From an uncultured delta proteobacterium (GTDB lineage Bacteria; Myxococcota_A; Polyangia; Polyangiales; Houyiibacteriaceae), in NCBI GenBank assembly GCA_963699755.1, contig CAVOVB010000003.1, positions 731,726 through 795,725 of the forward strand: a stretch of 64,000 nucleotides of DNA, written 5' to 3'. Position numbers and translations under genes: made by a program. Positions 1 through 64,000 of the stretch are shown here, one piece after another (within the stretch, counting starts at the first letter, position 1; the number at the start of each line of letters is the position of its first letter). The notes beneath the pieces were generated by a model. The model was given only the letters and a program-made list of their open reading frames with translations, ran no database searches and was not told the origin of the DNA.

Positions 1-170
1 TATTTGTCGGTGATGAAGGAGATCGGCAGGTCGAGGATATCCAGCTCGTGCTTCCGGATCAGATGCAGGAGTAGGTCTAGCGGCCCTTCGAAGTTGGGCA
101 GCTCGATCCGGAAGTTTGGGTCCAGAGCCTCCGGGCCCAGGGGCGCCGGCACAGGGCTGGGCTGGTTCAT
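1..170 (-). CDS. scpA: Segregation/condensation protein A, N-terminal part (runs off the window edge)
   Basis: Manual translation from ATG at 170: MNQPSP...[38 protein letters not shown], which has the Scp[10 protein letters not shown] motif. Not in the ORF track. Confidence 0.9.
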
Positions 171-205
171 CGCGAGGCAACCATGCGCTGCTACTCTCCC
201 AGCTG

Positions 206-676
206 TCAATCGCCGCGGGCTTCATTGAGCGCTTCGATGACCGCCTCGACATGCCCCTTCACGTTGACTTTGGGGAAGTGCTTGATGACTTTGCCGTCGG
301 GTCCGATCAGCACGGTCGAGCGGATAACCCCCATCGACTTCTTGCCGTACATGTTCTTCTCGCCCCAGGCGCCGTACTTTTCGAGCATCTTTGCGTCGGG
401 GTCGCTGAGCAGCGGAAACTTCAAACCATATTTGTCCGCGAACTTGCAATGCGAATCGATCGAGTCCTTGCTGACACCTACAACGACCGCGTCGCGTGCG
501 TTGATTTTACGCAAGGCCTTGTTGAAGTCGTTGGCTTCCGTGGTGCAGCCCGGCGTGTCGTCGCGCGGATAGAAGTAGACGATGACGTACTTGCCGGCGA
601 GGTCTTTGAGGGCCAGCTTGCCGCCTGTGGAAGATGGCAGATTGAACGCGGGAGCCTTGCGGCCTTCTTTGATCAT
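206..676 (-). CDS. bcp: Thioredoxin-dependent peroxiredoxin (BCP/PrxQ)
   Basis: [15 protein letters not shown] motif, 156 aa. Confidence 0.95.
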
Positions 677-769
677 GAAGAGCCGTGTATTGCCGGTTTG
701 TGCCCGCTGTCAACGCCTCAGGGGCCTCACGAACTTGGATTCTTTCCGCGCCGCGCCCAAGATCGCGAT

Positions 770-1447
770 ATGAGCCCCCGAACCCTCATCGTCGGTGACA
801 TCCACGGCTGCCGCGAGGAGCTCGAAGATCTGCTCGCCGAGTCGGGCTGGGAAGAGGACGAGCAACTGGTGATGGTGGGAGATTTGGTCGCCAAGGGTCC
901 GGATTCGCTCGGAGTTATTCGGTTGGCTAGAGAACTCGGTGCGCAGGCGGTTCGGGGCAATCACGACCAACATTGCCTGAAATGGTGGGACGCGGTCCAG
1001 GCGGGGGACGATCCCCCCAGGCTCAGGCCGGCCCATCAGCGGGTTGCGGACGAGCTCGAAGACGAAGACTGGCGCTGGCTGGCTAGCCGTCCGCTTTGGC
1101 TCGAGCTCCCCGAGCACGACGCCCTGATCGTGCACGCAGGGCTGGTCGCCGATCTGCCTCTCGAAGATCAGGACCCCAACGATCTGATGAACATGCGAAG
1201 CATCCTCGACGATGGAACCCCCTCGCGCAGCTACACGGAGGGGACACCATGGGCTTCGCTCTGGCCAGGCCCACGGCTGGTGGTCTTCGGTCACGACGCC
1301 GTGCGCGGCCTGCAGAGCTATCCTCATGCGGTCGGCCTGGACACCGGCTGCGTGTACGGCGGCTGGCTGACCGGTCTCTGGCTGCCCGGACGAGATCTCG
1401 TTGCGGTGCCCGCGCGCGCGACCTACACGCGTCCAGAGAAGGACTGA
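770..1447 (+). CDS. Metallophosphoesterase (ApaH/PrpA-like)
   Basis: GDIHG, GDLVAKGP, GNHD, VHAG, FGH and LDTGCVYGG motifs; likely start is ATG 770. Confidence 0.9.
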   Translation: MSPRTLIVGDIHGCREELEDLLAESGWEEDEQLVMVGDLVAKGPDSLGVIRLARELGAQAVRGNHDQHCLKWWDAVQAGDDPPRLRPAHQRVADELEDEDWRWLASRPLWLELPEHDALIVHAGLVADLPLEDQDPNDLMNMRSILDDGTPSRSYTEGTPWASLWPGPRLVVFGHDAVRGLQSYPHAVGLDTGCVYGGWLTGLWLPGRDLVAVPARATYTRPEKD

Positions 1448-1451
1448 GGGG

Positions 1452-1808
1452 ATGGAGGTTTGGGTCTGCCGGGAAGAGGACTTGCAGCAAGGCGTCGTGC
1501 GCACCACTCGGCTCGGCCTCGATGATGACGGCATTCCGATCGTGGCCCTCCTGCTCCGCGATGCGAGCGGTGCCATCGTCGCCTACCGCAACCTCTGCCG
1601 GCACCTGCCGGTGCCGCTCGACGGCGGGACCGGCGAGCTGCTCAGCGACGACGGGGCGCACTTGATCTGCGGGACGCACGGAGCGATGTACCGACTCTTC
1701 GACGGCTACTGCGTGGATGGGCCTTGCGAGGGACTGTCCCTGCGGCCCTTGGTCGTCCGACGCGACGGTGAAGACCTGTACGTCTCGGACGGGCCCGAGC
1801 CAGGCTGA
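1452..1808 (+). CDS. Rieske 2Fe-2S ferredoxin-like protein
   Basis: NLCRH...ICGTHGAMY...GPC Rieske ligands. Confidence 0.85.
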   Translation: MEVWVCREEDLQQGVVRTTRLGLDDDGIPIVALLLRDASGAIVAYRNLCRHLPVPLDGGTGELLSDDGAHLICGTHGAMYRLFDGYCVDGPCEGLSLRPLVVRRDGEDLYVSDGPEPG

Positions 1809-1888
1809 GCCGCCCAGGCAGCGCGGTACCCTCGAATTTGAACCAGCTCAGCCCGGTTGCTACGCTGGGCCCCTCAAAAGGGGGGGAT

Positions 1889-2617
1889 ATGCGGAATTAC
1901 GCTTGGTTGATCTTGAGTATGGGTTTGAGCCTCAGCCTGATTGGCTGCGGTGGAGATGAGAACGGCGGCGGCACGGCGGGCAGCGGCGGCACGGGCAGCG
2001 GCGGCACGGGCGGCGGCACGGCGACCGTCAGTGGCATCGTGTACAGCGCGGTCTTGGAAGGCGAGTCGACCCCGGTCGCCGGGGCGACCGTACAGGTAGT
2101 CGGCGGGCAGTCGACGACAAGTGGTGCGAACGGCGCGTTTTCGGTCGAGGCGCCCCTGGGGACGGTCATGTTCCTGACGACGGCGCCCAACGCCTGGGGT
2201 GAGCTTTTCACGGCGAACGTACCTGCAGGAGGCGAGGACATGGCGGAGCCCGAAGTGATCCCAGACACGCTGGTGGCCACGATTGCCGCAGCCTTGGAGC
2301 AGACGGTCGATCCCACGAAGGGAATCGTGAGTGTGGAGTTCGACCCAGAGGTCGCCGTGGGCGGAGAGACGGCCGAGCTCACGGCCAAATACGGCTTTGC
2401 GTTCGTGATCGACGATGTCGGTGATCCCGTTCTCAGCAAGACGCTCGTGGCAGGTGGCGAGACTGTCGTCATCTTTGGAAACGTGGATCTCACTGAGGAT
2501 GTCGGGCCCAGCGCAACGGGCCCTGCGAGCGAAACCTGCACGCTGGCATTCCCGACTACGGCATTCCCGAGCCAGGCGAAGGTGTTCACCGTCGTGGAAG
2601 TGGCGCCCTGTCCATAG
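1889..2617 (+). CDS. Lipoprotein with Gly-rich linker and carboxypeptidase-regulatory-like beta domain
   Basis: Lipobox LIGC, GGTAGSGGTG linker, then VSGIVY...VAGATVQV...TTSGANGAFSV. Confidence 0.7.
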   Translation: MRNYAWLILSMGLSLSLIGCGGDENGGGTAGSGGTGSGGTGGGTATVSGIVYSAVLEGESTPVAGATVQVVGGQSTTSGANGAFSVEAPLGTVMFLTTAPNAWGELFTANVPAGGEDMAEPEVIPDTLVATIAAALEQTVDPTKGIVSVEFDPEVAVGGETAELTAKYGFAFVIDDVGDPVLSKTLVAGGETVVIFGNVDLTEDVGPSATGPASETCTLAFPTTAFPSQAKVFTVVEVAPCP

Positions 2618-2637
2618 GGGTTGAGACGATATGAACG

Positions 2638-2672
2638 ACGGGCTGGCGGCGACGTCGTCAGCCCGTTTTTTC
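2638..2672 (+). terminator. Rho-independent terminator
   Basis: Stem ACGGGCTGGCGGC/GTCGTCAGCCCGT followed by a T-run, just after the lipoprotein gene. Confidence 0.65.
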
Positions 2673-3515
2673 TTGCCTTGCGCTCCAGGCCGCAGGCGAG
2701 GAAAGCGGGCCAATGTCGGCCCAGGGCTTGTCCTCGCAGTTGCGGACGACCTGCTTGCGGGCGGTCAGCACTTCGGCGCCATCGCGCGTGACCAGGACGG
2801 TGTGCTCGAACTGGGCCGACAAGGAACGATCCATCGTGAGCACCGTCCATTCGTCGTCCATCACCTCGGTCTGGTAGCCGCCGATGTTGATCATGGGCTC
2901 GATCGTGAAAACCATCCCGGCCTTGAGGCGCTTGTCTTTGCCGCGCCGTCCAAAGTGTGGGATCTGGGGCGGCATGTGGAACTCCCGGCCGACGCCGTGG
3001 CCCACATAGTCTCGGACGACCGAGCAGCCCTTGCCTTCGGCGTACTCTTGAATCGCTGCGCCGATATCGCCGATGCGATTGCCGTGCTTCACTTCGGCAA
3101 TGCCTAGCTCGAGACATCGTCGCGCCGTTTCGACAACCAGAATCGCTTCCTCGCTTGGCTGGCCGACGTAGAAGGTCACGCTCGTGTCGCCGTGGTAGCC
3201 ATGCTTTTTGGGCAGATAGGTGGTGACATCGACGTTGACGATGTCGCCGTCCGCGAGGACCTGTTCGCCTGGGATCCCGTGGCAGACGCAATCGTTGACG
3301 CTCGTGCAAACACTCTTCGGAAAGCCCTTGTAATCGAGCGGAGATGGGTACGCGTCGTGCGAGACGATGTAGTCGTGGACGAAGCGATCGATCTCGTCTG
3401 TCACGATTCCGGGGCGAATGATCTCCCCCACCGCGGTCAGGCAATCGGCAGCAAGTTGGCAGGAGCGCCGCATGTCCTGAAGCATGCGCGGGGTCATGAG
3501 CTCGATGGCAGACAA
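2658..3515 (-). CDS. map: Methionine aminopeptidase type I
   Basis: CTSVNDCVCHGIP, GDIVNVDVT, GHGVGREFH, FTIEPMIN and SAQFEHTV motifs; TTG start at 3515 follows GAGG. Confidence 0.95.
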   Translation of the reverse strand: MSAIELMTPRMLQDMRRSCQLAADCLTAVGEIIRPGIVTDEIDRFVHDYIVSHDAYPSPLDYKGFPKSVCTSVNDCVCHGIPGEQVLADGDIVNVDVTTYLPKKHGYHGDTSVTFYVGQPSEEAILVVETARRCLELGIAEVKHGNRIGDIGAAIQEYAEGKGCSVVRDYVGHGVGREFHMPPQIPHFGRRGKDKRLKAGMVFTIEPMINIGGYQTEVMDDEWTVLTMDRSLSAQFEHTVLVTRDGAEVLTARKQVVRNCEDKPWADIGPLSSPAAWSARQEKTG

Positions 3516-3655
3516 GGGAATCCTCAAGCGAACGGACCTACCGCTTGTAGGACAGCGCTGCAAATTGTCGACCGCAGTGGCCTCTTGGCGCTGGTTTGAC
3601 CCTCTCCGGCGATGGCACTAAGTAGCCGCTACGATAGGTCTTGAGGGCTTTTTTC

Positions 3656-3889
3656 ATGTCAGACACGTATAATAATGTCCCGATGAGCGAATCGATGGCC
3701 GCGCGCACCGAAAAGGAAGACGCGTATTGGACGGGGCCCAAGCTCATCGTGCTGAGCTTCGTGACCCTCGCCCTCGCCTTTGCCCTGCTCTGGTCGATGG
3801 CCCAAGGCATCATCGGGCCGACCCAGCACGATGCCGACTACGGCCACGAGGTGCACTTCCTGCAGCCCGGCGGCGGCCCGCTCGACTGA
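3656..3889 (+). CDS. Small single-pass membrane protein
   Basis: One hydrophobic helix (LIVLSFVTLALAFALLW); GAGGG upstream. Confidence 0.65.
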   Translation: MSDTYNNVPMSESMAARTEKEDAYWTGPKLIVLSFVTLALAFALLWSMAQGIIGPTQHDADYGHEVHFLQPGGGPLD

Positions 3890-3900
3890 GCCCGTCGCGC

Positions 3901-4080
3901 CTAGAAGTCGAAATCGAGCTCTTGAGGCTCTTCGTTCTTGAGCGAGTCGTCCTCGCCTGGCTCGAAGGTCGCTTCGGAGTAGAGATCGTCCAGAGACCAA
4001 CCAGCCTTGTGATGGCGGCGCAACTCTTCACGCTCGAACTCGGCTAGGTTCTGATAATTCTTTGGTCCGCTAGGGCGCAT
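3901..4080 (-). CDS. Small acidic protein, 59 aa
   Basis: MRPSGPKNYQNLAEFEREELRRHHKAGWSLDDLYSEATFEPGEDDSLKNEEPQELDFDF; strong GGGAGGGG RBS; below the ORF track length cutoff. Confidence 0.7.
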   Translation of the reverse strand: MRPSGPKNYQNLAEFEREELRRHHKAGWSLDDLYSEATFEPGEDDSLKNEEPQELDFDF

Positions 4081-4232
4081 GTCCCCTCCCTTTTGGCCAA
4101 CTCGCCAGCCAGTAACTGGTATGGCGAGTGACTACTTTGTCCTACATCTGGGCACACCCTACCCAGCGCGATCGAGATGGCAAAAAAACAGACGAGATTG
4201 AAACCAAGGACCTGCGCTGGTAGACGCAATCC

Positions 4233-5003
4233 ATGAGTCGGGTGGTAGCGATCGCCAATCAGAAGGGCGGCGTGGGGAAGACGACCACTGCGGTCAACTT
4301 GGGCGCCAGTCTCGCCGTGGCCGAGCAGCGCGTCCTGCTGGTCGACCTCGATCCGCAGGGCAACGCATCCACCGGTGTCGGGATCAGCCCTGGCGACGAC
4401 GACCTGGAGGGGTCCTACGAGCTGCTCCTCGGCGAGGTCGAGACGGCCGATGTGATCTACGAGACCGACATGCCGTACCTGCATGTCATTGCCGCGACGC
4501 AAGATCTGGTTGGCGCTGAGCGCGACTTGCTGCAGGCCGACGACAGCGCGATGCGCTTGCGCAATGCGCTAGATGCCGTTCGTGACGCCTACGACTTCAT
4601 CATCATCGACTGCCCGCCATCGCTCGGCATGTTGACGATTAACGCTCTGACCTCGGCTGACATCGTGATCGTTCCGCTGCAGTGCGAGTACTACGCGCTC
4701 GAGGGATTGTCGCAGCTGGTGGGAACCATCGAGCGCGTGCGTGCCTCGGTGAACGAGCATCTCGAGATTCACGGCGTCCTTCTTACGATGTTTGATGCGC
4801 GCAATAACCTCGCCAATGAAGTCGCCGCCGAAGTGAGGCGCCACTTCCACGTCTACGAGACAATCATCCCGCGCAACGTACGCCTCGCAGAGGCTCCTTC
4901 TCACGGGAAACCCGTGATCTTGTACGACGCTTCCTCGCGTGGCTCGTACACCTATCTGAACCTTGCGCGCGAGCTGCTCGATGATCTGGAGGTAGCGGCG
5001 TAG
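4233..5003 (+). CDS. parA: Chromosome partitioning ATPase ParA/Soj
   Basis: NQKGGVGKTTT, DLDPQGN, IDCPPSLG and RNVRLAEAPSHG motifs. Confidence 0.95.
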   Translation: MSRVVAIANQKGGVGKTTTAVNLGASLAVAEQRVLLVDLDPQGNASTGVGISPGDDDLEGSYELLLGEVETADVIYETDMPYLHVIAATQDLVGAERDLLQADDSAMRLRNALDAVRDAYDFIIIDCPPSLGMLTINALTSADIVIVPLQCEYYALEGLSQLVGTIERVRASVNEHLEIHGVLLTMFDARNNLANEVAAEVRRHFHVYETIIPRNVRLAEAPSHGKPVILYDASSRGSYTYLNLARELLDDLEVAA

Positions 5004-5857
5004 TGGCGCGAAGACGCTTGGGGCGTGGATTGGACGGCCTGCTTCCGGCAGCGCCGCCCCCGTCTGAACGCTCCGCGAAGAACAGCGCGGCGATCGAGGA
5101 CTTGTATCCGGGCCGGATGCAGCCGCGTGGTCGGATGGGTGCAGAGGGGCTCGCTGAGCTTGCCGCGTCCATTCGAGAGCACGGGGTGCTCGAACCGATT
5201 CTCGTTCGCAAGCGGCCGTCGGGAGGCTTCGAGATCATTGCCGGCGAACGCCGTTGGCGCGCCGCACAGCTTGCCGGTTTGAAAGAGGTGCCGATTTTTC
5301 AGCACGATCTCGGTGACGAAGCCGCGTTCGAGGCGGCGCTCGTCGAGAATCTGCAACGCGAGGACCTGAACCCGCTCGAAGCCGCCCGGGCCTTTCAGCG
5401 ATTGGCCGACGACTTCGGATACACGCAGGATGCCATCGCAACGAAGATTGGCAAGGAGCGTTCCACCGTCGCCAATGCATTGCGACTTCTGAAGCTTCCA
5501 AAAGACGTGATGGAGCTAGTCGAAGACGGCCAATTGAGCGAAGGTCACGGTCGGGCCCTACTCGCTGCGCCGAGTGTGTCGAGCATGAAGAAGCTCGCAA
5601 GGAGCGCCGTATCGAAGGGTTGGAGCGTCCGCGAAGCGGAGCGGCAGGCTCGGCGCGCGGCGCGGGGTGACGGCGATGGAGCCGGAGCGAAAAAGGCGGG
5701 CAAGAGCACAAACGTGCAGGACCTCGAGCAACGACTGTCACGAGCCCTCGGCTCCACCACGACGATTCACGAGAGCGGGAAAGAGCGAGGTCAGGTTCGG
5801 ATCAACTACGCGAGCTTCGACGAGCTGGATCGGATCATCGAGAAGCTGACTTCGTAG
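5003..5857 (+). CDS. parB: Chromosome partitioning protein ParB/Spo0J
   Basis: LGRGL N-terminus, AGERRWRAA, ENLQREDLNP, and HTH with RSTVANALRLL. Confidence 0.95.
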   Translation: MARRRLGRGLDGLLPAAPPPSERSAKNSAAIEDLYPGRMQPRGRMGAEGLAELAASIREHGVLEPILVRKRPSGGFEIIAGERRWRAAQLAGLKEVPIFQHDLGDEAAFEAALVENLQREDLNPLEAARAFQRLADDFGYTQDAIATKIGKERSTVANALRLLKLPKDVMELVEDGQLSEGHGRALLAAPSVSSMKKLARSAVSKGWSVREAERQARRAARGDGDGAGAKKAGKSTNVQDLEQRLSRALGSTTTIHESGKERGQVRINYASFDELDRIIEKLTS

Positions 5858-5870
5858 AAGTCAGCGTACC

Positions 5871-6055
5871 GGGACGCGGGGGAACGCGACGCGAGGGTTC
5901 AACGGACGACCCGGATTGCAAGCGTGGCCGGAAGGGCTGGGGCCCGAGGCCACGCAAGCCGGGCCTCGGAGCTCGCGGCCATCCGGGGTGGCTGCTGTCT
6001 TGCGGATCGTCAGTCACGCGCGGCCGAATCCCCGCATCGCGGTCCCCCGCGCCCC
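5871..6055 (-). ncRNA. Candidate structured RNA, 185-nt rod (6S RNA-like)
   Basis: The ends pair (5871-5883 with 6043-6055) and nested helices continue inward. A-C mismatches on + become G-U pairs on -. Confidence 0.45.
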
Positions 6056-6180
6056 TCCATAAGGAGACATGAACAACCCCCCCAACACCCGCGGCAGCGC
6101 GAGCCCGAAGGGCGAAGCCCGGTGCAACGTGCCGGCAAGGCAGAGCGGTGTAATTAAACCGAAGCGCCAGCGCCCGTGAA

Positions 6181-7032
6181 TCACATGATCCGCGCTTCGG
6201 CAGCGTCTACCGTATTGCTCAGCAACATCGCAATCGTCATCGGCCCGACGCCGCCCGGCACCGGCGTGATGTAGGACGCGCGTTCCTTGGCGCCTTCGAA
6301 GTCGACGTCACCGGTGAGGGTGCCATCGTCGAGGCGGTTGATGCCTACGTCGATGACCACGGCGCCGTCCTTGATCCAGTCGCCCTGGACTAGGTTCGCG
6401 CGGCCAACTGCGGCGATCACGATATCGGCCTCGCGAACTCGTGCGGCGAGGTCTTCGGTGCGCGAGTGGGCGATGGTGACCGTCGCGTGCTTCTCGAGGA
6501 GCATCAATGCAATCGGCTTTCCGACGAGCGTGCTGCGGCCGAGGACCAAAGCGCGCTTGCCCTTGGGGTCACAGCCGACGTGGTCGAGCATGCGCATACA
6601 GCCGCTCGGGGTGCAGGGACGAAGCCCCGTGCGGCCGACCACCAGAAGCCCGGCGTTGAACGGGTGGAGGCCATCGACGTCCTTAGCCGGGTCGATCGCG
6701 TCGACGATGGTTTGGTCGTGGAGGTGATCGGGGAGAGGCAGCTGAACGAGGATGCCGTCGATCTGGTCGTCCCCGTTCAGCTCGAAAATCAGCGTGAGAA
6801 GATCCGCCTCGGAGGTATCGGCCGGGAGCCGGTGCACCCTTCCTTCAATGCCGGCGCTGGCCGCCGCCCGCTCTTTGTTGCGGACGTAGACTTGGGAGGC
6901 GGGGTCTTCTCCTACGAGCACGACGTGCAAGCCTGGCCCTCGGTTGTGCGTAGCCCTGAACGCTTCGGCGCGTGCCTTGACCTCTGCCCGCACTTCTTTG
7001 GCAAGCGCCTTCCCGTCGATCAACTCAGCCAT
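6181..7032 (-). CDS. folD: Methylenetetrahydrofolate dehydrogenase/cyclohydrolase
   Basis: [18 protein letters not shown] and [12 protein letters not shown] motifs. Confidence 0.97.
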
Positions 7033-7118
7033 GGTCGGGGGTCTATCAGGAGCTCAGCCCATTCTCAAACCCGCAGGCCCAGTGGAAATCGCGGCTTGGC
7101 GTGGTATGCCGCGTCGCT

Positions 7119-10100
7119 ATGTTCGACCCGGTCTCCCCTCAGGTTTCCTTCCCCGAAATCGATGCGACGCAGCTCCTGTTCTGGGAGAATGCCCACATTT
7201 TCGAAAAGACCCTGGAAAGCGGCGAGGACAAGCAGGCCTTCGTCTTCTACGAAGGGCCGCCCACGGCAAACGGGATGCCGCACCCGGGCCACGTGCTCAC
7301 GCGCGTCATGAAGGACGTCTTCCTTCGCTACCGGACGATGTGCGGCTACTATGTGCCGCGCCGTGCCGGCTGGGACACGCACGGCTTGCCCGTCGAGGTC
7401 GAAGTCGAAAAGGAGCTCGGCATCAGCGGACGCGAGGCCATCCAGGAGTACGGCGTCGAAGCATTCAGCCGAAAGTGCATCGACTCGGTGTTCCAATACA
7501 TCGGCGAGTGGCGGAAGATGACGGAACGGATCGGATTCTGGGTCGATTTCCATTCGGCGTACGTGACCTTCCACAAGTCCTATGTCGAAAGCGTCTGGTG
7601 GGCGCTTTCGGAGATGTTCAAAGAAGGACTACTCTACCAAGGCTACAAAGTCGTTTGGTGGTGGCCACAGGGCGGCACTGCGCTGTCCGCCGGTGAGGTC
7701 GGCCAGGGTTACCAGACGATCGATGATCCCTCTGTGATGATTCGCTTTCCGGTAATCGGCGAGGAGCGGACTTCCTTTCTCGCCTGGACCACTACACCGT
7801 GGACACTTCCGTCGAACATCGCACTCGCGGTCGACGCGAAGACCGACTACGCAACGGCTGAGCTAGAAGACGGGGAGCGCCTGATCCTCGCCGCTGCGCT
7901 GGTCCAAAAAGTCGTGGGCAAAGAGGCGAACGTCATCGCGACCCGAAAGGGCTCCGAGCTCGTCGGTATGAGCTATGAGCCTCCGTTCCACTACGCCGAG
8001 CCAAAAGAGGGCCCAGCTTGGAAGGTCGTCGACGCAGATTTCGTCTCGCTCGAGAGCGGCTCCGGCCTGGTCCATCTCGCGCCCGCTTTTGGCGAGGACG
8101 ACTTCCGGGTCTGCAAGGAAAAGGGCATGGGTTTTCTGCAGCTCATGAAGCCCGATGGTACTTTTCCGGACGAAGTCACCGACTTCGCGGGCCGTTTCTG
8201 CAAAGAGGCAGACCGTGACATCATCCGCAACCTGCGTGCGCGCGGAGTCCTCTTCAACGAGGAAGTCTACCGCCACGACTATCCGTTTTGCTGGCGCGCC
8301 ATGCAAGACCCGCTCATCCAGTATGCCCGCCGTTCCTGGTTCATTCGGACCACCCAAGAGATCGGGCGCGTCAAAGAGAACAACCAGAAAGTTCACTGGG
8401 AGCCCGAACACGTCAAGAGCGGCCGCATGGGGCAGTTTCTCGAGGGCAACGTCGACTGGGCACTTTCGCGCGAGCGGTTCTGGGGAACGCCGCTCCCGAT
8501 TTGGAAAAATGACGAGACCGGCAACGTGGAGGCTGTTGGCTCGGTTGCCGAGATTCTCGAACGAAATCCGGACGCCTTCGCTCACTTCGATGAGGCCAAG
8601 GCCGCTGACCCGACGCTTCAAGATCATCTGATGGTCCACAAGCCCTGGATCGACGAAGTCAGCTGGACCAAGCCTGGCGAGGCAGGCGTGTACCGTCGTG
8701 TGCCCGAGGTAATCGACTGCTGGTTCGATTCGGGCTGCATGCCCTTCGCGCAGTGGGGCTTCCCTCACCAGAACGCAGACGATTTCGAGCGCAATTTCCC
8801 CGCGGACTTCATCACCGAGGCGGTCGATCAGACTCGTGGCTGGTTCTACTCCCTGATGACGATCAGCTCGCTCCTGTTCCCCGAGCGCGAGCTTCCACAT
8901 CCTTTCAGGAACTGCGTCGTCCTGGGATTGATGACCGACGAGAAAGGCAAGAAGCTCAGCAAGCGGGACAAGAACTACACCGACCCGCTGGTCCTCATGG
9001 ATCGGGTGGGCGCCGATGCGGTTCGCTGGGCGCTCTATGCGGGCACCGTGCCTGGGCAAAACACCCGCTTCTTCGACGACGCCGCCACCGATGCTGTCCG
9101 CGAGTTCCTTCTGAAGATTTGGAACGTCTACAGCTTCTTCGTCACCTACGCGAATATCGACGGCTGGACGGCCGATGCGAAGCGACCGGCACTCGCCCAG
9201 CGGCCCGACATGGACCGGTGGGTGATCGCCGAGCTCGACGCCACCGTGCGCGCGGTGCGCCAGGAGCTCGATGATTATAAAAGTCACATGGCGGTACGAC
9301 ATCTCCTCGGCTTCGTCGATGGGCTTTCCAATTGGTACGTTCGCCGAAGTCGCGCTCGCTTTTGGGCTTCCGATGATACCGAAGACAAGCGTGCCGCCTT
9401 TGGTACCCTCTACGAGGCATTGGTGGATCTCACGAAGCTAGCTGCGCCTTTCATTCCCTTCATGACCGAGACGCTGTTCCAGAATCTCGTTCGCAAGGAG
9501 AATCCTGAGGCGCCGGAGTCGGTGCATTTGGCATCGTTTCCCGAGCCGAACGAAGCACGAGTCGACGACGAGCTTCGAAAGACGATGGAGCGGGTCCGGA
9601 ATGTGGTCACGCTCGGGCAGCGGGTGCGAAACGAAAACAAGCTCAAGGTGCGCCAGCCTTTGGCCGAAGCGATCGTGGTCGTAGCGGACGACGCGGAGCG
9701 GCGCGGTATCGACCGTTTTGCGAGTGCGATTCGAGAAGAGCTGAACGTGCGCGAGCTCGGCTTCACACAGGAGCCGCACAGGTACGTCGAATTCGAGCTC
9801 GTTCCGAATTTCCGTGTCCTCGGACCGAAGCTCGGCAAACAGGTGCCGGCTTGCAAGAAAGCGCTTGCCGAGGCCGACGGGTCGGCGCTCTATGCCGAGA
9901 TGGAAAAGAACGACAAGATCGTGGTCGAGCTTCCCAATGGTCCGATCGAGCTCACACCGAGCGAGGTGGAGGTTCGATTGAGCGCGCGGGAGGACTTCGC
10001 CGCTGCTTCCGGCTCAGGACAGGTGGTGGTGCTCGACACTCGCGTCGACGACAGTCTCCGCCGTGAAGGCTTGGCCCGAGAGGTGATCAATCGGATTCAG

Positions 10101-10310
10101 CGGGCTAGGAAGACCATGGACCTGGCGTACGAAGCTCGGATCGAGGTGATCTGGAGCGCGGAAGGCAAGCTTGCCGAAGCGATCGAAGAGCACGCCGAAC
10201 GGATCGCATCGGAGACTCTAGCCAGCGGATTTTCGCAGGGAGACGCAGGCGGCGAACACGACACCGAAATCGACGGTACCCCCCTCGCCCTCTCCATCAA
10301 CGCTGCGTAA
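7119..10310 (+). CDS. ileS: Isoleucyl-tRNA synthetase (type 2)
   Basis: EGPPTANGMPHPGH, GWDTHGLP, WTTTPWTLPSN, DQTRGWFY and KLSKR motifs; type-2 C-terminus EGLARE. Confidence 0.95.
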   Translation: MFDPVSPQVSFPEIDATQLLFWENAHIFEKTLESGEDKQAFVFYEGPPTANGMPHPGHVLTRVMKDVFLRYRTMCGYYVPRRAGWDTHGLPVEVEVEKELGISGREAIQEYGVEAFSRKCIDSVFQYIGEWRKMTERIGFWVDFHSAYVTFHKSYVESVWWALSEMFKEGLLYQGYKVVWWWPQGGTALSAGEVGQGYQTIDDPSVMIRFPVIGEERTSFLAWTTTPWTLPSNIALAVDAKTDYATAELEDGERLILAAALVQKVVGKEANVIATRKGSELVGMSYEPPFHYAEPKEGPAWKVVDADFVSLESGSGLVHLAPAFGEDDFRVCKEKGMGFLQLMKPDGTFPDEVTDFAGRFCKEADRDIIRNLRARGVLFNEEVYRHDYPFCWRAMQDPLIQYARRSWFIRTTQEIGRVKENNQKVHWEPEHVKSGRMGQFLEGNVDWALSRERFWGTPLPIWKNDETGNVEAVGSVAEILERNPDAFAHFDEAKAADPTLQDHLMVHKPWIDEVSWTKPGEAGVYRRVPEVIDCWFDSGCMPFAQWGFPHQNADDFERNFPADFITEAVDQTRGWFYSLMTISSLLFPERELPHPFRNCVVLGLMTDEKGKKLSKRDKNYTDPLVLMDRVGADAVRWALYAGTVPGQNTRFFDDAATDAVREFLLKIWNVYSFFVTYANIDGWTADAKRPALAQRPDMDRWVIAELDATVRAVRQELDDYKSHMAVRHLLGFVDGLSNWYVRRSRARFWASDDTEDKRAAFGTLYEALVDLTKLAAPFIPFMTETLFQNLVRKENPEAPESVHLASFPEPNEARVDDELRKTMERVRNVVTLGQRVRNENKLKVRQPLAEAIVVVADDAERRGIDRFASAIREELNVRELGFTQEPHRYVEFELVPNFRVLGPKLGKQVPACKKALAEADGSALYAEMEKNDKIVVELPNGPIELTPSEVEVRLSAREDFAAASGSGQVVVLDTRVDDSLRREGLAREVINRIQRARKTMDLAYEARIEVIWSAEGKLAEAIEEHAERIASETLASGFSQGDAGGEHDTEIDGTPLALSINAA

Positions 10311-10320
10311 GGGCCCCCGG

Positions 10321-11226
10321 TTACCTACGACGCCAGCGGGGCCAGAGTATGGCTACGAGCAGGAGAACGGGGATTGCAAAGAGCTGCGAGGTGCTGAGGC
10401 CGAGTAGCTCGCCGCGCTCGTCGGCGCGCCAGAACTCCAAGACGAATCGCAGCACGGCGTAGAGGCCGATGAAGGCGAGGATGACCTGACCGTCGAAACG
10501 CTTCCTCGGTTGGAGCCAGAACAAGAGAAAGCCCGTGATCGCGAGGCAACCGACGGCTTCATAGAGCTGCGTGGGATGAACCGGAAGCGAGGGAAGATGA
10601 GGAGCTTCGAGTAAACCTGCGCGCCATTGCGATTCGCTGGCCGGGGAGAACGGCGGGAAGCTCACGCCGAATGCTTGCACGGTCCGCACGCCGAAGCAGC
10701 AGCCTCCGAGGAAGCATCCCAGTCGGCCGAAGACCAGTCCCGAGGAGATGGCGATTGCGGAGATGTCCATGCCTCGGTAGAGCGGAACGCCTTCCCGTTT
10801 CAAGAACCAGATTCCGAACACCGACGCGGCCAAGAGACCGCCATAATAGGTGAGGCCGCCTCTCCAAAACGCCGCCCAGGCGAAGCAGTCGCGCTCAAGC
10901 GGCCGGCAAACTTCCCGGGCCGCATCCCAGACGCCCCCGGCCCGTGCGCATTGTGTGGCCGTGATCTCCCAGGTGACTTTCGCCGGGTCGGTGCAGAGGT
11001 GAACGTAATCCCAGAAATAGCCATCGGCGAATACGTGCAGCAAGCGTGCGCCCAAGACGCCGAAGATCACGCAGAACAGACCCAGATCGATGAAGGTTTC
11101 CGGATCGAGCCCATCCTTCTTCGCAAGGCGCGCCGCCAGCCAGGTCGCAAACGCAAAGCCGATCAGCAGGAGCGTGAAATACGCTGGTATCGGTTCTCCA
11201 AAGATCTCCGCGAGCGTCGGGAACAT
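10321..11226 (-). CDS. lgt: Prolipoprotein diacylglyceryl transferase
   Basis: GGLTYYGG, GRLGCFLGGCC, HPTQLYE and RFVLEFWR motifs. Confidence 0.92.
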   Translation of the reverse strand: MFPTLAEIFGEPIPAYFTLLLIGFAFATWLAARLAKKDGLDPETFIDLGLFCVIFGVLGARLLHVFADGYFWDYVHLCTDPAKVTWEITATQCARAGGVWDAAREVCRPLERDCFAWAAFWRGGLTYYGGLLAASVFGIWFLKREGVPLYRGMDISAIAISSGLVFGRLGCFLGGCCFGVRTVQAFGVSFPPFSPASESQWRAGLLEAPHLPSLPVHPTQLYEAVGCLAITGFLLFWLQPRKRFDGQVILAFIGLYAVLRFVLEFWRADERGELLGLSTSQLFAIPVLLLVAILWPRWRRR

Positions 11227-11250
11227 TCCGTTGGATTCCAAGCGGCCAAG

Positions 11251-11862
11251 TTAGCCCGCCGGAACCTCCACGCGATCAACGCCCGCCTGCTTCTGCCGCC
11301 GCCCGTCCACGAAGCCTTCGATTAGAATTAGTGCGACCCCGATCGTGATCCAGGCGTCGGCCACGTTGAACGTTGGGTAGGCCCAGCGTTCGTTGAGGTG
11401 GAAACGCACGAAGTCTACGACGTAGCCGAGGTTCACGCGATCGACGAAATTCCCGATGGCGCCGGCCACGATCAAGGGAACACTAATCGCGAAGAGCTTG
11501 CCCCCGCGGCCCGTGATGAACATCCAGAGCAGGAGCACGACGGCACCCGCGGCGGCTGCGTAGAATACGCCTTTGCGGATCGAGCTTGGCATGTCGCGCA
11601 TGAACCCAAAAGCAGCACCACAGTTCTCCGCGTAGCGAAGCTCGAGGATCCCATCGATGAGCACCACCGGTGGGAGCTGGGTCCGCTGCGGCTCGACCCG
11701 AGCGAATTCGTTTGGCTGGCAGGCCGGGTCCGCGGCCCGTGAGGAGGGCTGAGAAAGCCGCTGGAGCGCCCACTGCTTGCTGCCGAGGTCCATGGCGGTA
11801 AGCACGCCGATGGCGGCGAGGCACAGGACGAGCGCCTGGCGGGAACGTGGGGTGCGAGTCAC
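11251..11862 (-). CDS. lspA: Lipoprotein signal peptidase II
   Basis: DLGSKQW, ENCGAAFG, GAIGNFVDR, VVDF and FNVAD motifs. Confidence 0.92.
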   Translation of the reverse strand: MTRTPRSRQALVLCLAAIGVLTAMDLGSKQWALQRLSQPSSRAADPACQPNEFARVEPQRTQLPPVVLIDGILELRYAENCGAAFGFMRDMPSSIRKGVFYAAAAGAVVLLLWMFITGRGGKLFAISVPLIVAGAIGNFVDRVNLGYVVDFVRFHLNERWAYPTFNVADAWITIGVALILIEGFVDGRRQKQAGVDRVEVPAG

Positions 11863-11936
11863 GGCCGGCGACTGTAACAGTTGGATTTCACGGGTCAAAG
11901 CGACCCGCTGAATCGATTGTGCATGGTCGAAACGCC

Positions 11937-12005
11937 ACAATTACAAAGCATTACGAAGTTGTGACACAGATCCCCTTGTGCCTGTATCACGTTGTGTTAC
12001 AGATC
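11937..12005. promoter_or_regulatory. Putative operator with direct repeats
   Basis: GTTGTGACACAGATC (11958-11972) and GTTGTGTTACAGATC (11991-12005), plus TGTATCAC and ACAATTACA. Confidence 0.5.
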
Positions 12006-12009
12006 GAGC

Positions 12010-12549
12010 ATGAGCGACGGCGACGACGCGAAGAGCCGAAAGGACGGCCGCAAAGAGCGGGTGCTCCATACGCGCGTACCGGCAGTCCTCGAGCAGGAGC
12101 TCAAACGGGTCGCCAACGCCTGGCGAGTGCCGGTGTCCAATCTCGTTCGCGCACTGCTCGAGGATGCGCTCGACACCATCGACGTCGTCGGCGCCAAGGC
12201 AGAAGGTGAGCTCCGCGAAGTCGCGGCGCTGTTGGCCTCCGAGCGGCATCGGTTTCGCCGGAAGTCATCGGCGCAGCTGAGCAAGATTCCCGGCGCCGCC
12301 CAAGTGATTGCCGACGTCACAGAGGCTGTGGAGCAACGCGCGCCAGCTCCCGATCCGCTCGCCGGTGCGGTTGGGATGACTCCGATCATCTTGGTTCACG
12401 ACGCGGTTTGCGGCGTGACCGGAGCAAGGCTCGCCGCCGGCTCCGAGGCCTACATGGTCCTCTTCGATGACCCCGGCCGAAAACTAATCACGGGCAGGGA
12501 CATCCTGCCTCGCGCATCGACACCCAACGAGGAGAAAGCCGATGACTGA
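12010..12549 (+). CDS. Ribbon-helix-helix-like DNA-binding protein
   Basis: RVLHTRVPAVLEQELKRVANAWRVPVSNLVRALLEDAL fits the beta-helix-helix pattern. Confidence 0.6.
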   Translation: MSDGDDAKSRKDGRKERVLHTRVPAVLEQELKRVANAWRVPVSNLVRALLEDALDTIDVVGAKAEGELREVAALLASERHRFRRKSSAQLSKIPGAAQVIADVTEAVEQRAPAPDPLAGAVGMTPIILVHDAVCGVTGARLAAGSEAYMVLFDDPGRKLITGRDILPRASTPNEEKADD

Positions 12550-12793
12550 ACAACAGAATATTCAATCCACGATCGAAGAGAACGTAAACGCAGCTGTCGA
12601 TCAGGTCAGCAAGACCGCTGAAGGCGCCGTGACTTTGGGCCGCAGGGTCGCCGGTTTGTGGCTGGGGGTGACGCGCACCGCAATCGAGGCGGCCGCAAGC
12701 ACCCTCGCCTCCACATCCGAGGTGATCAGCGCGCTCGCGGAGTCCATGGGCGAGCTTTCCGACCGCGTTCAAGGCTCGGCCAAGAAGGCTTAG
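12542..12793 (+). CDS. Small amphipathic helical protein
   Basis: 83 aa, rich in Ala/Ser/Thr/Glu; GAGGAG RBS; overlaps the upstream gene. Confidence 0.65.
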   Translation: MTEQQNIQSTIEENVNAAVDQVSKTAEGAVTLGRRVAGLWLGVTRTAIEAAASTLASTSEVISALAESMGELSDRVQGSAKKA

Positions 12794-12797
12794 TCCC

Positions 12798-12856
12798 AAG
12801 CCGACGGGTGGTGGAAACGGACTGCCACCACCACCGCGAATCCAGCCCGTCGGCTT
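12798..12856. terminator. Inverted repeat between convergent genes
   Basis: AAGCCGACGGG (12798-12808) and CCCGTCGGCTT (12846-12856). Confidence 0.45.
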
Positions 12857-12886
12857 TCTCGTTCGTATGGAAGCGCAGCCCGCGCT

Positions 12887-13438
12887 TCAGTCCATCGGAC
12901 CGTGAGGGAGCCGTCGCGCTTCCCGCAGATGCCGGAAGGCGTTGATGCCCCAGCGGGTCACGAAATACAGCGGAGTTGCGATGAGCAGGCCGCAGATCAG
13001 CGCGCCCATCCAAAGCTCGCCGCCGGTGCTCGCCAAGAGCCGCCCGACGTCGGGCCAGAAGTCGCCTTCGAGGAGTCGGTGGATGCCACCGTCTTTGAGC
13101 GCGCGTCCCGCGTTTCCGAGCCAGGTCTGAATCGTCGCGCGGCTGACTTCTCGTTCGGGATGCAAGACCGCAGCACCCACTGACCAGGTCGTATAGTAGA
13201 GCGGCACTGCGGTGAACGGGTTGCTGATGAACAAGACTGGAATCCCAGAGATCTTGTTGGCGCCGAGCAGCGCCGCGATCGGGATATACAAGACGATCTG
13301 AAGACCAAGGGTCGGCGTGAAGGCGATCATCGCGCCAATGAATACACCCCAGGCGATTCGGTGCGGCGTGTCATCGAGGTGAAGAATGCTGTGGAAGACG
13401 ATTTGCTGGAGGCGTCGCCACAGGTCTCGGAGCTTCAT
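12887..13438 (-). CDS. DUF2062-family membrane protein
   Basis: DTPHRIAWGVFIG...PTLGLQ...SNPFT pattern. Confidence 0.8.
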   Translation of the reverse strand: MKLRDLWRRLQQIVFHSILHLDDTPHRIAWGVFIGAMIAFTPTLGLQIVLYIPIAALLGANKISGIPVLFISNPFTAVPLYYTTWSVGAAVLHPEREVSRATIQTWLGNAGRALKDGGIHRLLEGDFWPDVGRLLASTGGELWMGALICGLLIATPLYFVTRWGINAFRHLREARRLPHGPMD

Positions 13439-16400
13439 TTCGACTCACCCCATCCACCACCGCCGGGCGTTTCCACGCGCAAGATGTCGCCGGGGGAGAC
13501 TTCCGCGCTGAAGCGGTGCGCGAGTTGCTCGCCGTTGAGTAGGTTCATGCCCGGGGCACCTGGACCGCCGCCGCGCATACCATAGGGAGGGACCGCACGC
13601 CGCTCGGAGAGTACCGATACCCGCATCGGCGCGAGGAACTCGAGCTCGCGGACCAATCCGTCGCCCCCGCGCTGAGCTCCTGTCCCGCCCGAGCCGCGAC
13701 GGATCTCGAAGCGGCGAATCCGGATGGGAAACCTGGTTTCGAGAACCTCTGGGTCGGTGCACTTGGAGTTCGTCATGTGTGTATGGACCGCGGATGCGCC
13801 CGCTCGGCGCTCAGTTGCGCCCGCTCCCCCGCCCAGGGTTTCGTAGTATGCGAAGCGATCGTCACCGAAGGTGACATTGTTCATGGTCCCCTGGCTTGCG
13901 GCGGCGAGGCCGAGGGCGCCGAATAGCACGTCGACCACCCGCTGAGAGGTCTCGACGTTCCCAGCGGCTACCGCTCGGTCGGGCCCTGGGCTGAGGAGCG
14001 AACCTTCGGGGATCCGAACGCGGACGGGGCGCATGCAGCCGCCATTGAGGGGGATCGGCTTGCCGACGAGCACGCGAAGTACGTAGAGGATTGCCGCCAT
14101 CGTGACAGCTCGGGGCGCGTTTAGGTTGCTGTCGAGCGCCCGGTCTGTGCCCTCGAAGTCGATCTCCATTTCGCCGCCGCGAACCGTGATGCGAACCGCA
14201 ATGCGCGCGCCATCATCCAGGCGGTCTTCAAACCGGTGCTCGCCGTCGGGTAGGCCTTCGATCGCCAGAGTTGTGAGCTCGGCGGCGTTGTCTTGGATGT
14301 GCTGCATGTATGCCGAGACGACTTGAATGCCGTATCGCGCGAGAAGCTCGTCGAGGAGTCGCATACCTTTTTCGTTGGCGGCGATTTGAGCCTGGATGTC
14401 GGCCAGGTTCTCCTCAGGATTGCGCGCAGGGTACGGGCCGGCGCTCAGCGCGTCGCGCAGCAGTTGCTCGTGGAATGTCTCGTTCTCGACGATTTCGAGG
14501 CTCCGCAAGATGACGCCCTCTTCTTCGAGCCGGGTCGAGGACGGGGGCATGGAGCCCGGGGTGAGCCCGCCAACATCAGCGTGATGCCCACGCGATGCGA
14601 CGACGAAGCGGAGCGTTCCGTCGGCATCGTGCACCGGAGTGACGACCGTAATGTCGGGCAGGTGCGACCCCCCCGCGGACGGATCATTGGTCACGAAGAC
14701 CCCACCGGGCTTCGCGTGTGGATGCGCGGCGAGGATCGAGCGAACCGATTCGCTCATGGCGCCTAGGTGCACCGGAATGTGCGGCGCGTTGGCGACCAGG
14801 CTGCCTGTTGCATCGAAAACCGCGCACGAGAAATCGAGGCGGTCTCGAATGTTGGTGCTCATCGCCGTGCGCTGCAAGACCACCCCCATTTGCTCGGCAA
14901 TCGATTTGAACTGATTGTTGAACACCTCGAGGAGCACGGGGTCGACATCGGTGTCGGCGGTTTCGCGCGCGGATTTCATCTCGCGGTCTCGCAAAATGAG
15001 GTAGCCGCGCTGATCTCGAACGGCGACGAAGCCAAGATCGACGACGATCGTACCGGTGGAGTCCAACACGAGCGCGGGTCCGGGGATCTCCAGGTCGATC
15101 GGGAGGCTTTCCCGCAGGTAGACCCGGGCATCGACCAGAGCCCCGGGCGACGAGAGCTTGATCGCGCGAATTGGCTCGCCTGAGCCAGCCGCGGCAGGCG
15201 GAAGCTCTGGTCTTGTGCTTCGCAACTCCACAGCCAGCCGTAGCGTGGCCGCCTCGACGGGGTGGTCAGGCCGCGCGTATCCGAACTCGCGCAGATGAAG
15301 CGCTTCGAATGCCGCGCGCATCTGCTTTGCGTCCGCCCAGTCGACTGCGAGGGTCGCCTCGGTACCCCGATAGCGAAGCGCGACCTGGCGCCGGATGCGC
15401 CACTGGGCACCCGGCCCGAGGTCTGGCTCGAGGGCTGCGCGCCCCGACGCTTCGAGCGTCGAGAAGGCTCGCTCCCATCCTTCGGGCAAGGGCTGGCCGA
15501 GGCTTGCGCGCCCGGCGTCGCGTTCACCGTGCCACTCGAAGTTGGCGACCCCCATTCCGAACGCCGACAAGACGCCAGCGTAGGGGTGAAACACCAGGGT
15601 CCGAATACCGAGGCGCCGCGCGATGAGGCAGGCGTACTGACCAGCTGCACCGCCAAAGACCACCATGGCGTGCGTGCGCACGTCGTGGCCGCGACCGACG
15701 GACACCTTCTGAATGGCTGCCGCCATGTTTTCCACCGCGACGCGTAAGAAGCCCAGCGCCACGTCGTTGGCGCTGCGCTCGATTCCCGATGCGCGTAGCT
15801 CGGCTGCAATCTTGGCGAGCTTCTTTCTCGGTCGATCTTCGTTCAGCGCAAATGGAAATCGGTCGGCTGCGATGCGCCCGAGGCATAGCGAAACGTCGGT
15901 GAGCGTCAGCTCCTCGGCGCCCGGATTTCCGTAGCAAAGCGGCCCCGGGTCGGCGCCCGCGCTCTGCGGTCCCACGGTCATGCGTCTTGCTTCGAGCCTA
16001 CAGATCGAGCCTCCTCCCGCGGCCACCGTATGGAGCTCGATCATCGGTGCGCGGATTCGAACGCCCCCGATTTGGCTTTCGAATACACGGGACAGCTCGC
16101 CCGCGTACCGCGAGACGTCCGTCGAAGTGCCGCCCATGTCGAAGCCGATGACCTCGGAAAGCCCGAGCTCTTCTGCAACCGCAGTCGTCGCAACCACACC
16201 TGCGGCCGGTCCGGAAAGCACGGCGTTGCGTCCGATGAAGGCCGATGCGGCCACCAGCCCACCGTTGCTTTGCATCATGCGCAGCCGCTCCGGCCCAAGC
16301 TCCTTTTCAAGCTCCAGCATGTAATGTGTCAGCAAGGGGGTGAGATACGCATTGGCACTGGTGGTGTCGGTGCGACCGAGGAGCCCGAGCTCGTTCGATA

Positions 16401-16974
16401 TCCGGTGAGAGACAGAGATGTGCGCGAAGCCAAGCTCTTCTGCGATTGCGGCCACTCGATTCTCCAAGGACCCATCGAGGTAGGAGTGCATGAGCGAGAC
16501 GGCCACGGCCTTGGCGCCTCGTGTGCGGGCCCCCTCGAGCGCCTGGCGGAGAGCGACGGGATCGAGACCGCGCAGGATGGAGCCATCGGCCCCCATCCGA
16601 GCATCCAGCTCGATCACCTCTTTGGGGAGCGGCGTTGGCTTCTCGATCTCGAGGGCGAAAAGGTCCGGTCGCGTCTGGTCCCCGATTTGGATCAGGTCGC
16701 CCAAGCCTTCGTCGGCGATCAGGACCGACGGACACCCAGCGCGTTCGAGCAGCGCGTTGGTGGCCAGGGTCGTCCCCATTCGGACTTCGCTCGGCGGGAT
16801 CGGATCGTCCGCCCCAAGTCCCAGGAGCGTGCGAATCCCCTCGAGCGGCGCTTGGTCGGAAGAGAGGACCTTGGTGACCTGAGTGGCGCCGGTAAGCCGA
16901 TCTCGGTGGATGCAGTCCGTGAAGGTCCCCCCACGGTCAATCCAGAACTGGTGACGGGGACTCGGCTGCGCCAT
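13435..16974 (-). CDS. Fused hydantoinase A/B (ATP-dependent 5-oxoprolinase family)
   Basis: [39 protein letters not shown] and GNVETSQR motifs. Confidence 0.93.
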
Positions 16975-17172
16975 CGAGCTTCGCATCGAAGCACGGCGGC
17001 CGGTAGGGTCAAGAGACAGTGCACGATCTGCAAATCGAGGTGCAAAAATAGCCCAAAGGGCTTATGATAGGCCGATATATCGAGGTTCGCTCCACCGGAT
17101 CTGAGAATTTTTCTGGTTTTCAAACGAGTTTCCTGGACTTATACAGGCCAGCAAGTCAAGGAACTGAGGTCG

Positions 17173-18699
17173 ATGGAGACAGAAGAATTCACTGTCTCGT
17201 CCGTGATACCCGCAAGTCCAAACCGTATTTATTCCGCGTGGATGGACGAGCGCCACCACACCGCGTTCAGCGGAGCGCGGGCGACGGTGGACCCCTGGGT
17301 AGGCGGTCGAGTCGTTGCAGACGATGGTTTCATCGATGCAACCCATGTCTATCTGGTGACCGGTAGCCGTATCGCGATGACCTGGCGAACCCGCGACTTC
17401 CCAAAGGGCGCGAACGATTCGCAGGTGGACATCACCTTCGAGCCTGTCGCGGGTGGCACGAGAGTCGAGGTGACCCACAGCAACATTCCCCCCGGCTTGG
17501 GACAGGCCTGCGAGAAGATCTGGAACACCTTGTACTTGGAACCGATGACGAAGTACTTCGGTGAGCCCGATGCGATGCGCGCGGCCTACAAGGCCGCCAA
17601 GAAGGCCGGGCATTTGCCGCTCTCCGGAATCAAGGCGAGCCGGCCTGGACCTAGACGCCCTTTTGTTCCGCCACCGCCGCTTCCCGCCGAGGAGCCTAGC
17701 GAAGACGAAGACGAGGAGAAGCCGAAGAAGCCCCGGAAGCGAGTGGAAACGAAAACGATCGATCTTCGGGAGCTCGCGCAGGCCCAGGCCGAAGCGCGCC
17801 AGCTGGCTGCACAGAAGAAAGCGGAGGCCAAGAAGAAAGCCGAGGCGGTGCGCCGGGAGGCCGAAGCAGCGCGTAAGAAGCTCGAGGCCAAGAAGAAGGC
17901 CGAGGCTCTGAAAGCCAAGCGGGCCGAAGACAAGCGCATCGCAGCAGAGAAGAGGCGAATCGCTCTTGAAAAGAAGCAGGCCGCCGCCGAGAAGAAGGCC
18001 GAGCTTGCTCGCAAGAAGGCGGAGGCCAAGGAGAAGGCTGCCGCGATCAAGCGCAAGAAAGCGGAAGCCAAGAGGAACGCTGCCGCGAAGAAGAAGGCTG
18101 CTGCAAAGAAGGCCGCCGCGAAGAAGAAGGCTGCCGCGATCAAGCGCAAGAAAGCGGAAGCCAAGAGGAACGCTGCCGCGAAGAAGAAGGCTGCTGCAAA
18201 GAAGGCCGCCGCGAAGAAGAAGGCTGCTGCAAAGAAGGCCGCCGCGAAGAAGCGTCCGGCCCCGAAGAGGCGCGGTGTGACGAAGAAGCGGGCTGCCGCG
18301 AAGAAGCGTCCGGCCCCGAAGAGGCGCGGTGCGACGAAGAAACGCGGTGTGACGAAGAAACGCGGTGTGACGAAGAAACGCGGTGTGACGAAGAAACGCG
18401 GTGTGACGAAGAAACGCGGTGTGACGAAGAAACGCGGTGTGACGAAGAAACGCGGTGTGACGAAGAAGCGGGCTGCCGCGAAGAAGAAGGTCGCCGCAAA
18501 GAGGCGTCCGGCCGCGAAGAAGCGCGGTGCGACGAAGAAGCGAGCTGCCGTGAAGAAGAAGGCCGCCGCGAAGAAGCGACCAGCCCCGAAGAAGCGCGGT
18601 GCGACGAAGAAGCGGGCTGCCGCGAAGAAGAAGGTCGTCCCAAAGAGGCGAAGCAAGGCGCCTGCCAAGAAGGCCAAGCGCCGCTCGTCACGACGCTAG
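17173..18699 (+). CDS. SRPBCC/AHA1-like domain fused to a Lys/Ala/Arg-rich histone-H1-like tail
   Basis: N-terminal IPASPNRIYSAW...DSQVDITFEPVAGGTRVEVTHSNIP...W...Y; proline/acidic linker; about 300 aa basic low-complexity tail. Confidence 0.85.
   Translation: METEEFTVSSVIPASPNRIYSAWMDERHHTAFSGARATVDPWVGGRVVADDGFIDATHVYLVTGSRIAMTWRTRDFPKGANDSQVDITFEPVAGGTRVEVTHSNIPPGLGQACEKIWNTLYLEPMTKYFGEPDAMRAAYKAAKKAGHLPLSGIKASRPGPRRPFVPPPPLPAEEPSEDEDEEKPKKPRKRVETKTIDLRELAQAQAEARQLAAQKKAEAKKKAEAVRREAEAARKKLEAKKKAEALKAKRAEDKRIAAEKRRIALEKKQAAAEKKAELARKKAEAKEKAAAIKRKKAEAKRNAAAKKKAAAKKAAAKKKAAAIKRKKAEAKRNAAAKKKAAAKKAAAKKKAAAKKAAAKKRPAPKRRGVTKKRAAAKKRPAPKRRGATKKRGVTKKRGVTKKRGVTKKRGVTKKRGVTKKRGVTKKRGVTKKRAAAKKKVAAKRRPAAKKRGATKKRAAVKKKAAAKKRPAPKKRGATKKRAAAKKKVVPKRRSKAPAKKAKRRSSRR
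18334..18459 (+). repeat. In-frame tandem repeat, 7 x 18 bp (TKKRGV)
   Basis: Seven perfect copies of ACGAAGAAACGCGGTGTG; also a 93-bp duplication starting at 18034 and 18127. Confidence 0.95.
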
Positions 18700-19223
18700 T
18701 CGAGGGGGGACTCGGCTTGACGCCGCAAGCCGTCCAAGAGCGAGTCGAGGGCGCGATGCTCCTGGGCTTGCTCGATGATGGTGAGCTCCTCGAGCTCGCC
18801 GTCGTCGAGGCTTGCGGCGAGCCAGAGCTGCATGGCCTCGAGCGCCGACAAGAGACTCAAGCTTCTCCCAGGAAGGGCCAAGGCCGCGCTCGAGACCTTG
18901 GCCTCGCGCAGGGTCTCCGCGATCAGCGCGCAGGCCTTCTTGGCAATGCTCTTGTCGAAGGCGGAGCTAGCGCCGAGCCCCACGAGAAGGAGGGCTTCGG
19001 ATTGGAGCTTTGTCGGGTTGGTCAGCAGGGCCCTTTCGCCGAAGCTCCCGTCGACATAGCCGGCCATGAGCTTTCTCGAGAGCGCCCCGCAGAGGCGCCA
19101 GTCGATCAACCCCGCGGCTCCACAGAGCGGGCGTTCGTCGGAGAAGAAGGGGAGAACGATGACTTCGGCTTGGAGCTCGTCCAAGCTCCGTGCCGCAGTC
19201 GTGACGAAATCGTAAGCGATCAC
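18696..19223 (-). CDS. Stand-alone M17 leucyl aminopeptidase N-terminal-like domain protein
   Basis: FFSDERPLCGAAGLIDWRLCGALSR...LLLVGLG; no catalytic domain. Confidence 0.7.
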   Translation of the reverse strand: MIAYDFVTTAARSLDELQAEVIVLPFFSDERPLCGAAGLIDWRLCGALSRKLMAGYVDGSFGERALLTNPTKLQSEALLLVGLGASSAFDKSIAKKACALIAETLREAKVSSAALALPGRSLSLLSALEAMQLWLAASLDDGELEELTIIEQAQEHRALDSLLDGLRRQAESPLD

Positions 19224-19639
19224 GACTTCCCGAGCTCGGTGGCGATGCGATCGAGAACGCCGTTGACGAAGGAGCCGCTCCCCTCGGAACCAAAGCGTTT
19301 GGCGAGCTCGACCGCTTCATTCAGGGTTACTCGTTTGGGGATGTCGTTCATTTCACGAAGCTCTACGATCGCGACACGCAGCACGTTGCGATCGACGATC
19401 GGCATCCGTTCGATGCGCCAGTGGTGGCTCGATGAACGGATGAGATCGTCGACGTCGTCTTTGTGGTCGGCATAGGCGCGCACCAGCTGGTTTGCGAATT
19501 CGACATCTTCGACGGGCTCGTCGTCGTGACTCAGATGGCCCCAGTACGACCTGATTGCCTGCGTGCCGCTCACGCCCGAAACATCCATGAAGTACAGGAT
19601 GCGAAGAGCGGCTTCACGGCCTTTTCGTCGTGATCCCAT
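19220..19639 (-). CDS. nusB: Transcription antitermination factor NusB
   Basis: RRKGREAAL, WRIERM...DRNVLR and NEAVELAKRFG...FVNGVLD motifs. Confidence 0.95.
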   Translation of the reverse strand: MGSRRKGREAALRILYFMDVSGVSGTQAIRSYWGHLSHDDEPVEDVEFANQLVRAYADHKDDVDDLIRSSSHHWRIERMPIVDRNVLRVAIVELREMNDIPKRVTLNEAVELAKRFGSEGSGSFVNGVLDRIATELGKS

Positions 19640-20120
19640 CGTCCGCAAGCTTTCGATCGAACACCGCCATCTCGATAGCAGTCAGCGCGGCGTCGCGACC
19701 CTTGTTGCCGTGGGTGCCACCAGCGCGGTCAAACGCCTGGGCGTCGTCGTCGGTCGTGAGCACTCCGAAGACCACCGGAACCTCGGTGTCCAGGCTGACA
19801 CGTCCCAGGCCAAGAGCGGTCCCTTCCGAGACGTAGTCGAAGTGCGGAGTGCCCCCGCGAATGACTGCGCCGAGTGCGACTACGGCATCGAAACGCTTGC
19901 TCTTCGCGAGCTGTTGTGCGGCGTACGGCAGCTCCCATGCGCCGGGCACCTCCACGACGTAGACCGATTCGTCCGGCACGCCGTGCTCGGAAAAACACTC
20001 CTTGGCTCCCTCGAGGAGCTTGCCCACTACCGGATGGTTGAAGCGGGACCAGACGATTGCAAAGCGCGCGTCAGCCGGTGCCGCGACCTCGATCAGTGGC
20101 TGATTGTGGTCGTCACTCAT
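19614..20120 (-). CDS. ribH: Lumazine synthase
   Basis: SRFN, VPGAWELP, GAVIRGGTPHFDYV and GNKG motifs. Confidence 0.96.
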   Translation of the reverse strand: MSDDHNQPLIEVAAPADARFAIVWSRFNHPVVGKLLEGAKECFSEHGVPDESVYVVEVPGAWELPYAAQQLAKSKRFDAVVALGAVIRGGTPHFDYVSEGTALGLGRVSLDTEVPVVFGVLTTDDDAQAFDRAGGTHGNKGRDAALTAIEMAVFDRKLADDGITTKRP

Positions 20121-21274
20121 TTGGAATCTTGCGCTGTATGCAAAGGTGCCGGAGTGAGCTCACCGCCAGGCGCGACAAGGAGTTGTTCGCCCACGTTGAG
20201 CCCATACGCGTCGAGGCTCGGGATGCGCCGCGGTCGATTGGTGAGTAGCCGCAACTGTTGGAGCCCCAGGTCCGAAAGCACCTGCGCACCGAAACCGTAT
20301 TCGCGGAGCACCAAACCAGGCTCCTCCGGCGATCGCGGGAGCGGCTCGTCTAGGTAGAAGGCGAGATCGGTTTCGGGATCGGGATGCCCGGGCAAGAAAA
20401 GGATCACGCCGTTGCCGTTGCGTTCGATCGCGGCCACACAGTCGGCGATGTGGACGCGTGCACCCATGCGCACCTGAAAGGCGTCCCCGAGCACGCTCCC
20501 TCGATGCACACGCACCAGCGTTGGGGCCGACGTGAGCTCACCGAGGCTCAGGGCCATGAACTGCTCCTCGCCGCCGACCTGGACCTGGTACACCGAAGCG
20601 GTCCAGGTACGGCCCGTTGGCATTTCGACCGGCGTCTGCCGGATTCTGGTGACCAGGCGTTCGCGCGCGAGGCGGTATTGGATCAGGTCCGCGATGGTGA
20701 GCATGCGCAGCTCGTGCTGTTCGGCGAAGGCGACGAGGTCCGCGTAGCGAGCCATCGTGCCGTCGTCTTTCATGATCTCGCAGATGACGCTGGCTGGTTT
20801 CAATCCCGCGAGTCGTGAGAGATCGACGGAACCCTCGGTGTGGCCGGTACGCTGAAGGACGCCACCCGCGACCGCCTTGAGCGGGAACACGTGCCCCGGA
20901 CTCACCAAGTCGGCCGGCCCCGCTTCATCTGCCACCGCGGTCAGAATCGTATGCGCTCGGTCGCCGGCGCTGATTCCCGTCGTAACACCCTTGCGGGCCT
21001 CGATCGAGATCGTGAACGCCGTAGAACGCGACGAGCGGTTGTCGTCGACCATCATCGGAAGATCGAGCTGGCGGATCCGGTCCTCGGTCAAGCTGAGACA
21101 AATCAGCCCGCGCGCGTGTCGTGCCATGAAATTGATGCTTTCAGCGCTTGCCATTTCGGCAGCCATGCACACGTCGCCTTCGTTTTCGCGGTCCTCGTCG
21201 TCGACAAGGATGACCATTTTGCCTCCGCGGATGTCATCCAATGCCGCGACGACCCGCTCGATCGCGCTCGTCAT
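20117..21274 (-). CDS. ribB: DHBP synthase fused to a degenerate GTP cyclohydrolase II domain (RibBX-like)
   Basis: [18 protein letters not shown] and GHTEG motifs; the C-terminal domain lacks the Zn-binding cysteines. Confidence 0.9.
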
Positions 21275-21330
21275 ATGGCCGCCACCATGACGCGAAAGAG
21301 GCCGCCTATCCAGCGGACCGCTGCAAATGC

Positions 21331-21936
21331 TCAGCCTTCGGGGGCGTCCACGCCGGGCTTGCCCATCAGGCTCGCCACGTACTTGGCGAGAATGTCTACC
21401 TCGAGGTTGACCTCGGTGCCGGTGGCCATCTCTGCGAAGGTGGTCTCGTCGAGGGTATACGGCACCAGCATCACGTCAAAACGGCTACCTGCGACCGTGT
21501 TCACGGTCAGGCTGACGCCATTTACGGCAATCGAGCCCTTGGGCGCCAAGAACGGGGCGAGCCGCGCGGGAACTTCGAAGCTCGCGCGAACGTACTCCCC
21601 TTCGCGAGCCCTCGAGACCAGCGCCCCCACACCATCGACGTGCCCCGTGACCAGATGGCCGCCCAAACGATCTCCGAGCGCGAGCGCGCGCTCGAGGTGA
21701 ACCTTCGCGCCTTCCTCGAGGTTTCCGAGGTTGGTCTTGTCGATGGTTTCGAGCGATGCGTCGGCCTCGAACTGTCGCTCGTCGAATGACTTCACGGTCA
21801 AACACGTTCCGTCTACGGCGATCGATTCGCCGAGACGGTACGGGTGCATCGCGCAGGCGATGCGAATCCTGAGCCCATCCTCGCGTCGCTCCAGCTGCTC
21901 GACGGTCCCTAGCTGTTCTATCAAACCAGTGAACAT
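21331..21936 (-). CDS. ribE: Riboflavin synthase
   Basis: MFTGLIE, GGHLVTGHVDG and KGSIAVNGVSLTVN motifs. Confidence 0.96.
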   Translation of the reverse strand: MFTGLIEQLGTVEQLERREDGLRIRIACAMHPYRLGESIAVDGTCLTVKSFDERQFEADASLETIDKTNLGNLEEGAKVHLERALALGDRLGGHLVTGHVDGVGALVSRAREGEYVRASFEVPARLAPFLAPKGSIAVNGVSLTVNTVAGSRFDVMLVPYTLDETTFAEMATGTEVNLEVDILAKYVASLMGKPGVDAPEG

Positions 21937-23040
21937 TTACTCCATCCTCTCGAAGTCGCCGGAGAACAACCAGTCGGACCCCAGCGCTTGAACCTTCGTG
22001 TGCACCAGGCGCAAGGCGCTTTCGATGGACTCGGAACCCGCGCCCGCCGCAAACGAGAGCGCGTCGGCATCCCCTAAGATGCGAGGTGCAACGAAAATCG
22101 CTGCGCGGTCAGCCAGGCCCAGGTCGAGGAATGTCCCGTGGACGTGTGCGCCGCCCTCGACGAGGAGTCGCACCACACCCCGCTCGCCAAGGCGCTCCAA
22201 CGCTTCCCGAAGGTCGACCCCTCTCGGGTGCCGGGACACGGGGATGAGCTCGACGCCCTGCCCCATCAGACCCTCGCGACGCGAAGAGTCGGCGTCGCTC
22301 GCATGAAAGATCAGCGTGCCCGCGTTCGAGCGACGGCGAAGGTCGAGCACCGCAGCATCGGGGGGCGTTCTCAGGTCGGCGTCGAGAACGACACGCACAG
22401 GGTCTATTCCTTCGACGTGCCGAACCGTGAGCTTCGGGTCGTCGCGCAGGACGGTACCTACGCCGACCAAAATCGCGTCGCTGCGATCGCGCATCCGGTG
22501 GGCCTCGGTCCGCGCTTGCTGCCCGGTGATCCATTTCGAATCGCCGGTACGCGTCGCGATCTTGCCGTCCAGTGTCACGGCGGCTTTGAGCGTGACGAAC
22601 GGGAGGCCGGTCTGGATGTGCTTGGCGAAGTCGGCGACCAGGCTTGCACACTCGCGTTCCATTAAGCCGACCTCGACCTCGACGCCCGCGGCCCGTAGGC
22701 GCTCGACTGCGCCCGCGACGTGCGGCGCCGGGTCGCGGCAACCGATGACAACTCGGGTGATCCCTGCGTCGAGAATCGCCTCGGTGCATGGGCCGGTTCG
22801 GCCTTGGTGGTTGCAGGGTTCCAGAGTCACGAACAGCGTTGCGCCCTCGAGCGACCCTGCTGCGTGCCGAATCGCATCGACCTCCGCATGCGCCTCGCCG
22901 GCTTTCTCGTGGTGCCCGACGGAGAGGACCTCTTGATCACGGACGATCGCGGCGCCTACGTGCGGGTTCGGGCTCGGACGACCGCGCTTGGCTTCTGCGA
23001 GCGCTCGCTCCATCACCCCGCGTTCGAACTCCGACCACAT
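21937..23040 (-). CDS. ribD: Riboflavin deaminase/reductase
   Basis: PNPHVGA, HAE, TLEPCNH...PC and LLVEGG motifs; start at MWSEFER (23040). Confidence 0.95.
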   Translation of the reverse strand: MWSEFERGVMERALAEAKRGRPSPNPHVGAAIVRDQEVLSVGHHEKAGEAHAEVDAIRHAAGSLEGATLFVTLEPCNHQGRTGPCTEAILDAGITRVVIGCRDPAPHVAGAVERLRAAGVEVEVGLMERECASLVADFAKHIQTGLPFVTLKAAVTLDGKIATRTGDSKWITGQQARTEAHRMRDRSDAILVGVGTVLRDDPKLTVRHVEGIDPVRVVLDADLRTPPDAAVLDLRRRSNAGTLIFHASDADSSRREGLMGQGVELIPVSRHPRGVDLREALERLGERGVVRLLVEGGAHVHGTFLDLGLADRAAIFVAPRILGDADALSFAAGAGSESIESALRLVHTKVQALGSDWLFSGDFERME

Positions 23041-23041
23041 G

Positions 23042-23491
23042 TCAGTCCTTGAGTTTCGCGAGCACATCGACGAATTCATCGATGCCCTGGAAGTCCCGGT
23101 AGACGCTTGCAAATCGTACATAGGCAACCGGGTCCAGGGCTCGAAGCTCGTGCAAGACATGCTCTCCGAGCAGCGCGGAGGGAACCTCCTGCTCCCCCGT
23201 GTCGACGAGCCAGCGTTCGACGTGGTGCAGGAAACGCTCCAGCGCTTCGGCCGAGACCGGTCGCTTGACGCAGGCGCGCCGTAGCCCCGCGAGGAGCTTT
23301 GCGCGGTCATAAGGTTGGCGGCGGCCGTCGTTCTTGATGATGAGAGGCAGTGTTTGCTCCACCCGTTCGTAGGTGGTGTACCGCCTACCGCAATGCTCGC
23401 ACTCCCGCCGGCGCCGTGTGACCTCTCCCGCCTGCGAGAGGCGAGAATCGATCACACGGTTTTCCAAAGTTCCGCAGTAGGGGCAGCGCAT
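23042..23491 (-). CDS. nrdR: Transcriptional repressor NrdR
   Basis: MRCPYC...RRRRECEHC..RYTTYE, ATP cone, and VAYVRFASVY. Confidence 0.96.
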   Translation of the reverse strand: MRCPYCGTLENRVIDSRLSQAGEVTRRRRECEHCGRRYTTYERVEQTLPLIIKNDGRRQPYDRAKLLAGLRRACVKRPVSAEALERFLHHVERWLVDTGEQEVPSALLGEHVLHELRALDPVAYVRFASVYRDFQGIDEFVDVLAKLKD

Positions 23492-23545
23492 ATGCGCGCA
23501 GAAGCTAGCGCCGGCTTCGTGCCGGAGCAATGCAGCGGCTCGCCC

Positions 23546-24802
23546 TCAATCGCAGACCAAACGAACGAGCGACTCGAGATGGGCGGTTTGCGGAAACATG
23601 TCGAAACCGATCAGATGGTCGATGTGGTAGCCTTTCTTCGTGGCGAGACGAAGATCGCGCGCCAGGGTAGCCGTGTCGCAGGAGACGTAGACAAGTCGTT
23701 TTGGACCGGGCAATAGGAGATCGTGCTCGAACAGCGCCCTGGCTCCTTGCCTTGGCGGATCGAGAACGACGACGTCGTAACGCCCCTTTGGCGGTTGGTT
23801 CGCATCGCCGACGGTGACCCGCGCCTTGAGTCCCAGGCGCTTGAGGTTGTGCTGGCACGCTTGCGCGGCGCGCGCATCCTGTTCGACGGCGACCAAGGCC
23901 CTGGCCTGCGCTGCGAGCGCCACGGTGAAATTCCCGATTCCGCAATGGAGCTCGAGGATGCGCATCCCTTCGGGCTCCGCGAGGCGGGACACGGCCTCGA
24001 CTAGCATGCCGTTGACCCGGTCATTGGCTTGCGAAAACGTGCCGCCCGGCCCTTCGAGGAAGCCGAGCTCTCCGGCCTGAATCACGACGCGCGTTTCCCC
24101 CCAGCTCGCTGGATGCTCGTCTCCGCCGGTACGCAGCGTGACGCCAGCGACGACTCGACGCTTCGATAGCGCTTCACAAGCTTCGAAGAGCTCGGGCGAT
24201 TGCGCGTCCGTAGCGTCGAGGGCGACCACGACGCGGTCGGCACTCGTGAGTTGAAGCTGAATCTCTCCCGCGCGCTGTAGCGACGAAGCCAGGCAGGTGC
24301 GGAGCTCGTTCCATGCCTCTCGCAGGGGCTCCGCGAGCACGATGCACTCTGCGATGTCGATCACGCGATTCGAATGAAGCTGACGGTAACCAATCGTGCT
24401 CCAATGCCAGGCGAGCCGAGCCCGCCTTCGGTAGCCAAGCTCCGCGGGCGAAGCGACCCATTCGATTGTTGCGTCGTCAGCGCCGGGCAGTCCCCGGCAT
24501 GCGTCCCGAAGAAAGCCCTGTTTGATCTCGCGTTGCAACGCGGGGCTCGCGATCATCAGGGGACAGCCGCCGCAGCGAGCCGCGTCGCGGCAATCGGGTT
24601 TGCGTCGTCCGGCTGCGGGGCGAAGCACGCGCGTCAGGCGGCCCCGTGCCGCCCCTCGCTTGGACGAAGTGGCGTCGATCTCCACTCGCTCGCCGGGCAA
24701 GGCTCCCGGCACCAGCACGACGCCGTTGGAGGTCTCGACAACGGCGTCGCCCCCACGGCCCACCGCGCGAACCTCGCCTTGTAGAGAGCGCTTGGAAGGC
24801 AT
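23546..24802 (-). CDS. RNA m5U methyltransferase (RlmD/TrmA family)
   Basis: TRAM-like N-terminus, C...CGGC, FSQAN, VLDPPRQG, YVSCD and DMFPQTAHLE motifs. Confidence 0.9.
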   Translation of the reverse strand: MPSKRSLQGEVRAVGRGGDAVVETSNGVVLVPGALPGERVEIDATSSKRGAARGRLTRVLRPAAGRRKPDCRDAARCGGCPLMIASPALQREIKQGFLRDACRGLPGADDATIEWVASPAELGYRRRARLAWHWSTIGYRQLHSNRVIDIAECIVLAEPLREAWNELRTCLASSLQRAGEIQLQLTSADRVVVALDATDAQSPELFEACEALSKRRVVAGVTLRTGGDEHPASWGETRVVIQAGELGFLEGPGGTFSQANDRVNGMLVEAVSRLAEPEGMRILELHCGIGNFTVALAAQARALVAVEQDARAAQACQHNLKRLGLKARVTVGDANQPPKGRYDVVVLDPPRQGARALFEHDLLLPGPKRLVYVSCDTATLARDLRLATKKGYHIDHLIGFDMFPQTAHLESLVRLVCD

Positions 24803-24807
24803 CGGAA

Positions 24808-25413
24808 TCAGAAGAATTGCAAGGGCCTTCCAGCCTCGAAGAGGAAGCTGAAATCTCCATCGAGCACGGCCCTGCGCTCTTCTGGATCGTCGTGGTCGAC
24901 CAGCTCGACGTTTGTGAAGACAGCTACCGTTTCCTTCGTGTCGTTGTCCAACCAGGGGACGTACAGCTCCTCGAATCGGATCGTGCCGGAAACCGCGGCG
25001 TAGTAAACTGGGATGCGCGCGATCCCAGGACAGGTCGCATTGAGATAGAGTGTCATCTCGACCGGTGGCTCGAGACCGCCGAACTCGATTTCAGCGCCCA
25101 GCATCGTTTCTTTGAGCGTCTGCGGATCGCGGATGAAGATCGCGATTCCGTCGCTGAAGCTTCCGAGGTCGCTGCCGCGCTGCACGATGATGTCGATGAT
25201 CTCGACCGCGGTGCTCGGCTGCATCGCGAAGAAGTCCGGGTTTAGCGAGAACGGCTGTCCGTCGAGCCCGCAGTCGGGCGCCCAGACTTGGCCGACAGCG
25301 CTCCCCTCGCCACTGCCCTTCGCGCAGCCCGTCGTGAGCGGGCCCAAAGAGGCCGGAAGGATCAAGAGGCCGAGCGGGACCCACGCCCTGAGCTCACGCA
25401 ATGAAACCACCAC
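24808..25413 (-). CDS. Hypothetical lipoprotein
   Basis: Signal peptide ending TTGC; overlaps the flanking operon gene. Confidence 0.65.
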   Translation of the reverse strand: MVVSLRELRAWVPLGLLILPASLGPLTTGCAKGSGEGSAVGQVWAPDCGLDGQPFSLNPDFFAMQPSTAVEIIDIIVQRGSDLGSFSDGIAIFIRDPQTLKETMLGAEIEFGGLEPPVEMTLYLNATCPGIARIPVYYAAVSGTIRFEELYVPWLDNDTKETVAVFTNVELVDHDDPEERRAVLDGDFSFLFEAGRPLQFF

Positions 25414-26455
25414 CGATCACCTCGTCGCCAACGTATACCACCGCCGCTTGGCCTGGTGTAATCGCGCGCTGGGGCTCCTCGAAACGCACTTCGAAGCCGT
25501 CGGCGTTTGGCATCACGTCCGCGAGCGCGCCGCGGTGGCGATACCGAATGCGAACCTCCCCTTGGAAAGTCTCCGCCGGACGGCCAGCCACCCAGTGGGC
25601 GTCGATTGCCCTGAGCTCCCTTTCATAGAGCTGCGACTCGTCACCAACCACCACCTCGGCCGTATCGGGCACGATCCGAAGAACGTAGCGCGCGCCCCCA
25701 CCTCCGAGGCCCAGGCCTCGACGTTGCCCACGCGTGAAGTTCGCCATGCCGTCATGACGGCCGAGCACCGCTCCTTCGGAATCGACGATTGCTCCCGACT
25801 TGGCTGAGCTTCCTTCCCGTTGGAGGAAGTCGCCGACGCGCCCGTCAGGCACGAAACAAAGCTCCTGTGACTCGGGCTTGTCCGCGTTCGGAACCCCGAG
25901 GCGCCTGCCCGCTTCGCGCACCTTCGATTTGCGGAGCTCCCCGAGCGGAAAGAGCAGTCGCTCGAGGGTCGACTGGGGCAGACCGAAGAGGAAATAGCTC
26001 TGATCCTTGCCGTCATCGCGGCCTCGCAAGAGACGAAGCTGACCGTCGGCCGCCCGCAGCAGGCGCGCGTAGTGCCCGGTTGCGATGTGCGTGGCGTCGA
26101 AGCGGCGGGCGACCTCCGCAAGATAGGTCAGCTTCACCGTCCGGTTGCAGCTCACGCAGGGGATCGGCGTGCGTCCCGCCTGGTACTCGCTGACAAAGGG
26201 GTGAACGACGTGCTTGCGAAACGCGTCGCGCTCATCGAGAACGTAGTGCGGGATCCCCAGATGTTCGCAGGTGCGACGCGCGTCGTCGCGGTCTTCGGGA
26301 GCACAGCACCGGCCAACCTGTTGCGCTCCGTCGGCGTCCCACAAATGCAGCGTGACGCCTACCAGCTCGTGCCCAGCTTCATGGAGGAGGGCAGCGGCGA
26401 CCGAGGAGTCCACCCCGCCGCTCATCGCGACCAGCACTCGCTTCACTTCAGACAT
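25394..26455 (-). CDS. mnmA: tRNA 2-thiouridylase
   Basis: SGGVDS, TPIPCVSCN, ATGHY, KDQSYFL, ESQELCF and TPGQ motifs. Confidence 0.96.
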   Translation of the reverse strand: MSEVKRVLVAMSGGVDSSVAAALLHEAGHELVGVTLHLWDADGAQQVGRCCAPEDRDDARRTCEHLGIPHYVLDERDAFRKHVVHPFVSEYQAGRTPIPCVSCNRTVKLTYLAEVARRFDATHIATGHYARLLRAADGQLRLLRGRDDGKDQSYFLFGLPQSTLERLLFPLGELRKSKVREAGRRLGVPNADKPESQELCFVPDGRVGDFLQREGSSAKSGAIVDSEGAVLGRHDGMANFTRGQRRGLGLGGGGARYVLRIVPDTAEVVVGDESQLYERELRAIDAHWVAGRPAETFQGEVRIRYRHRGALADVMPNADGFEVRFEEPQRAITPGQAAVVYVGDEVIGGGFIA

Positions 26456-26630
26456 CGAAATTGCACACTGAACAAATCAACCGTGGGTTGTTACACTTAA
26501 TGGAAACCGCCGTAATTCAAAATACAACCCCATAAATTACATTTATTTCAATCATTTACATGCAAAAACGTGAATTCGGGTGAAATCAGTATCCCGGGGG
26601 CTCAACTTTGCTTGAGGTTCTTGCAGCGGT

Positions 26631-27740
26631 CTAGCTGGGTGCTCGGGTCAGAACTCGCTCAAACGCCGCAGAAGCCAAGTCGATATCTTCTTCGCTGGTT
26701 TCGATACCTAAACTGATTCGAACCGCCGAGCCAGCCCGCCACTGCTCATCCGGATACATCGCGCGAATCACCTCAGATGGCGCCAGCAAGCCCGATGAGC
26801 AAGCGGCGCCGGTTGAAAGGCAGACGCCTTCGAGGTCGAGCGCCGCGGCTAGGAGTGGCCCCTTCCAGCGGCGGAAGCTGACGTTGGATACGGTGCCGGT
26901 TCGGGGGGCACAGCCATTGACGAGGCCTCCGAGCTCGATGAGGCGCGCCTCGATCAGGTCGCGGAGCTCGGTCACCGCTGCCTGCCTCGTCAGGCGAGCC
27001 TCGGTGAGACCACAGGCTGCCCCGAAACCGACCATGCTCGAGGTGTCGAGCGTTCCGGGTCGGCGCCCCCGTTCCTGTGAGCCGCCGTCGAACAGCGGGT
27101 CGATGTCGAGGCCACGACGAACCCAGCAGGCGCCGGCCCCTGCGGGCCCGCCGATTTTCTGTGCTGCGAAGGCCGCCGCATCCGGTCGGAGCACGCTGAT
27201 GTCGATCGGCAGCTTACCGAGCGCCTGGGTCGCGTCGACGAACAAGCGTGCCTGATGTTCGCGGCAGGCTTCAGCGTATCGCTCGATCGGAAAGATGGTG
27301 CCGGTTTCGTGATTCACCCACTGAATGGCGACGAGCGTGCCTGGGCCCAGGTGCGTTGCCAGCTCTTCGGGGCTCGGCGGTCGCCCTCGGCGTACGCCCA
27401 GCCTGACGATTTCGCGACCTTCCCGCTCGAGCCGACGCACACTTTCGGCCACCGCCGGGTGCTCGACTTCGCTGGTTACGACGCGAGTGCAGCCCGTGGC
27501 TAAGCCGCGGATTCCGAGGTTGCAGGCTTCAGTGCCACCGCCGGTTAGCACGAGGTCTGCTGCCGCGGCGCCGATCGACTGGGCAACGCTCTGTCGCGCA
27601 AGCTCGAGTAGTCGACGCGAGGCTCGGCCAGCGGTGTGTGTGCTCGATGGGTTGGCCCAGGCGCCAACCGCAGCTTCTTCCATCGCCCGCCGAACCTCGT
27701 CGGGCATCGGCGTCGCCGCGTGGTGATCGAGGTAGATCAC
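26631..27740 (-). CDS. Cysteine desulfurase (IscS/NifS family)
   Basis: YLDHHAATP, EHPAV, NHETG, AQKIGGP and STGAACSSG motifs. Confidence 0.9.
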   Translation of the reverse strand: MIYLDHHAATPMPDEVRRAMEEAAVGAWANPSSTHTAGRASRRLLELARQSVAQSIGAAAADLVLTGGGTEACNLGIRGLATGCTRVVTSEVEHPAVAESVRRLEREGREIVRLGVRRGRPPSPEELATHLGPGTLVAIQWVNHETGTIFPIERYAEACREHQARLFVDATQALGKLPIDISVLRPDAAAFAAQKIGGPAGAGACWVRRGLDIDPLFDGGSQERGRRPGTLDTSSMVGFGAACGLTEARLTRQAAVTELRDLIEARLIELGGLVNGCAPRTGTVSNVSFRRWKGPLLAAALDLEGVCLSTGAACSSGLLAPSEVIRAMYPDEQWRAGSAVRISLGIETSEEDIDLASAAFERVLTRAPS

Positions 27741-28954
27741 TTCGACTGCATCTCGGGCCGTTCGGGCACGCGCCCGACCCGTAGCTCAACCAAGGTGCCT
27801 GAGAGCTGCCGCTCGGCCACCTCGCCGGCTGGCGGGCTCGAAATCTCGATACCGCCGCCAAGCGCCTCGGTCACTCGCCTCGCGAACGCCAGGCCCAAGC
27901 CAACCCCACCGTGATCGCGCGTCACCGATCCGTCGACTTGATAAAATGGCTCCAAGATCCGTGCGAGTTGCTCGGGACGAACCCCCGGACCGCTATCCGA
28001 AACGGCAAAGAGCAAGTAGTCGTCACCCTCGGGCCGAACCTCTACCGCGACCTCGCCGCCGGTCGGCGTGAACTTCGAAGCGTTGTCGAGCACGTGGGCC
28101 ATCGCGCGCAATAGCTTGTCGGGATCCCCCTGGGCAGGCATCGGCTCATTTGGAATGCGCTCGACGAGTGTGACGTCTCGCTCGACGAGCTTCGAGCGAA
28201 TCTGATCGAGCGCCTTGGTTGCGACTTCTCGAAAGTCATAGGGTCGCGTGTAGTAGTGCATACGCCCGGTTTCGAGCGAGCTGACATCGAGCAGAGTGTC
28301 GACGACTGAACGAAGTCGTTGCGTCGAGGTTTCGATCGAGCCCAGACACTTGCGCTGCAAGTCGGTTAGCGGCCCGAGCTCTTCGTTGAGCAGAAGGCGA
28401 AGGTAACCGACGACAGGTGTCATCGGCGTTGCAAGCTCGTGACTCACGTTCTGAAGAAACTCTCGGCGCAGCCGAGCAATGTCCTCTAGCCGTTGATTGG
28501 TTTCCGAGAGCTCGACGATCTTCTTTTCGAGACGCTCGACGATCTTCTGCGTGCGCTCGCGCAGCAATCGATCGCTCCCGTCGTCGGCCCACTCGCGATG
28601 CCCTTCGAGGAACTCGCCAATGGTTTCGGCGAAATGCGCAGCGGCGATTGGCTTGGCGATGAAGCCATCGCAGCCCACCGCCAGGGTCGAGGCCCGGTCG
28701 CCCTCGGCGGTGATCGCGACGATCGGCACATCCTGAAGCGCGGGCATCCCCCGGAGGCGCAGGGTCACTTCATACCCGTCGAGGTCCGGAATGTTGATGT
28801 CGACCAGAACGAGGTCTGGCACGGTTTCGCGCGCGAGCCGGATGCCCTCCACGCCCCCTCGGGCCTCAATTACTTCGTGCCCGGCCGCCCCGAGCAGCTT
28901 TTGCACGAGGCGCCGGTTGTTGGGATCGTCCTCGATGTGTAGGACTCGGGCCAT
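27737..28954 (-). CDS. Hybrid receiver-histidine kinase
   Basis: N-terminal REC domain (HIEDD, LVDINIP, KP); SHELATP; NASKFT; DSGPG; GVGLGL. Confidence 0.92.
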   Translation of the reverse strand: MARVLHIEDDPNNRRLVQKLLGAAGHEVIEARGGVEGIRLARETVPDLVLVDINIPDLDGYEVTLRLRGMPALQDVPIVAITAEGDRASTLAVGCDGFIAKPIAAAHFAETIGEFLEGHREWADDGSDRLLRERTQKIVERLEKKIVELSETNQRLEDIARLRREFLQNVSHELATPMTPVVGYLRLLLNEELGPLTDLQRKCLGSIETSTQRLRSVVDTLLDVSSLETGRMHYYTRPYDFREVATKALDQIRSKLVERDVTLVERIPNEPMPAQGDPDKLLRAMAHVLDNASKFTPTGGEVAVEVRPEGDDYLLFAVSDSGPGVRPEQLARILEPFYQVDGSVTRDHGGVGLGLAFARRVTEALGGGIEISSPPAGEVAERQLSGTLVELRVGRVPERPEMQSK

Positions 28955-29020
28955 TGAGGATCGATGCTAACAGCCTCCCGCACTTGCCGCACGCTGCCAG
29001 CCTGGCTAGGGATGGGGGGT

Positions 29021-30313
29021 ATGTCAGGGCGATTGGTCGATCAGCTGGTGGATGCCGGACTCGTCAACGCGGCCCAGGTCCGCGCAGGCGATTTCGGCGA
29101 CCCGCTCGTGCCATCGGGCCAAGTCGTGCAGAGCCTCGTCGCCCAAGGCCTCGACGAGCGCGCTCTGGCTGGCTTCTTCGTCAGTCTCGGATTTGGTCCC
29201 ATGCTTCGATCCCCCGAGCTCGCGCGCGCAGATGAAAATCTGGTTCGACGATTGCCGGGAACGCTAGCGCACGATCTTTGTGCCATGCCCCTGCGCGCGA
29301 GCCGGGTAGGTGCTGTCGTTGCGATGGCCGACCCAAGCGACGAGCCGTCGGTGGCCAAGCTCAGAGACGCGCTCGGGGAAGCCATCTTGCCGACGGTGGC
29401 AAAGCTCTCCGATCTCCTGGAGTCAATCGACCGTGCCTACCCTCCGAAGCGGTCCCCGCTGCTCACCGACCCCTTGGCGCTTTCCCGGACGCGAAAGCAA
29501 ACGCCCACCGATGCCGTGCCACTGGTTAACACAAAGCCGGCAAGCGGCACCGACGAGACCCATCGTTCGTTCGACCCGATGTTTTCGGAGCTACCATCGA
29601 GCGCCAGCCCTGTGTGGGATCGCGCCTGGAGTCGCTCGATGCCCGAGCGCGATGTTTCGCTCACGCCTAGGGCGAACCGCATTCCACTGCCTGGCCTCTC
29701 GACGGCTTTGACGCCGCGGGCCTTCGCACCGCCTCCGAACACCCCCCATGCCGAGGCTCCGCCTCCACTCACCACGGACCCTAGCGAAGAATCATCGCTG
29801 CGTTGGCCTTCTACGGTTCAGCCTCCGTCAGCGTCGGACCCGGCGATCGACGCTCAGCTCGGAGAGCTTCGTCGCGTCGGATCGCGCGACGAAGTTGTGC
29901 GCCTCGCCTGTCAGGCCTGCTTGGCCGTGGCGCGGGGCGCGGCGTTCCTTGCGCTTCGCAAGGGTGTCTTTCGCGGTTGGGACGGAGCGGGAGACCAGGT
30001 GACCAGCGCAGGCATTCGGAGCCTTTGGATACCCGCGAGCAATCCCTCGATTCTCAATGAAGTCCTCCACAGCGGAAGGGTCTTCCGTGGCGGCTATGGA
30101 CAAACGGCGGCCGATCATCTCTTCCGGGCAGCACTTGGCAGTCACGGTCGGGACGTCGTCGTGACGCCCGTGCTGGTCGGCACGCGGATGGTCGGCGTGC
30201 TCTGCGCCAATGAGCCGATTTCCCAGTCGGCCGCCGTGGAACGGATCGCCGAGGCGATGGGCGAGGCTTTCGAGAGGCTCATCGTGTCCCAGAAATCTGC
30301 CGCTAATCGATGA
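29021..30313 (+). CDS. GspE/PilB N-terminal-like domain protein with C-terminal GAF-like region
   Basis: VVAMADPSD motif, Pro-rich linker, GAF-like C-terminus; no ATPase domain. Confidence 0.65.
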   Translation: MSGRLVDQLVDAGLVNAAQVRAGDFGDPLVPSGQVVQSLVAQGLDERALAGFFVSLGFGPMLRSPELARADENLVRRLPGTLAHDLCAMPLRASRVGAVVAMADPSDEPSVAKLRDALGEAILPTVAKLSDLLESIDRAYPPKRSPLLTDPLALSRTRKQTPTDAVPLVNTKPASGTDETHRSFDPMFSELPSSASPVWDRAWSRSMPERDVSLTPRANRIPLPGLSTALTPRAFAPPPNTPHAEAPPPLTTDPSEESSLRWPSTVQPPSASDPAIDAQLGELRRVGSRDEVVRLACQACLAVARGAAFLALRKGVFRGWDGAGDQVTSAGIRSLWIPASNPSILNEVLHSGRVFRGGYGQTAADHLFRAALGSHGRDVVVTPVLVGTRMVGVLCANEPISQSAAVERIAEAMGEAFERLIVSQKSAANR

Positions 30314-31001
30314 AAACGGCCCCGTGGCCGGGGTCGGCAGCCTTGGCCAGGCGCAACAGGCGACGACGCTCCCGAAGGACGGACGACGCATAGCCGTTCC
30401 GTTTGTCGCAGCGTCCCGAATTGTACCAGGCCAGTCCTTTCTGTACGTCTCCGCCACAGCGGCTGACCGCCCACGTGTAGAGGCCGAGACCCGCTTCGAG
30501 CACCTCCCGCTGACATGCGCCGGGACGCCGGCTGCACTTCTTTCGGTATTGCTCATTATAGATGAATGGAACGGTCTTACCGCGGTACTTGGGGTTGAGC
30601 TGCACAACGCCGCGCGCGCCCGCAGGACTGACGGCCAGAGGGTTGAGGCCCGACTCTCGGATCGCGATGCTGGCGGTGAGGAATGGATCGACGCCTGCCC
30701 GGTTGCTCGCCTCGGTGATGAGCCGCGACAGAGTCGCGATCCGCGCGCGGCATCCGCCTTCGCTCAGGCGACAGTGCTGCACGTGGATGGGTTTCCCTTC
30801 CCGACTCTCGCGGACGATCAGGCGGGCATCGATCGCGCGCGCAAGCGCGAGCGAGCTCGGATGATCACCGAGCGCAATCCGATAGGTGTGACCTGCCTCG
30901 GCAGACATCGGCAGCTCTTCGATGAACGAGCGACCCGCTTCTGATGGCGTGTCCCACGCGCTGAGAACAATGATACCGATGACCAATAGTGCGATTCGCA
31001 T
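30303..31001 (-). CDS. Lytic transglycosylase (SLT domain)
   Basis: Signal peptide; IRESGLNPLAVSPAGARGVVQL; AWYNSG. Confidence 0.85.
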   Translation of the reverse strand: MRIALLVIGIIVLSAWDTPSEAGRSFIEELPMSAEAGHTYRIALGDHPSSLALARAIDARLIVRESREGKPIHVQHCRLSEGGCRARIATLSRLITEASNRAGVDPFLTASIAIRESGLNPLAVSPAGARGVVQLNPKYRGKTVPFIYNEQYRKKCSRRPGACQREVLEAGLGLYTWAVSRCGGDVQKGLAWYNSGRCDKRNGYASSVLRERRRLLRLAKAADPGHGAVFID

Positions 31002-31092
31002 GACTCGCTCCCGATAACCATCAACCGGTCGAAACGGTAGGGCATGCGCTTACCTTGCGCTACCCGCAGGTGGCGCCACTGTCTCTATTTGG

Positions 31093-32808
31093 CTACAGTT
31101 GCTCGGCTTGGGTGTCGGGTTCGGCGACGGACTCTTCGAGCTTTTTATCAGTATCTTCGGATGTTTCCGGAGCCGATTCCCGATCTGCTTCCGGCTCGGG
31201 CGTTTCCATCTCGGAGGTTTCCAAGCTTGCCGCCTCCTGACCCGAATCACTCCAATCGGAGGATTCATCGCGGCGACTCTCCTGGCCCTCCTCGTCGCGT
31301 CCGCCACGTCGTCGACCCCGTCGTCGGCCGCGGCGCCGCCTGTTGTTCTCCGGATCTCGGTTTTCGTCGGAGCTGGTCGCTGGTGCGCCAGTGCTTGCGC
31401 CGCTGCTGGCGCTGCGCGTCGTACCGCCACTGAGCGAGTCGAGAAGATCGACATCGAGCACTGCCAAGGGCAGCGATGCGCGTTGTATCCCGACGCCGAC
31501 TTCTTCCATCGATACCGCAAGCGCGTCCCCGTCGAACACCGCACACGGCGCGGCGCCTTCGGCATGGGCTTCCCCGAGAGTGCCCTCGCGCACCTGGCCC
31601 AAGGTGATCAGCCAGCCGATACGTGCGTGATCGAAACGATGCAGCCCGCCGCGGAGCGCCACGACGGCGTCGTTGCTGATCTGTTGGTTGCCGCGATAGA
31701 TGGTGATCGCCAGCGGGGTTTCTTCCGGACCCCGGCGGAGCATGCCGGCGAGGCTGAAGTCCCCCGCATCGGCGCGGACGCCCCGAAGCGAATGGACGCC
31801 GACCGCATTGAGCCAGGTCGCCAGGAGCTCGAGCAAGGCGCCATCGGGAAGGTCACGCAGGCGCTTGACGAATGCTCGGCGGACCCCCTGGCGCTGCCTG
31901 TCGGCGGCGCGTACTGCGTCTCGCTCGGCGTTCACGGCATCACTGGGGAGGTCCCATTCGAGGAGCCCGAGGAGCCCATCCGCCTCGCGGAACCTCGGAC
32001 GCCCGCCCGCCGCCCGGCGCTTGGCGTTGTCGCCCCGCACAGCGGCACCGAGGGTGGGGGCCAGGAGTGCCGGGGTCCCAGCGAGCCGGCCGCTGTCGAT
32101 CAGCGCTTCGGCGACCTGGGCGAGAGTCCTCGCCCTGCGGCTGCCGCCGCGAAGGGTCGTTTCGATGGCATCCGAAAGGTCCCGACCCACGGGCTCGCCT
32201 GGTTCAGCGGCCCTGGTCGCCGGCGCCGGAGGCTCCTTGCGGGTACGGTCGCGTGGGCCCGGGCGTCGCTCAGGTCGGGCATCTGCGCTTGGTCCACCCT
32301 CGGAGTCCCGTTCACGGCGTCGGCGGGGCCGGCGCTTCCGCGGCTTGCGGGCCTCGCGCGAATCGTCATCGAGATTCGCGAGAATCAGCTCATCGTCGTC
32401 GTCTTCCTCAGGGAAAACCTCAGCGCCTGGAAGATCTTGCGCAGGAATCCTCATCTCTTCCTCAGGCTCGGCCCCTTCCTCTTCGGTGCTGGCTTCTCCT
32501 TCGAGCGCGTCGAAGGCGTCGGGGGCGTCGGGGGCGTCGCTCTCAGGAACCGCGGTTTCCGCCTCGTCTGCGACCACATCTTCGGAGAATTCGCGCAGGG
32601 CGAAGACCCCGGGCTTGACCTTGAGAATCGGAGCATCGCCGCGGTCCTTCTTGACCATGGTGGCGAGCCTCGAGCTCATCGTTGTTTCTGGAGTTTTCCC
32701 GACGTGCGAAAGAAGGTTCCTCTCAATCGCGATTTCGGTAATTTTCTTGTAGTGGAGGGGTTTCCCGACCGAGCGGAGAACCTCCACGGCTGCTTCCGTG
32801 AATGTCAT
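31093..32808 (-). CDS. HARE-HTH protein with a degenerate Mrr-like C-terminal domain
   Basis: MTFTEAAVEVLRSVGKPLHYKKITEIAI...GKTPETTM; second winged-helix-like segment; Mrr-like GWLITLG...FDGDAL. Confidence 0.75.
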   Translation of the reverse strand: MTFTEAAVEVLRSVGKPLHYKKITEIAIERNLLSHVGKTPETTMSSRLATMVKKDRGDAPILKVKPGVFALREFSEDVVADEAETAVPESDAPDAPDAFDALEGEASTEEEGAEPEEEMRIPAQDLPGAEVFPEEDDDDELILANLDDDSREARKPRKRRPRRRRERDSEGGPSADARPERRPGPRDRTRKEPPAPATRAAEPGEPVGRDLSDAIETTLRGGSRRARTLAQVAEALIDSGRLAGTPALLAPTLGAAVRGDNAKRRAAGGRPRFREADGLLGLLEWDLPSDAVNAERDAVRAADRQRQGVRRAFVKRLRDLPDGALLELLATWLNAVGVHSLRGVRADAGDFSLAGMLRRGPEETPLAITIYRGNQQISNDAVVALRGGLHRFDHARIGWLITLGQVREGTLGEAHAEGAAPCAVFDGDALAVSMEEVGVGIQRASLPLAVLDVDLLDSLSGGTTRSASSGASTGAPATSSDENRDPENNRRRRGRRRGRRRGGRDEEGQESRRDESSDWSDSGQEAASLETSEMETPEPEADRESAPETSEDTDKKLEESVAEPDTQAEQL

Positions 32809-33335
32809 TTTTCTGTTCGTTCCTGTCACTCCGGTGGGCGATATGAGCCGCTGCGACGGGGAGCTGGGATTCGCTCCACCCGCGCACTGTCGTGTTGCCC
32901 CGGGGGCTGTTGGACAAGCTCGTTCGCACTCCGACCGGACAAAAGCGGTTGTTGATTGGATTTGTGGGTCAGGAGACCCGTTCGTGTCTTCTCTCGGTAA
33001 CACCGAGCCCGCGGCGAGGCAACGAAACGGGCCTCGAAAGGCGACAAATCTCCCCCTCGTCCAATCGCCCGTGCAGGTCCCAGGACGGTTGCATGGCTTA
33101 ATCCCTGTGGATTTGACTTTGGGAGAGCCGGGGCCCATACGGCGAGTTTGCGGGTAATTGGCTCTGGCCGATCGCCGCTGTTACAGGCACAAGGTCATGG
33201 GCAGGGGGGCTTTGTGTCAGATGGGCGTCGCTGCTGTGGCACGCGAGACACGAGCTCCGCAGCCTGCTCCGGCTTCTGAGGGCGAAGTGCGGTTGGCCCG
33301 CTCTTCGCATGGGTAGCGCGGCAGAGGAGAACGGA

Positions 33336-34331
33336 ATGAGGAACAAAGAGATTGGCATACTGCTCGGGGGCGTCAGCGCGGAGCGCGACATCTCCCTCAA
33401 GACCGGCGAAGCCATGTTCGAAGCGCTCAAGGCCCGCGGCTACCGAGTTCAGAAGGTCTTCGTTGACGGGGATATCGACCGGGTGCTCCGGCAGACCCGC
33501 ATCGACGTCGCGGTGATCGCCCTTCATGGCACCTACGGCGAGGATGGATGTATCCAGGGAATGCTCGAAATCATGGGCATCCCGTACACCGGATCGGGCG
33601 TCCTTTCGAGCGCTCTGGCGATGGACAAGCTCAAGAGCAAGGAGCTTTTTCGACTCCACAACGTTCCCACGCCTTCGTACTACGTGTTGCGGCGAGACGA
33701 CCTCGACCGTCTCGAGCAGATCCATGGCTCCTTTGGGTTCCCGAGCTTCGTGAAGCCCCGGAGCGGCGGCTCGAGCGTCGGTGCGGGAGCGGCCACGAAT
33801 CTGAGCGAGCTTTACGAGCGCTGCGAGGACTCGGCGCGTTTCGACCACTGGATCCTGGTCGAACGTTTGATTCGCGGCCGCGAGGTGGCGGTTGGCATTC
33901 TCGATGGGAGCGCGCTCGGCGCCATTGAAATCGAGCCCAAGGGTGGCTTCTACGACTACAAGTCGAAGTACCAGAAGGGACAGAGCGAGTACCATTTCCC
34001 TGCCCGGCTTTCGCCGACTCGCTACCAGTGCGTGCTGAATCTCGCCGAGCGAGCGGTTCATGCGGTGGGCGCGACCGGAGCGTGTCGCGTCGACCTCCTG
34101 GTGACCTCGGATGAGAACGAATACGTGCTCGAGGTGAACACCCTGCCCGGCATGACGCCTACGTCCTTGCTCCCCAAAATCGCGGCAGGGGCCGGCTATG
34201 ACTTCGGTGACCTCTGCGAGGCCATCCTAGAGCGGGCTGCCCTACACATCGGCGAGGGGCTTCCAAGCGTCTCTGAGGCCGAGCGCGCCGCATTCGGGGC
34301 TCGTCGGGTGCCGATCGCGCCCGCCGAATAG
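33336..34331 (+). CDS. ddl: D-alanine--D-alanine ligase
   Basis: GGVSAERDISL, LHGTYGEDG, GSSVG, YDYKSKY and EVNTLPGMT motifs. Confidence 0.96.
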   Translation: MRNKEIGILLGGVSAERDISLKTGEAMFEALKARGYRVQKVFVDGDIDRVLRQTRIDVAVIALHGTYGEDGCIQGMLEIMGIPYTGSGVLSSALAMDKLKSKELFRLHNVPTPSYYVLRRDDLDRLEQIHGSFGFPSFVKPRSGGSSVGAGAATNLSELYERCEDSARFDHWILVERLIRGREVAVGILDGSALGAIEIEPKGGFYDYKSKYQKGQSEYHFPARLSPTRYQCVLNLAERAVHAVGATGACRVDLLVTSDENEYVLEVNTLPGMTPTSLLPKIAAGAGYDFGDLCEAILERAALHIGEGLPSVSEAERAAFGARRVPIAPAE

Positions 34332-34405
34332 TGCAATCCCGCGCCCACGAGCTCGTCATACGGGGGGTCCACCCTCGCGGCGACCGAATCTCTCTATGAT
34401 CATTC

Positions 34406-34436
34406 TTGACAATACCGATGTGGGAACACATAGATC
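34406..34436 (+). promoter_or_regulatory. Putative sigma70 promoter of the cys operon
   Basis: Perfect TTGACA at 34406; only a weak -10 downstream. Confidence 0.45.
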
Positions 34437-34444
34437 ACCGTCCG

Positions 34445-34897
34445 GTGAAACTCTCGAATAAGGGCCGATATGGCGTCCGAGCCATTTTCGACATCGCTTT
34501 TCACAGCGGTGGCAGCGCCACGCAGATCAAAGACATCTCGCGTCGGCAGGCCATCCCGCCGCGGTTCCTCGAGCAAATTTTTCAGGACCTCAAGCGAGCC
34601 GGGTTGGTGACGTCCAAGCGTGGGCCCCGAGGCGGTTACGCTCTATCGATGACCGCGGACGATATACGGCTCGGTGACATCGTGCGAGCCCTCGAAGGAC
34701 CCGTCGTGCTGGCGGGCCACGACGGGAATGGCGATGCTGACGAAACCAGCCGCGTCGTGACTGAAACCGTCTTCTCAGAGCTTTCTGAAAGCATCGAGGC
34801 GTGCTTCGACGCGGTCACGATCCAAGATCTATGTGATCGAGGCGATTCGCACGGCATTCGACGCGCCCCGCCTCGACGTTACGTGTATTCAATCTGA
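34445..34897 (+). CDS. Rrf2-family regulator, CymR-like
   Basis: KGRYGVRA, FLEQIF and RGPRGGY motifs; lacks the IscR Fe-S cysteine triad; C-terminus YVYSI. Confidence 0.88.
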   Translation: MKLSNKGRYGVRAIFDIAFHSGGSATQIKDISRRQAIPPRFLEQIFQDLKRAGLVTSKRGPRGGYALSMTADDIRLGDIVRALEGPVVLAGHDGNGDADETSRVVTETVFSELSESIEACFDAVTIQDLCDRGDSHGIRRAPPRRYVYSI

Positions 34898-35823
34898 TGT
34901 CCCCAGTGGTTGTCGATAGCGTGCTCGATTTGGTGGGTGAAACTCCGGTAGTGCGTTTGCGCAATCTCTCCCCCGAAGGCGGCGCGACGATTTGGGGCAA
35001 GTGCGAGCACCTCAATCCTGGTGGTTCGGTCAAAGATCGGATCTGCCTCGCGATGATCGAAGCAGCCGAAGCGGAGGGCCGATTGAAGCCGGGCGACACT
35101 ATTGTCGAGCCTACGAGTGGCAACACCGGCATCGGCCTGGCGCTGGTCTGCGCGCGTAAGGGCTACAAGCTCGTGCTCACAATGCCTGCGAGCATGTCGC
35201 TCGAGCGGCGTGCCCTGCTCGAGGCATACGGAGTAGAAATCGTGCTGACCGAGCCCGATCGGGTGATGGAAGGAGCGATGGAAGCAGCGCGCCGCATCGT
35301 CGAAGAGCGGGGCGCGTTCATGCCCGAGCAGTTTTCGAATCCGGCCAATCCAGGTGTGCACCGTCGCACGACCGCGCCAGAGCTGCTGCGGGCGTTCGAA
35401 GCACAAAGCATCGACGCCTTCGTGGCTGCGGTTGGCACGGGAGGAACCGTGAGTGGCGTCGGCGAGGCACTGAAGGCGCGCAATCCCGAGACCCGCGTAT
35501 TCGCGGTGGAACCAGCCGCGAGCCCCGTGCTGATCGGTGGTCCTCCGGGGCCGACCAAAATCCAAGGGCTCAACGCAGGCTTCATTCCAGACAACTACCA
35601 TGGCGATGTCGTCGACGAGGTCATCGGCGTGAGCGATCAGGACGCCTGGGAGACCAAGCTCGCGCTCGCCAAGCGAGAGGGTCTGCTTCTCGGCATCAGT
35701 GCGGGCGCAAACGTTTGGGCTGCGATCGAAGTCGCCAAGCAACTCGGGCCGGACAAAACGGTCGCGACCATTCTCTGCGACACCGGCGAGCGCTACTTCA
35801 GCTTGGGGGAGTACTTCAAGTGA
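34897..35823 (+). CDS. cysK: Cysteine synthase A
   Basis: NPGGSVKDRI, EPTSGNTGIG, GTGGT, KIQG and CDTGERY motifs. Confidence 0.93.
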   Translation: MSPVVVDSVLDLVGETPVVRLRNLSPEGGATIWGKCEHLNPGGSVKDRICLAMIEAAEAEGRLKPGDTIVEPTSGNTGIGLALVCARKGYKLVLTMPASMSLERRALLEAYGVEIVLTEPDRVMEGAMEAARRIVEERGAFMPEQFSNPANPGVHRRTTAPELLRAFEAQSIDAFVAAVGTGGTVSGVGEALKARNPETRVFAVEPAASPVLIGGPPGPTKIQGLNAGFIPDNYHGDVVDEVIGVSDQDAWETKLALAKREGLLLGISAGANVWAAIEVAKQLGPDKTVATILCDTGERYFSLGEYFK

Positions 35824-36527
35824 AAGACGCGCATCGCGTTCTCGTCGTCGGAGCAGGTGGCCTCGGCTCTCCGGTGCTTCGCTTGCTCGCGCGGAGCGGC
35901 ATCGCGCACATCACGGTCATCGATGACGACCGCGTGGAGGAAAGCAATCTTCACCGGCAGACGCTCTACCAAAGCGACGACGTCGGGCGCTCGAAGATCG
36001 AGCGCGCAGTCGAAGTGCTTCGCGAGATTTCGCCAAGGCTTTCGGTGCACGCGATCGAAGGCCGCTTCGTACCGGAGAGGGCCATGGAGCTCTTGAAAGA
36101 GCACAGCCTCGTGGTCGAAGGCGCGGACAACCTCGCGACCAAGTTTCTCGTTGCCGATGCCGCGCACCTCTGCGCGGTCCCTGCAGTGCAGGCGGGCGCA
36201 GTTCGTTGGGCCGGCTGGGCGTTCTGCGGACTGCCCGATTCGGCTTGCCTCCGCTGCCTCTTCGAGGACATCCCCCCGGACCGACTCGAGACCTGCGCCG
36301 AAGCGGGCGTGCTTGGCCCGGTCGTTGGTGTCCTCGGCGCTCTCGAGGCGGCTCTAGTATTTCGCCTGCTCCAGGGGGAACGTCCGGGAGGCCAGCTTTG
36401 GCACTATGATGCGCTCAAAGGCGCCCTTCGAAAGACCTTCGTGCGCCGACGCGGGGACTGCCCCCTGTGCAAAGGGGAGATTCAGGACCTACGCACGGAG
36501 CGGTACATGGCAGTTTGCGCTGCCTGA
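35820..36527 (+). CDS. ThiF/MoeB E1-like adenylyltransferase lacking the N-terminal RYxRQ segment
   Basis: GAGGLG, SNLHRQ, CLRC, TCAEAGVLG and CPLC; GTG start overlaps the cysK stop. Confidence 0.9.
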   Translation: MKDAHRVLVVGAGGLGSPVLRLLARSGIAHITVIDDDRVEESNLHRQTLYQSDDVGRSKIERAVEVLREISPRLSVHAIEGRFVPERAMELLKEHSLVVEGADNLATKFLVADAAHLCAVPAVQAGAVRWAGWAFCGLPDSACLRCLFEDIPPDRLETCAEAGVLGPVVGVLGALEAALVFRLLQGERPGGQLWHYDALKGALRKTFVRRRGDCPLCKGEIQDLRTERYMAVCAA

Positions 36528-36566
36528 TTCATTCTCCCATTTGTTGGGACTCAGAAAGGAACGAAA

Positions 36567-36848
36567 ATGGCTGTTACGGTACGCATTCCAACCCCACTCC
36601 GGACCTTGACCGGCGGAGCAGACGAAGTCTCCGTGGACGGTGGCACGGTGTCCGAGGTGATCGAAAGCCTCGAGGCCAACCACCCGGGCATGAAAGACCG
36701 CCTCTGCGACGAGAAGGGCGTGCGCCGCTTCGTGAACATCTACGCGAACGACGAGGATATTCGCTTCCTCGACAATCTCGAGACCACGCTCAAGGAGGGC
36801 GACACCCTGAGCATCGTTCCGGCTATCGCGGGCGGGGCCTTGCGTTGA
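36567..36848 (+). CDS. MoaD/ThiS/CysO-like ubiquitin-fold sulfur carrier, precursor ending GG-ALR
   Basis: VRIPTPLR...RRFVNIYANDEDIRFL...IVPAIAGGALR. Confidence 0.92.
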   Translation: MAVTVRIPTPLRTLTGGADEVSVDGGTVSEVIESLEANHPGMKDRLCDEKGVRRFVNIYANDEDIRFLDNLETTLKEGDTLSIVPAIAGGALR

Positions 36849-37210
36849 GCCTCGACGCCGCAGCACGGCGTCGGTACGCGCGTCAGCTTCTTCTCGGTGA
36901 AATCGGGGAGATAGGCCAGGAGCTTCTGCTCGCTGCCCGATTTCGCTGCAGCGCGGACGGCGATCCGTACGCATACGCTGTGGCCGCGGAGTATCTCGAA
37001 CGGGCGGGCTGCTCCGCGGACGAGGATGGCGCCGTCTTGCCGGTCCCGACTCCGGCCGAAGTCATGCGCTTTGCGGGGTCCCCCGCCCTCGCGAGGCCCG
37101 CCGCGGCGATCATGGGTGCATTCACTGCGGTCGAGTACCTGAAGGAGGTTGTCGGCCTCGCGGCCGCGAGCGAGCTTTCCGGCGAGCTGAGATTGAGTAG
37201 CGAGGATTGA
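36845..37210 (+). CDS. Truncated pseudo-E1 (ThiF N-terminal segment plus C-terminal helix)
   Basis: RRYARQLLLGEIGEIGQELL and AAAIMGAFTAVEYLK; no GxGxxG and no Zn motif; overlaps both neighbours. Confidence 0.7.
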   Translation: MSLDAAARRRYARQLLLGEIGEIGQELLLAARFRCSADGDPYAYAVAAEYLERAGCSADEDGAVLPVPTPAEVMRFAGSPALARPAAAIMGAFTAVEYLKEVVGLAAASELSGELRLSSED

Positions 37211-38133
37211 TGCGCTTTCGCAAGATAGAGTCGATCGTCGAGGCGGTCGGGAACACCCCGATGGTGCGCTTGCGTTCGCTCGAAAAGGACGCGCCCGGGA
37301 CCAAGATCTATCTCAAGCTCGAGTACGCGAATCCCGGAGGCTCGGTGAAGGACCGCCCTGCCCGCCAGATGATGCTGGATGCAATCGAAGACGGTCGGCT
37401 TCGCAGCGACAAGATTCTGATCGACGCGACCAGCGGCAACACCGGTGTCGCATACAGCTTGCTTGGCGCCGCGATGGGCTACCGCGTTCAGCTCGTGATG
37501 CCGTCCAACGTCTCGCAGGCGCGCAAGGACATCAGCATGGCGTTCGGCACCGAGATCATTTACAGCGACCCGATGGAAGGCTCCGACGGTGCGATCCGAA
37601 AGGTGCGCCGGATGGTAGCCGAGGATCCAGATCGCTACTTCTACCCCGACCAGTACTCGAATCCGTCAAATCCAAAGGCGCACTACCTCGGCACCGGAGA
37701 GGAGATCATCGAGCAGGTCGGCGATGAGCTCACGCACTTCGTGGCTGGGATCGGAACCAGCGGAACCATCATGGGAACGACGCGGCGACTTCATGAGTAC
37801 AGTCGCAGGATCCAATGCATCGCGGTCGAGCCGGCCGAAGCGCTGCACGGTCTCGAAGGCCTCAAGCACATGGCGAGCTCGCTCGTCCCAGAGATTTACG
37901 ACCCGACGGTTCCTGATGAGATTCTGCCCATCGGCACCGATGCGGGCTGGGACATGTCCGACCGCCTGGCGGCCGAAGAGGGCCTGCACGTCGGGCATTC
38001 GACGGGCGCGAACGTAGCAGCGGCGATCCAAGTGGCCAAGCGCGCTGACGCGAGCTGTGTCCTCGCGATCGCCTGCGACCGGGGCGACCGGTACTTCGCG
38101 CCGATGAAATGGGAGAAGCACTATGAGTGGTGA
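37210..38133 (+). CDS. cysM: Second PLP-dependent cysteine synthase (CysM-like)
   Basis: NPGGSVKDRPA, DATSGNTG, GTSGT, HGLEGLK and CDRGDRY motifs. Confidence 0.85.
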   Translation: MRFRKIESIVEAVGNTPMVRLRSLEKDAPGTKIYLKLEYANPGGSVKDRPARQMMLDAIEDGRLRSDKILIDATSGNTGVAYSLLGAAMGYRVQLVMPSNVSQARKDISMAFGTEIIYSDPMEGSDGAIRKVRRMVAEDPDRYFYPDQYSNPSNPKAHYLGTGEEIIEQVGDELTHFVAGIGTSGTIMGTTRRLHEYSRRIQCIAVEPAEALHGLEGLKHMASSLVPEIYDPTVPDEILPIGTDAGWDMSDRLAAEEGLHVGHSTGANVAAAIQVAKRADASCVLAIACDRGDRYFAPMKWEKHYEW

Positions 38134-38629
38134 GCTGTTTCCGTGGATCTCCGGAGACCTCGAAATCGACAAATCGGTCATGGACGCAATCGAGCAACAC
38201 GCGCTCGAATGCTATCCGAGCGAGAGTTGTGGGTTCGTCTTCGGACCGGCCGAGCAACCTGCCCTTCTCGACGCGCTTCAGCGCGAAGAAAACGAAGCTG
38301 ACAAGTACCATCGGCTCGATCCAGTCACGTTTCCGCGCACCTCGAATACCTATTTCAAGATCAACGAGCTACGCGCGGCCCGCACCTTCGAGCAGGGGCA
38401 ACGCGACGGCCGGCCGGTAAAGGTCATCTACCACTCGCACTGCGACGCGGGTGCGTACTTCTCAGACGAAGATGCGGCGACCTTTGCCAACGGAGGCCAG
38501 CTGATGTGGCCGTGCGCCTACATCGTCGTGAGCATCATGCACGGTGAGGTCGCCGAGCGGCGCCTCTGGGTGCACGAGCCGGGGACAAACGGTTTCCGAG
38601 AATCGACCCTGGCCATTCGAGAGCCCTGA
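38123..38629 (+). CDS. JAB/MPN+ metalloprotease (Mec-like)
   Basis: YPSESCG...YHSHCDAGAYFSDED. Confidence 0.9.
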   Translation: MSGELFPWISGDLEIDKSVMDAIEQHALECYPSESCGFVFGPAEQPALLDALQREENEADKYHRLDPVTFPRTSNTYFKINELRAARTFEQGQRDGRPVKVIYHSHCDAGAYFSDEDAATFANGGQLMWPCAYIVVSIMHGEVAERRLWVHEPGTNGFRESTLAIREP

Positions 38630-38679
38630 CATTGGCGCTTGCCAAGCAGCTCAACCCCCCATGCAACAGCTCTGACAGC

Positions 38680-39042
38680 TCAGTCGCTGTGGCGCTGACG
38701 CTCACGGAGACGGGCCTTCTTGCCACGCAGATCGCGGAGGTAATAAAGGCGCGAACGGCGGACGTGTCCGCTTGCCGTGACCTCGATCTTCTCGATGCGC
38801 GGCGAGTGGATTGGAAAGATGCGCTCGACGCCAACGCCGCCGGAGACCTTGCGGACCGCGAAGGTCGCGCCTGCTCCACCGCGCGACTTGCGGATCACAA
38901 CGCCTTTGAAGACCTGGATCCGCTCCTTTTCGCCCTCCCGAATTCGGAAATGGACGTTCACCGTGTCACCTACGCGGAACGGGGTGAGCTCACGGAGCTG
39001 CGACTTCTCGATCGCATCGATTTCAGGAACAGTTCCACTCAT
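38680..39042 (-). CDS. rplS: 50S ribosomal protein L19
   Basis: [26 protein letters not shown] and [10 protein letters not shown] motifs. Confidence 0.97.
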
Positions 39043-39095
39043 CACTAGGCCTCTTACGAAACGGAGCCCGGAGTTAGCACGGGGGCAAAACTGGG

Positions 39096-39677
39096 TCAAA
39101 CGGGGTTGTTTGCTGCGGATTTCAACGCGAAAAGTCGATCCAAGGTGATGGCGACGGATGCACGAACCGAAAGGTGATTGAACTCGCTCGGCCCTTCGAT
39201 CGGTTCGAGAAACACGTCTGCACGCTGTAAGACACGGTCGCTCAGGCCGTGGCCGGTGCCGAAGAGCAGGAGCGTCGGCCGGGATTCGGTTCGCAGGCGT
39301 TCGGCTTCCTCGGCGTAGCTGCTCCGGTCGGGCCCGCCCTTGGCCGAAGTCACGACCAGGCGGGGTGTTTTCCCCGTTTCGGCCTCGATGGCGGCGATCG
39401 CGTCGTCCAGCGAGTGGCAAAGGCGCACGAGGGCGATGGCCTCTCCCCGCTCCGGAAAGCGGCTCGTTCCCGCGCCCGAGGTCCAATGATCGATGATCTT
39501 CTGCACCACGGGATGCTGGGCATCGATCGGGCTGACGACGAAGTAGCCGCGCAGGCCATAGGTGCGCGCGCTTCGGGCGATGTCGTGGACATCGAGGTTG
39601 GTCACGGAGGTGGTGACTTCTTCGCCTTGCCGGTTGACGACCGGGTGGTGGATGAGGGCGCAGTAGACGGGGGGCAC
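39096..39677 (-). CDS. SPOUT RNA methyltransferase (trmD-associated family)
   Basis: [26 protein letters not shown] and NHLSVRAS motifs. Confidence 0.88.
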
Positions 39678-39834
39678 GGGGGGACGTGTATCACGGGGGC
39701 GGTGCCAGCGTCAGTGTCGCTGTCGGCGTCAGCGCCAGTGCCGGTGAACGGGTCTGGGGCCGAGGGGCCGAGACCGTAGGGTCCTAGACCCTTGCTCGGG
39801 AACGGGATCGGGCGCTGGGCCATCCTCCCCGCAT

Positions 39835-40105
39835 GTGCCGCAGCTATCCCTCGTCGACCTTTGGATCTGTGCGCTGGTATTTCTCGGCGTTGGCATCGCG
39901 TTCACTGTGATGCCGCAGGAGATGTTTGCACCACTTGGGCCCGTGGTCTTCGATGGTGGGCATCGACCGGCCCCAGGTGCCGATGATGTCCGCGTTGCTG
40001 ATATTGGAAGCGGCAGGCGCTGTGTTTGTGCTGTCCGGACTGCTCGTCCTCGGGCGGCGGGGTTTGCTTACACCGCCCGCGTCGGCGAACCGGCCTAGTG
40101 CTTGA
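39835..40105 (+). pseudogene. Degraded DUF4345-like membrane protein
   Basis: Hydrophobic N-terminus (LWICALVFLGVGIAF); a hydrophobic C-terminus (IDRPQVPMMSALLILEAAGAVFVL) lies in another frame. Confidence 0.45.
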
Positions 40106-40271
40106 TGAGCCAGGAGACTCGCTCGTACGACCAGGTGTAGTGAATCAGCACGACGGCCATCGCGATTGCGACGCGCCACCAAGAGTCTGTTTGCGCCCAG
40201 CCCCAGTAACCCAACGCGGCGAGGGCGAGCATCTCCAGGACAAAGCGGAGTGCGAGGTTGGCTGAGCTCAT
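40095..40271 (-). pseudogene. Internally deleted YrdB/DUF2568-like protein (58 aa)
   Basis: NLALRFVLEMLALAALGYWGW is joined directly to VVLIHYTWSYERVSWL; the middle of the family appears absent. Confidence 0.55.
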
Positions 40272-40999
40272 TGGTCCTCTGTGATCTCCCTCAGGAGTGC
40301 CCTATCCACGTCCGACAGATCTGCGGTGTTCAGCAAGTCCGGCCTCCGTTCCAGCGTTCGCCTGAGCGATTCCTTCCGCCTCCAGCGTGCAATGGCCGCG
40401 TGGTTTCCGGAGCGCAAAACGTCAGGCACCTTCACGCCGCGGAACTCTTCGGGGCGTGTGTACTGGGGGTATTCGAGCAGGCCGTCGGCGTGCGATTCGT
40501 CGCTTGCCGATTCGTCGTTCCCAAGGACGCCTGGGAGCAAGCGTGCGGTGGCTTCGATCACCGCGAGTGCCGCCACCTCTCCGCCGAGCAACACGAAGTC
40601 GCCCAAGGAAATCTCTTCGTCGACCAAGCCGCGAATGCGTTCGTCGAAGCCTTCGTAGCGACCGCAGACAAGCGTCAGTGAATCGAGCTCGGAGAAGCGG
40701 CGTGCATGGGCTTGTGAGAAGCGCACGCCCTGCGGGGTGAGGAGAACCCGGTGTGTGGGCTTTCCTCCCCTGGCTTCGTCGAAATGGTCCAGGGTCTCGG
40801 CAATCGGTCCCGGCATCAGAACCATCCCGCTCCCTCCGCCGTACGGCTTGTCGTCTACAGTGCGGTGACGATCGCTGGTGAACTTGCGCGGCGTGGTCGC
40901 CTGTACCTCGATCGTGCCGGCGTCCTGGGCTTTTCCGAGCAGACCCTCGTGCAAGACGTCGAAGAGCTCGGGAAAGAGCGTGACGATCTCAAATCGCAT
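40268..40999 (-). CDS. trmD: tRNA (guanine37-N1)-methyltransferase
   Basis: VDDKPYGGGSGM, CGRYEGFDER, SLGDFVLLGGE and LEYPQYTRP motifs. Confidence 0.97.
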   Translation of the reverse strand: MRFEIVTLFPELFDVLHEGLLGKAQDAGTIEVQATTPRKFTSDRHRTVDDKPYGGGSGMVLMPGPIAETLDHFDEARGGKPTHRVLLTPQGVRFSQAHARRFSELDSLTLVCGRYEGFDERIRGLVDEEISLGDFVLLGGEVAALAVIEATARLLPGVLGNDESASDESHADGLLEYPQYTRPEEFRGVKVPDVLRSGNHAAIARWRRKESLRRTLERRPDLLNTADLSDVDRALLREITEDQ

Positions 41000-41538
41000 C
41001 AGCGACTTTTCTGCAGAGGAATGTCATCGAGGTCTTTCAGGTGCACCTTGCCAGCCTCTACGTCGATTCGGTCGAGCCACTTGGGGAGCATCGGGACCTC
41101 GAGGAAACCACCTGGGCGTTCGATCTTCAAGCATTCGGCGCTCGGGTAGTCGAGGACGTCGACCACCTTGCCGATGGATTCGCTGCCTTCGAACGCTTCG
41201 AGCCCGATGAGATCGGCGTGGTAGTACTCGCCGTCCTCGAGCTCGGGCAACGCTTCGCGCGGGACGCACAGTCTGTAGCCACGAAGTGCCTCTGCGTCTT
41301 CGCGCGAGCGCACGCCCTCCAAGCGCATGAGCAAGGCTTTCGGACCGCGCCGCGCGGACACGACCTCGACAAGTGCAGGCTTTTCATCCGCTTCGCCGAT
41401 GAGAAAGACTTCGCCGAGCTCTTCGAGCAGCGTCGATTCCGGATTGAAGACGTGCACGCGGAGCTCGCCCTTCACCCCCTGCGGCCGTGCGACTACGCCG
41501 AGCTCAATCCAGGAAACCGCATCGGCACGTGTGCTCAC
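40999..41538 (-). CDS. rimM: Ribosome maturation factor RimM
   Basis: PQGVKGELRV, REDAEALRG and GEYYHADLIGL motifs; operon position. Confidence 0.93.
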   Translation of the reverse strand: MSTRADAVSWIELGVVARPQGVKGELRVHVFNPESTLLEELGEVFLIGEADEKPALVEVVSARRGPKALLMRLEGVRSREDAEALRGYRLCVPREALPELEDGEYYHADLIGLEAFEGSESIGKVVDVLDYPSAECLKIERPGGFLEVPMLPKWLDRIDVEAGKVHLKDLDDIPLQKSR

Positions 41539-41568
41539 GGGTGCCTTTCATACCCCCGGGGCAGAGGG

Positions 41569-41826
41569 TTACTCGAGAATGTCGAGCACGGCGCGCTTGC
41601 GAAGGCGAGCTGAGGTCGCGGCCAAGAGCGTGCGCATTGCGCGGGCGGTGCGCCCTTCTTTTCCGATGACCTTCCCTAGGTCGTCGGGGGCCACGGTGAG
41701 CTCGAGCACGACGGCGCGTTCTTCTTCGACCACGTTCACCTCGACCGCGTCCGGGTCGTCCACCAGCGAGCTCGCGATGTACGCGATGAGGTCCTGAAGC
41801 TTGTCTCCAGCCACTTCGGTGCCCAC
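41569..41826 (-). CDS. khpA: KH-domain RNA-binding protein
   Basis: DLGKVIGKEGRTARAMR; lies downstream of rpsP. Confidence 0.92.
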   Translation of the reverse strand: MGTEVAGDKLQDLIAYIASSLVDDPDAVEVNVVEEERAVVLELTVAPDDLGKVIGKEGRTARAMRTLLAATSARLRKRAVLDILE

Positions 41827-42090
41827 CTAGGAAGCCGCTGCCGTGTCGGCGGCTGCCTTCTTGTGCTCTTTGGCGATGTCGCGGACGCGATCGCTGACCT
41901 GGGCGCCGACGCCAACCCAATACTCGAGGCGGGATTGGTCGACGCTGGCCTCTGCGATGGGGCGGCTCGGGTCGTAGGTGCCGATCTGTTCGATAAATCG
42001 CCCGTCGCGGGGCTTTTCCTTATCGGTGACGACGATGTGGTAATAGGGACGCTTTTTGGCGCCGGCGCGTGACAGTCGAACCTTGACCAT
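41827..42090 (-). CDS. rpsP: 30S ribosomal protein S16
   Basis: MVKVRLSRAGAKKRPYYHIVV...RDGRFIE. Confidence 0.97.
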   Translation of the reverse strand: MVKVRLSRAGAKKRPYYHIVVTDKEKPRDGRFIEQIGTYDPSRPIAEASVDQSRLEYWVGVGAQVSDRVRDIAKEHKKAAADTAAAS

Positions 42091-42219
42091 GGATTCCTCG
42101 TGTGGGGCGGGCCGAGCCCAGCCGAAAGACGCCGGAAACTAGTCAGAGCCTGCCTCGCCGTCAAGCCGACCGCCTGCCTCGCTTTTGCGGCTTGGCGCTT
42201 GGTTGCTAGAAGCAATGGG

Positions 42220-43746
42220 ATGCGATGCTTCCTTGCCCTATTGGCCCTGGCCCTGAGCTTGGTTCTCGGTGTGGGTTGTAGCCGAGGCCAGCCAAAGGGC
42301 GCTGATCGTTCCGAGCAGCCCAGCGTTCGAATTGCCCTGGTCAGCGACCTCAAGGGCTACCTCGAGCCCTGTGGCTGTACGAGCGACCCCCTTGGAGGCA
42401 TCGACCGTCTCGCCGCTCAGATTCGTGCACTCCGCAAAGGGCCTGCCCCCACACTCTTTCTGATCGCCGGAGACGCGTTCTTCGACACGGCTGCGATCGA
42501 ACCGGCGCGCGTCGACCAGGCGAGTCGCAACGCAAAGACGCTCACCGGGATTCTCAATGGCCTAAACGTCGAGGCCGTTCTGCCAGGGGCAAGTGATCGC
42601 GCACAGCCTTCCAAGACCCTCGACGCCTTGAGGGAAGCATCCGATTTCCCCTGGCTCGCCATGGAGACCGACACCGAGCTGGTGCGGGCGACAGCTGGAG
42701 GGCTGCGACTCGCGATCATCGGGGTGCGTCCCGGCGCGGACCCCGAAGCTTTCAAGGCGGAGGTCGCTGCGGCGCAGGCGGATTCCGATCTAACGATCGC
42801 GTTAATCGATGGGTCGCGCCGTGATGCCAATCGCATCGGTGCCATCGACGGAGTCGACTTCGTGATTCAGGGCGGGCTCGATGAAGATGATCCGATTGCT
42901 CCCCGCGAGGCGGGCCGGGCCTGGCTGTTGCACGCGAGCCGGCAGGGCCAGGGGCTCACCGTCGTCGATGTGTACCTGAAGAACAAAGACGAACCCTTTG
43001 TCGATCGCAGCGACTGGTCTCGTTCCGAACGCGCTGGACAGCTGGAGGAACAGATCTCGGAGCTCCGCAAGAAGATCGCGGCATGGGAAGAATCAGGGGA
43101 AGCAGAAGCCGCGGACCTCGACGCTCAGCGCGCGCGCCTCGCCGGCCTGGAGAAAGAACGGCAGGCTCTCGACGGGCAGGCGCCACAAACGGACGGCAAT
43201 GAGCTGTTCGCGACTTGGATTCCGCTCCCGAAGAAAGCGCCGAAAGACCGGCAGGTCGAAGCGCTCATGCGTAAGCACGACAAGACCGTGAACGACGCCA
43301 ATCGTCTCGCGTTTGCGGATCTCAAGCCTCCGCCGCTTGGACCGGGCGACATTGCCTACGTGGGGTCGGCGGCGTGCGGTGCTTGTCACCAGCCTGCCCA
43401 TTCCTGGTGGCGCAATCATGCGCATGGACTGGCATATCGTACGCTGCAGGAGCGCAACAAGGAGTTCAATCTGGACTGCGTGGAATGTCACGTCACCGGC
43501 TACGAGCAGCCAGGGGGATCGACGGTGACCCAGAATCTCGATGGCGCACTGGTCAACGTCGGATGCGAAAGTTGTCATGGACCTGGGGCCGCGCACGCGA
43601 AGGACCCAGAGAAGGTTGGCATTCTCCGAGACACACCCAAGTCGACCTGCCTGCAGTGTCACAACACCCAGCACAGCGACCTCTTCGACTACGAAGGCTA
43701 CAAGAAGACCTTGGTCGTTCCCGGGCACGGCCTTCCGCCCCCCTGA
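42220..43746 (+). CDS. Lipoprotein: phosphoesterase-like domain with CGC, coiled coil and tetraheme cytochrome c
   Basis: Lipobox LGVGC; GYLEPCGC; four CxxCH motifs (CGACH, CVECH, CESCH, CLQCH). Confidence 0.85.
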   Translation: MRCFLALLALALSLVLGVGCSRGQPKGADRSEQPSVRIALVSDLKGYLEPCGCTSDPLGGIDRLAAQIRALRKGPAPTLFLIAGDAFFDTAAIEPARVDQASRNAKTLTGILNGLNVEAVLPGASDRAQPSKTLDALREASDFPWLAMETDTELVRATAGGLRLAIIGVRPGADPEAFKAEVAAAQADSDLTIALIDGSRRDANRIGAIDGVDFVIQGGLDEDDPIAPREAGRAWLLHASRQGQGLTVVDVYLKNKDEPFVDRSDWSRSERAGQLEEQISELRKKIAAWEESGEAEAADLDAQRARLAGLEKERQALDGQAPQTDGNELFATWIPLPKKAPKDRQVEALMRKHDKTVNDANRLAFADLKPPPLGPGDIAYVGSAACGACHQPAHSWWRNHAHGLAYRTLQERNKEFNLDCVECHVTGYEQPGGSTVTQNLDGALVNVGCESCHGPGAAHAKDPEKVGILRDTPKSTCLQCHNTQHSDLFDYEGYKKTLVVPGHGLPPP

Positions 43747-43786
43747 AGTCGAGACGATGCGGCGACCGCGGTGAGCCTCGGGTGGC

Positions 43787-44200
43787 TCAAAGCTCCAGAG
43801 ACCGGGGCTTCACGTTGTTGCGAATCCATTGGACGATCTCGTCGAGGGGCGCGCCAGGGGTGAAGATGGCGCCGACCCCTTTTTTGAGGAGCGAGGCCAG
43901 GTCGTCCTCCGGGACGATGCCGCCACCAAAGACCAGGATGTCGTGGGCGCCGTGCGCCGACAGCGCGTCCATCACCGCGGGGAACAAGGTGTTGTGCGCG
44001 CCGGACATGACCGACAGGCCCACCGCGTCGACGTCCTCTTGAACCGCGGCTACGGCAATCATTTCCGGCGTCTGGTGGAGCCCGGTATACACCACCTCGA
44101 ACCCTGCATCGCGGAGCGCGCGAGCCACGACTTTGGCTCCGCGATCATGGCCGTCGAGACCGGGCTTGGCGACGAGAATTCGGATTTTGGGGGCGGACAT
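43787..44200 (-). CDS. Cobalamin-binding subunit of an acyl-CoA mutase
   Basis: [23 protein letters not shown] and FTPG motifs. Confidence 0.93.
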
Positions 44201-44292
44201 CGGGGGAGGTTTACTTCAGCGACAGGGGCGGCGCCACCGGCACCGGCAGTGCTAGCGTCAGCATCGGCGCTGGCGATGGTATAATCCCCCTC

Positions 44293-45222
44293 ATGCTTTG
44301 GCCTCGCTCGATTGGTGCGAGTCTTCGGGGTGAAATTCCCGATGTAAGGCCCGACGTCGAAGCCTGGTGTGAGGCCGAAGGGATTGCGCGGCCGACCGAT
44401 GCGCTGCTTGCGGATTTCTACGTGCCGATGACCGCATGGCTCGCCGATCACGTCGAGGATCGGATGCTGGTGTTTGGGATCAATGGTGCGCAGGGGACGG
44501 GAAAGTCGACCTTGGCTCGTCTGCTGCAACGACTTCTCGGGCGCGTCCATGGGGTTCGGGCGGCGATCCTCTCGCTCGACGACCTCTATCTGAGCAAGGC
44601 GCAGCGACTCCAACGCGCGCAGGTGATTCATCCCTTGCTCGCGACACGGGGTCTCCCCGGCACCCACGACGTCAACCTGGGCATTCGCGTTCTTGCTTGT
44701 CTTCGCGAAGGCCGGCCGATTGCTCTGCCGAGGTTCGATAAAGCGAAAGACGAACGCTGGAAGGTTGCCGACTGGCCGCCTTGGACGGGCCGTTGCGACC
44801 TGGTGATTTTCGAAGGCTGGTGCGTCGGCGCGCGACCGCAACGAGCCGATGAGCTCGGAATGCCCGTCAACGAGCTCGAGCGGCTGGAAGATCCGACGGG
44901 GGATTGGCGTTGGTACGTGAACCGTGAGCTTGGTGGGAGTTATCAGGCGCTATTCTCCGAGCTTGACATACTGTTGATGCTGCGCCCGCCGGGCTTCGAT
45001 GAGGTCTACGCTTGGCGCGAAGAGCAGGAAGCACGCTTGCGCGCTACCGGTGGTGGTCCCGAAGTCATGACGCCGGCCGAGGTGCGGCGATTCGTCATGC
45101 ACTTCGAGCGCCTGACGCGATTCATGTGGGAAGAGATGCCGGGGCGCGCCGATGCAGTCGTGTACCTCGGCAAAGACCACTTGCCGGCGGAGGTCGAGCT
45201 CGGCGACGAGCGCCAACGCTAG
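44293..45222 (+). CDS. P-loop kinase, D-glycerate 3-kinase-like
   Basis: GAQGTGKST, SLDDLY, RGLPGTHD, FEGWCVG and WREEQE motifs. Confidence 0.85.
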   Translation: MLWPRSIGASLRGEIPDVRPDVEAWCEAEGIARPTDALLADFYVPMTAWLADHVEDRMLVFGINGAQGTGKSTLARLLQRLLGRVHGVRAAILSLDDLYLSKAQRLQRAQVIHPLLATRGLPGTHDVNLGIRVLACLREGRPIALPRFDKAKDERWKVADWPPWTGRCDLVIFEGWCVGARPQRADELGMPVNELERLEDPTGDWRWYVNRELGGSYQALFSELDILLMLRPPGFDEVYAWREEQEARLRATGGGPEVMTPAEVRRFVMHFERLTRFMWEEMPGRADAVVYLGKDHLPAEVELGDERQR

Positions 45223-45887
45223 CTCGCCTTGTTGCGGGTTTCTTCTTCCACGTCCTGATCAAAGTCGCCGACTGGGCCGTCGTACATCTCTTTGGAGTAG
45301 TGCGTCGCAAAGGCGTTCATCATCTGGTCGAACGGCAGGTCGTCGAACTCGCCGTGGAAGCGCAGATACTCCATGTGTCGATGGCCATCGAGGTCGAAGG
45401 GGTGATAGATCGAATCCGCGGTCCCATCGAATTCCAAGGCCTTCATGCGGAACTTGTCGCAAAGCTCGATGTTGAAGGCCGGGGTCGCCTTCACCCATTG
45501 GCCAGCAAGCGCAATCGCGGTGTACCCGTGCCAATAGAACACGTCGGTCTTCATCGTTTGGCGCATGCGTGCTGTCGAGAGGTGGTTTCGCACGTCCGCG
45601 AAGCCGAGCCGCGCGGGAATTCCGAGGGCCCGGCACGCGGCCGCGAGCAGAATCGCCTTGGGCACACACCATGCGCGACCGAGCTCCAGGGTGCGGCTCG
45701 CTCTCAAGCCTGGTGTGGTCAACACGAGCTCATAGGGGTCGTATCGAATCCCGTCGCGGACAGCGTAATAGAGGCTGACCGCCTGCTCGCGAGGGTCGCT
45801 CGTGGCCCCGACGCTGCCTTTCGCGAAGGAGACGACCGCGGGATGATCGCAATCGATCGTCGGAGTAGGCGCCAAGGCGTCGTTCAT
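45219..45887 (-). CDS. Transglutaminase-like protein
   Basis: VRDGIRYDPY, WCVPKA, FADVRNHL, HGY and WVKATPAFN motifs. Confidence 0.85.
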   Translation of the reverse strand: MNDALAPTPTIDCDHPAVVSFAKGSVGATSDPREQAVSLYYAVRDGIRYDPYELVLTTPGLRASRTLELGRAWCVPKAILLAAACRALGIPARLGFADVRNHLSTARMRQTMKTDVFYWHGYTAIALAGQWVKATPAFNIELCDKFRMKALEFDGTADSIYHPFDLDGHRHMEYLRFHGEFDDLPFDQMMNAFATHYSKEMYDGPVGDFDQDVEEETRNKAS

Positions 45888-46969
45888 GGGAGAGATTGTG
45901 ACCCATCAGTCACACCCGTGCAGCTGGACCCGGAGCCAGCCGCGCAGCCGTAGCAGTGCCGGTTGGTTTGAATCGTCCGGGCCTCGAGCTTGGCGAGGTC
46001 GAAGTCGCGGATGTGCCGCGGGGCCTGGTCCGATACGGGGATGTCGAGCATCTGGTTGAAGTCGCAATCGTGCAGGCGCCCATCCCAGCCAACCGAAATC
46101 ATGCTTCGGCACATCAGCCCATGCGCGGCTTGCGGATTGAATGATTCGATCAGCTGCCGCATGTAGGCTTCGAGATGATCCGATTCGATGAGCCAGTCGA
46201 GATAGCGGCTGATCGGCATGTTCGTGATCGTGTAGAGCGAGTCGAAAGACACGTCGTGCAGTCGTTTCATCTCCCGTTTCCACTCCACTTCGAGGCACGC
46301 CTGGGCCGCGGGAAGCATCGCGCCAACCGGATTGGTAACCAGGACCAAGCGAAGCCCTGAATGGCCATCGCCGTAACCGAGCGCATTGAGGCGGCGGAGC
46401 GCGCGAATGCTCTTGTCGAAGACGCCATCCCCCCTCTGAGTGTCCGTGCAACCCCCTTCGTAGTGAGACAGCGAGCAGACGAGCTCCACCCGATGTCGGG
46501 CAAAGAACGCCGGTAGATCCCGGTGTGCCCCAGTCTCAAGGATCGTGAGGTTGCAACGGTCGATCACGTGCCGATCGAGCGCGGTGCACTGCTCGACCAG
46601 CCAGCGGAAATTCGGATTGAGCTCGGGTGCTCCGCCGGTGATGTCGACGGTCGGGATTGCGTTTCGCCGAAGTGCCTCGACGCAGGCTTCGGCGGTTTCG
46701 CGAGACATCAGCTCTGTGCGATCGGGTCCAGCATCGACGTGGCAGTGACGGCAGGTCTGATTGCAGAGCTTGCCCACGTTGATCTGAAGGACGTCGATCG
46801 CGGTCGGCCGAAGTGGCCGGAGCCCCTCCCCGCTCAGCGCTTCGTGGAAATCGTGTTCGATCGGCAGCCTGCCCAGCTGCGCGAGCTGTCGGTCGGCTTG
46901 GGCCAACGGCAGCCGACGAGCGTGCAGTGAGCGCCTCGGACTTACCTGCGTGTGCGGAACGGATGACAT
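45884..46969 (-). CDS. Radical SAM protein, ArsS/DUF3641 family
   Basis: CNQTCRHCHV, DITGGAPE, DCDFNQML and HCYGCAAGSGSSC motifs. Confidence 0.88.
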   Translation of the reverse strand: MSSVPHTQVSPRRSLHARRLPLAQADRQLAQLGRLPIEHDFHEALSGEGLRPLRPTAIDVLQINVGKLCNQTCRHCHVDAGPDRTELMSRETAEACVEALRRNAIPTVDITGGAPELNPNFRWLVEQCTALDRHVIDRCNLTILETGAHRDLPAFFARHRVELVCSLSHYEGGCTDTQRGDGVFDKSIRALRRLNALGYGDGHSGLRLVLVTNPVGAMLPAAQACLEVEWKREMKRLHDVSFDSLYTITNMPISRYLDWLIESDHLEAYMRQLIESFNPQAAHGLMCRSMISVGWDGRLHDCDFNQMLDIPVSDQAPRHIRDFDLAKLEARTIQTNRHCYGCAAGSGSSCTGVTDGSQSLP

Positions 46970-47148
46970 GATCTGATGGTCGCTGCTTGCCGAGAACCCG
47001 GTACGGAAACGAGGTCGACACGTTAGCAGCCGCGTGCGATCTTGTTAGTGAATATCACAGGCGCGCATCCGGACGGCACTGAGCCCCAAAAGGAAACGGG
47101 GTGAGGCGGACACTGACACTTAGGCCAACCCTGCCCTAGGCTTCGCCG

Positions 47149-47562
47149 GTGACCCCAGCCTACATCATCCGCACACTCAAGCTTTGCCCCCACCCCGAGG
47201 GCGGCCACTATGCAGAAACCTGGCGGCACGACGGCGGCGCCACGCGCGGGGGCGGAACCTCCATCTACTATCTTCTCCAAGCCGGTGAGCGCTCCCATTG
47301 GCATCGGGTCGACGCCACGGAGATCTGGCACTTCTACGGCGGCGCGCCACTGGAGCTGTCGACCTCAGTGGACGGCGGAACGGTGCAGCGCCGAATTCTG
47401 GGCGCGGACCTCGTGGCTGGCCAGCGTCCGCAACTCATCGTGGAGCCGTTCGCGTGGCAAGCAGGCCGTTCGCTCGGTGACTGGACTCTCGTCGGTTGCA
47501 CCGTCTCACCCGCTTTCGACTTCGAGCTCTTCGAGCTTGCGCCTGCGGACTGGAGCCCATAG
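47149..47562 (+). CDS. Cupin (DUF985) protein
   Basis: PHPEGGHY, TSIYYLL, SHWHRVD and GCTVSPAFDF motifs. Confidence 0.9.
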   Translation: MTPAYIIRTLKLCPHPEGGHYAETWRHDGGATRGGGTSIYYLLQAGERSHWHRVDATEIWHFYGGAPLELSTSVDGGTVQRRILGADLVAGQRPQLIVEPFAWQAGRSLGDWTLVGCTVSPAFDFELFELAPADWSP

Positions 47563-47631
47563 ACGCGTCCAAGACGAGTGACGCGTTTTGGGGTGGCGTT
47601 GCCTCCCAGCAATCGCCAGAATCCCGGCGGG

Positions 47632-47991
47632 ATGGAGATCTGGAGAGACTTCAGGTTCGAGGCGGCCCACTTGCTTCCGAACGTGCCGGATGGTCACAAG
47701 TGCAAACGTTTGCACGGCCACTCGTATCGCATTCGGATCTGTGTGGAAGGCGAGCTCGATCCGGAGCGTGGCTGGGTCATTGACTTTGCCGAGATCAGAG
47801 AGGCATGCGAGCCGATTCGGCAACGCTTGGACCACTACTACCTAAACGACATCGAAGGCCTCGAGAACCCGACCAGCGAGGTCCTTGCCCGTTGGATCTG
47901 GCGGCGACTCAAGCCGGAGTTGCCCGTCCTGAGCCGGATTGAGGTGAGCGAGACCTGCACCTCGGGATGTGCGTACCGAGGCGGCGACTGA
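47632..47991 (+). CDS. queD: 6-carboxytetrahydropterin synthase
   Basis: [24 protein letters not shown] and ENPTSE motifs. Confidence 0.95.
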
Positions 47992-48000
47992 GCCGGGCGT

Positions 48001-48342
48001 TTACTGTCTGCGACAGGCCCCGAACGCCCGCGGATCGTCATTTTGCGAGCTTCCGTTGGTCTCCCCGTGCTCGGTCATGCCCGGCCCGACACTCAGCATG
48101 ACTGGCGGTTGCGGATCGACGTCGGTCCACAGGGAGCACTGGAGCCAGTAGTCGCAGTCGTTTTCGACATAGACGGTGTGACGATAGGAGGAACCCATCC
48201 TCTCGGCCTCGGCCCAGATGCGGTAGCAGCTTCGGGCTTCCAGTTCCGTAGGCACGAGCTGCAGGCCGAGGGCCAGGAGGAGCGCCACTGCAAGCGCTGC
48301 AGTGGAGAGTGCTTTGATCATCGGGTTCATTTCGAGACGCAT
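48001..48342 (-). CDS. Small secreted Cys-containing protein
   Basis: Signal peptide; four Cys in the mature part. Confidence 0.6.
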   Translation of the reverse strand: MRLEMNPMIKALSTAALAVALLLALGLQLVPTELEARSCYRIWAEAERMGSSYRHTVYVENDCDYWLQCSLWTDVDPQPPVMLSVGPGMTEHGETNGSSQNDDPRAFGACRRQ

Positions 48343-48384
48343 TGTGGGTTAGCGCCAGTCTTCGCGCCAGTGAGCGCGTCGCCT

Positions 48385-49161
48385 CTAGCGGTCACTTTTC
48401 GGCACTTCGCGGTTCAGCACGCCCAGGACCGCCTGCAAGTCCTCCCAAACCGGTTTCTTGAACTGAGGGCTCCGAAGAAGGAAGGCCGGGTGATAGGTGG
48501 GCATGACGGGTATGCCTCGCCACTCTCCCCAGATGCCTCGCCAGCGGCCCGCAGGCGGAACGCATTGCAGGTTCTCCGCTGCGCAGCGGCCGAGCGCCAC
48601 GATCACTTTCGGCTGCACGAGCTCGAGTTGAGGGACCAGGAACTGGGCGCATGCAGCAGCTTCGCTGGGGAGCGGTGTGCGGTTTTCAGGCGGCCGGCAC
48701 TTCACCACGTTGCAGATGTAGACGCCGTCGCGCGGGTACCCCATGGCGCTGATCATCCGGTCCAGCAGCTGGCCGGCTCGCCCGACGAACGGTAGGCCTT
48801 CCTGGTCCTCGTGATAGCCCGGGGCCTCCCCGACGAAGACCAGATCGGTATCCGGCGTCCCTCGTGCGAAGACGCTCTTGGTTCGTCCTTTGCTCAGCTC
48901 GCAACGCGAGCAATTGGCCGCTTCGTCGGCGAGGACCTGGAGACGCGCCTGGCAGTCTTGAATGGCGTCCGAAACCCTGGGGTCGCCTCCCGGCCCCTTC
49001 GATGCAACGGCCAGCTCCGACCTTGGGATTCCGTCGCCACCGAGGCTTTTCTCCCAACGGAGAAGCTCCTGCGCGCCAGCGATGACCGAGGCGAGCTCGT
49101 TTTCATGTTCGCTTGGCACCTCGGGTCGAGTATAGGCCGGTTTCGTTGACTTGGCCGTCAC
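48385..49161 (-). CDS. Uracil-DNA glycosylase family 4
   Basis: CSRCEL, GEAPG, PFVGRAG, VVKCRPPENR and YHPAFLLR motifs. Confidence 0.93.
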   Translation of the reverse strand: MTAKSTKPAYTRPEVPSEHENELASVIAGAQELLRWEKSLGGDGIPRSELAVASKGPGGDPRVSDAIQDCQARLQVLADEAANCSRCELSKGRTKSVFARGTPDTDLVFVGEAPGYHEDQEGLPFVGRAGQLLDRMISAMGYPRDGVYICNVVKCRPPENRTPLPSEAAACAQFLVPQLELVQPKVIVALGRCAAENLQCVPPAGRWRGIWGEWRGIPVMPTYHPAFLLRSPQFKKPVWEDLQAVLGVLNREVPKSDR

Positions 49162-49203
49162 CGGGTCGCTAATCTCATAATCCAGGGGGATTCGAAGGGG
49201 AAG

Positions 49204-49980
49204 ATGTCACGGGCTCGGGTCTTAGCCATTGGGGACACCCATGTGGGGATGAAGCGCACCCACAACGAGGACAGCTTCATGCTGGCAGAGGAGGATAACC
49301 TCTATGTCGTGGCCGACGGCATGGGCGGGCACGCTTCGGGTGAAGTGGCGAGCGGCATGGCCATCGATACCCTCCGCGAGTTCTTCCGCGCCACCAGCGC
49401 CGACGCCGAGGCCACCTGGCCGTACAAGATGGACAAGGCACGCGGCTATGAAGAGAACCGCCTGATCACCGGAATCAAGCTCGCCAATCTTCGCATTCAC
49501 GAGGCGGCACAGAAGAATCCGCGGATGCACAGCATGGGCACGACCGTATGCAGCATCCTCGTCGTGGAGGACGGCGTACTGATCGGACACGTTGGGGATA
49601 GTCGCGTGTACCGAATCCGCGACGGCAAGATGGAGCAGCTCACGAGCGACCACTCGCTGCTGAACGACTACATCAAGATGAAGCGACTCTCCGAAGAAGA
49701 GATCGAAAACTTCCCGCTGAAGAACGTGATCGTTCGAGCGCTCGGCATGAAGTCCACCGTCAAGGTCGACACGGTGCTCGATCGCCCGGAGATCGGCGAC
49801 ATCTACGTCCTTTGCAGCGACGGCTTGTGCGGCCCAGTCACCGACGCCGAGATTCAGCGCATCGTAGGGTCGCACCAAGATCTGCAAACCGCAGCGAACA
49901 AGCTCATCGAGAGCGCCAACGAAGCTGGCGGCCCGGACAACATCACCGTGGTGCTGGCCAAGGTGATGGGGCTCAGCTGA
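49204..49980 (+). CDS. PP2C-type Ser/Thr phosphatase
   Basis: NEDS, VADGMGGH, MGTT, HVGDSRVY, LCSDGL and DNIT motifs. Confidence 0.95.
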   Translation: MSRARVLAIGDTHVGMKRTHNEDSFMLAEEDNLYVVADGMGGHASGEVASGMAIDTLREFFRATSADAEATWPYKMDKARGYEENRLITGIKLANLRIHEAAQKNPRMHSMGTTVCSILVVEDGVLIGHVGDSRVYRIRDGKMEQLTSDHSLLNDYIKMKRLSEEEIENFPLKNVIVRALGMKSTVKVDTVLDRPEIGDIYVLCSDGLCGPVTDAEIQRIVGSHQDLQTAANKLIESANEAGGPDNITVVLAKVMGLS

Positions 49981-50025
49981 ATCGTCCGATCAACAGGTCC
50001 AACGCGACCATTCCGCACGAGCGCC

Positions 50026-50883
50026 TCAAGCCGCCCGTGCTGGAGGGTCCGGTTTCGCGTGTGGGTCCGCCGGACTCGCGTGATCGGGATCGGGCACCGG
50101 AGCCTCGGTGACCACGCTCAAGCGCGGAATCCTCCCGGAATCGCGCCAGGTTCGCCACGCGATTCCCAGGATTTGAGGATCGCGCACGAGATAGCGGTAG
50201 GCCAAGGCGCGCGGTTGGCGTATGAGCCGATAGAGCCACTCGAGCCCGTTGCGGGACATCCATGGAGGAGCTCGCTTCACGTTTCCAGCGATGAAATCGA
50301 GCGCCGCACCGCTGCCGATCGCGATTGCGGGCGCAAGCGCGGTTTTCCATCGATGCATGAGCAGCTCTTGCTTGGGACAGCCGAGCGCCACCACGACGAT
50401 GTCCGCCCGAGCCTCGGCTATGCTCTGCAGAATGCGCTCACAGTGCTGAGGGTCCTGCTCGAATCCAAAGGCCGGAGATTCGATGCCGACGATACGGAGG
50501 TCGGGGTGCTTGCTGCACAATACCTTCGCCGCGTCTGCACCGACGCCCTCCTGAGCGCCGAGGAGGAATACGCGCCATCTTTCGCTTGCCGCCCTCTCGA
50601 TGAGCAACGGAACGAAGTCGCTTCCCGAGATCTTTTCTGGAAACGGGTCGTTGATGATCCTCGAGAGCCAGACCAGTGGCTGCCCGTCGACCAGCGATAG
50701 GTCAGCCATTTGGTACGCAGCGACCAGCGCATCGGAATGCTCCGCCTGGACCACATGATCCACATTGGGCGTCACGATGTACCCGCCATTGCCTTCCGCG
50801 ATCAAACGTTTGACCTGCTCCAGCGCTTCGGCAGAAGTGACGGAATGGGCGTATACGCGGCCCAGAGGAACTCGCTTCATCAT
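50026..50883 (-). CDS. WecB/TagA/CpsF glycosyltransferase
   Basis: TPNVDH, SGSDF, LGCPKQE, KRAP and LEWLYRL motifs. Confidence 0.92.
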   Translation of the reverse strand: MMKRVPLGRVYAHSVTSAEALEQVKRLIAEGNGGYIVTPNVDHVVQAEHSDALVAAYQMADLSLVDGQPLVWLSRIINDPFPEKISGSDFVPLLIERAASERWRVFLLGAQEGVGADAAKVLCSKHPDLRIVGIESPAFGFEQDPQHCERILQSIAEARADIVVVALGCPKQELLMHRWKTALAPAIAIGSGAALDFIAGNVKRAPPWMSRNGLEWLYRLIRQPRALAYRYLVRDPQILGIAWRTWRDSGRIPRLSVVTEAPVPDPDHASPADPHAKPDPPARAA

Positions 50884-51096
50884 GTGAACACCCGAAGTCT
50901 AGCCAGTTCTCGAGATGCTAATTCAAATCCACAAAAAGCGGACAAGACTCTCGTAAATTTGTGTAAGCGCCTGTAATCGCTATTGTATTGAAGCTCACTT
51001 CTGGGCCGCTCTGCCTGGACGAACTTCGGGGGCTCGAGGTCGGCGGCACTCGTCGATGGGTTCGGGCCGAACCTGTTCGGTGTCGGTGACCTCAGC

Positions 51097-52017
51097 TCAG
51101 CCTAGCTCGATTCGGTGTCGCGGCGTGAGGATCGCGTTCGTGGCCGAATCGTTGACCTGAGTGGCGGGCCAAACCACGCATCGGTCGAGGCTCACCCCTT
51201 CCGCGATCTCGACGTCAGCGCCAATCACGCTGCGACGAATCCGTGCGGAGGCGTTGAACGCGCCTGCTAGGATGCATCCGTTTCGCGGCGCGATCCCGGG
51301 CCAGGCAAACGAACCTGCGGCGAGCTGGAGATTCAGCCGATGGTACTCCGATACGGTTCCGAGATCGGCCCACGGCGACTCGTCGACGACCCCGAGCACT
51401 GGCGTCCCGGTATCGACCCAGTGCCGGTAGGCACTCCGGATGACGCAACCGGATTCCGGCATCGCTGAAAAGGCTTCCGGCGCGAGGATGTGAACACCGG
51501 TGAACATCAGCGTTCCCCGGACGCGCTCGTCCTCCGGGACCGCAAGCAGGCTTCGTACCCAGCCCTCCCGATCGATTCCGATCGCCCCGAAGCGCTCGGG
51601 CTCTTCACAACGACGCAGTATCATCGTGGCTACTGCGCCGCGGGCAAGGTGCTCAGCGCAGGCCTTGCGCAGGTCGGGCGAGAAGAGCGTGTCTGCATTC
51701 ATGACAATCACGGAGCTTTGTGGGTCATCGAACAAATCGCGCGCTTTTCGGAGACCGCCGCCCGTCCCGAGAAGGGTCGTTTCGCGGGAAAACCGGAGCT
51801 CTACCCCTTCGGGACGAGCTGTTTTCAAGGTTCGCTCAACCAGCTCGGGGGCTTGGTGAGTGTTGGCGACTATCTTCCGCACCCCGCTTCGAGCCAAGTG
51901 TTCCATGGCAAACGCGGCAAGGGGCCGATTCGCGACTGGGACGATCGGCTTAGGGAGGAGGTCGGTGAGCGGCCGCAGGCGCGTCCCGAGTCCGGCTGCT
52001 AAGAGCATGGCTTGCAC
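51097..52017 (-). CDS. Sugar-phosphate nucleotidyltransferase
   Basis: LAAGLGTRLRPLT..PKP, LGTGGG and WADLGT motifs. Confidence 0.88.
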   Translation of the reverse strand: MQAMLLAAGLGTRLRPLTDLLPKPIVPVANRPLAAFAMEHLARSGVRKIVANTHQAPELVERTLKTARPEGVELRFSRETTLLGTGGGLRKARDLFDDPQSSVIVMNADTLFSPDLRKACAEHLARGAVATMILRRCEEPERFGAIGIDREGWVRSLLAVPEDERVRGTLMFTGVHILAPEAFSAMPESGCVIRSAYRHWVDTGTPVLGVVDESPWADLGTVSEYHRLNLQLAAGSFAWPGIAPRNGCILAGAFNASARIRRSVIGADVEIAEGVSLDRCVVWPATQVNDSATNAILTPRHRIELG

Positions 52018-52100
52018 GGGGATATGGTATTCCCGACTCTGCAATCGGACCAAGCAACTTGGGACGACAGGGACCTCGTTGTGATCTGCAAGAGGGGGAG

Positions 52101-53081
52101 ATGAAGAAGATCCTGCTGACCGGCGCCGCCGGGTTCATTGGGAGCAATACCGCGACTGCGTTGCTGCGCCGTGGGGATACCGTCGTAGGGGTCGACAACC
52201 TCAACGACTACTACGACCCGGCTCGCAAGCTGGCGAACTTAGAGGAAGTTCGGTCCACGGCACCGGAGCCGGACAAGTTCATTTTTCATCACACCGACAT
52301 CCGTGATCAGGCAGCGATCGACACCCTGTGCGAGGAGCACGAATTCGACGTGATCGTCCACCTCGCTGCGATGGCAGGCGTCCGCGCTTCGATCGAAGAC
52401 CCTAAGCTCTATTTCGACGTGAATCTCGGAGGCACGCTCAACCTGCTGGAGGCGGCGCGGCGGCATGGGCAGCCCTCGTTCGTGTTCGCCTCGACCTCGT
52501 CGGTCTACGGCCGCACGAAGGTCATCCCCTTCATCGAAAGCGACGGCGCCGACCGACCGCTGGCGCCCTACGCGGCGAGCAAGCGGGCTGCTGAGCTCCT
52601 TGGCTATTCTTATTTTCATCTGTTCGGGCAGAACTTCACCGCGCTTCGGTTCTTCACCGTCTACGGTCGCCGCGGCCGTCCCGACATGATGGCTTACAAG
52701 GTGCTGGACAATATTTTCGAAGGTGTCGAAGTCCCCCTGTACAATAACGGCCAGATGCACCGCGATTGGACCTACGTCGACGACATCGTTCGAGGCGTCC
52801 TCGCAGCGGCGGATCGGCCGCTCGGCTACGAGGTGATCAACCTCGGTCGAGGGAAGCCAACGCTTCTCGCCGATTTCGTACGGCTCATCGAGGAACAGGC
52901 GGGCAAGCGCTCGACTCTGATCGACAAGCCAATGCCCGCGGCGGACATCGAATATACCTACGCCAGCATCGACCGCGCGAAGGAGCTCCTCGACTACGAG
53001 CCCACGGTGACCGTCGAGCAGGGCGTGAAGCGGTTCTGGCATTGGTACCGGGACGCCGTCTTGGGAGCTCGGGCACCATGA
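52101..53081 (+). CDS. NAD-dependent epimerase (UDP-glucuronate 4-epimerase-like)
   Basis: TGAAGFIG, HLAAMAGVR, YAASK and RFFTVYG..GRPDM motifs. Confidence 0.9.
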   Translation: MKKILLTGAAGFIGSNTATALLRRGDTVVGVDNLNDYYDPARKLANLEEVRSTAPEPDKFIFHHTDIRDQAAIDTLCEEHEFDVIVHLAAMAGVRASIEDPKLYFDVNLGGTLNLLEAARRHGQPSFVFASTSSVYGRTKVIPFIESDGADRPLAPYAASKRAAELLGYSYFHLFGQNFTALRFFTVYGRRGRPDMMAYKVLDNIFEGVEVPLYNNGQMHRDWTYVDDIVRGVLAAADRPLGYEVINLGRGKPTLLADFVRLIEEQAGKRSTLIDKPMPAADIEYTYASIDRAKELLDYEPTVTVEQGVKRFWHWYRDAVLGARAP

Positions 53082-55012
53082 GCCGGCTTCGGACACGCAG
53101 TTCGCAGTTCTTGATCGACGTTGCTGTCTTAATGCTCGCATTCTTGCTTGCGATGCTCGTCCGCTTCGATTGGAGCGTCCCGAGCAGGATGTTCCGGCAG
53201 CTGATGATCGTGATGCCTTACGTGGTGCTGTTGCAGTACTCGTTCCTCTCCGGTTTCGGGATCACTCGGTTTTCCTGGCGCTACATAAGCCTGCGTGACT
53301 CTGTACGAATCTTCGCTGCGATCGCCTCCGCCTCCGCCTCCCTTGTGGCCCTTCGGCTCGCGAGCCCAATTCTGGCCGACCGCTTACCGCTTGCGCGCTA
53401 CGGCGTGGTACCGCTCGGGGTCTTGCTCGGCGACTTCGTCTTGGCGTTCATTGGGCTCACCGGCGTGAGAGCTCTTCGACGCATGCTCGGCGAGCGCACC
53501 GCCTCCAAACAACACCAGCGCTCGGAAAAACCTCAAGTGCCGACCTTGCTCGTTGGCGCCGGTCAGGGAGGAGTCCTTATCGCGCAGGAGATTTCGCGCC
53601 GCCCCGATCTTGGCATACTTCCGGTCGGGTTCGTCGATGACGATCCGGTCAAGCAAGGCGCAGTCATTCATGGGATCAAGGTTCAGGGGACCAGCAAGGA
53701 CCTCTTGCGGGTCGCCGAACGGCACGGCGCGACGCAAGCGCTCATCACGATTTCGAGCGCGTCCGGGTCTGCGATCCGACAAATCACCGAGCGCTGCAAG
53801 GAGGCGGGCCTCGATGTGAAGATTGTGCCGGGCGCCTACGAAATCGTGGGTGGGCGCGTGAACCTCTCCCGCATCCGGGAAGTGGCCATTGAGGACCTTC
53901 TGCGCCGCGAGCCGGTGAAGCTTCAGTCCGAAATGGTCAGCGAGATCGTTCGAAGGCAGCCGGTACTGGTCACCGGAGCCGGTGGCAGCATCGGTTCGGA
54001 GCTCTGCCGTCAGCTAGCCGCCTGCCGCCCTTCCAGCCTCGTGCTCGTCGAGCAGTCGGAGAACGCCCTGTTCGAAATCCACTCCGAGCTTTGCACGCGC
54101 TTTCCGGCGCTGGAGATCGTCCCTTGCGTCGCCGATATCACCGACATGCCGCGTGTGACGCAGGTCTTCCGAGAGTACCGGCCGATGATCGTATTCCACG
54201 CTGCGGCCCACAAGCACGTGCCGATGATGGAATGGAATCCAATCGAAGCCGTGAAGAACAACGCGATTGGTACCCAGATTGTCGCCGACCTCGCCGACAA
54301 ACTGGCGGTCGAGCGCTTCGTCATGATCTCGACCGACAAGGCAGTAAACCCGACCTCGGTGATGGGCGCGACCAAGCGGGCAGCGGAGCTCTACATACAA
54401 GCGCTCTCGACGAACAGCGCGACCCACTTCGCGACGGTGCGCTTCGGTAACGTGCTCGGTTCGGCGGGGAGCGTGATACCAATCTTCCGACGCCAGATTC
54501 AAGATGGTGGTCCGGTGACGGTGACGCATCCCGAGATGACGCGCTACTTCATGACCATTCCGGAAGCCGTGCAGCTGGTCACGCAGGCGGCCGCGCTGAG
54601 CCAAGGAGGCGAAACGTTCATCCTGGACATGGGGCAGCCGGTTCGCATCATCGACCTCGCTTATGATTTGATCAGGCTGAGCGGTCTCGAACCGGAGAAG
54701 GACATCGAGGTTCGCTTCACGGGCATCCGACCTGGCGAAAAGCTGTTCGAGGAGCTGTCGAACACGAGCGAGGGCATCGAACGAACGATACACCCGAAGA
54801 TTTTCATTGGAACCTACGATTCGCCGCACCTGCCGTCGCTTCGAGCTCAGTTCGACACGCTCAGCGGGCTTTGCAGGACTGCCAATCCAGCCTTGATTCG
54901 CCAAGCCCTCGCGCAGCTCGTGCCCGAGTACGGAGACGAAAGTCTCGAAAGCGAGCCCCCCGCCCGGGCCAGCGAATCGTTCAGAGATTCCAAGCGCGTG
55001 GAGAGAGCGTGA
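53078..55012 (+). CDS. Membrane-bound UDP-GlcNAc 4,6-dehydratase (CapD/PglF family)
   Basis: N-terminal TM helices; TGAGGSIGSE, HAAAHKHVP, STDKAVNP and GIRPGEKL motifs. Confidence 0.93.
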   Translation: MSRLRTRSSQFLIDVAVLMLAFLLAMLVRFDWSVPSRMFRQLMIVMPYVVLLQYSFLSGFGITRFSWRYISLRDSVRIFAAIASASASLVALRLASPILADRLPLARYGVVPLGVLLGDFVLAFIGLTGVRALRRMLGERTASKQHQRSEKPQVPTLLVGAGQGGVLIAQEISRRPDLGILPVGFVDDDPVKQGAVIHGIKVQGTSKDLLRVAERHGATQALITISSASGSAIRQITERCKEAGLDVKIVPGAYEIVGGRVNLSRIREVAIEDLLRREPVKLQSEMVSEIVRRQPVLVTGAGGSIGSELCRQLAACRPSSLVLVEQSENALFEIHSELCTRFPALEIVPCVADITDMPRVTQVFREYRPMIVFHAAAHKHVPMMEWNPIEAVKNNAIGTQIVADLADKLAVERFVMISTDKAVNPTSVMGATKRAAELYIQALSTNSATHFATVRFGNVLGSAGSVIPIFRRQIQDGGPVTVTHPEMTRYFMTIPEAVQLVTQAAALSQGGETFILDMGQPVRIIDLAYDLIRLSGLEPEKDIEVRFTGIRPGEKLFEELSNTSEGIERTIHPKIFIGTYDSPHLPSLRAQFDTLSGLCRTANPALIRQALAQLVPEYGDESLESEPPARASESFRDSKRVERA

Positions 55013-55953
55013 AAATTCTAGTGACTGGCGGCGCCGGCTTCATCGGAAGTCATGTGGCAGAAGCAGCCCTCGAAGCAGGTCATGAGGTGCTCGTGGTCGA
55101 TGACCTGAGCTCCGGTCGGAGGGACAACCTTCCGCCGCGCGCCGACTTCAGGCAGATCGACATTCGAAATCGCGATGCCTTTCGCAAGGCTGCGCTTCAG
55201 TTCGTACCTGACGCAATCAGTCACCACGCCGCGCAGGCGAGTGTAGCGATCAGCGTGAGAGAGCCTGTCTTGGATGCCGATGTGAACATTCTGGGGTCGC
55301 TGAACGTTGCCGAGGTCGCGCTCGAGTCCGAGAGCCGACTGGTTTTCTCGAGCACCGGCGGGGCGCTCTACGGGGAGGTTCCCGAGGGGCAAGTTGCGGC
55401 AGAGGGCTGGCCCGCAGTGCCATTGAGCCCCTACGCCTGCAGCAAGGCGAGCTTCGAGCTCTACCTCCAGGCCTACGGGCGGGCATCGGGATTGCCATAC
55501 ACCATCCTTCGGTACGGGAATGTGTACGGGCCCCGGCAAGACCCTCATGGGGAGGCGGGTGTCGTCGCGATTTTCTTGCGAAGACTGCTTCAGAAAGAGC
55601 CGATTCAGATCAACGCACGCAAGAAAGAAGGAGACGATGGCTGTGTTCGCGACTACGTGTACGTCCGAGATTCGGTTCGGGCGAACCTCGCGGCATTCGA
55701 TGGCGCGCTCGACCGCCGCACCATCAACATAGCCACTGGAGTGGGGACTTCGACGCGCACGCTTGCCGAACGCCTGGTGGGCTTCGTCGGCGAGCCTGCT
55801 GTCGTCAACGATGGCGCATTTCGTCCGGGCGACTTGGAGCGATCGGTGCTCGATCCGTCGGTCATGATCTCGGTGCTCGGAGAACCGACCCCTCTGGAAA
55901 GCGGTCTGTCGGACACGGCGGAGTGGTTCCGCGAGGAGCTTCAATCGCGATGA
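55009..55953 (+). CDS. UDP-glucose 4-epimerase-like SDR
   Basis: TGGAGFIGS, STGGALYG, YACSK and NVYGPRQDPHGEAGVV motifs. Confidence 0.9.
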   Translation: MKILVTGGAGFIGSHVAEAALEAGHEVLVVDDLSSGRRDNLPPRADFRQIDIRNRDAFRKAALQFVPDAISHHAAQASVAISVREPVLDADVNILGSLNVAEVALESESRLVFSSTGGALYGEVPEGQVAAEGWPAVPLSPYACSKASFELYLQAYGRASGLPYTILRYGNVYGPRQDPHGEAGVVAIFLRRLLQKEPIQINARKKEGDDGCVRDYVYVRDSVRANLAAFDGALDRRTINIATGVGTSTRTLAERLVGFVGEPAVVNDGAFRPGDLERSVLDPSVMISVLGEPTPLESGLSDTAEWFREELQSR

Positions 55954-57227
55954 CTGAACGGATTGCGGTCATCGGTCTGGGCTATGTCGGGCTCCCCGTA
56001 GCCCTGGCGTTTGCCCGGAAGTTCGAGGACACGGTCGGGTTCGACCTGTCCGAGGCCAGGGTGAGCGCGCTCGCCCGGAGTGAGGACTGGACTGGCGAGG
56101 TGACCGAAGCCGAGTTACGCGAAAGCAGCCTGAAGCTCACCAGTGACCCGGCGGAGCTCCGCGGTTGTACTTTCTTCATCGTCGCCGTTCCGACGCCCAT
56201 CGACTCGGACCGCCGCCCGGATCTCGGGCCGCTTCGCTCTGCAACTCGAATCGTAGGAAGCGCGATCGCACCAGGAGCCATCGTCGTATACGAGTCGACC
56301 GTCTATCCGGGGGTGACTGAGGAGCAATGCGGCCCGCTCCTCGCCGAAGCTTCCGGCTTGCAGCAATCGCGAGATTTCAAGCTTGGCTATTCGCCGGAGC
56401 GCATCAACCCGGGCGATAAGCTTCACACATTCGAGAAGATCATCAAAGTGGTTTCGGGTGAGGACACGGAGAGCTTGGAGCGAGTCGCGCGCGTGTACGA
56501 AGCTGTCGTAGACGCGGGCGTTCATCGCGCCTCTTCGATCAAAGTCGCCGAGGCCGCCAAGGTGATCGAAAACACCCAGCGTGACGTCAATATTGCGCTG
56601 ATGAACGAGCTGGCGTTGATTTTCGATCGTCTGGACATCCCGACCCGGGACGTCCTCGAAGCTGCCGGCACCAAGTGGAACTTCTTGCGCTTCACGCCGG
56701 GTCTTGTCGGAGGGCATTGCATCGGCGTCGACCCTTACTATCTGACCGCCAAAGCAGAGGCCCTTGGCTATCATCCCGAGGTCATTCTGGCCGGCCGTCG
56801 TATCAACGACGACATGGGCAAGTACGTGGCTCAGCGAACCGTCAAGTTGCTTCGCAAGCAAGACCACCCGATCAAGGGCGCGCGCATTGGCGTGCTAGGG
56901 CTGACCTTCAAAGAGGATGTGCCGGACTTAAGGAACAGCCGGGTGCCGGACATCCTCGAGGAGCTCCGTGAGTACGGGATCGAACCCGTCGTCCACGATC
57001 CGATGGCATCCGCCGAAGAAGCGCTCCGAGAGTATGGCGTTGAGCTTCGGCCCTTCGATGCGCTCCGCGATCTCGATGGATTGATTCTCGCGGTGCCCCA
57101 TCGGCAGTACCTGGACGAGCTCGACCGAATCGTCGCGAGCGTGCGAAGCGGTGGGGTGTTCGTCGACGTGAAGTCATTGCTTAACGCGGACCAGCGCCCA
57201 AGCCACCTGCTCTACTGGAGCCTCTGA
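55950..57227 (+). CDS. UDP-N-acetylhexosamine dehydrogenase (WbpO/TviB-like)
   Basis: GLGYVG, ESTVYPG, SPERINPGD and GGHCIGVDPYY motifs. Confidence 0.92.
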   Translation: MTERIAVIGLGYVGLPVALAFARKFEDTVGFDLSEARVSALARSEDWTGEVTEAELRESSLKLTSDPAELRGCTFFIVAVPTPIDSDRRPDLGPLRSATRIVGSAIAPGAIVVYESTVYPGVTEEQCGPLLAEASGLQQSRDFKLGYSPERINPGDKLHTFEKIIKVVSGEDTESLERVARVYEAVVDAGVHRASSIKVAEAAKVIENTQRDVNIALMNELALIFDRLDIPTRDVLEAAGTKWNFLRFTPGLVGGHCIGVDPYYLTAKAEALGYHPEVILAGRRINDDMGKYVAQRTVKLLRKQDHPIKGARIGVLGLTFKEDVPDLRNSRVPDILEELREYGIEPVVHDPMASAEEALREYGVELRPFDALRDLDGLILAVPHRQYLDELDRIVASVRSGGVFVDVKSLLNADQRPSHLLYWSL

Positions 57228-57231
57228 GCCG

Positions 57232-57840
57232 CTAGAATACGCGCTCGGGGACGAAGATGATGTCCCCGGCCGCAACTTCGATGTCCGCTGCCTGACCCTT
57301 GGTCACCCGGTCCACCGGCACACGATAGCGAATGATCTCTTCGCCGACCCGCCGGGTCACGACCGTCCCGTCGCGGTCGGCCAGCGAGGAGAAGCCGCCG
57401 GCCATGCCGATCGCTTGCACGACCGTCATTCCGGGCACCAGCGCAAAAGCGCCTGGGTTCGACACGGCACCCATCACGCTCACGCGCTTCGATGCGTACT
57501 GTTCGACGTAGACCGAGACCTGCGGGTTCCGCAGAAAGTCTCGCTCGATGAGCCCGGTCTGGATTTTCTGCGCCACTTGGGTTGGCTCCAGGCCGCCGAC
57601 GGAAACCGTGCCCAGGAGTGGGAAATTGATCGTGCCATCCGGGGCCACTTGGTGGCTCCCCGTCATCGCCTCCTCGCCGTAGACACGCACCGAAAACACG
57701 TCACCTGGCCCGAGGGTGGTGTCGTCGGTTGCAGGTGGCGGAACCTCGGTGGCTTGCAGGCCGCGCTTGCTACAGGCCGAAGAACCGAGCGCCAAGGGTA
57801 GGAGAATCGCGACTAATAGAATACGCGAATGCCAAGCCAT
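57232..57840 (-). CDS. Short OPX/Wza-like polysaccharide export lipoprotein
   Basis: Lipobox; LGPGD...DGTINFPLLG Poly_export motif; one SLBB domain; ends VPERVF with no OM helix. Confidence 0.88.
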   Translation of the reverse strand: MAWHSRILLVAILLPLALGSSACSKRGLQATEVPPPATDDTTLGPGDVFSVRVYGEEAMTGSHQVAPDGTINFPLLGTVSVGGLEPTQVAQKIQTGLIERDFLRNPQVSVYVEQYASKRVSVMGAVSNPGAFALVPGMTVVQAIGMAGGFSSLADRDGTVVTRRVGEEIIRYRVPVDRVTKGQAADIEVAAGDIIFVPERVF

Positions 57841-59141
57841 GCATCAAACCTCTGATAGTCCGCAGTGGGATCGAGCAAGGGATCGGTTCCGAGGTACTGG
57901 AAGTCCGTGAAGTCAGCTAAGTAGGAGATCTCTGCGAAGAGGGCGAGCCAGGCCTTGAACCGATACTCGCCAAAGATCCCGGCGATGACACGAATGTCTT
58001 TTCGGTCTGGTTGGGTGCCGAGGAGCATGCCATCGGGATTCAGTGCCAGGCCGGATTTGTCGAACGAGACTGACGCCTTGAGGCCCAGCAGAAACGCCCC
58101 AGCTATGGTAAACCGCGTGGTCGCGTGTAGCCGGTTGATCGTGGTGAAGTTGCCAATGAAGGATGGAATGACGTCGCGGATGAAACCCGCGTTGAACCCG
58201 ATGGTGGGTCGAGGTTGCCAGCGTGCGTCCACGCTGGCGATCACAGCGTCGAAGTCCTGCGCGATTTCGTAGAGCCCGACGGAGTATCCGATCATCGCAG
58301 TCATCGAGAACCTCTCCGTGATCGCGCCGTTGTACCCGATCGAGTTCGCGACACGATTGTTATCCGAGAGAAGCGTCGGTGAATCGAGGATCTCGTCCGG
58401 GTTTTTGAAAGTTTGGTGGGCGTAGTCGAAGCTGTAGACCAGCGCCGAATTCGGAAAAAACAGCCAACTCAACGAGGCGGGCACCCGATGGGTCATACTG
58501 TCCCCGTATTGGTAGACGCTCGCATCGAAGAACCCCAAGACGTTGGTGTAGCCGACGCGGCCCTCGAGCACCTGGCTCTTGCTACGGCCCACGAAATCGA
58601 CCGAAGCCGTGTTGTGATTGAAGCCGTAGCTGATCGTCGTGCCCTCGAGGGTGTTCGGATCCGAAAACGGCCGTATCGTGCGTCGGAAGGTGTCGCGGAC
58701 TTGCAGGGAGAAGACCGGAGACGGATTGTAGGAAAGGTCGATGTGCGCGTCACCGCCGAGGTTGTCGGGGATTCGGTCGATGAAGTAGTGGTAGTACCTC
58801 GCACCGAGGCCGCCACGAAACTGGATCTTCTGAGGCGCGGCTTTGTTCGTCTCGCCCTCGCTTTGCCGTTCAGCGCCCTCAGTGGCGACATCGAGATATC
58901 CCGTGAGCCGCAAGATGAACGAGTCTTCTTTTTGGGCATTCTGAAGGAACACGTTCGAATCGTAACCACCCTCGAGCGCGAGGCCCGGGTGCAAGACCAT
59001 CCGTCCAACTTTGAAACCAGGGCCCTCACTGGCCGCACGATCGGCCAAGAAGTCCTGCGCGCGGGCGTTTGCCGGGATCCACGCTGCGCCCACGATGGCT
59101 AGAAAAGCCAGAGCAAGCTCTAACTTAGAGCAGTAGCGCAT
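57813..59141 (-). CDS. Outer-membrane beta-barrel protein (EpsX-like)
   Basis: Signal peptide, GYDSNVF, alternating beta strands, C-terminal aromatic residue (GIRVFY); adjacent to the OPX gene. Confidence 0.75.
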   Translation of the reverse strand: MRYCSKLELALAFLAIVGAAWIPANARAQDFLADRAASEGPGFKVGRMVLHPGLALEGGYDSNVFLQNAQKEDSFILRLTGYLDVATEGAERQSEGETNKAAPQKIQFRGGLGARYYHYFIDRIPDNLGGDAHIDLSYNPSPVFSLQVRDTFRRTIRPFSDPNTLEGTTISYGFNHNTASVDFVGRSKSQVLEGRVGYTNVLGFFDASVYQYGDSMTHRVPASLSWLFFPNSALVYSFDYAHQTFKNPDEILDSPTLLSDNNRVANSIGYNGAITERFSMTAMIGYSVGLYEIAQDFDAVIASVDARWQPRPTIGFNAGFIRDVIPSFIGNFTTINRLHATTRFTIAGAFLLGLKASVSFDKSGLALNPDGMLLGTQPDRKDIRVIAGIFGEYRFKAWLALFAEISYLADFTDFQYLGTDPLLDPTADYQRFDAWLGIRVFY

Positions 59142-59184
59142 GATCCCTTGTTTCCCCCGCCCATCACCAACACCAATCGATTGG

Positions 59185-59784
59185 TTAGCTTACTCCACTC
59201 ACCGGTGGCGGGATATACGGGATCGGCCAGTCCGGCACTGTGTAGATCACGGTAGGATTCTCATCGGGAGCGAACAGGTCGACTTCTTCTCTTACTTGCG
59301 TGTCGCCGGTTTCGAAAAGATCTTGCCCCACGCACTGGTTCGCCGCTTGGGCCAGGGCCTTGGACTTTTGGGATAGAACGCCGATCACGGTGAACTCGTG
59401 GTTACTGCCACCGATATCGCCCGTCGAAATCGCTTCGTTGAGCGCAGCCTGCCGGCGCTTCATGTTCTGAAGGCTCGCGTTGCACTGCTCGAGCTTGTCC
59501 TCGAGACAAGTCGCTCGAATGATGTCGCCTTCGCGCTTGGCACTTTTCATGGCTTCCGATTGGGCGTTGCAGCTCGAGGACGCGCTCGCGAAGGCGGCCT
59601 CGGCTGCCTTGGCCTGGTCGGCGGGCGAGAGTGCCTCTTCGGCAGCTTGAGCGCCAAGCGGTTCGACCCGGATGACCTCGACTGTCGAGTCGTTGGCATC
59701 CTGGGCTACGGCGTAGCCCAGGCTCCCTCCGACCAGCAGAGCTGTCAGAAACGCCTGACCTGTGGTTCCGATCCGTGCAAACAT
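59185..59784 (-). CDS. Secreted helical protein with paired cysteines
   Basis: Signal peptide; DIIRATCLEDKL...NHEF...ANQCVG. Confidence 0.7.
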   Translation of the reverse strand: MFARIGTTGQAFLTALLVGGSLGYAVAQDANDSTVEVIRVEPLGAQAAEEALSPADQAKAAEAAFASASSSCNAQSEAMKSAKREGDIIRATCLEDKLEQCNASLQNMKRRQAALNEAISTGDIGGSNHEFTVIGVLSQKSKALAQAANQCVGQDLFETGDTQVREEVDLFAPDENPTVIYTVPDWPIPYIPPPVSGVS

Positions 59785-59882
59785 CAACGATCCCCTAAAC
59801 TTGCGTCGATTATACCCCGCACTATTCTCGTGTCAATGCACTTGTAGTACAGTTAAGCAGGAAAAATATGAATCTGTCGTAG

Positions 59883-61341
59883 TTAGTTCTGAGGCTGGAA
59901 AACGAAGGGATAGCGGAAGGTTACGCTGCCCCCATCGGGCCCTGGGTTGAATCGGAAGCGACTGATGGTTCGCGTCACACAATCGGCGACGGCCGGGCTG
60001 CCGGTCGTATTCTCACTGGCCTTGGCGTCGGTCACGTTGCCTCGCTCCTGAATCGTGAAGGTCACGGTGACCTTGCCCGAAAGGTTCGGGTTCTTGCGGA
60101 GCTCGGACTCGTAGCAGCGCGTGATCGACTTGAGGCGCTGTTTGATCTGCCGTTGGACTAGAGCCTGATCGAACTCACCGCTCCCGCCAATGTCGCCACC
60201 GCTGCTCAGGCCGACGTCGCCGCGAACCTCTCGTTCTTGGATGGCTTGCCCTTCTTGGGCGGCCTTGCCTGCGCCCTGGCCCTTCTTCAGCGAGCCGAGA
60301 CCTGCGCTCCGCCCGCTGCCACCGCCGCTTCGCGTTCGCAAAGTGCCGGCCTCGCTCTTGGTGGCCACGCCACACTCCGGACGCCTGCGCCAAGACATCC
60401 GCCGCGTTGCCGGTGACTGCACCCCCGGAGAGCACGTCGCCTAGAGCGCCGCCTGAGCCACCAAGCGCCCCGAGCAGCATCGCTTCGGCCTGCGCAGCAG
60501 CCTCTTGTGCGATGCGCGCCCGGCCTTCGGCGCTTTCACCCGCCTGCTCCGCTCCCACCGGCCCCTTGCCCGCGGCTTTCGATGGCTGCTTCTCCGGTGC
60601 CTTGCCCTCCGCTTCTTCTTTCTCTTCACCCTCGCCTTCTTCGACCAACTCTTCTTGGACTGTGGGCGGTTCGATGGGGGCTTCGAAAACCAAGCGCGCC
60701 AGGCTCTCGGGCACCTCCTGGGAGCCCTTGTCGACCTTCCAGTCGGCGTTCTCCATGTAGATGATGAAACCGAAGAACAGCATGTAAGAGAAATCACCCA
60801 GGTCGTGAACGTCCAATCGATGTTCTTGACGAAACCGCGCTGGACCGCAGCCGGCAGCTGTGGCTTCGGGGTGATCGGTGGCGCCGCGACGAACTCGAAG
60901 AAGACCGTGAAATCGCCGATCTTGATGTTGCCACGCGATGTATCTGCAAGCTTGATTTGGAAGTGCGTTCCCGCGTTTCGGGCCGCGCCGGTATCGCGCA
61001 GGTGCTCGAGCTTCTGCACTCCGCCCGGAAGCGCGATCTTGCCGCTCATCTCGGAGGTGAAATTCAGGATGTAGTCGTCGCCAACCAACTGGAAGAGCTC
61101 GAAACGCGACTCGAGCTTTGCGGGGAGCGTCCCCGGACCTGATGATGAGATGGTTTTTCGCAGCGGTACCAATCGAGACGGTTTCACGCCTGCGCACGAT
61201 GCGCTCTTCGACGATCTTCTTGTCTCGAAAGAGGCCAACGCGCAGCACCTTCGAACCCGATTGCTTCCCCGGCACGGCTTGCATCGCCTGCGTCATCGCG
61301 CCCGGACGGCTTCCCTGCTTTGGACTCTGCGGCTCGGCCAT
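59883..61341 (-). CDS. GltG/AgmX/PglI-like TonB-C protein, frameshifted
   Basis: Cytoplasmic N-domain, TM helix, Gly-rich linker and C-terminal ITRCYESELRKNPNLSGKV...YPFVF; needs about 3 frame switches (near 61135, 60795, 60375). Confidence 0.7.
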
Positions 61342-61595
61342 TAGAAAGGCTCCTTCTGCACGCTGCGGACCACTTTGCGCAGAAAGCTCGTGCGCAACTC
61401 GAGCACTTCATAGCCCAAGTTGGAGCGGTTCAGAATGTAAAAGGCGTTGGGCTTTTGCACCCGGCCCTCGATGACGATTTCCTCAAGCTGGATGACGCGT
61501 GGTTGACGCTTCTTGGCACCCTGGGCGAGCGTCGCGCTGCTTGTCGCCATGATGAAAAGCAGGGAGAGCAGAATGGTCGAAGTCGCACGTTTCAT
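61341..61595 (-). CDS. GltF/CglF-like small periplasmic protein
   Basis: Signal peptide; IQLEEIVIEGRVQKP...SFLRKVVRSV. Confidence 0.7.
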   Translation of the reverse strand: MKRATSTILLSLLFIMATSSATLAQGAKKRQPRVIQLEEIVIEGRVQKPNAFYILNRSNLGYEVLELRTSFLRKVVRSVQKEPF

Positions 61596-62895
61596 GAGGC
61601 GCCTCCCTGTTCACGTTCAATCAAACGTCTCGCTCGTTTCATCAGCCAATCCAAGTCACGAAGGTACTCGGCGAGAAGTAATCGTCCTTAGGCAAGCGCG
61701 GCCCGTTTCGCTCCGGTAGCGATTTAGCTCGTCGACCGCTTTCTGGTAGGCAGTGAAGCTCATCGAGCCCTGGAAAGTCTCCGGCCGCCGAAAGGAAGAG
61801 CAGGCCGAGCCCGTAGTGCGCTTCGGGCAGTTTCGACTGCAGCTCGAGCGCCCTCCGGTACGCGCTCTGCGCCGCTGTCCACTGCTTGGTTGCCCGGTAT
61901 GCGTCTCCTAGGTTGAGGTGGACGGCCGGAAGAGTCGGCACGAGGCGTTCCGCAGCCTGGAAGTGCGAGAGAGCACCCGGAATAGTTGCCGCCTGCCAGG
62001 AGCTGAATTCCGAGCGCCATCTGCGCCTCTGCGTAGCTCGGGCGCAGTCGAACGGCACGCTCGTAGGCCGCCATGGCTTCGCGCAGGCGCCCTGGCTTCG
62101 TCTTGAGTCTCTCACCGTCCAAGAAATGAAGCTCCGCGACCTGTGGTTCGAGCTGGAGTGCCTGGTCGGATCGAATCCGCAAGCTCTTCTTCGCGGCCCT
62201 GTGCGCGGCTCGCCTTCGAGAGTGCGATCAGCGCAGGCACGAATCGCTCGTGGCAGCTTCGAGCGCGCGTCTTGCGGCCATCCAGGCTTCGTCATAGCGC
62301 CGGGTTTCGACCAACACCTCCGCATAGAGCGCCTGCATCTCGAGGTTGGCACGATACTGATTGGCGAGCGGCTCGACTGTCGCCACCGCCGCCTGCACTT
62401 GGCCTCGACGAATCTGGATGATGTAGATGCCGCGCGCCGCTGGCTCGTAGTCGGGGAGTAGGCGCAGCGCGCGTTGATAGTAGTCCACCGCGTCGCGTTC
62501 GTTGCCGGCTCTGTCGGCGAGCACACCCAAATTGTAGAGCGCCGGGTAGGCGTTGGCGTCCCGATTGAGAGCGGCCTTGAATTCCGATTCGGCAGCTCTG
62601 CTGTCGCCCGCGGTGGCCGCGGTCACCCCTTTGTCGAAGGCTTTCTTGGCCTTCGAAGACATCGTCGGGCGAGCCGCCCGGCGGCACTGCTCCGCCTGCG
62701 TTGCCCCCCAAGGGCTCTGCTCTTGGACGGGCACTGTCCCATCCACCGAGGCTCCCTCCCGATCGCCTCAGGCAGGTGCTGCCACCCGGAGCCGAACTCG
62801 AGGCCGACCGGCTCCGAGGCCGGCGAACCCTTGCAGCCGTAGGAGGCGAAGAGCATCGCAGCGATGACGGCAGCTGTCTGTAGCCAGATGCGCAT
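61592..62895 (-). CDS. GltE-like TPR lipoprotein, frameshifted
   Basis: Lipobox ASYGC; TPR motifs (ALYNLGVLA, VHLNLGDAYR, AHYGLGLLF) spread over several frames. Confidence 0.65.
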
Positions 62896-64000
62896 CAGTC
62901 GTTCTCCTTTCTGATAGCAGGTGGGGCGATTCCTGGTCGAATCTCCAGCGGTTTGCCTCTTGGCGAGCGCGCGAAATTCGCCGGGAGTATAGCCCTGGAA
63001 GGTGGCGTCGCTGGCTTGGGCCTCTGCGATGCACTCGGCGATGCGTTCGTCGCCATAGGCTTGTAGCCAATCGATGGCCAGTCGGGTGTACTCGTCGTCG
63101 AAGCTACCGGCCCGGCCCGCACGAGCCGCCAGTGCGTAGCGCGCCACGGCAAAGCACTCGACCGGACGAACCTGCGCGTCGAGTACCTGACGAACCTTGT
63201 CCTCGAAGTCGAGCTGGTACTCCTCGCGCTCGTCTTCGTGGGCCTTGCGAAGCACGCGCTCCAGATCGGTTGGGATCACCACTGGGGCGTTCAGAATCGA
63301 ACGCGCCAAGATTTCATACGCACGACCCTGGCGCACGTAAGACGCAATCGTCCAGCGCGGGCGACGGTATCCAAAGATCGGCTCATAGCCGTTCGCAACG
63401 GATTGGGCCTGGGTGGAGCCGCTGCTCATCTGCTTGGTGATGGTGTTGATGTAGGCTTCGACCGTCTTGGGCTTTCCAGGCTTGATCTGGAAATTCGCGA
63501 AGCTGGCAAGCTTGCTGTCAGGACGAGGATGGAAGCGTGCCTCCGCAGCGTACCCGGCTGCGATCGAAGCGGCGGGTTGTCCGGTGCGCTCGTACGCCGT
63601 CGTGACGTCATTGAGCGCGCTTCGATAGTCGCCCATGCGGCCGCGCGCCTTCCAGGACTGGGCGATCCGCCAGTAGGCTTGAACCACCAGGTCGCCGGCC
63701 GCTCCGTCGTTGCCATAGGCCCTGATGAACTCTTGCATGCCCTTGATGGCCTGCGGGTACGCTTCTGCTTGTAGGCCATCTCCGCGATTCGATAGAGCGC
63801 GTTTCGCTTTGTCGCTTGGTCGCCGACGGTGGTGTAGACGCGGCGGTAGTATTGGGTCGCTTCGGGATATCGCTGAAGCTGTTCGAGCAAAATGGCCGAG
63901 TTGACGAGCCCGTCGGCGCGCTTGCTCTGAACCTCGGGATCGGCCGACTCGGCGAAGCGCCGTGAATCCGCCAGCACCCGGTAGTTGTCGACCGCACGGT
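62895..64000 (-). CDS. GltD/AgmU-like large TPR protein, C-terminal part, frameshifted
   Basis: TPR helices and WTIASYVRQGRAYE; split over ORFs 63426-63977, 62623-63738 and 62895-63152. Confidence 0.6.

Follow-up and report, generated by a model that had tools for sequence, protein, structure and literature searches.

A probable regulated cysteine operon of Myxococcota with a likely two-gene, heterodimeric E1

We report a seven-gene operon that is best explained as a whole, with a probability of roughly 0.6, as a regulated Myxococcota cysteine operon, which would act on a thiocarboxylated carrier protein activated by a heterodimeric E1 encoded in two genes. The operon is of a known pathway kind, with a CysO-like carrier, an E1, a CysM-like synthase and a JAB peptidase; its unusual feature is the complementarity between a truncated catalytic E1 and a separately encoded pseudo-E1.

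Organization and Genomic Context of the Operon

All positions are coordinates within the window, i.e., the whole 64,000-nt stretch of DNA analyzed. Seven ORFs occupy 34445-38629 on one strand (+), and together with a box upstream of them they make up the following features:

34402..34421, +: box conserved upstream of the operon and containing TTGACA at 34406-34411, the likely promoter and operator of the Rrf2 regulator
34445..34897, +: Rrf2 regulator of the CymR type with the C-terminal tail YVYSI (PF02082)
34897..35823, +: CysK, cysteine synthase A, a probable enzyme and co-sensor of the regulator (TIGR01139, 396 bits versus a cut-off of 351)
35820..36527, +: catalytic E1 of the ThiF/MoeB type that lacks the arginine-finger helix at its N terminus (PF00899 positions 21-237)
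36567..36848, +: CysO-like sulfur carrier (Ubl) ending in GG-ALR (PF02597)
36845..37210, +: minimal pseudo-E1 of 121 aa with the arginine-finger helix and dimer helices, lacking the P-loop, NLxRQ and zinc site (profile, model and conservation)
37210..38133, +: CysM-like synthase, predicted to use a bulky sulfur donor (best family TIGR01138 cysM, 327 versus a cut-off of 394)
38123..38629, +: JAB/Mec-type metallopeptidase (PF14464) with the intact motif E34, H104-S-H106, D117

A preliminary description of this DNA had reported overlapping or near-abutting genes and called for a survey of synteny. The layout is borne out: five of the six junctions overlap (by 1, 4, 4, 1 and 11 nt; the E1 start codon overlaps the cysK stop), with a gap of 39 nt between the E1 and Ubl genes, and the gene order is kept across Polyangiales relatives. 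GC3 of the seven genes is 0.66-0.80. Pfam assigns them, in gene order, to Rrf2, PALP, ThiF, ThiS, no family, PALP and Prok-JAB. The genome further encodes two copies of CysD, CysH, a nitrite/sulfite reductase and a serine-acetyltransferase-like gene. Elsewhere, the module of E1, partner and JAB also occurs without cysteine synthases, beside genes for radical SAM or LarE-like enzymes or with no evident client genes.

A Truncated E1 and Its Pseudo-E1 Partner

The E1 (235 aa) is a bare ThiF domain, with neither an inserted Cys domain nor a UFD, and it matches the ThiF model at positions 21-237 of 238, the first ~20 positions being absent. Its structure model (pLDDT 94) opens with the strand at residues 6-10 and superimposes on ThiF/MoeB with TM 0.82-0.84. 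The P-loop, NLxRQ, Lys, Asp and zinc cysteines are invariant or nearly so across 45 aligned rows: G11, G13, D35, N43, R46, Q47, K59, D103, C143, C146 and C214 are kept in 45/45, and the crossover cysteine C159 in 43/45. The fold, ATP-site residues, zinc cysteines and crossover cysteine are those of E. coli MoeB-MoaD and ThiF-ThiS (1jw9, 1zud, 1zfn). However, MoeB and ThiF are symmetric dimers with two sites, each subunit lending Arg14 or Arg11, respectively, whereas here the finger and the active site lie on different genes.

The pseudo-E1 matched no family in a Pfam search. The preliminary description had named it as such but overlooked that it complements the truncated E1: against PRK08762, the pseudo-E1 covers positions 120-156 and the E1 148-384, the former thus matching the part missing from the latter. 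Its homologues form 211 clusters at 50% identity, with a mean column identity of 24%. They keep Arg13 (134 of 136 homologues and all 45 rows), GxxGQ, YL..G and G...A, with NLxRQ and the P-loop each found in 0/136. The profile matches MoeB (1jw9) at E 2e-8, as two separated pieces. The structure model (pLDDT 96.5) recovers Uba4 (Z 8.9), MoeB (8.6) and the NAE1 chain 1yov_A (7.7), although Z of 8-9 is close to the background that the tool gives for models without any relationship; a Foldseek search with the same model returned nothing at E<=0.001, its best 14 rows being ThiF, MoeB and Uba4. A relationship to alpha-Rep, suggested by single-sequence PDB matches, was rejected as a short-motif coincidence.

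The two genes usually occur together. In the locus tally, 46 loci have a truncated E1 with the partner and 20 a full-length E1 alone; neither an unpartnered truncated E1 nor a full-length E1 beside the partner occurs in this tally (five rows left out). Among 80 loci found via the Ubl alone, 19 have the truncated E1 with the partner and nine the full-length form alone, and an E1-anchored check added a further 21+4 paired loci. Overall, ~71 related loci pair a truncated E1 with the partner, five have a truncated E1 alone and none pairs a full-length E1 with it. In a quick tree, a single branch (SH-aLRT 99) sets the truncated E1s apart; hence, this co-occurrence reflects one origin rather than many tests. 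We did not take a profile tally of 347/401 as a count of partners, as ordinary full-length E1s are also matched by this profile through their N-terminus. In the E1-anchored check, the residues at three loci place them with truncated E1s lacking the finger, and a fourth has a full-length E1 with Gln at the place of the finger Arg. The partner homologues themselves span a series of lengths, from 260 down to 91 aa.

As the E1 has lost the front helix that the pseudo-E1 keeps, the two probably act as an uneven pair, and the sequences make a two-gene heterodimeric E1 a likely reading. The 235-aa subunit would contribute the ATP site, the zinc site and the crossover cysteine; the 121-aa relic would bring the dimer helices together with Arg13 as the trans arginine, so that each pair would have a single active site. 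There are precedents for such an arrangement: the inactive domain of BilD is reported to supply Arg9 (PMC10557695), and yeast Tcd1 to give Arg59 to Tcd2, the stability of which depends on Tcd1 (PMC13139853). According to the latter source, the arginine finger is non-essential in MoeB and ThiF and absent in TcdA, and Tcd1 R59A has little effect. In five genomes, a truncated E1 with intact motifs has its partner neither in the operon nor detectably elsewhere; thus, the partner cannot be a universal requirement.

The Carrier-Based Cysteine Route

The relay of the CysO-CysM-Mec kind recognized in the preliminary description is supported by both the carrier and the peptidase. The two best solved relatives of the Ubl are 4n6e_B (E 4e-28) and CysO (3dwg_C, E 2e-23 over residues 1-90), and the metal motif of the JAB protein is intact, with HSH present in all JAB rows among the matches listed. 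The Ubl ends not in a bare GG but in GG followed by ALR, a tail that probably needs trimming and is variable after the GG among relatives. The second synthase matches enteric CysM (E 4e-66) better than 3dwg (E 3e-55), which also ranks below several CysK; its loop GLK219HM aligns with the enteric CysM GIRRW loop, with Lys219 at the Arg210 position, and its homologues are named only 'cysteine synthase B/family'. Another CysO-like match in the genome (C4:22552-22818) carries an in-frame stop. A Moco or thiamine role for the Ubl is unlikely, since the genome encodes MoaD-MoaE and a dedicated ThiS at other places, the latter next to a thiG-like gene.

From this anatomy, we regard it as quite likely that the operon makes cysteine on the small sulfur-carrier protein. 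Briefly, the following mechanism is plausible: the JAB peptidase would cut off ALR to expose the GG; the E1 would adenylate the carrier; carrier-COSH would form with sulfur from a persulfide donor or sulfide; the CysM-like enzyme would transfer this sulfur to an activated serine; and JAB would free the resulting cysteine.

The Upstream Box, Rrf2 and CysK

A CymR-CysK complex has been described in Firmicutes. In that system, the CymR tail YMFYI is reported to bind CysK (bioRxiv 10.1101/2024.09.19.614015), and the Rrf2 protein of the operon likewise has an aromatic-rich, Ile-ended tail and adjoins CysK. Unlike CymR, it comes from Myxococcota and falls under the CymR HMM cut-off (NF047409, 90 versus 195 bits), as it does under that of IscR. 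The C-terminal Ile recurs in 33 of 36 Rrf2 rows. The neighboring CysK has the small-residue loop QGLNAG. It had been read earlier as a free-sulfide CysK; the family assignment stands (TIGR01139), but given the Ile-ended tail the enzyme is probably not merely a parallel route, being also the partner of the CymR-type regulator. It would convert O-acetylserine and sulfide to cysteine and, by binding the Rrf2 tail, serve as the sensor for repression. On the strength of the tail and the gene adjacency, we consider a CymR-CysK complex to be well favored here too.

The window and 20 relatives carry the box ahead of rrf2, 13 of the 20 relatives tested being of one genus, and a matrix derived from 18 relatives has the operon copy as its top genome match. 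This matrix also yields chance matches, with 20 real ones versus 0-14 in column-shuffled controls. A strict promoter scan returned no site.

The Sulfur Donor

The preliminary description also held that no rhodanese is present. This is correct for the seven operon proteins by Pfam but not for the genome, which encodes a rhodanese-E1 fusion on the same contig, about 100 kb away. The region upstream of this gene carries the box of the operon, and in 17 of 21 genomes the box is found upstream of the corresponding gene (shuffle p<=0.01). The co-regulated rhodanese-E1 gene is hence the best candidate for the donor, albeit a tentative one. The desulfurase at 26631, put forward earlier in this role, was rejected: it lies on the opposite strand, 6.7 kb off and directly upstream of mnmA, with no box copy scoring >15. 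Moreover, a cysteine desulfurase as the donor for cysteine synthesis would bring no net gain. A search of 62 operon loci (flanks of about 6 kb or less; no positive control) found no desulfurase, MnmA or rhodanese, and TusA had no match in the genome.

Alternative Explanations

The pairing has to be weighed against the possibility that the truncated E1 suffices by itself as a homodimer, in the way that TcdA functions without a finger, while the pseudo-E1 modulates or inhibits it by competing for the dimer face or else pairs with the full-length rhodanese-E1. The five partnerless genomes, the reported dispensability of the finger (PMC13139853) and a full-length E1 in 14/14 genomes checked would all fit it. 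Nevertheless, we hold it to be unlikely: an inhibitor would not need Arg13, which the partner homologues almost invariably keep; the partner is beside a full-length E1 in 0/20 loci; and two genomes that kept the operon have lost the E1 and partner genes together.

The cysteine route has a less probable competitor, which would make the second synthase a conventional CysM using thiosulfate or sulfide and assign a different client to the carrier module, such as homocysteine synthesis or a LarE-like or radical SAM enzyme. The synthase does match enteric CysM best, and the carriers of relatives are found beside ThrC-like (38 loci), LarE-like (8 loci) and radical SAM genes (11 loci); ThrC-like genes can be MetM, according to a GapMind preprint. 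However, the genome at hand has no close ThrC-like (31% only), LarE-like or such radical SAM match, the Ubl is CysO-like, and the Ubl, CysM and JAB genes stay adjacent even where both E1 genes are lost. Least probable, and compatible with the main explanation, is conjugation of the Ubl to proteins in the style of SAMP, Urm1 or TtuB, with JAB as the deconjugase. Here, the crossover cysteine in 43/45 rows, the asymmetric E1 architecture of conjugating systems, three loci with no visible metabolic client and a Ubl score of 59.9 versus the SAMP1 cut-off of 60 are set against the lack of an E2-like gene among the seven and of an inserted Cys domain in the E1, a predominant sulfur-metabolism context, and a TusA-E1 fusion at four loci that points to sulfur transfer.

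Comparison with Known Systems

The mycobacterial CysO-CysM-Mec-MoeZR system is reported as a cysteine pathway (PMC3227635; PDB 3dwg), and neighborhood class 4c (Iyer et al. 2006, PMC1779556) comprises operons with a Ubl, E1, JAB and cysteine synthase, the E1 being fused to a rhodanese. The present operon shares with them a CysO-like carrier, CysM-like synthase, JAB and E1 in one pathway. It departs from class 4c in that its E1 has neither a rhodanese nor a complete N-terminus and is accompanied by a relic partner on another gene, and from both in the C-terminal extension of the carrier, the inclusion of CysK and a CymR-type regulator, and the Lys in the donor loop of the synthase.

As in NAE1-UBA3 and SAE1-UBA2 (described in PMC12355090), the active and inactive adenylation subunits are on separate genes; in contrast to them, the operon pair lacks Cys half-domains, a UFD and an E2, its inactive subunit is only about 120 aa, and its likely output is a thiocarboxylate. 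The provision of a trans arginine by an inactive copy, as proposed here, would be shared with BilD (PMC10557695) and Tcd1-Tcd2 (PMC13139853). As these sources describe them, BilD is a single chain in a phage-defence conjugation system, and Tcd1-Tcd2 are full-length, tRNA-modifying yeast paralogues; the operon pair is neither.

Evolutionary and Functional Implications

In evolutionary terms, we assume that the two-gene E1 arose independently of the eukaryotic heterodimers. There is perhaps an even chance that it did so in Myxococcota by duplication and division of labor, with the inactive subunit having shrunk, via living intermediates, to the minimum that completes the active site of its partner and being required for activity in this lineage. 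A search of openly accessible paper texts listed no two-gene E1 from bacteria; a 2023 structure paper describes the known bacterial E1-like proteins as homodimers and BilD as a single-chain pseudo-dimer (PMC10557695).

If the proposal is true, the operon would offer a tractable small bacterial model for the passage from symmetric MoeB-type dimers to the active/inactive pairs seen in the E1s for SUMO, NEDD8 and ubiquitin. A test of the purpose of the trans arginine, reported as dispensable in MoeB/ThiF and yet the best-kept residue of a nearly stripped pseudo-E1, would become possible as well, and an unannotated pseudo-E1 family of at least 211 clusters would gain a role. Finally, the operon suggests that CymR-CysK control and a carrier-based route to cysteine are both found in Myxococcota.

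Operon organization and the carrier route

All seven genes named in the preliminary description (Rrf2, CysK, E1, Ubl, pseudo-E1, CysM-like and JAB; 34445–38629, forward strand) are present, and the tight packing it described holds, with five junctions overlapping by 1–11 nt and one bearing a 39-nt gap. Family-model searches return, in order, Rrf2, CysK, ThiF, ThiS, no family, CysM-like and Prok-JAB, CysK scoring above its family cut-off and the CysM-like synthase below its own. The proposed synteny survey recovered the same gene order at the closest Ubl loci, in Myxococcota genomes labelled Myxococcales, Polyangiales or Deltaproteobacteria. The pathway is of a known kind; class 4c operons combine Ubl, JAB, cysteine synthase and an E1 fused to rhodanese (Iyer et al. 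2006, PMC1779556), and the chemistry is established in CysO–CysM–Mec–MoeZR (PMC3227635).

The solved structures most related to the Ubl are 4n6e_B and CysO. It ends in GG-ALR, with a tail beyond GG that varies among relatives, so the JAB would also have to mature it; the GapMind preprint has Mec maturing the MetO carrier. The CysM-like synthase is nearer to enteric CysM than to 3dwg, and its Lys219 occupies the place of Arg210 in the former. The genome (5.35 Mb) is 100% complete and 9% contaminated, which creates some binning risk for single genes elsewhere in it. It encodes ThiS and MoaD–MoaE by separate genes, two copies of CysD, CysH, a nitrite/sulfite reductase, a third cysteine synthase and a serine-acetyltransferase-like protein scoring under the cut-off. 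Searches of it returned no TusA match, nor anything close to the ThrC-like, LarE-like and radical SAM client types found in relatives, leaving cysteine as the only apparent product of the carrier route here. A second CysO-like gene on another of its contigs (L086:1465-1776; G000:C4:22552-22818) is interrupted by an in-frame TAG.

The Rrf2 protein ends in YVYSI, and 33 of 36 Rrf2 rows are Ile-ended, the others being one read-through, one frameshifted piece and one ending in Tyr. The CymR of S. aureus, likewise Ile-ended (YMFYI), binds the CysK active site with nanomolar affinity, and CysM is unable to form CymR-type complexes (bioRxiv 10.1101/2024.09.19.614015). The C-terminal residue of the genome's serine-acetyltransferase-like protein is not Ile. 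Taken together, these point to CysK probably being both enzyme and co-sensor, which would explain the two synthases in one operon.

A truncated E1 and its partner

The start of the E1 gene overlaps the stop codon of cysK, and the protein opens directly with the first strand (residues 6–10 of the predicted model); its Pfam match spans model positions 21–237 of 238, and all catalytic and zinc residues are retained. The missing N-terminal piece is carried by the 121-aa gene after the Ubl. This piece holds the arginine (MoeB Arg14, ThiF Arg11) that one subunit lends to its neighbour (PMC13139853).

The partner family comprises 211 clusters at 50% identity, and its Atlas entry is hypothetical and mostly from Myxococcota. 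Of 150 listed members, 136 were aligned; 134 of these have Arg13, all have Gln25 and Gly55, and none has the P-loop or NLxRQ. The partner profile matches nothing but MoeB, ThiF and Uba4, and does so over two separate segments, namely the N-terminal 60–90 residues and a late helix near MoeB 199–220, which would form the dimer face. Its predicted model (pLDDT 96.5) gives modest Z values, yet E1-like proteins fill the first six rows.

Structural matches of the partner model
Uba4: Z 8.9, rmsd 2.6, 114 aligned
MoeB: Z 8.6, rmsd 2.9, 116 aligned
NAE1 chain 1yov_A: Z 7.7, rmsd 2.7, 108 aligned

Given lengths of 91 to 260 aa across the family and a CxxC still present in 5 of 45 members, the partner reads as a duplicate E1 that decayed stepwise. 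At one relative's locus, a bacterial EndoU nuclease-domain gene (L134:3220-4395) lies between partner and JAB.

Co-occurrence across relatives

The first locus survey, which left out known duplicates and five rows without a visible N-end, and many of whose loci were reached via the partner itself, found truncated E1 with partner in 46 loci, full-length E1 alone in 20 (23 genes), and neither a truncated E1 alone nor a full-length E1 with partner. Among 80 loci reached via the Ubl alone, 19 had the pair versus 9 with full-length E1 alone. An E1-alignment search of 40 more genomes, 26 seemingly with and 14 seemingly without partner, yielded 21 paired loci and five truncated E1s without partner; nine of those 14 gave full-length or unrelated E1-like matches and no others. 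A further check added four paired loci and one undecidable contig end, bringing the total to about 71 paired against five unpaired loci, a few possibly being the same genome reached twice.

The five exceptions (genomes G230, G255, G340, G270 and G210) have intact motifs, with no partner elsewhere in these genomes at E<=0.01, and show that some truncated E1s manage without one. In a quick tree, the 43 rows of truncated E1 all fall on one side of a single branch (SH-aLRT 99), which argues for one origin with later losses rather than independent repeats. In the genomes of L012 and L014, assemblies that may be incomplete, rrf2-cysK-ubl-cysM-jab persists while truncated E1 and partner are both missing and the sole E1 is full-length, suggesting that the latter is able to charge the carrier.

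In L022, L070 and L071, a single cysteine-synthase locus holds a pair of full-length E1 genes, an arrangement that may resemble the one preceding division of labour. The full-length E1 of L207 (genome G095) keeps the N-terminal helix, but Gln replaces both arginines of its finger motif. In the full-length E1s of L266–L272 (genomes G407 and G409), the codon for the crossover cysteine reads TGA in frame (rows L269, L272), possibly specifying selenocysteine.

The sulfur donor

The preliminary description had offered a nearby desulfurase as donor; its position argues instead for tRNA thiolation.

25394–27740, − strand: NifS/IscS-like desulfurase (26631–27740) directly upstream of mnmA
L001:1099-2274 (own genome, G000:C3, about 663519-664694): rhodanese–E1 fusion, upstream box 82 nt before the start

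Desulfurase and MnmA form an established tRNA thiolation pathway, and the two genes here are probably such a 2-thiolation pair. Apart from the operon's E1, the rhodanese–E1 fusion (391 aa) is the one ThiF gene of the genome and sits on the window's own contig about 100 kb away. It shares the conserved box found upstream of rrf2 (34402–34421), which makes it the best donor candidate and likely a member of the operon's regulon. In a matrix scan its box ranks 6 of 20 genome matches, against 0–14 in controls, some higher-ranked matches looking like chance in coding sequence. The box precedes this gene in 17 of 21 genomes at shuffle p<=0.01, at the same distance in 12 of 13 same-genus relatives, and is absent in three of four more distant ones. 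In Wolinella, the adenylated carrier reportedly takes sulfide directly.

Other contexts of the module

In six loci (L125, L127, L128, L130, L136, L138), E1, partner and JAB occur without cysteine synthases and are followed by a radical SAM gene, several also having a DASS-family transporter and ferredoxin. Fusions of the truncated E1 occur as well: its fusion partner is a TusA-like domain carrying a CP motif in L125:1140-2027, L128:5303-6208, L138:4845-5786 and L142:1062-1985, and the Ubl in L136:4833-5894. A LarE-like sulfur transferase just follows JAB in L012:7740-8543, L146:6996-7850 and L251–L254 and may be a second enzyme served by the thiocarboxylated carrier. A ThrC-like gene, possibly a MetM-type homocysteine synthase, adjoins the Ubl in 38 loci (e.g., L027:4689-5981, L040, L065 and L129, the last also with a NIL-domain gene and ATP sulfurylase).

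Role and novelty of the partner

According to PMC13139853, MoeB and ThiF can do without the arginine finger and TcdA lacks it altogether; for the yeast Tcd1–Tcd2 pair, R59A has little effect and Tcd2 stability needs Tcd1. Hence, the main importance of the partner may be as a dimer scaffold for the E1.

According to the BilD paper (PMC10557695), known bacterial E1-like proteins are homodimers, and the inactive domain of BilD supplies Arg9 within a single chain, whereas here the inactive copy with Arg13 is on a separate gene. Reviews, in the portions consulted, place E1 heterodimers only in eukaryotes (PMC12355090; PMC11354881), and the consulted part of PMC12596934 does not use the word "heterodimer". 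A literature search, whose scope did not extend to Burroughs 2009, found no bacterial two-gene E1. In contrast to the rhodanese-fused E1 of class 4c operons (Iyer et al. 2006), the operon's E1 is separate and truncated. Thus, while the pathway is already known, what appears to be new is an E1 split into a truncated E1 and its partner.

What the first reader, a model, noticed from the sequence alone, without database searches (positions are those of the whole stretch)
35820..37210. Apparent split, heterodimeric bacterial E1: catalytic subunit plus an Arg-finger pseudo-E1
Seen in sequence: the E1 at 35820 begins directly at the Rossmann strand (RVLVVGAGGLG). It keeps SNLHRQ, both CxxC pairs and the TCAEAG cysteine, but has no N-terminal RYxRQ...IG..GQ segment, even in its upstream in-frame extension. 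The 121-aa ORF at 36845 has exactly that segment (RRYARQLLLGEIGEIGQELL) plus a MoeB-like C-terminal helix (AAAIMGAFTAVEYLK), and has no GxGxxG or Zn sites. Established: in MoeB/ThiF homodimers the RYxRQ arginine completes the partner's ATP site, and eukaryotic SAE1/SAE2 and NAE1/UBA3 divide this job between an inactive and an active subunit. Inference: the two genes form an obligate heterodimer, a bacterial parallel to eukaryotic E1 architecture.
Basis: partly seen in the sequence, partly recalled or inferred. Interest (0 to 1): 0.9.

Follow-up and report, generated by a model that had tools for sequence, protein, structure and literature searches.

The report
Two-part bacterial sulfur-carrier activating enzyme
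In many myxobacteria the enzyme that activates a ubiquitin-like sulfur carrier appears to be built from two different genes, a catalytic half and a small inactive partner, much like the SUMO- and NEDD8-activating enzymes of eukaryotes, and in some relatives the two halves are fused into one chain.

Summary
Observation confirmed. In a Myxococcota cysteine operon (rrf2-cysK-E1-Ubl-ORF-cysM-JAB), the MoeB-like E1 keeps every catalytic motif but lacks the N-terminal Arg-finger segment. The 121-aa ORF carries that segment plus two dimer helices and no active site; dN/dS is 0.28 and R13 is invariant. Of 120 Ubl-anchored phylum genomes, 46 have both genes, 4 a natural pseudo-E1/E1 fusion, 66 neither, 4 the truncated E1 alone and 0 the pseudo-E1 alone. 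Conserved MoeB columns split complementarily between the two. A predicted complex scores 0.92 against a best control of 0.00 (mark reached by 116/157 solved and 2/215 mismatched pairs; likeness to the MoeB dimer may help). A fusion model overlays BilD and UBA1 across both halves. A heterodimeric E1 is likely (0.72). 'Obligate' is not supported: 53 of 61 genomes of one family keep the truncated E1 with no partner found, and papers report the MoeB/ThiF Arg finger as non-essential. The inactive/active split is known in eukaryotes and, within one chain, in bacterial BilD; my searches found no two-gene bacterial version. This scan noted the same pair on other DNA (e1-7822151).

The parts
34406..34897 (+). 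Rrf2-family regulator (CymR/IscR-like), head of the operon; start codon uncertain
   Evidence: Pfam Rrf2 E 3.6e-35; TIGR00738 over cut-off
34897..35823 (+). cysK, cysteine synthase A
   Evidence: TIGR01139 396 bits, over cut-off 351
35820..36527 (+). N-truncated MoeB/ThiF-like E1, the catalytic subunit (AAD-like), 235 aa
   Evidence: G11-G16, R46, K59 and D103 align with MoeB P-loop, R73, K86 and D130 (MoeB numbering from passages)
35943..35960 (+). SNLHRQ loop of the E1 (residues 42-47); touches the pseudo-E1 in the predicted complex
   Evidence: interface residues 41-46
36567..36848 (+). Ubiquitin-like sulfur carrier (CysO/MoaD/SAMP-like), ending Gly-Gly plus 3 residues that need trimming
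   Evidence: Pfam ThiS E 1e-16; the tail after GG varies from 0 to 4 residues in relatives
36845..37210 (+). Pseudo-E1, the inactive partner subunit (minimal IAD-like), 121 aa
36869..36886 (+). RRYARQ Arg-finger segment; R13 (36881-36883) corresponds to the second Arg of RYxRQ in ThiF/MoeB
   Evidence: invariant in 21/21, 49/49 and 150/150 profile hits; aligned to ThiF
37100..37144 (+). C-terminal dimer helix of the pseudo-E1 (residues 86-100), packing on E1 residues 167-182 in the model
37210..38133 (+). second PLP cysteine synthase (CysM-like); probable consumer of the thiocarboxylated carrier
   Evidence: TIGR01136/TIGR01138 322-327 bits, below cut-offs; role inferred from the CysO/CysM pathway
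38123..38629 (+). JAB/Mec-type metalloprotease; probable Ubl trimmer and cysteine releaser
   Evidence: Pfam Prok-JAB E 7e-16

Best explanation
A duplicated MoeB-type E1 has split its two jobs between two genes. The 235-aa subunit keeps the ATP site and adenylates the C-terminal glycine of the operon's Ubl after the JAB protease trims it. The 121-aa pseudo-E1 takes the place of the second protomer of the usual MoeB homodimer: it packs on the dimer helices and lays its N-terminal Arg13 on the partner's phosphate-binding loop, giving a one-site heterodimer like SAE1-SAE2 or NAE1-UBA3. The activated Ubl is then converted to a thiocarboxylate by an unknown sulfur donor and used by the CysM-like enzyme to make cysteine, which JAB releases. 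The partner probably stabilises and speeds the enzyme and need not be strictly essential. Shown: motifs, conservation, co-occurrence, fusions, complementary residue loss. Predicted: the interface. Inferred: substrate, pathway, size of the effect.
For: (1) Co-occurrence in 120 Ubl-anchored genomes: 46 both, 4 fused, 66 neither, 4 E1 only, 0 pseudo-E1 only. In 4 genomes the two genes are kept although unlinked. In 5 genomes of the order, plus loci L040 and L042, both are gone from an otherwise intact operon. (2) Natural single-chain fusions, pseudo-E1 first: P0182, P0219/P0330, P0325 and four genomes of family f32. An AF2 model of P0219 (pLDDT 68.9, pTM 0.79) overlays BilD over 324 residues (Z 20.3, rmsd 4.4) and human UBA1 over 350 (Z 17.9, rmsd 4.7), against 226 for single-domain MoeB. 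(3) Complementary loss of columns conserved in 48 full-length E1s (share in 87 truncated E1s / 29 long pseudo-E1s): Arg finger 0.00/1.00, Tyr of YLAAAG 0.00/0.90, Glu of AxEA 0.11/0.86; conversely P-loop Gly 1.00/0.07, Asn of SNL 1.00/0.00, Arg 1.00/0.03, Lys 1.00/0.00, crossover Cys 0.98/0.00. (4) Predicted complex 0.92, best of 3 controls 0.00; the mark was reached by 116 of 157 solved and 2 of 215 mismatched pairs (rough here, as my own alignments were used); runs agree in at least 98% of contacts, partner pLDDT at least 91; pseudo-E1 9-14 and E1 41-46 are both in the interface. A pass may come from likeness to the solved MoeB/ThiF dimer. (5) Pseudo-E1 dN/dS 0.275 over 78 pairs, 0.13 in the N-terminal segment; predicted interface columns are more conserved than the rest, 0.71 vs 0.52. 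(6) The pseudo-E1 profile finds SAE1 and NAE1 but not SAE2 or UBA3 among 34 PDB hits; the truncated E1 finds SAE2 and UBA3 but not SAE1 or NAE1 among the 60 of 77 shown.
Against: Family f26: 53 of 61 genomes have an orthologue of the truncated E1, with catalytic motifs intact and the operon closed up in the 30 loci read, and no pseudo-E1 was found in these 61 genomes (only 66 candidates per genome scored). G142 is a further case. Passages report the Arg finger as non-essential in MoeB, ThiF and yeast Tcd1. The window's genome and relatives checked also hold a full-length E1 that could activate the Ubl, so the pair's substrate is not proven. The fused copies and the pair in G441 lie away from any Ubl gene. 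A tree-aware test gave only 3 independent supported pairs; the traits went the same way in 2.9 of 3 on average, which is not significant (p 0.25). No homodimer model could be run for comparison. No biochemistry.
Confidence: 0.72

Rival explanations
1. The truncated E1 works by itself as a homodimer without an Arg finger. The pseudo-E1 is an optional modulator, either a stimulator or a half-site inhibitor that dilutes active sites.
For: Family f26 and G142 keep the truncated E1 without a detectable partner. E1-family enzymes tolerate loss of the Arg finger (passages).
Against: The pseudo-E1 was never found without the truncated E1 (0 of 120), is retained in 50 of the 54 sampled genomes with the truncated E1, and fuses to it permanently. 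The truncated E1 has lost the Tyr and Glu of the dimer helices that full-length E1s keep.
Confidence: 0.14
2. Split-gene complementation: the small protein only lends its N-terminal helix to fill the gap in each protomer of an ordinary homodimer (2:2 complex).
For: The strongest conservation is in the N-terminal 25 residues, which is exactly the piece the E1 lacks.
Against: The protein folds as its own reduced E1 domain (pLDDT 91.5; best five fold matches all E1-family, Z 7.8-6.3, middling scores). It keeps both dimer helices; longer relatives keep most of the fold, including degenerate CxxC sites. The model pairs helix 86-100 with E1 helix 167-182, and the fusion model follows IAD-AAD geometry.
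Confidence: 0.06
3. The pseudo-E1 serves another partner: the full-length MoeZ-type E1 as a dominant-negative cap, or the JAB protease or Ubl as an adaptor.
For: It is fused to JAB in family f34 and read through from the Ubl in P0146 and P0216/P0331. A full-length E1 is present in the genomes checked.
Against: It was not found in 66 genomes that keep Ubl and, in all but one, a full-length E1 but lack the truncated E1. Tree distances correlate with the truncated E1 (r 0.56, partial 0.44) more than with Ubl (0.28) or JAB (0.36) over 50 loci; this is weak evidence because kin share distances. JAB and Ubl are its immediate neighbours, so those fusions can arise by stop-codon loss.
Confidence: 0.06
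4. The small ORF is a decaying remnant of a duplicated moeB.
For: It evolves faster than the E1 (dN/dS 0.275 vs 0.148), varies from about 87 to 260 aa and has been lost in some lineages.
Against: Purifying selection; the frame is intact and 119-121 aa long in most of 120 listed homologues; an invariant Arg across 150 clusters at 50% identity; present in many families of the phylum and in Ca. Binatia proteins.
Confidence: 0.02

Closest known systems
Eukaryotic heterodimeric E1s SAE1-SAE2 and NAE1(APPBP1)-UBA3
   Same: Inactive and active adenylation domains on separate chains; the inactive chain gives one Arg to the ATP pocket (APPBP1 Arg15, passages; domain layout, passages). Reciprocal PDB hit pattern.
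   Different: No cysteine half-domains, no ubiquitin-fold domain, no E2 in the operon; the inactive chain is about 120 aa, not 346-534; the context is sulfur transfer, not protein conjugation. Probably convergent (inference; not tested by a tree with eukaryotic E1s).
BilD of Type II Bil anti-phage systems (Chambers et al., bioRxiv 2023.09.26.559546)
   Same: Bacterial inactive plus active adenylation domains, with a key Arg (Arg9) from the inactive one (passages). The natural fusion found here overlays it across both halves.
   Different: BilD is one chain with a mobile CYS domain and works with an E2 in defence. Here the usual state is two genes in a cysteine operon, with no CYS insertion.
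E. coli MoeB and ThiF homodimers (Pfam PF00899)
   Same: Closest solved relatives of both subunits; all catalytic residues are kept in the truncated E1.
   Different: They are symmetric, with two sites and the Arg finger on the same gene product. Here these residues are split between two genes.
CysO/CysM/Mec/MoeZR cysteine pathway; operon type 4c of Iyer et al. 2006
   Same: Ubl carrier, JAB protease, PLP cysteine synthase and E1 together (passages).
   Different: There the E1 is full-length and rhodanese-fused. Here the operon E1 has no rhodanese (a TusA domain is fused in some relatives) and has a partner subunit.
Yeast Tcd1-Tcd2 heterodimer (PMC13139853)
   Same: A ThiF-family homodimer turned heterodimer, in which the inactive paralogue stabilises the active one and lends a non-essential Arg finger (passages).
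   Different: Eukaryotic, acts on tRNA, and both subunits are full-size.

Membership tests
MoeB/ThiF adenylyltransferases (for the 235-aa E1) | P-loop GxGxxG, SNLxRQ Arg, Lys and Mg-binding Asp | tested here: met
   G11-G16, R46, K59, D103; invariant in 21 rows; aligned to MoeB/ThiF
MoeB/ThiF adenylyltransferases (for the 235-aa E1) | two CxxC zinc motifs and crossover Cys | tested here: met
   C143/C146, C214/C217, C159 invariant
MoeB/ThiF adenylyltransferases (for the 235-aa E1) | N-terminal RYxRQ Arg-finger segment on the same chain | tested here: not met
   0.00 of 87 truncated E1s vs 1.00 of 48 full-length
MoeB/ThiF adenylyltransferases (for the 235-aa E1) | symmetric homodimer with two active sites | not tested
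Canonical heterodimeric E1 (SAE, NAE) | separate inactive and active adenylation-domain chains | tested here: met
   at sequence and model level:
Canonical heterodimeric E1 (SAE, NAE) | the two chains bind and the inactive one places an Arg in the ATP site | tested here: inconclusive
   predicted only: 0.92 vs best control 0.00 (116/157 solved, 2/215 mismatched reach the mark), residues 9-14 and 41-46 in the interface; no ATP in the model
Canonical heterodimeric E1 (SAE, NAE) | catalytic-cysteine domain insertion and C-terminal ubiquitin-fold domain | tested here: not met
   only 12 residues between C146 and C159; the chain ends 18 residues after the second CxxC
Canonical heterodimeric E1 (SAE, NAE) | transfer to an E2 | tested here: inconclusive
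   no E2 family among the 7 operon genes; the genome was not searched for E2
BilD-type bacterial E1 | IAD and AAD on one chain | tested here: not met
   two genes in the window; met only by the natural fusions in relatives
BilD-type bacterial E1 | CYS domain and BilABC neighbours | tested here: not met
   no insertion; neighbours are cysteine-synthesis genes
CysO/CysM/Mec sulfur relay | Ubl with C-terminal Gly-Gly, JAB protease and PLP cysteine synthase in one operon | tested here: met
CysO/CysM/Mec sulfur relay | rhodanese-fused E1 in the operon | tested here: not met
   the operon E1 has only ThiF; a longer full-length E1 lies about 100 kb away on the same contig
CysO/CysM/Mec sulfur relay | Ubl thiocarboxylate used as sulfur donor | not testable with these tools
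   needs biochemistry

The most novel reading that the evidence does not exclude
This is a genuine two-chain bacterial E1, and the family preserves a living series that repeats, independently of eukaryotes, the route from symmetric homodimer to inactive/active heterodimer to single-chain IAD-AAD enzyme. The series includes near full-size inactive subunits (190-260 aa), a minimal one (about 90-120 aa, smaller than the inactive subunits seen in the PDB hits here), UBA1-like fusions, and one family that has dropped the partner again. It would be a simple natural system for asking why E1s give up one active site.
Probability: 0.62. Interest if true: 0.85.

Novelty: new variant of a known kind. Interest (0 to 1): 0.72.

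Why it matters
A 2023 structural paper states that all known bacterial E1s apart from single-chain BilD are homodimers (passage). A widespread two-gene version in ordinary sulfur metabolism would show that the inactive/active asymmetry of SUMO, NEDD8 and ubiquitin E1s arises readily from MoeB by duplication and complementary loss. The small proteins, the graded sizes, the fusions and the partner-less family allow direct tests of what the inactive half contributes (stability, ATP affinity, one-site specificity). It also gives a function to a family now annotated as hypothetical.

Tried and rejected
Assembly or start-codon artefact: rejected. Direct profile comparison of pseudo-E1 with truncated E1 is weak (hhalign probability 10%, 35 columns), as expected if they kept different parts; the homology rests on hits to full-length E1s. 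Rooting: the TcdA outgroup fell inside the truncated group, so I claim only an unrooted split of 45 truncated from 34 full-length cores (100/99), not a clade or an order of events. I did not place the pseudo-E1 itself on a tree. Expression: two RNA runs hold only small shares as contigs, so transcription is not shown. The metagenome scan with a fusion protein returned only two ordinary full-length E1s. Weak second matches of the pseudo-E1 profile: 10 were fetched and are complete E1-like proteins with an intact P-loop, TcdA-type by recalled motif; about nine others that begin at profile position 20 or later were not fetched. L195 and L205 were misfiled as truncated by a pattern and corrected. 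(11 genomes of the class) was not used. A CysE-like match below the cut-off exists in the genome, so an O-acetylserine route is not excluded. No cultured organism name turned up in the three look-ups. Literature searches without a report of a two-gene bacterial E1. The library lacks most subscription papers; Burroughs et al., 'Natural History' of the E1-like superfamily, was seen only as a reference-list entry and could describe this pair. No supplements were read.
Full report
Setting. The finding lies in a seven-gene run on the + strand: Rrf2 regulator, cysK, E1, Ubl, small ORF, CysM-like synthase and JAB protease. Named close relatives are Polyangiales/Myxococcota. The two runs that hold half or more of the stretch are sediment metagenomes. 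The genome holds one other MoeB-type E1, full-length with an RYSRH segment and an N-terminal domain that looks rhodanese-like by recalled motif, a second Ubl and a MoaE match.

Observation. The E1 (235 aa) starts just before the Rossmann strand and lacks Pfam ThiF positions 1-20. R46, K59 and D103 align with MoeB R73, K86 and D130 (numbering from passages of PMC12355090). The 121-aa ORF has the missing segment and no catalytic motif. Both starts overlap the previous stop codon by four bases. In relatives the upstream frame of the E1 is an off-frame reading of cysK.

The small ORF is a real pseudo-E1. It matches in 21 of 24 other genomes of the genus; 34 of 41 genomes matched overall, but several of the six weakest matches are N-termini of full-length E1s. 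Median dN/dS over 78 pairs of 13 genus sequences is 0.275, against 0.148 for the E1 over 66 pairs. R13 is invariant in 21 of 21, 49 of 49 and 150 of 150 sequences, while neighbouring positions vary. These sets were collected with profiles containing that column, so the figure is biased upward. Only 2 of the 150 have a P-loop or SNLxRQ. The AF2 model is confident (pLDDT 91.5), and its five best fold matches are Uba4, MoeB, APPBP1, MccB and TcdA (Z 7.8-6.3, which are middling scores). Relatives form a size series from about 87 to 260 aa; the long ones keep most of the fold with degenerate zinc sites. Similar proteins are named from Ca. Binatia; I did not see their gene context.

Co-occurrence. 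To avoid selecting on the trait I anchored on the Ubl. Of 301 phylum genomes, 140 matched. I fetched the best 120 of the 126 match rows outside the genus; the 6 weakest rows and the 161 genomes without a match were not examined. Loci were classed by profile and by eye, and genomes lacking either gene at the locus were searched whole (for five genomes the pseudo-E1 check is). Result: 46 have both as separate genes, 4 have a fusion, 66 have neither, 4 have the truncated E1 alone and 0 have the pseudo-E1 alone. Of the 46, 41 have both by the Ubl, 4 have them unlinked and 1 has an adjacent pair elsewhere. Whole-genome searches scored a capped number of candidates, so 'neither' means not found. Kin are not independent: on a Ubl tree only 3 supported independent pairs exist, nearly always concordant but p 0.25.

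Fusions. P0182, P0219/P0330 and P0325 are natural chains with the pseudo-E1 first and the truncated E1 second, and four genomes of family f32 encode the same. Their C-halves fall on the truncated side of the tree. A model of P0219 from four sequences (pLDDT 68.9; residues 1-23 under 50, so the Arg finger is not placed) overlays BilD over 324 residues and human UBA1 over 350, spanning both halves. The f32 fusions lie outside the sulfur operon, near peptidase, epimerase, dehydrogenase or glutaredoxin genes, so their substrate is open.

Complementary residue loss. Against 48 full-length E1s, the 87 truncated ones (a few genomes occur twice) keep the P-loop, Asp, Asn, Arg, Lys, Asp and Cys at 0.95-1.00. 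They have lost the Arg-finger segment (0.00), the Tyr of the first dimer helix (0.00), the Asn of the NP turn (0.03) and the Glu of the second dimer helix (0.11). The 29 long pseudo-E1s show the mirror image: 1.00, 0.90, 0.72 and 0.86 for these, and 0.00-0.24 for the catalytic positions. This is the pattern expected when the two halves of a homodimer specialise (inference).

Predicted complex. Score 0.92 in three runs; best of three controls 0.00. The mark was reached by 116 of 157 solved and 2 of 215 mismatched pairs, counts that hold only roughly with my own alignments. The runs agree in at least 98% of contacts and partner pLDDT is at least 91. The interface joins pseudo-E1 helix 86-100 with E1 helix 167-182 and includes pseudo-E1 9-14 and E1 41-46. 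The pass may reflect likeness to the solved MoeB/ThiF dimer, and no homodimer was run.

Against 'obligate'. In family f26, 53 of 61 genomes hold the truncated-E1 orthologue (E below 1e-43). In the 30 loci read it has intact core motifs and no RYxR upstream, and no pseudo-E1 is detected; where the loci reach that far, the Ubl is followed directly by cysM. A pseudo-E1 profile over the 61 genomes gave only N-termini of long E1 frames and matches lacking the Arg segment, apart from three partial N-terminal matches (G523, G567, G518) that I did not fetch (66 candidates scored per genome). G142 also lacks it. Passages read say that the MoeB and ThiF Arg fingers are not essential and that Tcd1 R59A costs 26% (PMC13139853), that UBA3 alone works slowly and APPBP1 R15A only slows (PMC6031683), and that the short UBA5 isoform functions with much lower ATP affinity (PMC7602216). 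The partner is best read as a stabilising and accelerating subunit that some lineages have learned to do without, or have replaced with the full-length E1.

Mechanism. JAB trims the Ubl to Gly-Gly (inferred from the variable tail, and from BilC passages). The heterodimer adenylates it at a single site. A sulfur donor, unknown here, forms the thiocarboxylate; a TusA domain fused to the truncated E1 in L152 points to sulfur transfer. The CysM-like enzyme then makes Ubl-bound cysteine and JAB releases it, as in the CysO/CysM/Mec pathway (passages of PMC3227635; operon type 4c in passages of PMC1779556). Steps after the interface are inference. Why a second E1 is kept beside the full-length one is unexplained.

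Comparison and novelty. It works like SAE or NAE but is not a member: it has no cysteine domain or ubiquitin-fold domain, and no E2 in the operon. BilD already shows inactive plus active domains in bacteria, in one chain (passages of bioRxiv 2023.09.26.559546; also PMC11354881); BubCD is homodimeric (section title and passages of bioRxiv 2024.11.21.623953). Eight searches showed no two-gene bacterial E1. All papers were seen as listings or passages only, with no supplements, and the library misses most subscription journals. An earlier AI note of this scan describes the same pair in another genome (e1-7822151); I found it after my own tests and do not count it as support. Verdict: new variant of a known kind; heterodimer likely (0.72), obligate status unsupported; interest 0.72.

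Noticed in passing
L172, L179-L182, L184-L186, L194, L141, L174 (family f34): The pseudo-E1 is fused in frame to the JAB protease (about 340-370 aa); in four genomes the truncated E1 has moved elsewhere.
   Followed up: partly
P0146, P0216/P0331; L156:3998-5080 (-): Read-through fusions: Ubl into pseudo-E1, and truncated E1 into Ubl. JAB cleavage after Gly-Gly could separate the former.
   Followed up: no
L152:4288-5202 (-), L228:1071-2024: Truncated E1 with a C-terminal extension; Pfam TusA E 8.7e-14 in L152, similar sequence in L228. Candidate built-in sulfur donor.
   Followed up: partly
L334-L363 (family f26): A whole family keeps the truncated E1 without a detectable partner, with a distinct conserved first dimer helix and loss of the Asn after the Mg-binding Asp. 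It may have rebuilt a homodimer surface.
   Followed up: partly
L052, L097, L100: Non-myxobacterial loci carry two full-length E1 paralogues near the same Ubl type, a possible model for the state before the split.
   Followed up: partly
L058:3689-4978; L137, L138, L091: A further PLP enzyme with an N-terminal CxxC motif sits between the truncated E1 and the Ubl in some Polyangia (Pfam PALP for L058; threonine-synthase-like by recall).
   Followed up: no
L148:3106-3921, L165:2959-3918: In genomes lacking both E1 genes the cysK position holds a divergent or shortened PALP-family gene.
   Followed up: no
window 25394-27740 (-): A cysteine desulfurase (below family cut-offs) and mnmA lie about 7 kb upstream of the operon; a possible sulfur source.
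   Followed up: partly
window 36501-36506 (E1 residues 228-229): The C-terminal tail of the truncated E1 has a conserved Arg-Tyr and a final Cys in the order; role unknown, not in the predicted interface.
   Followed up: no
window 31093-33138 (-): A 681-aa ORF with acidic and Arg-rich low-complexity stretches; no NCBIfam hit at 1e-20.
   Followed up: no
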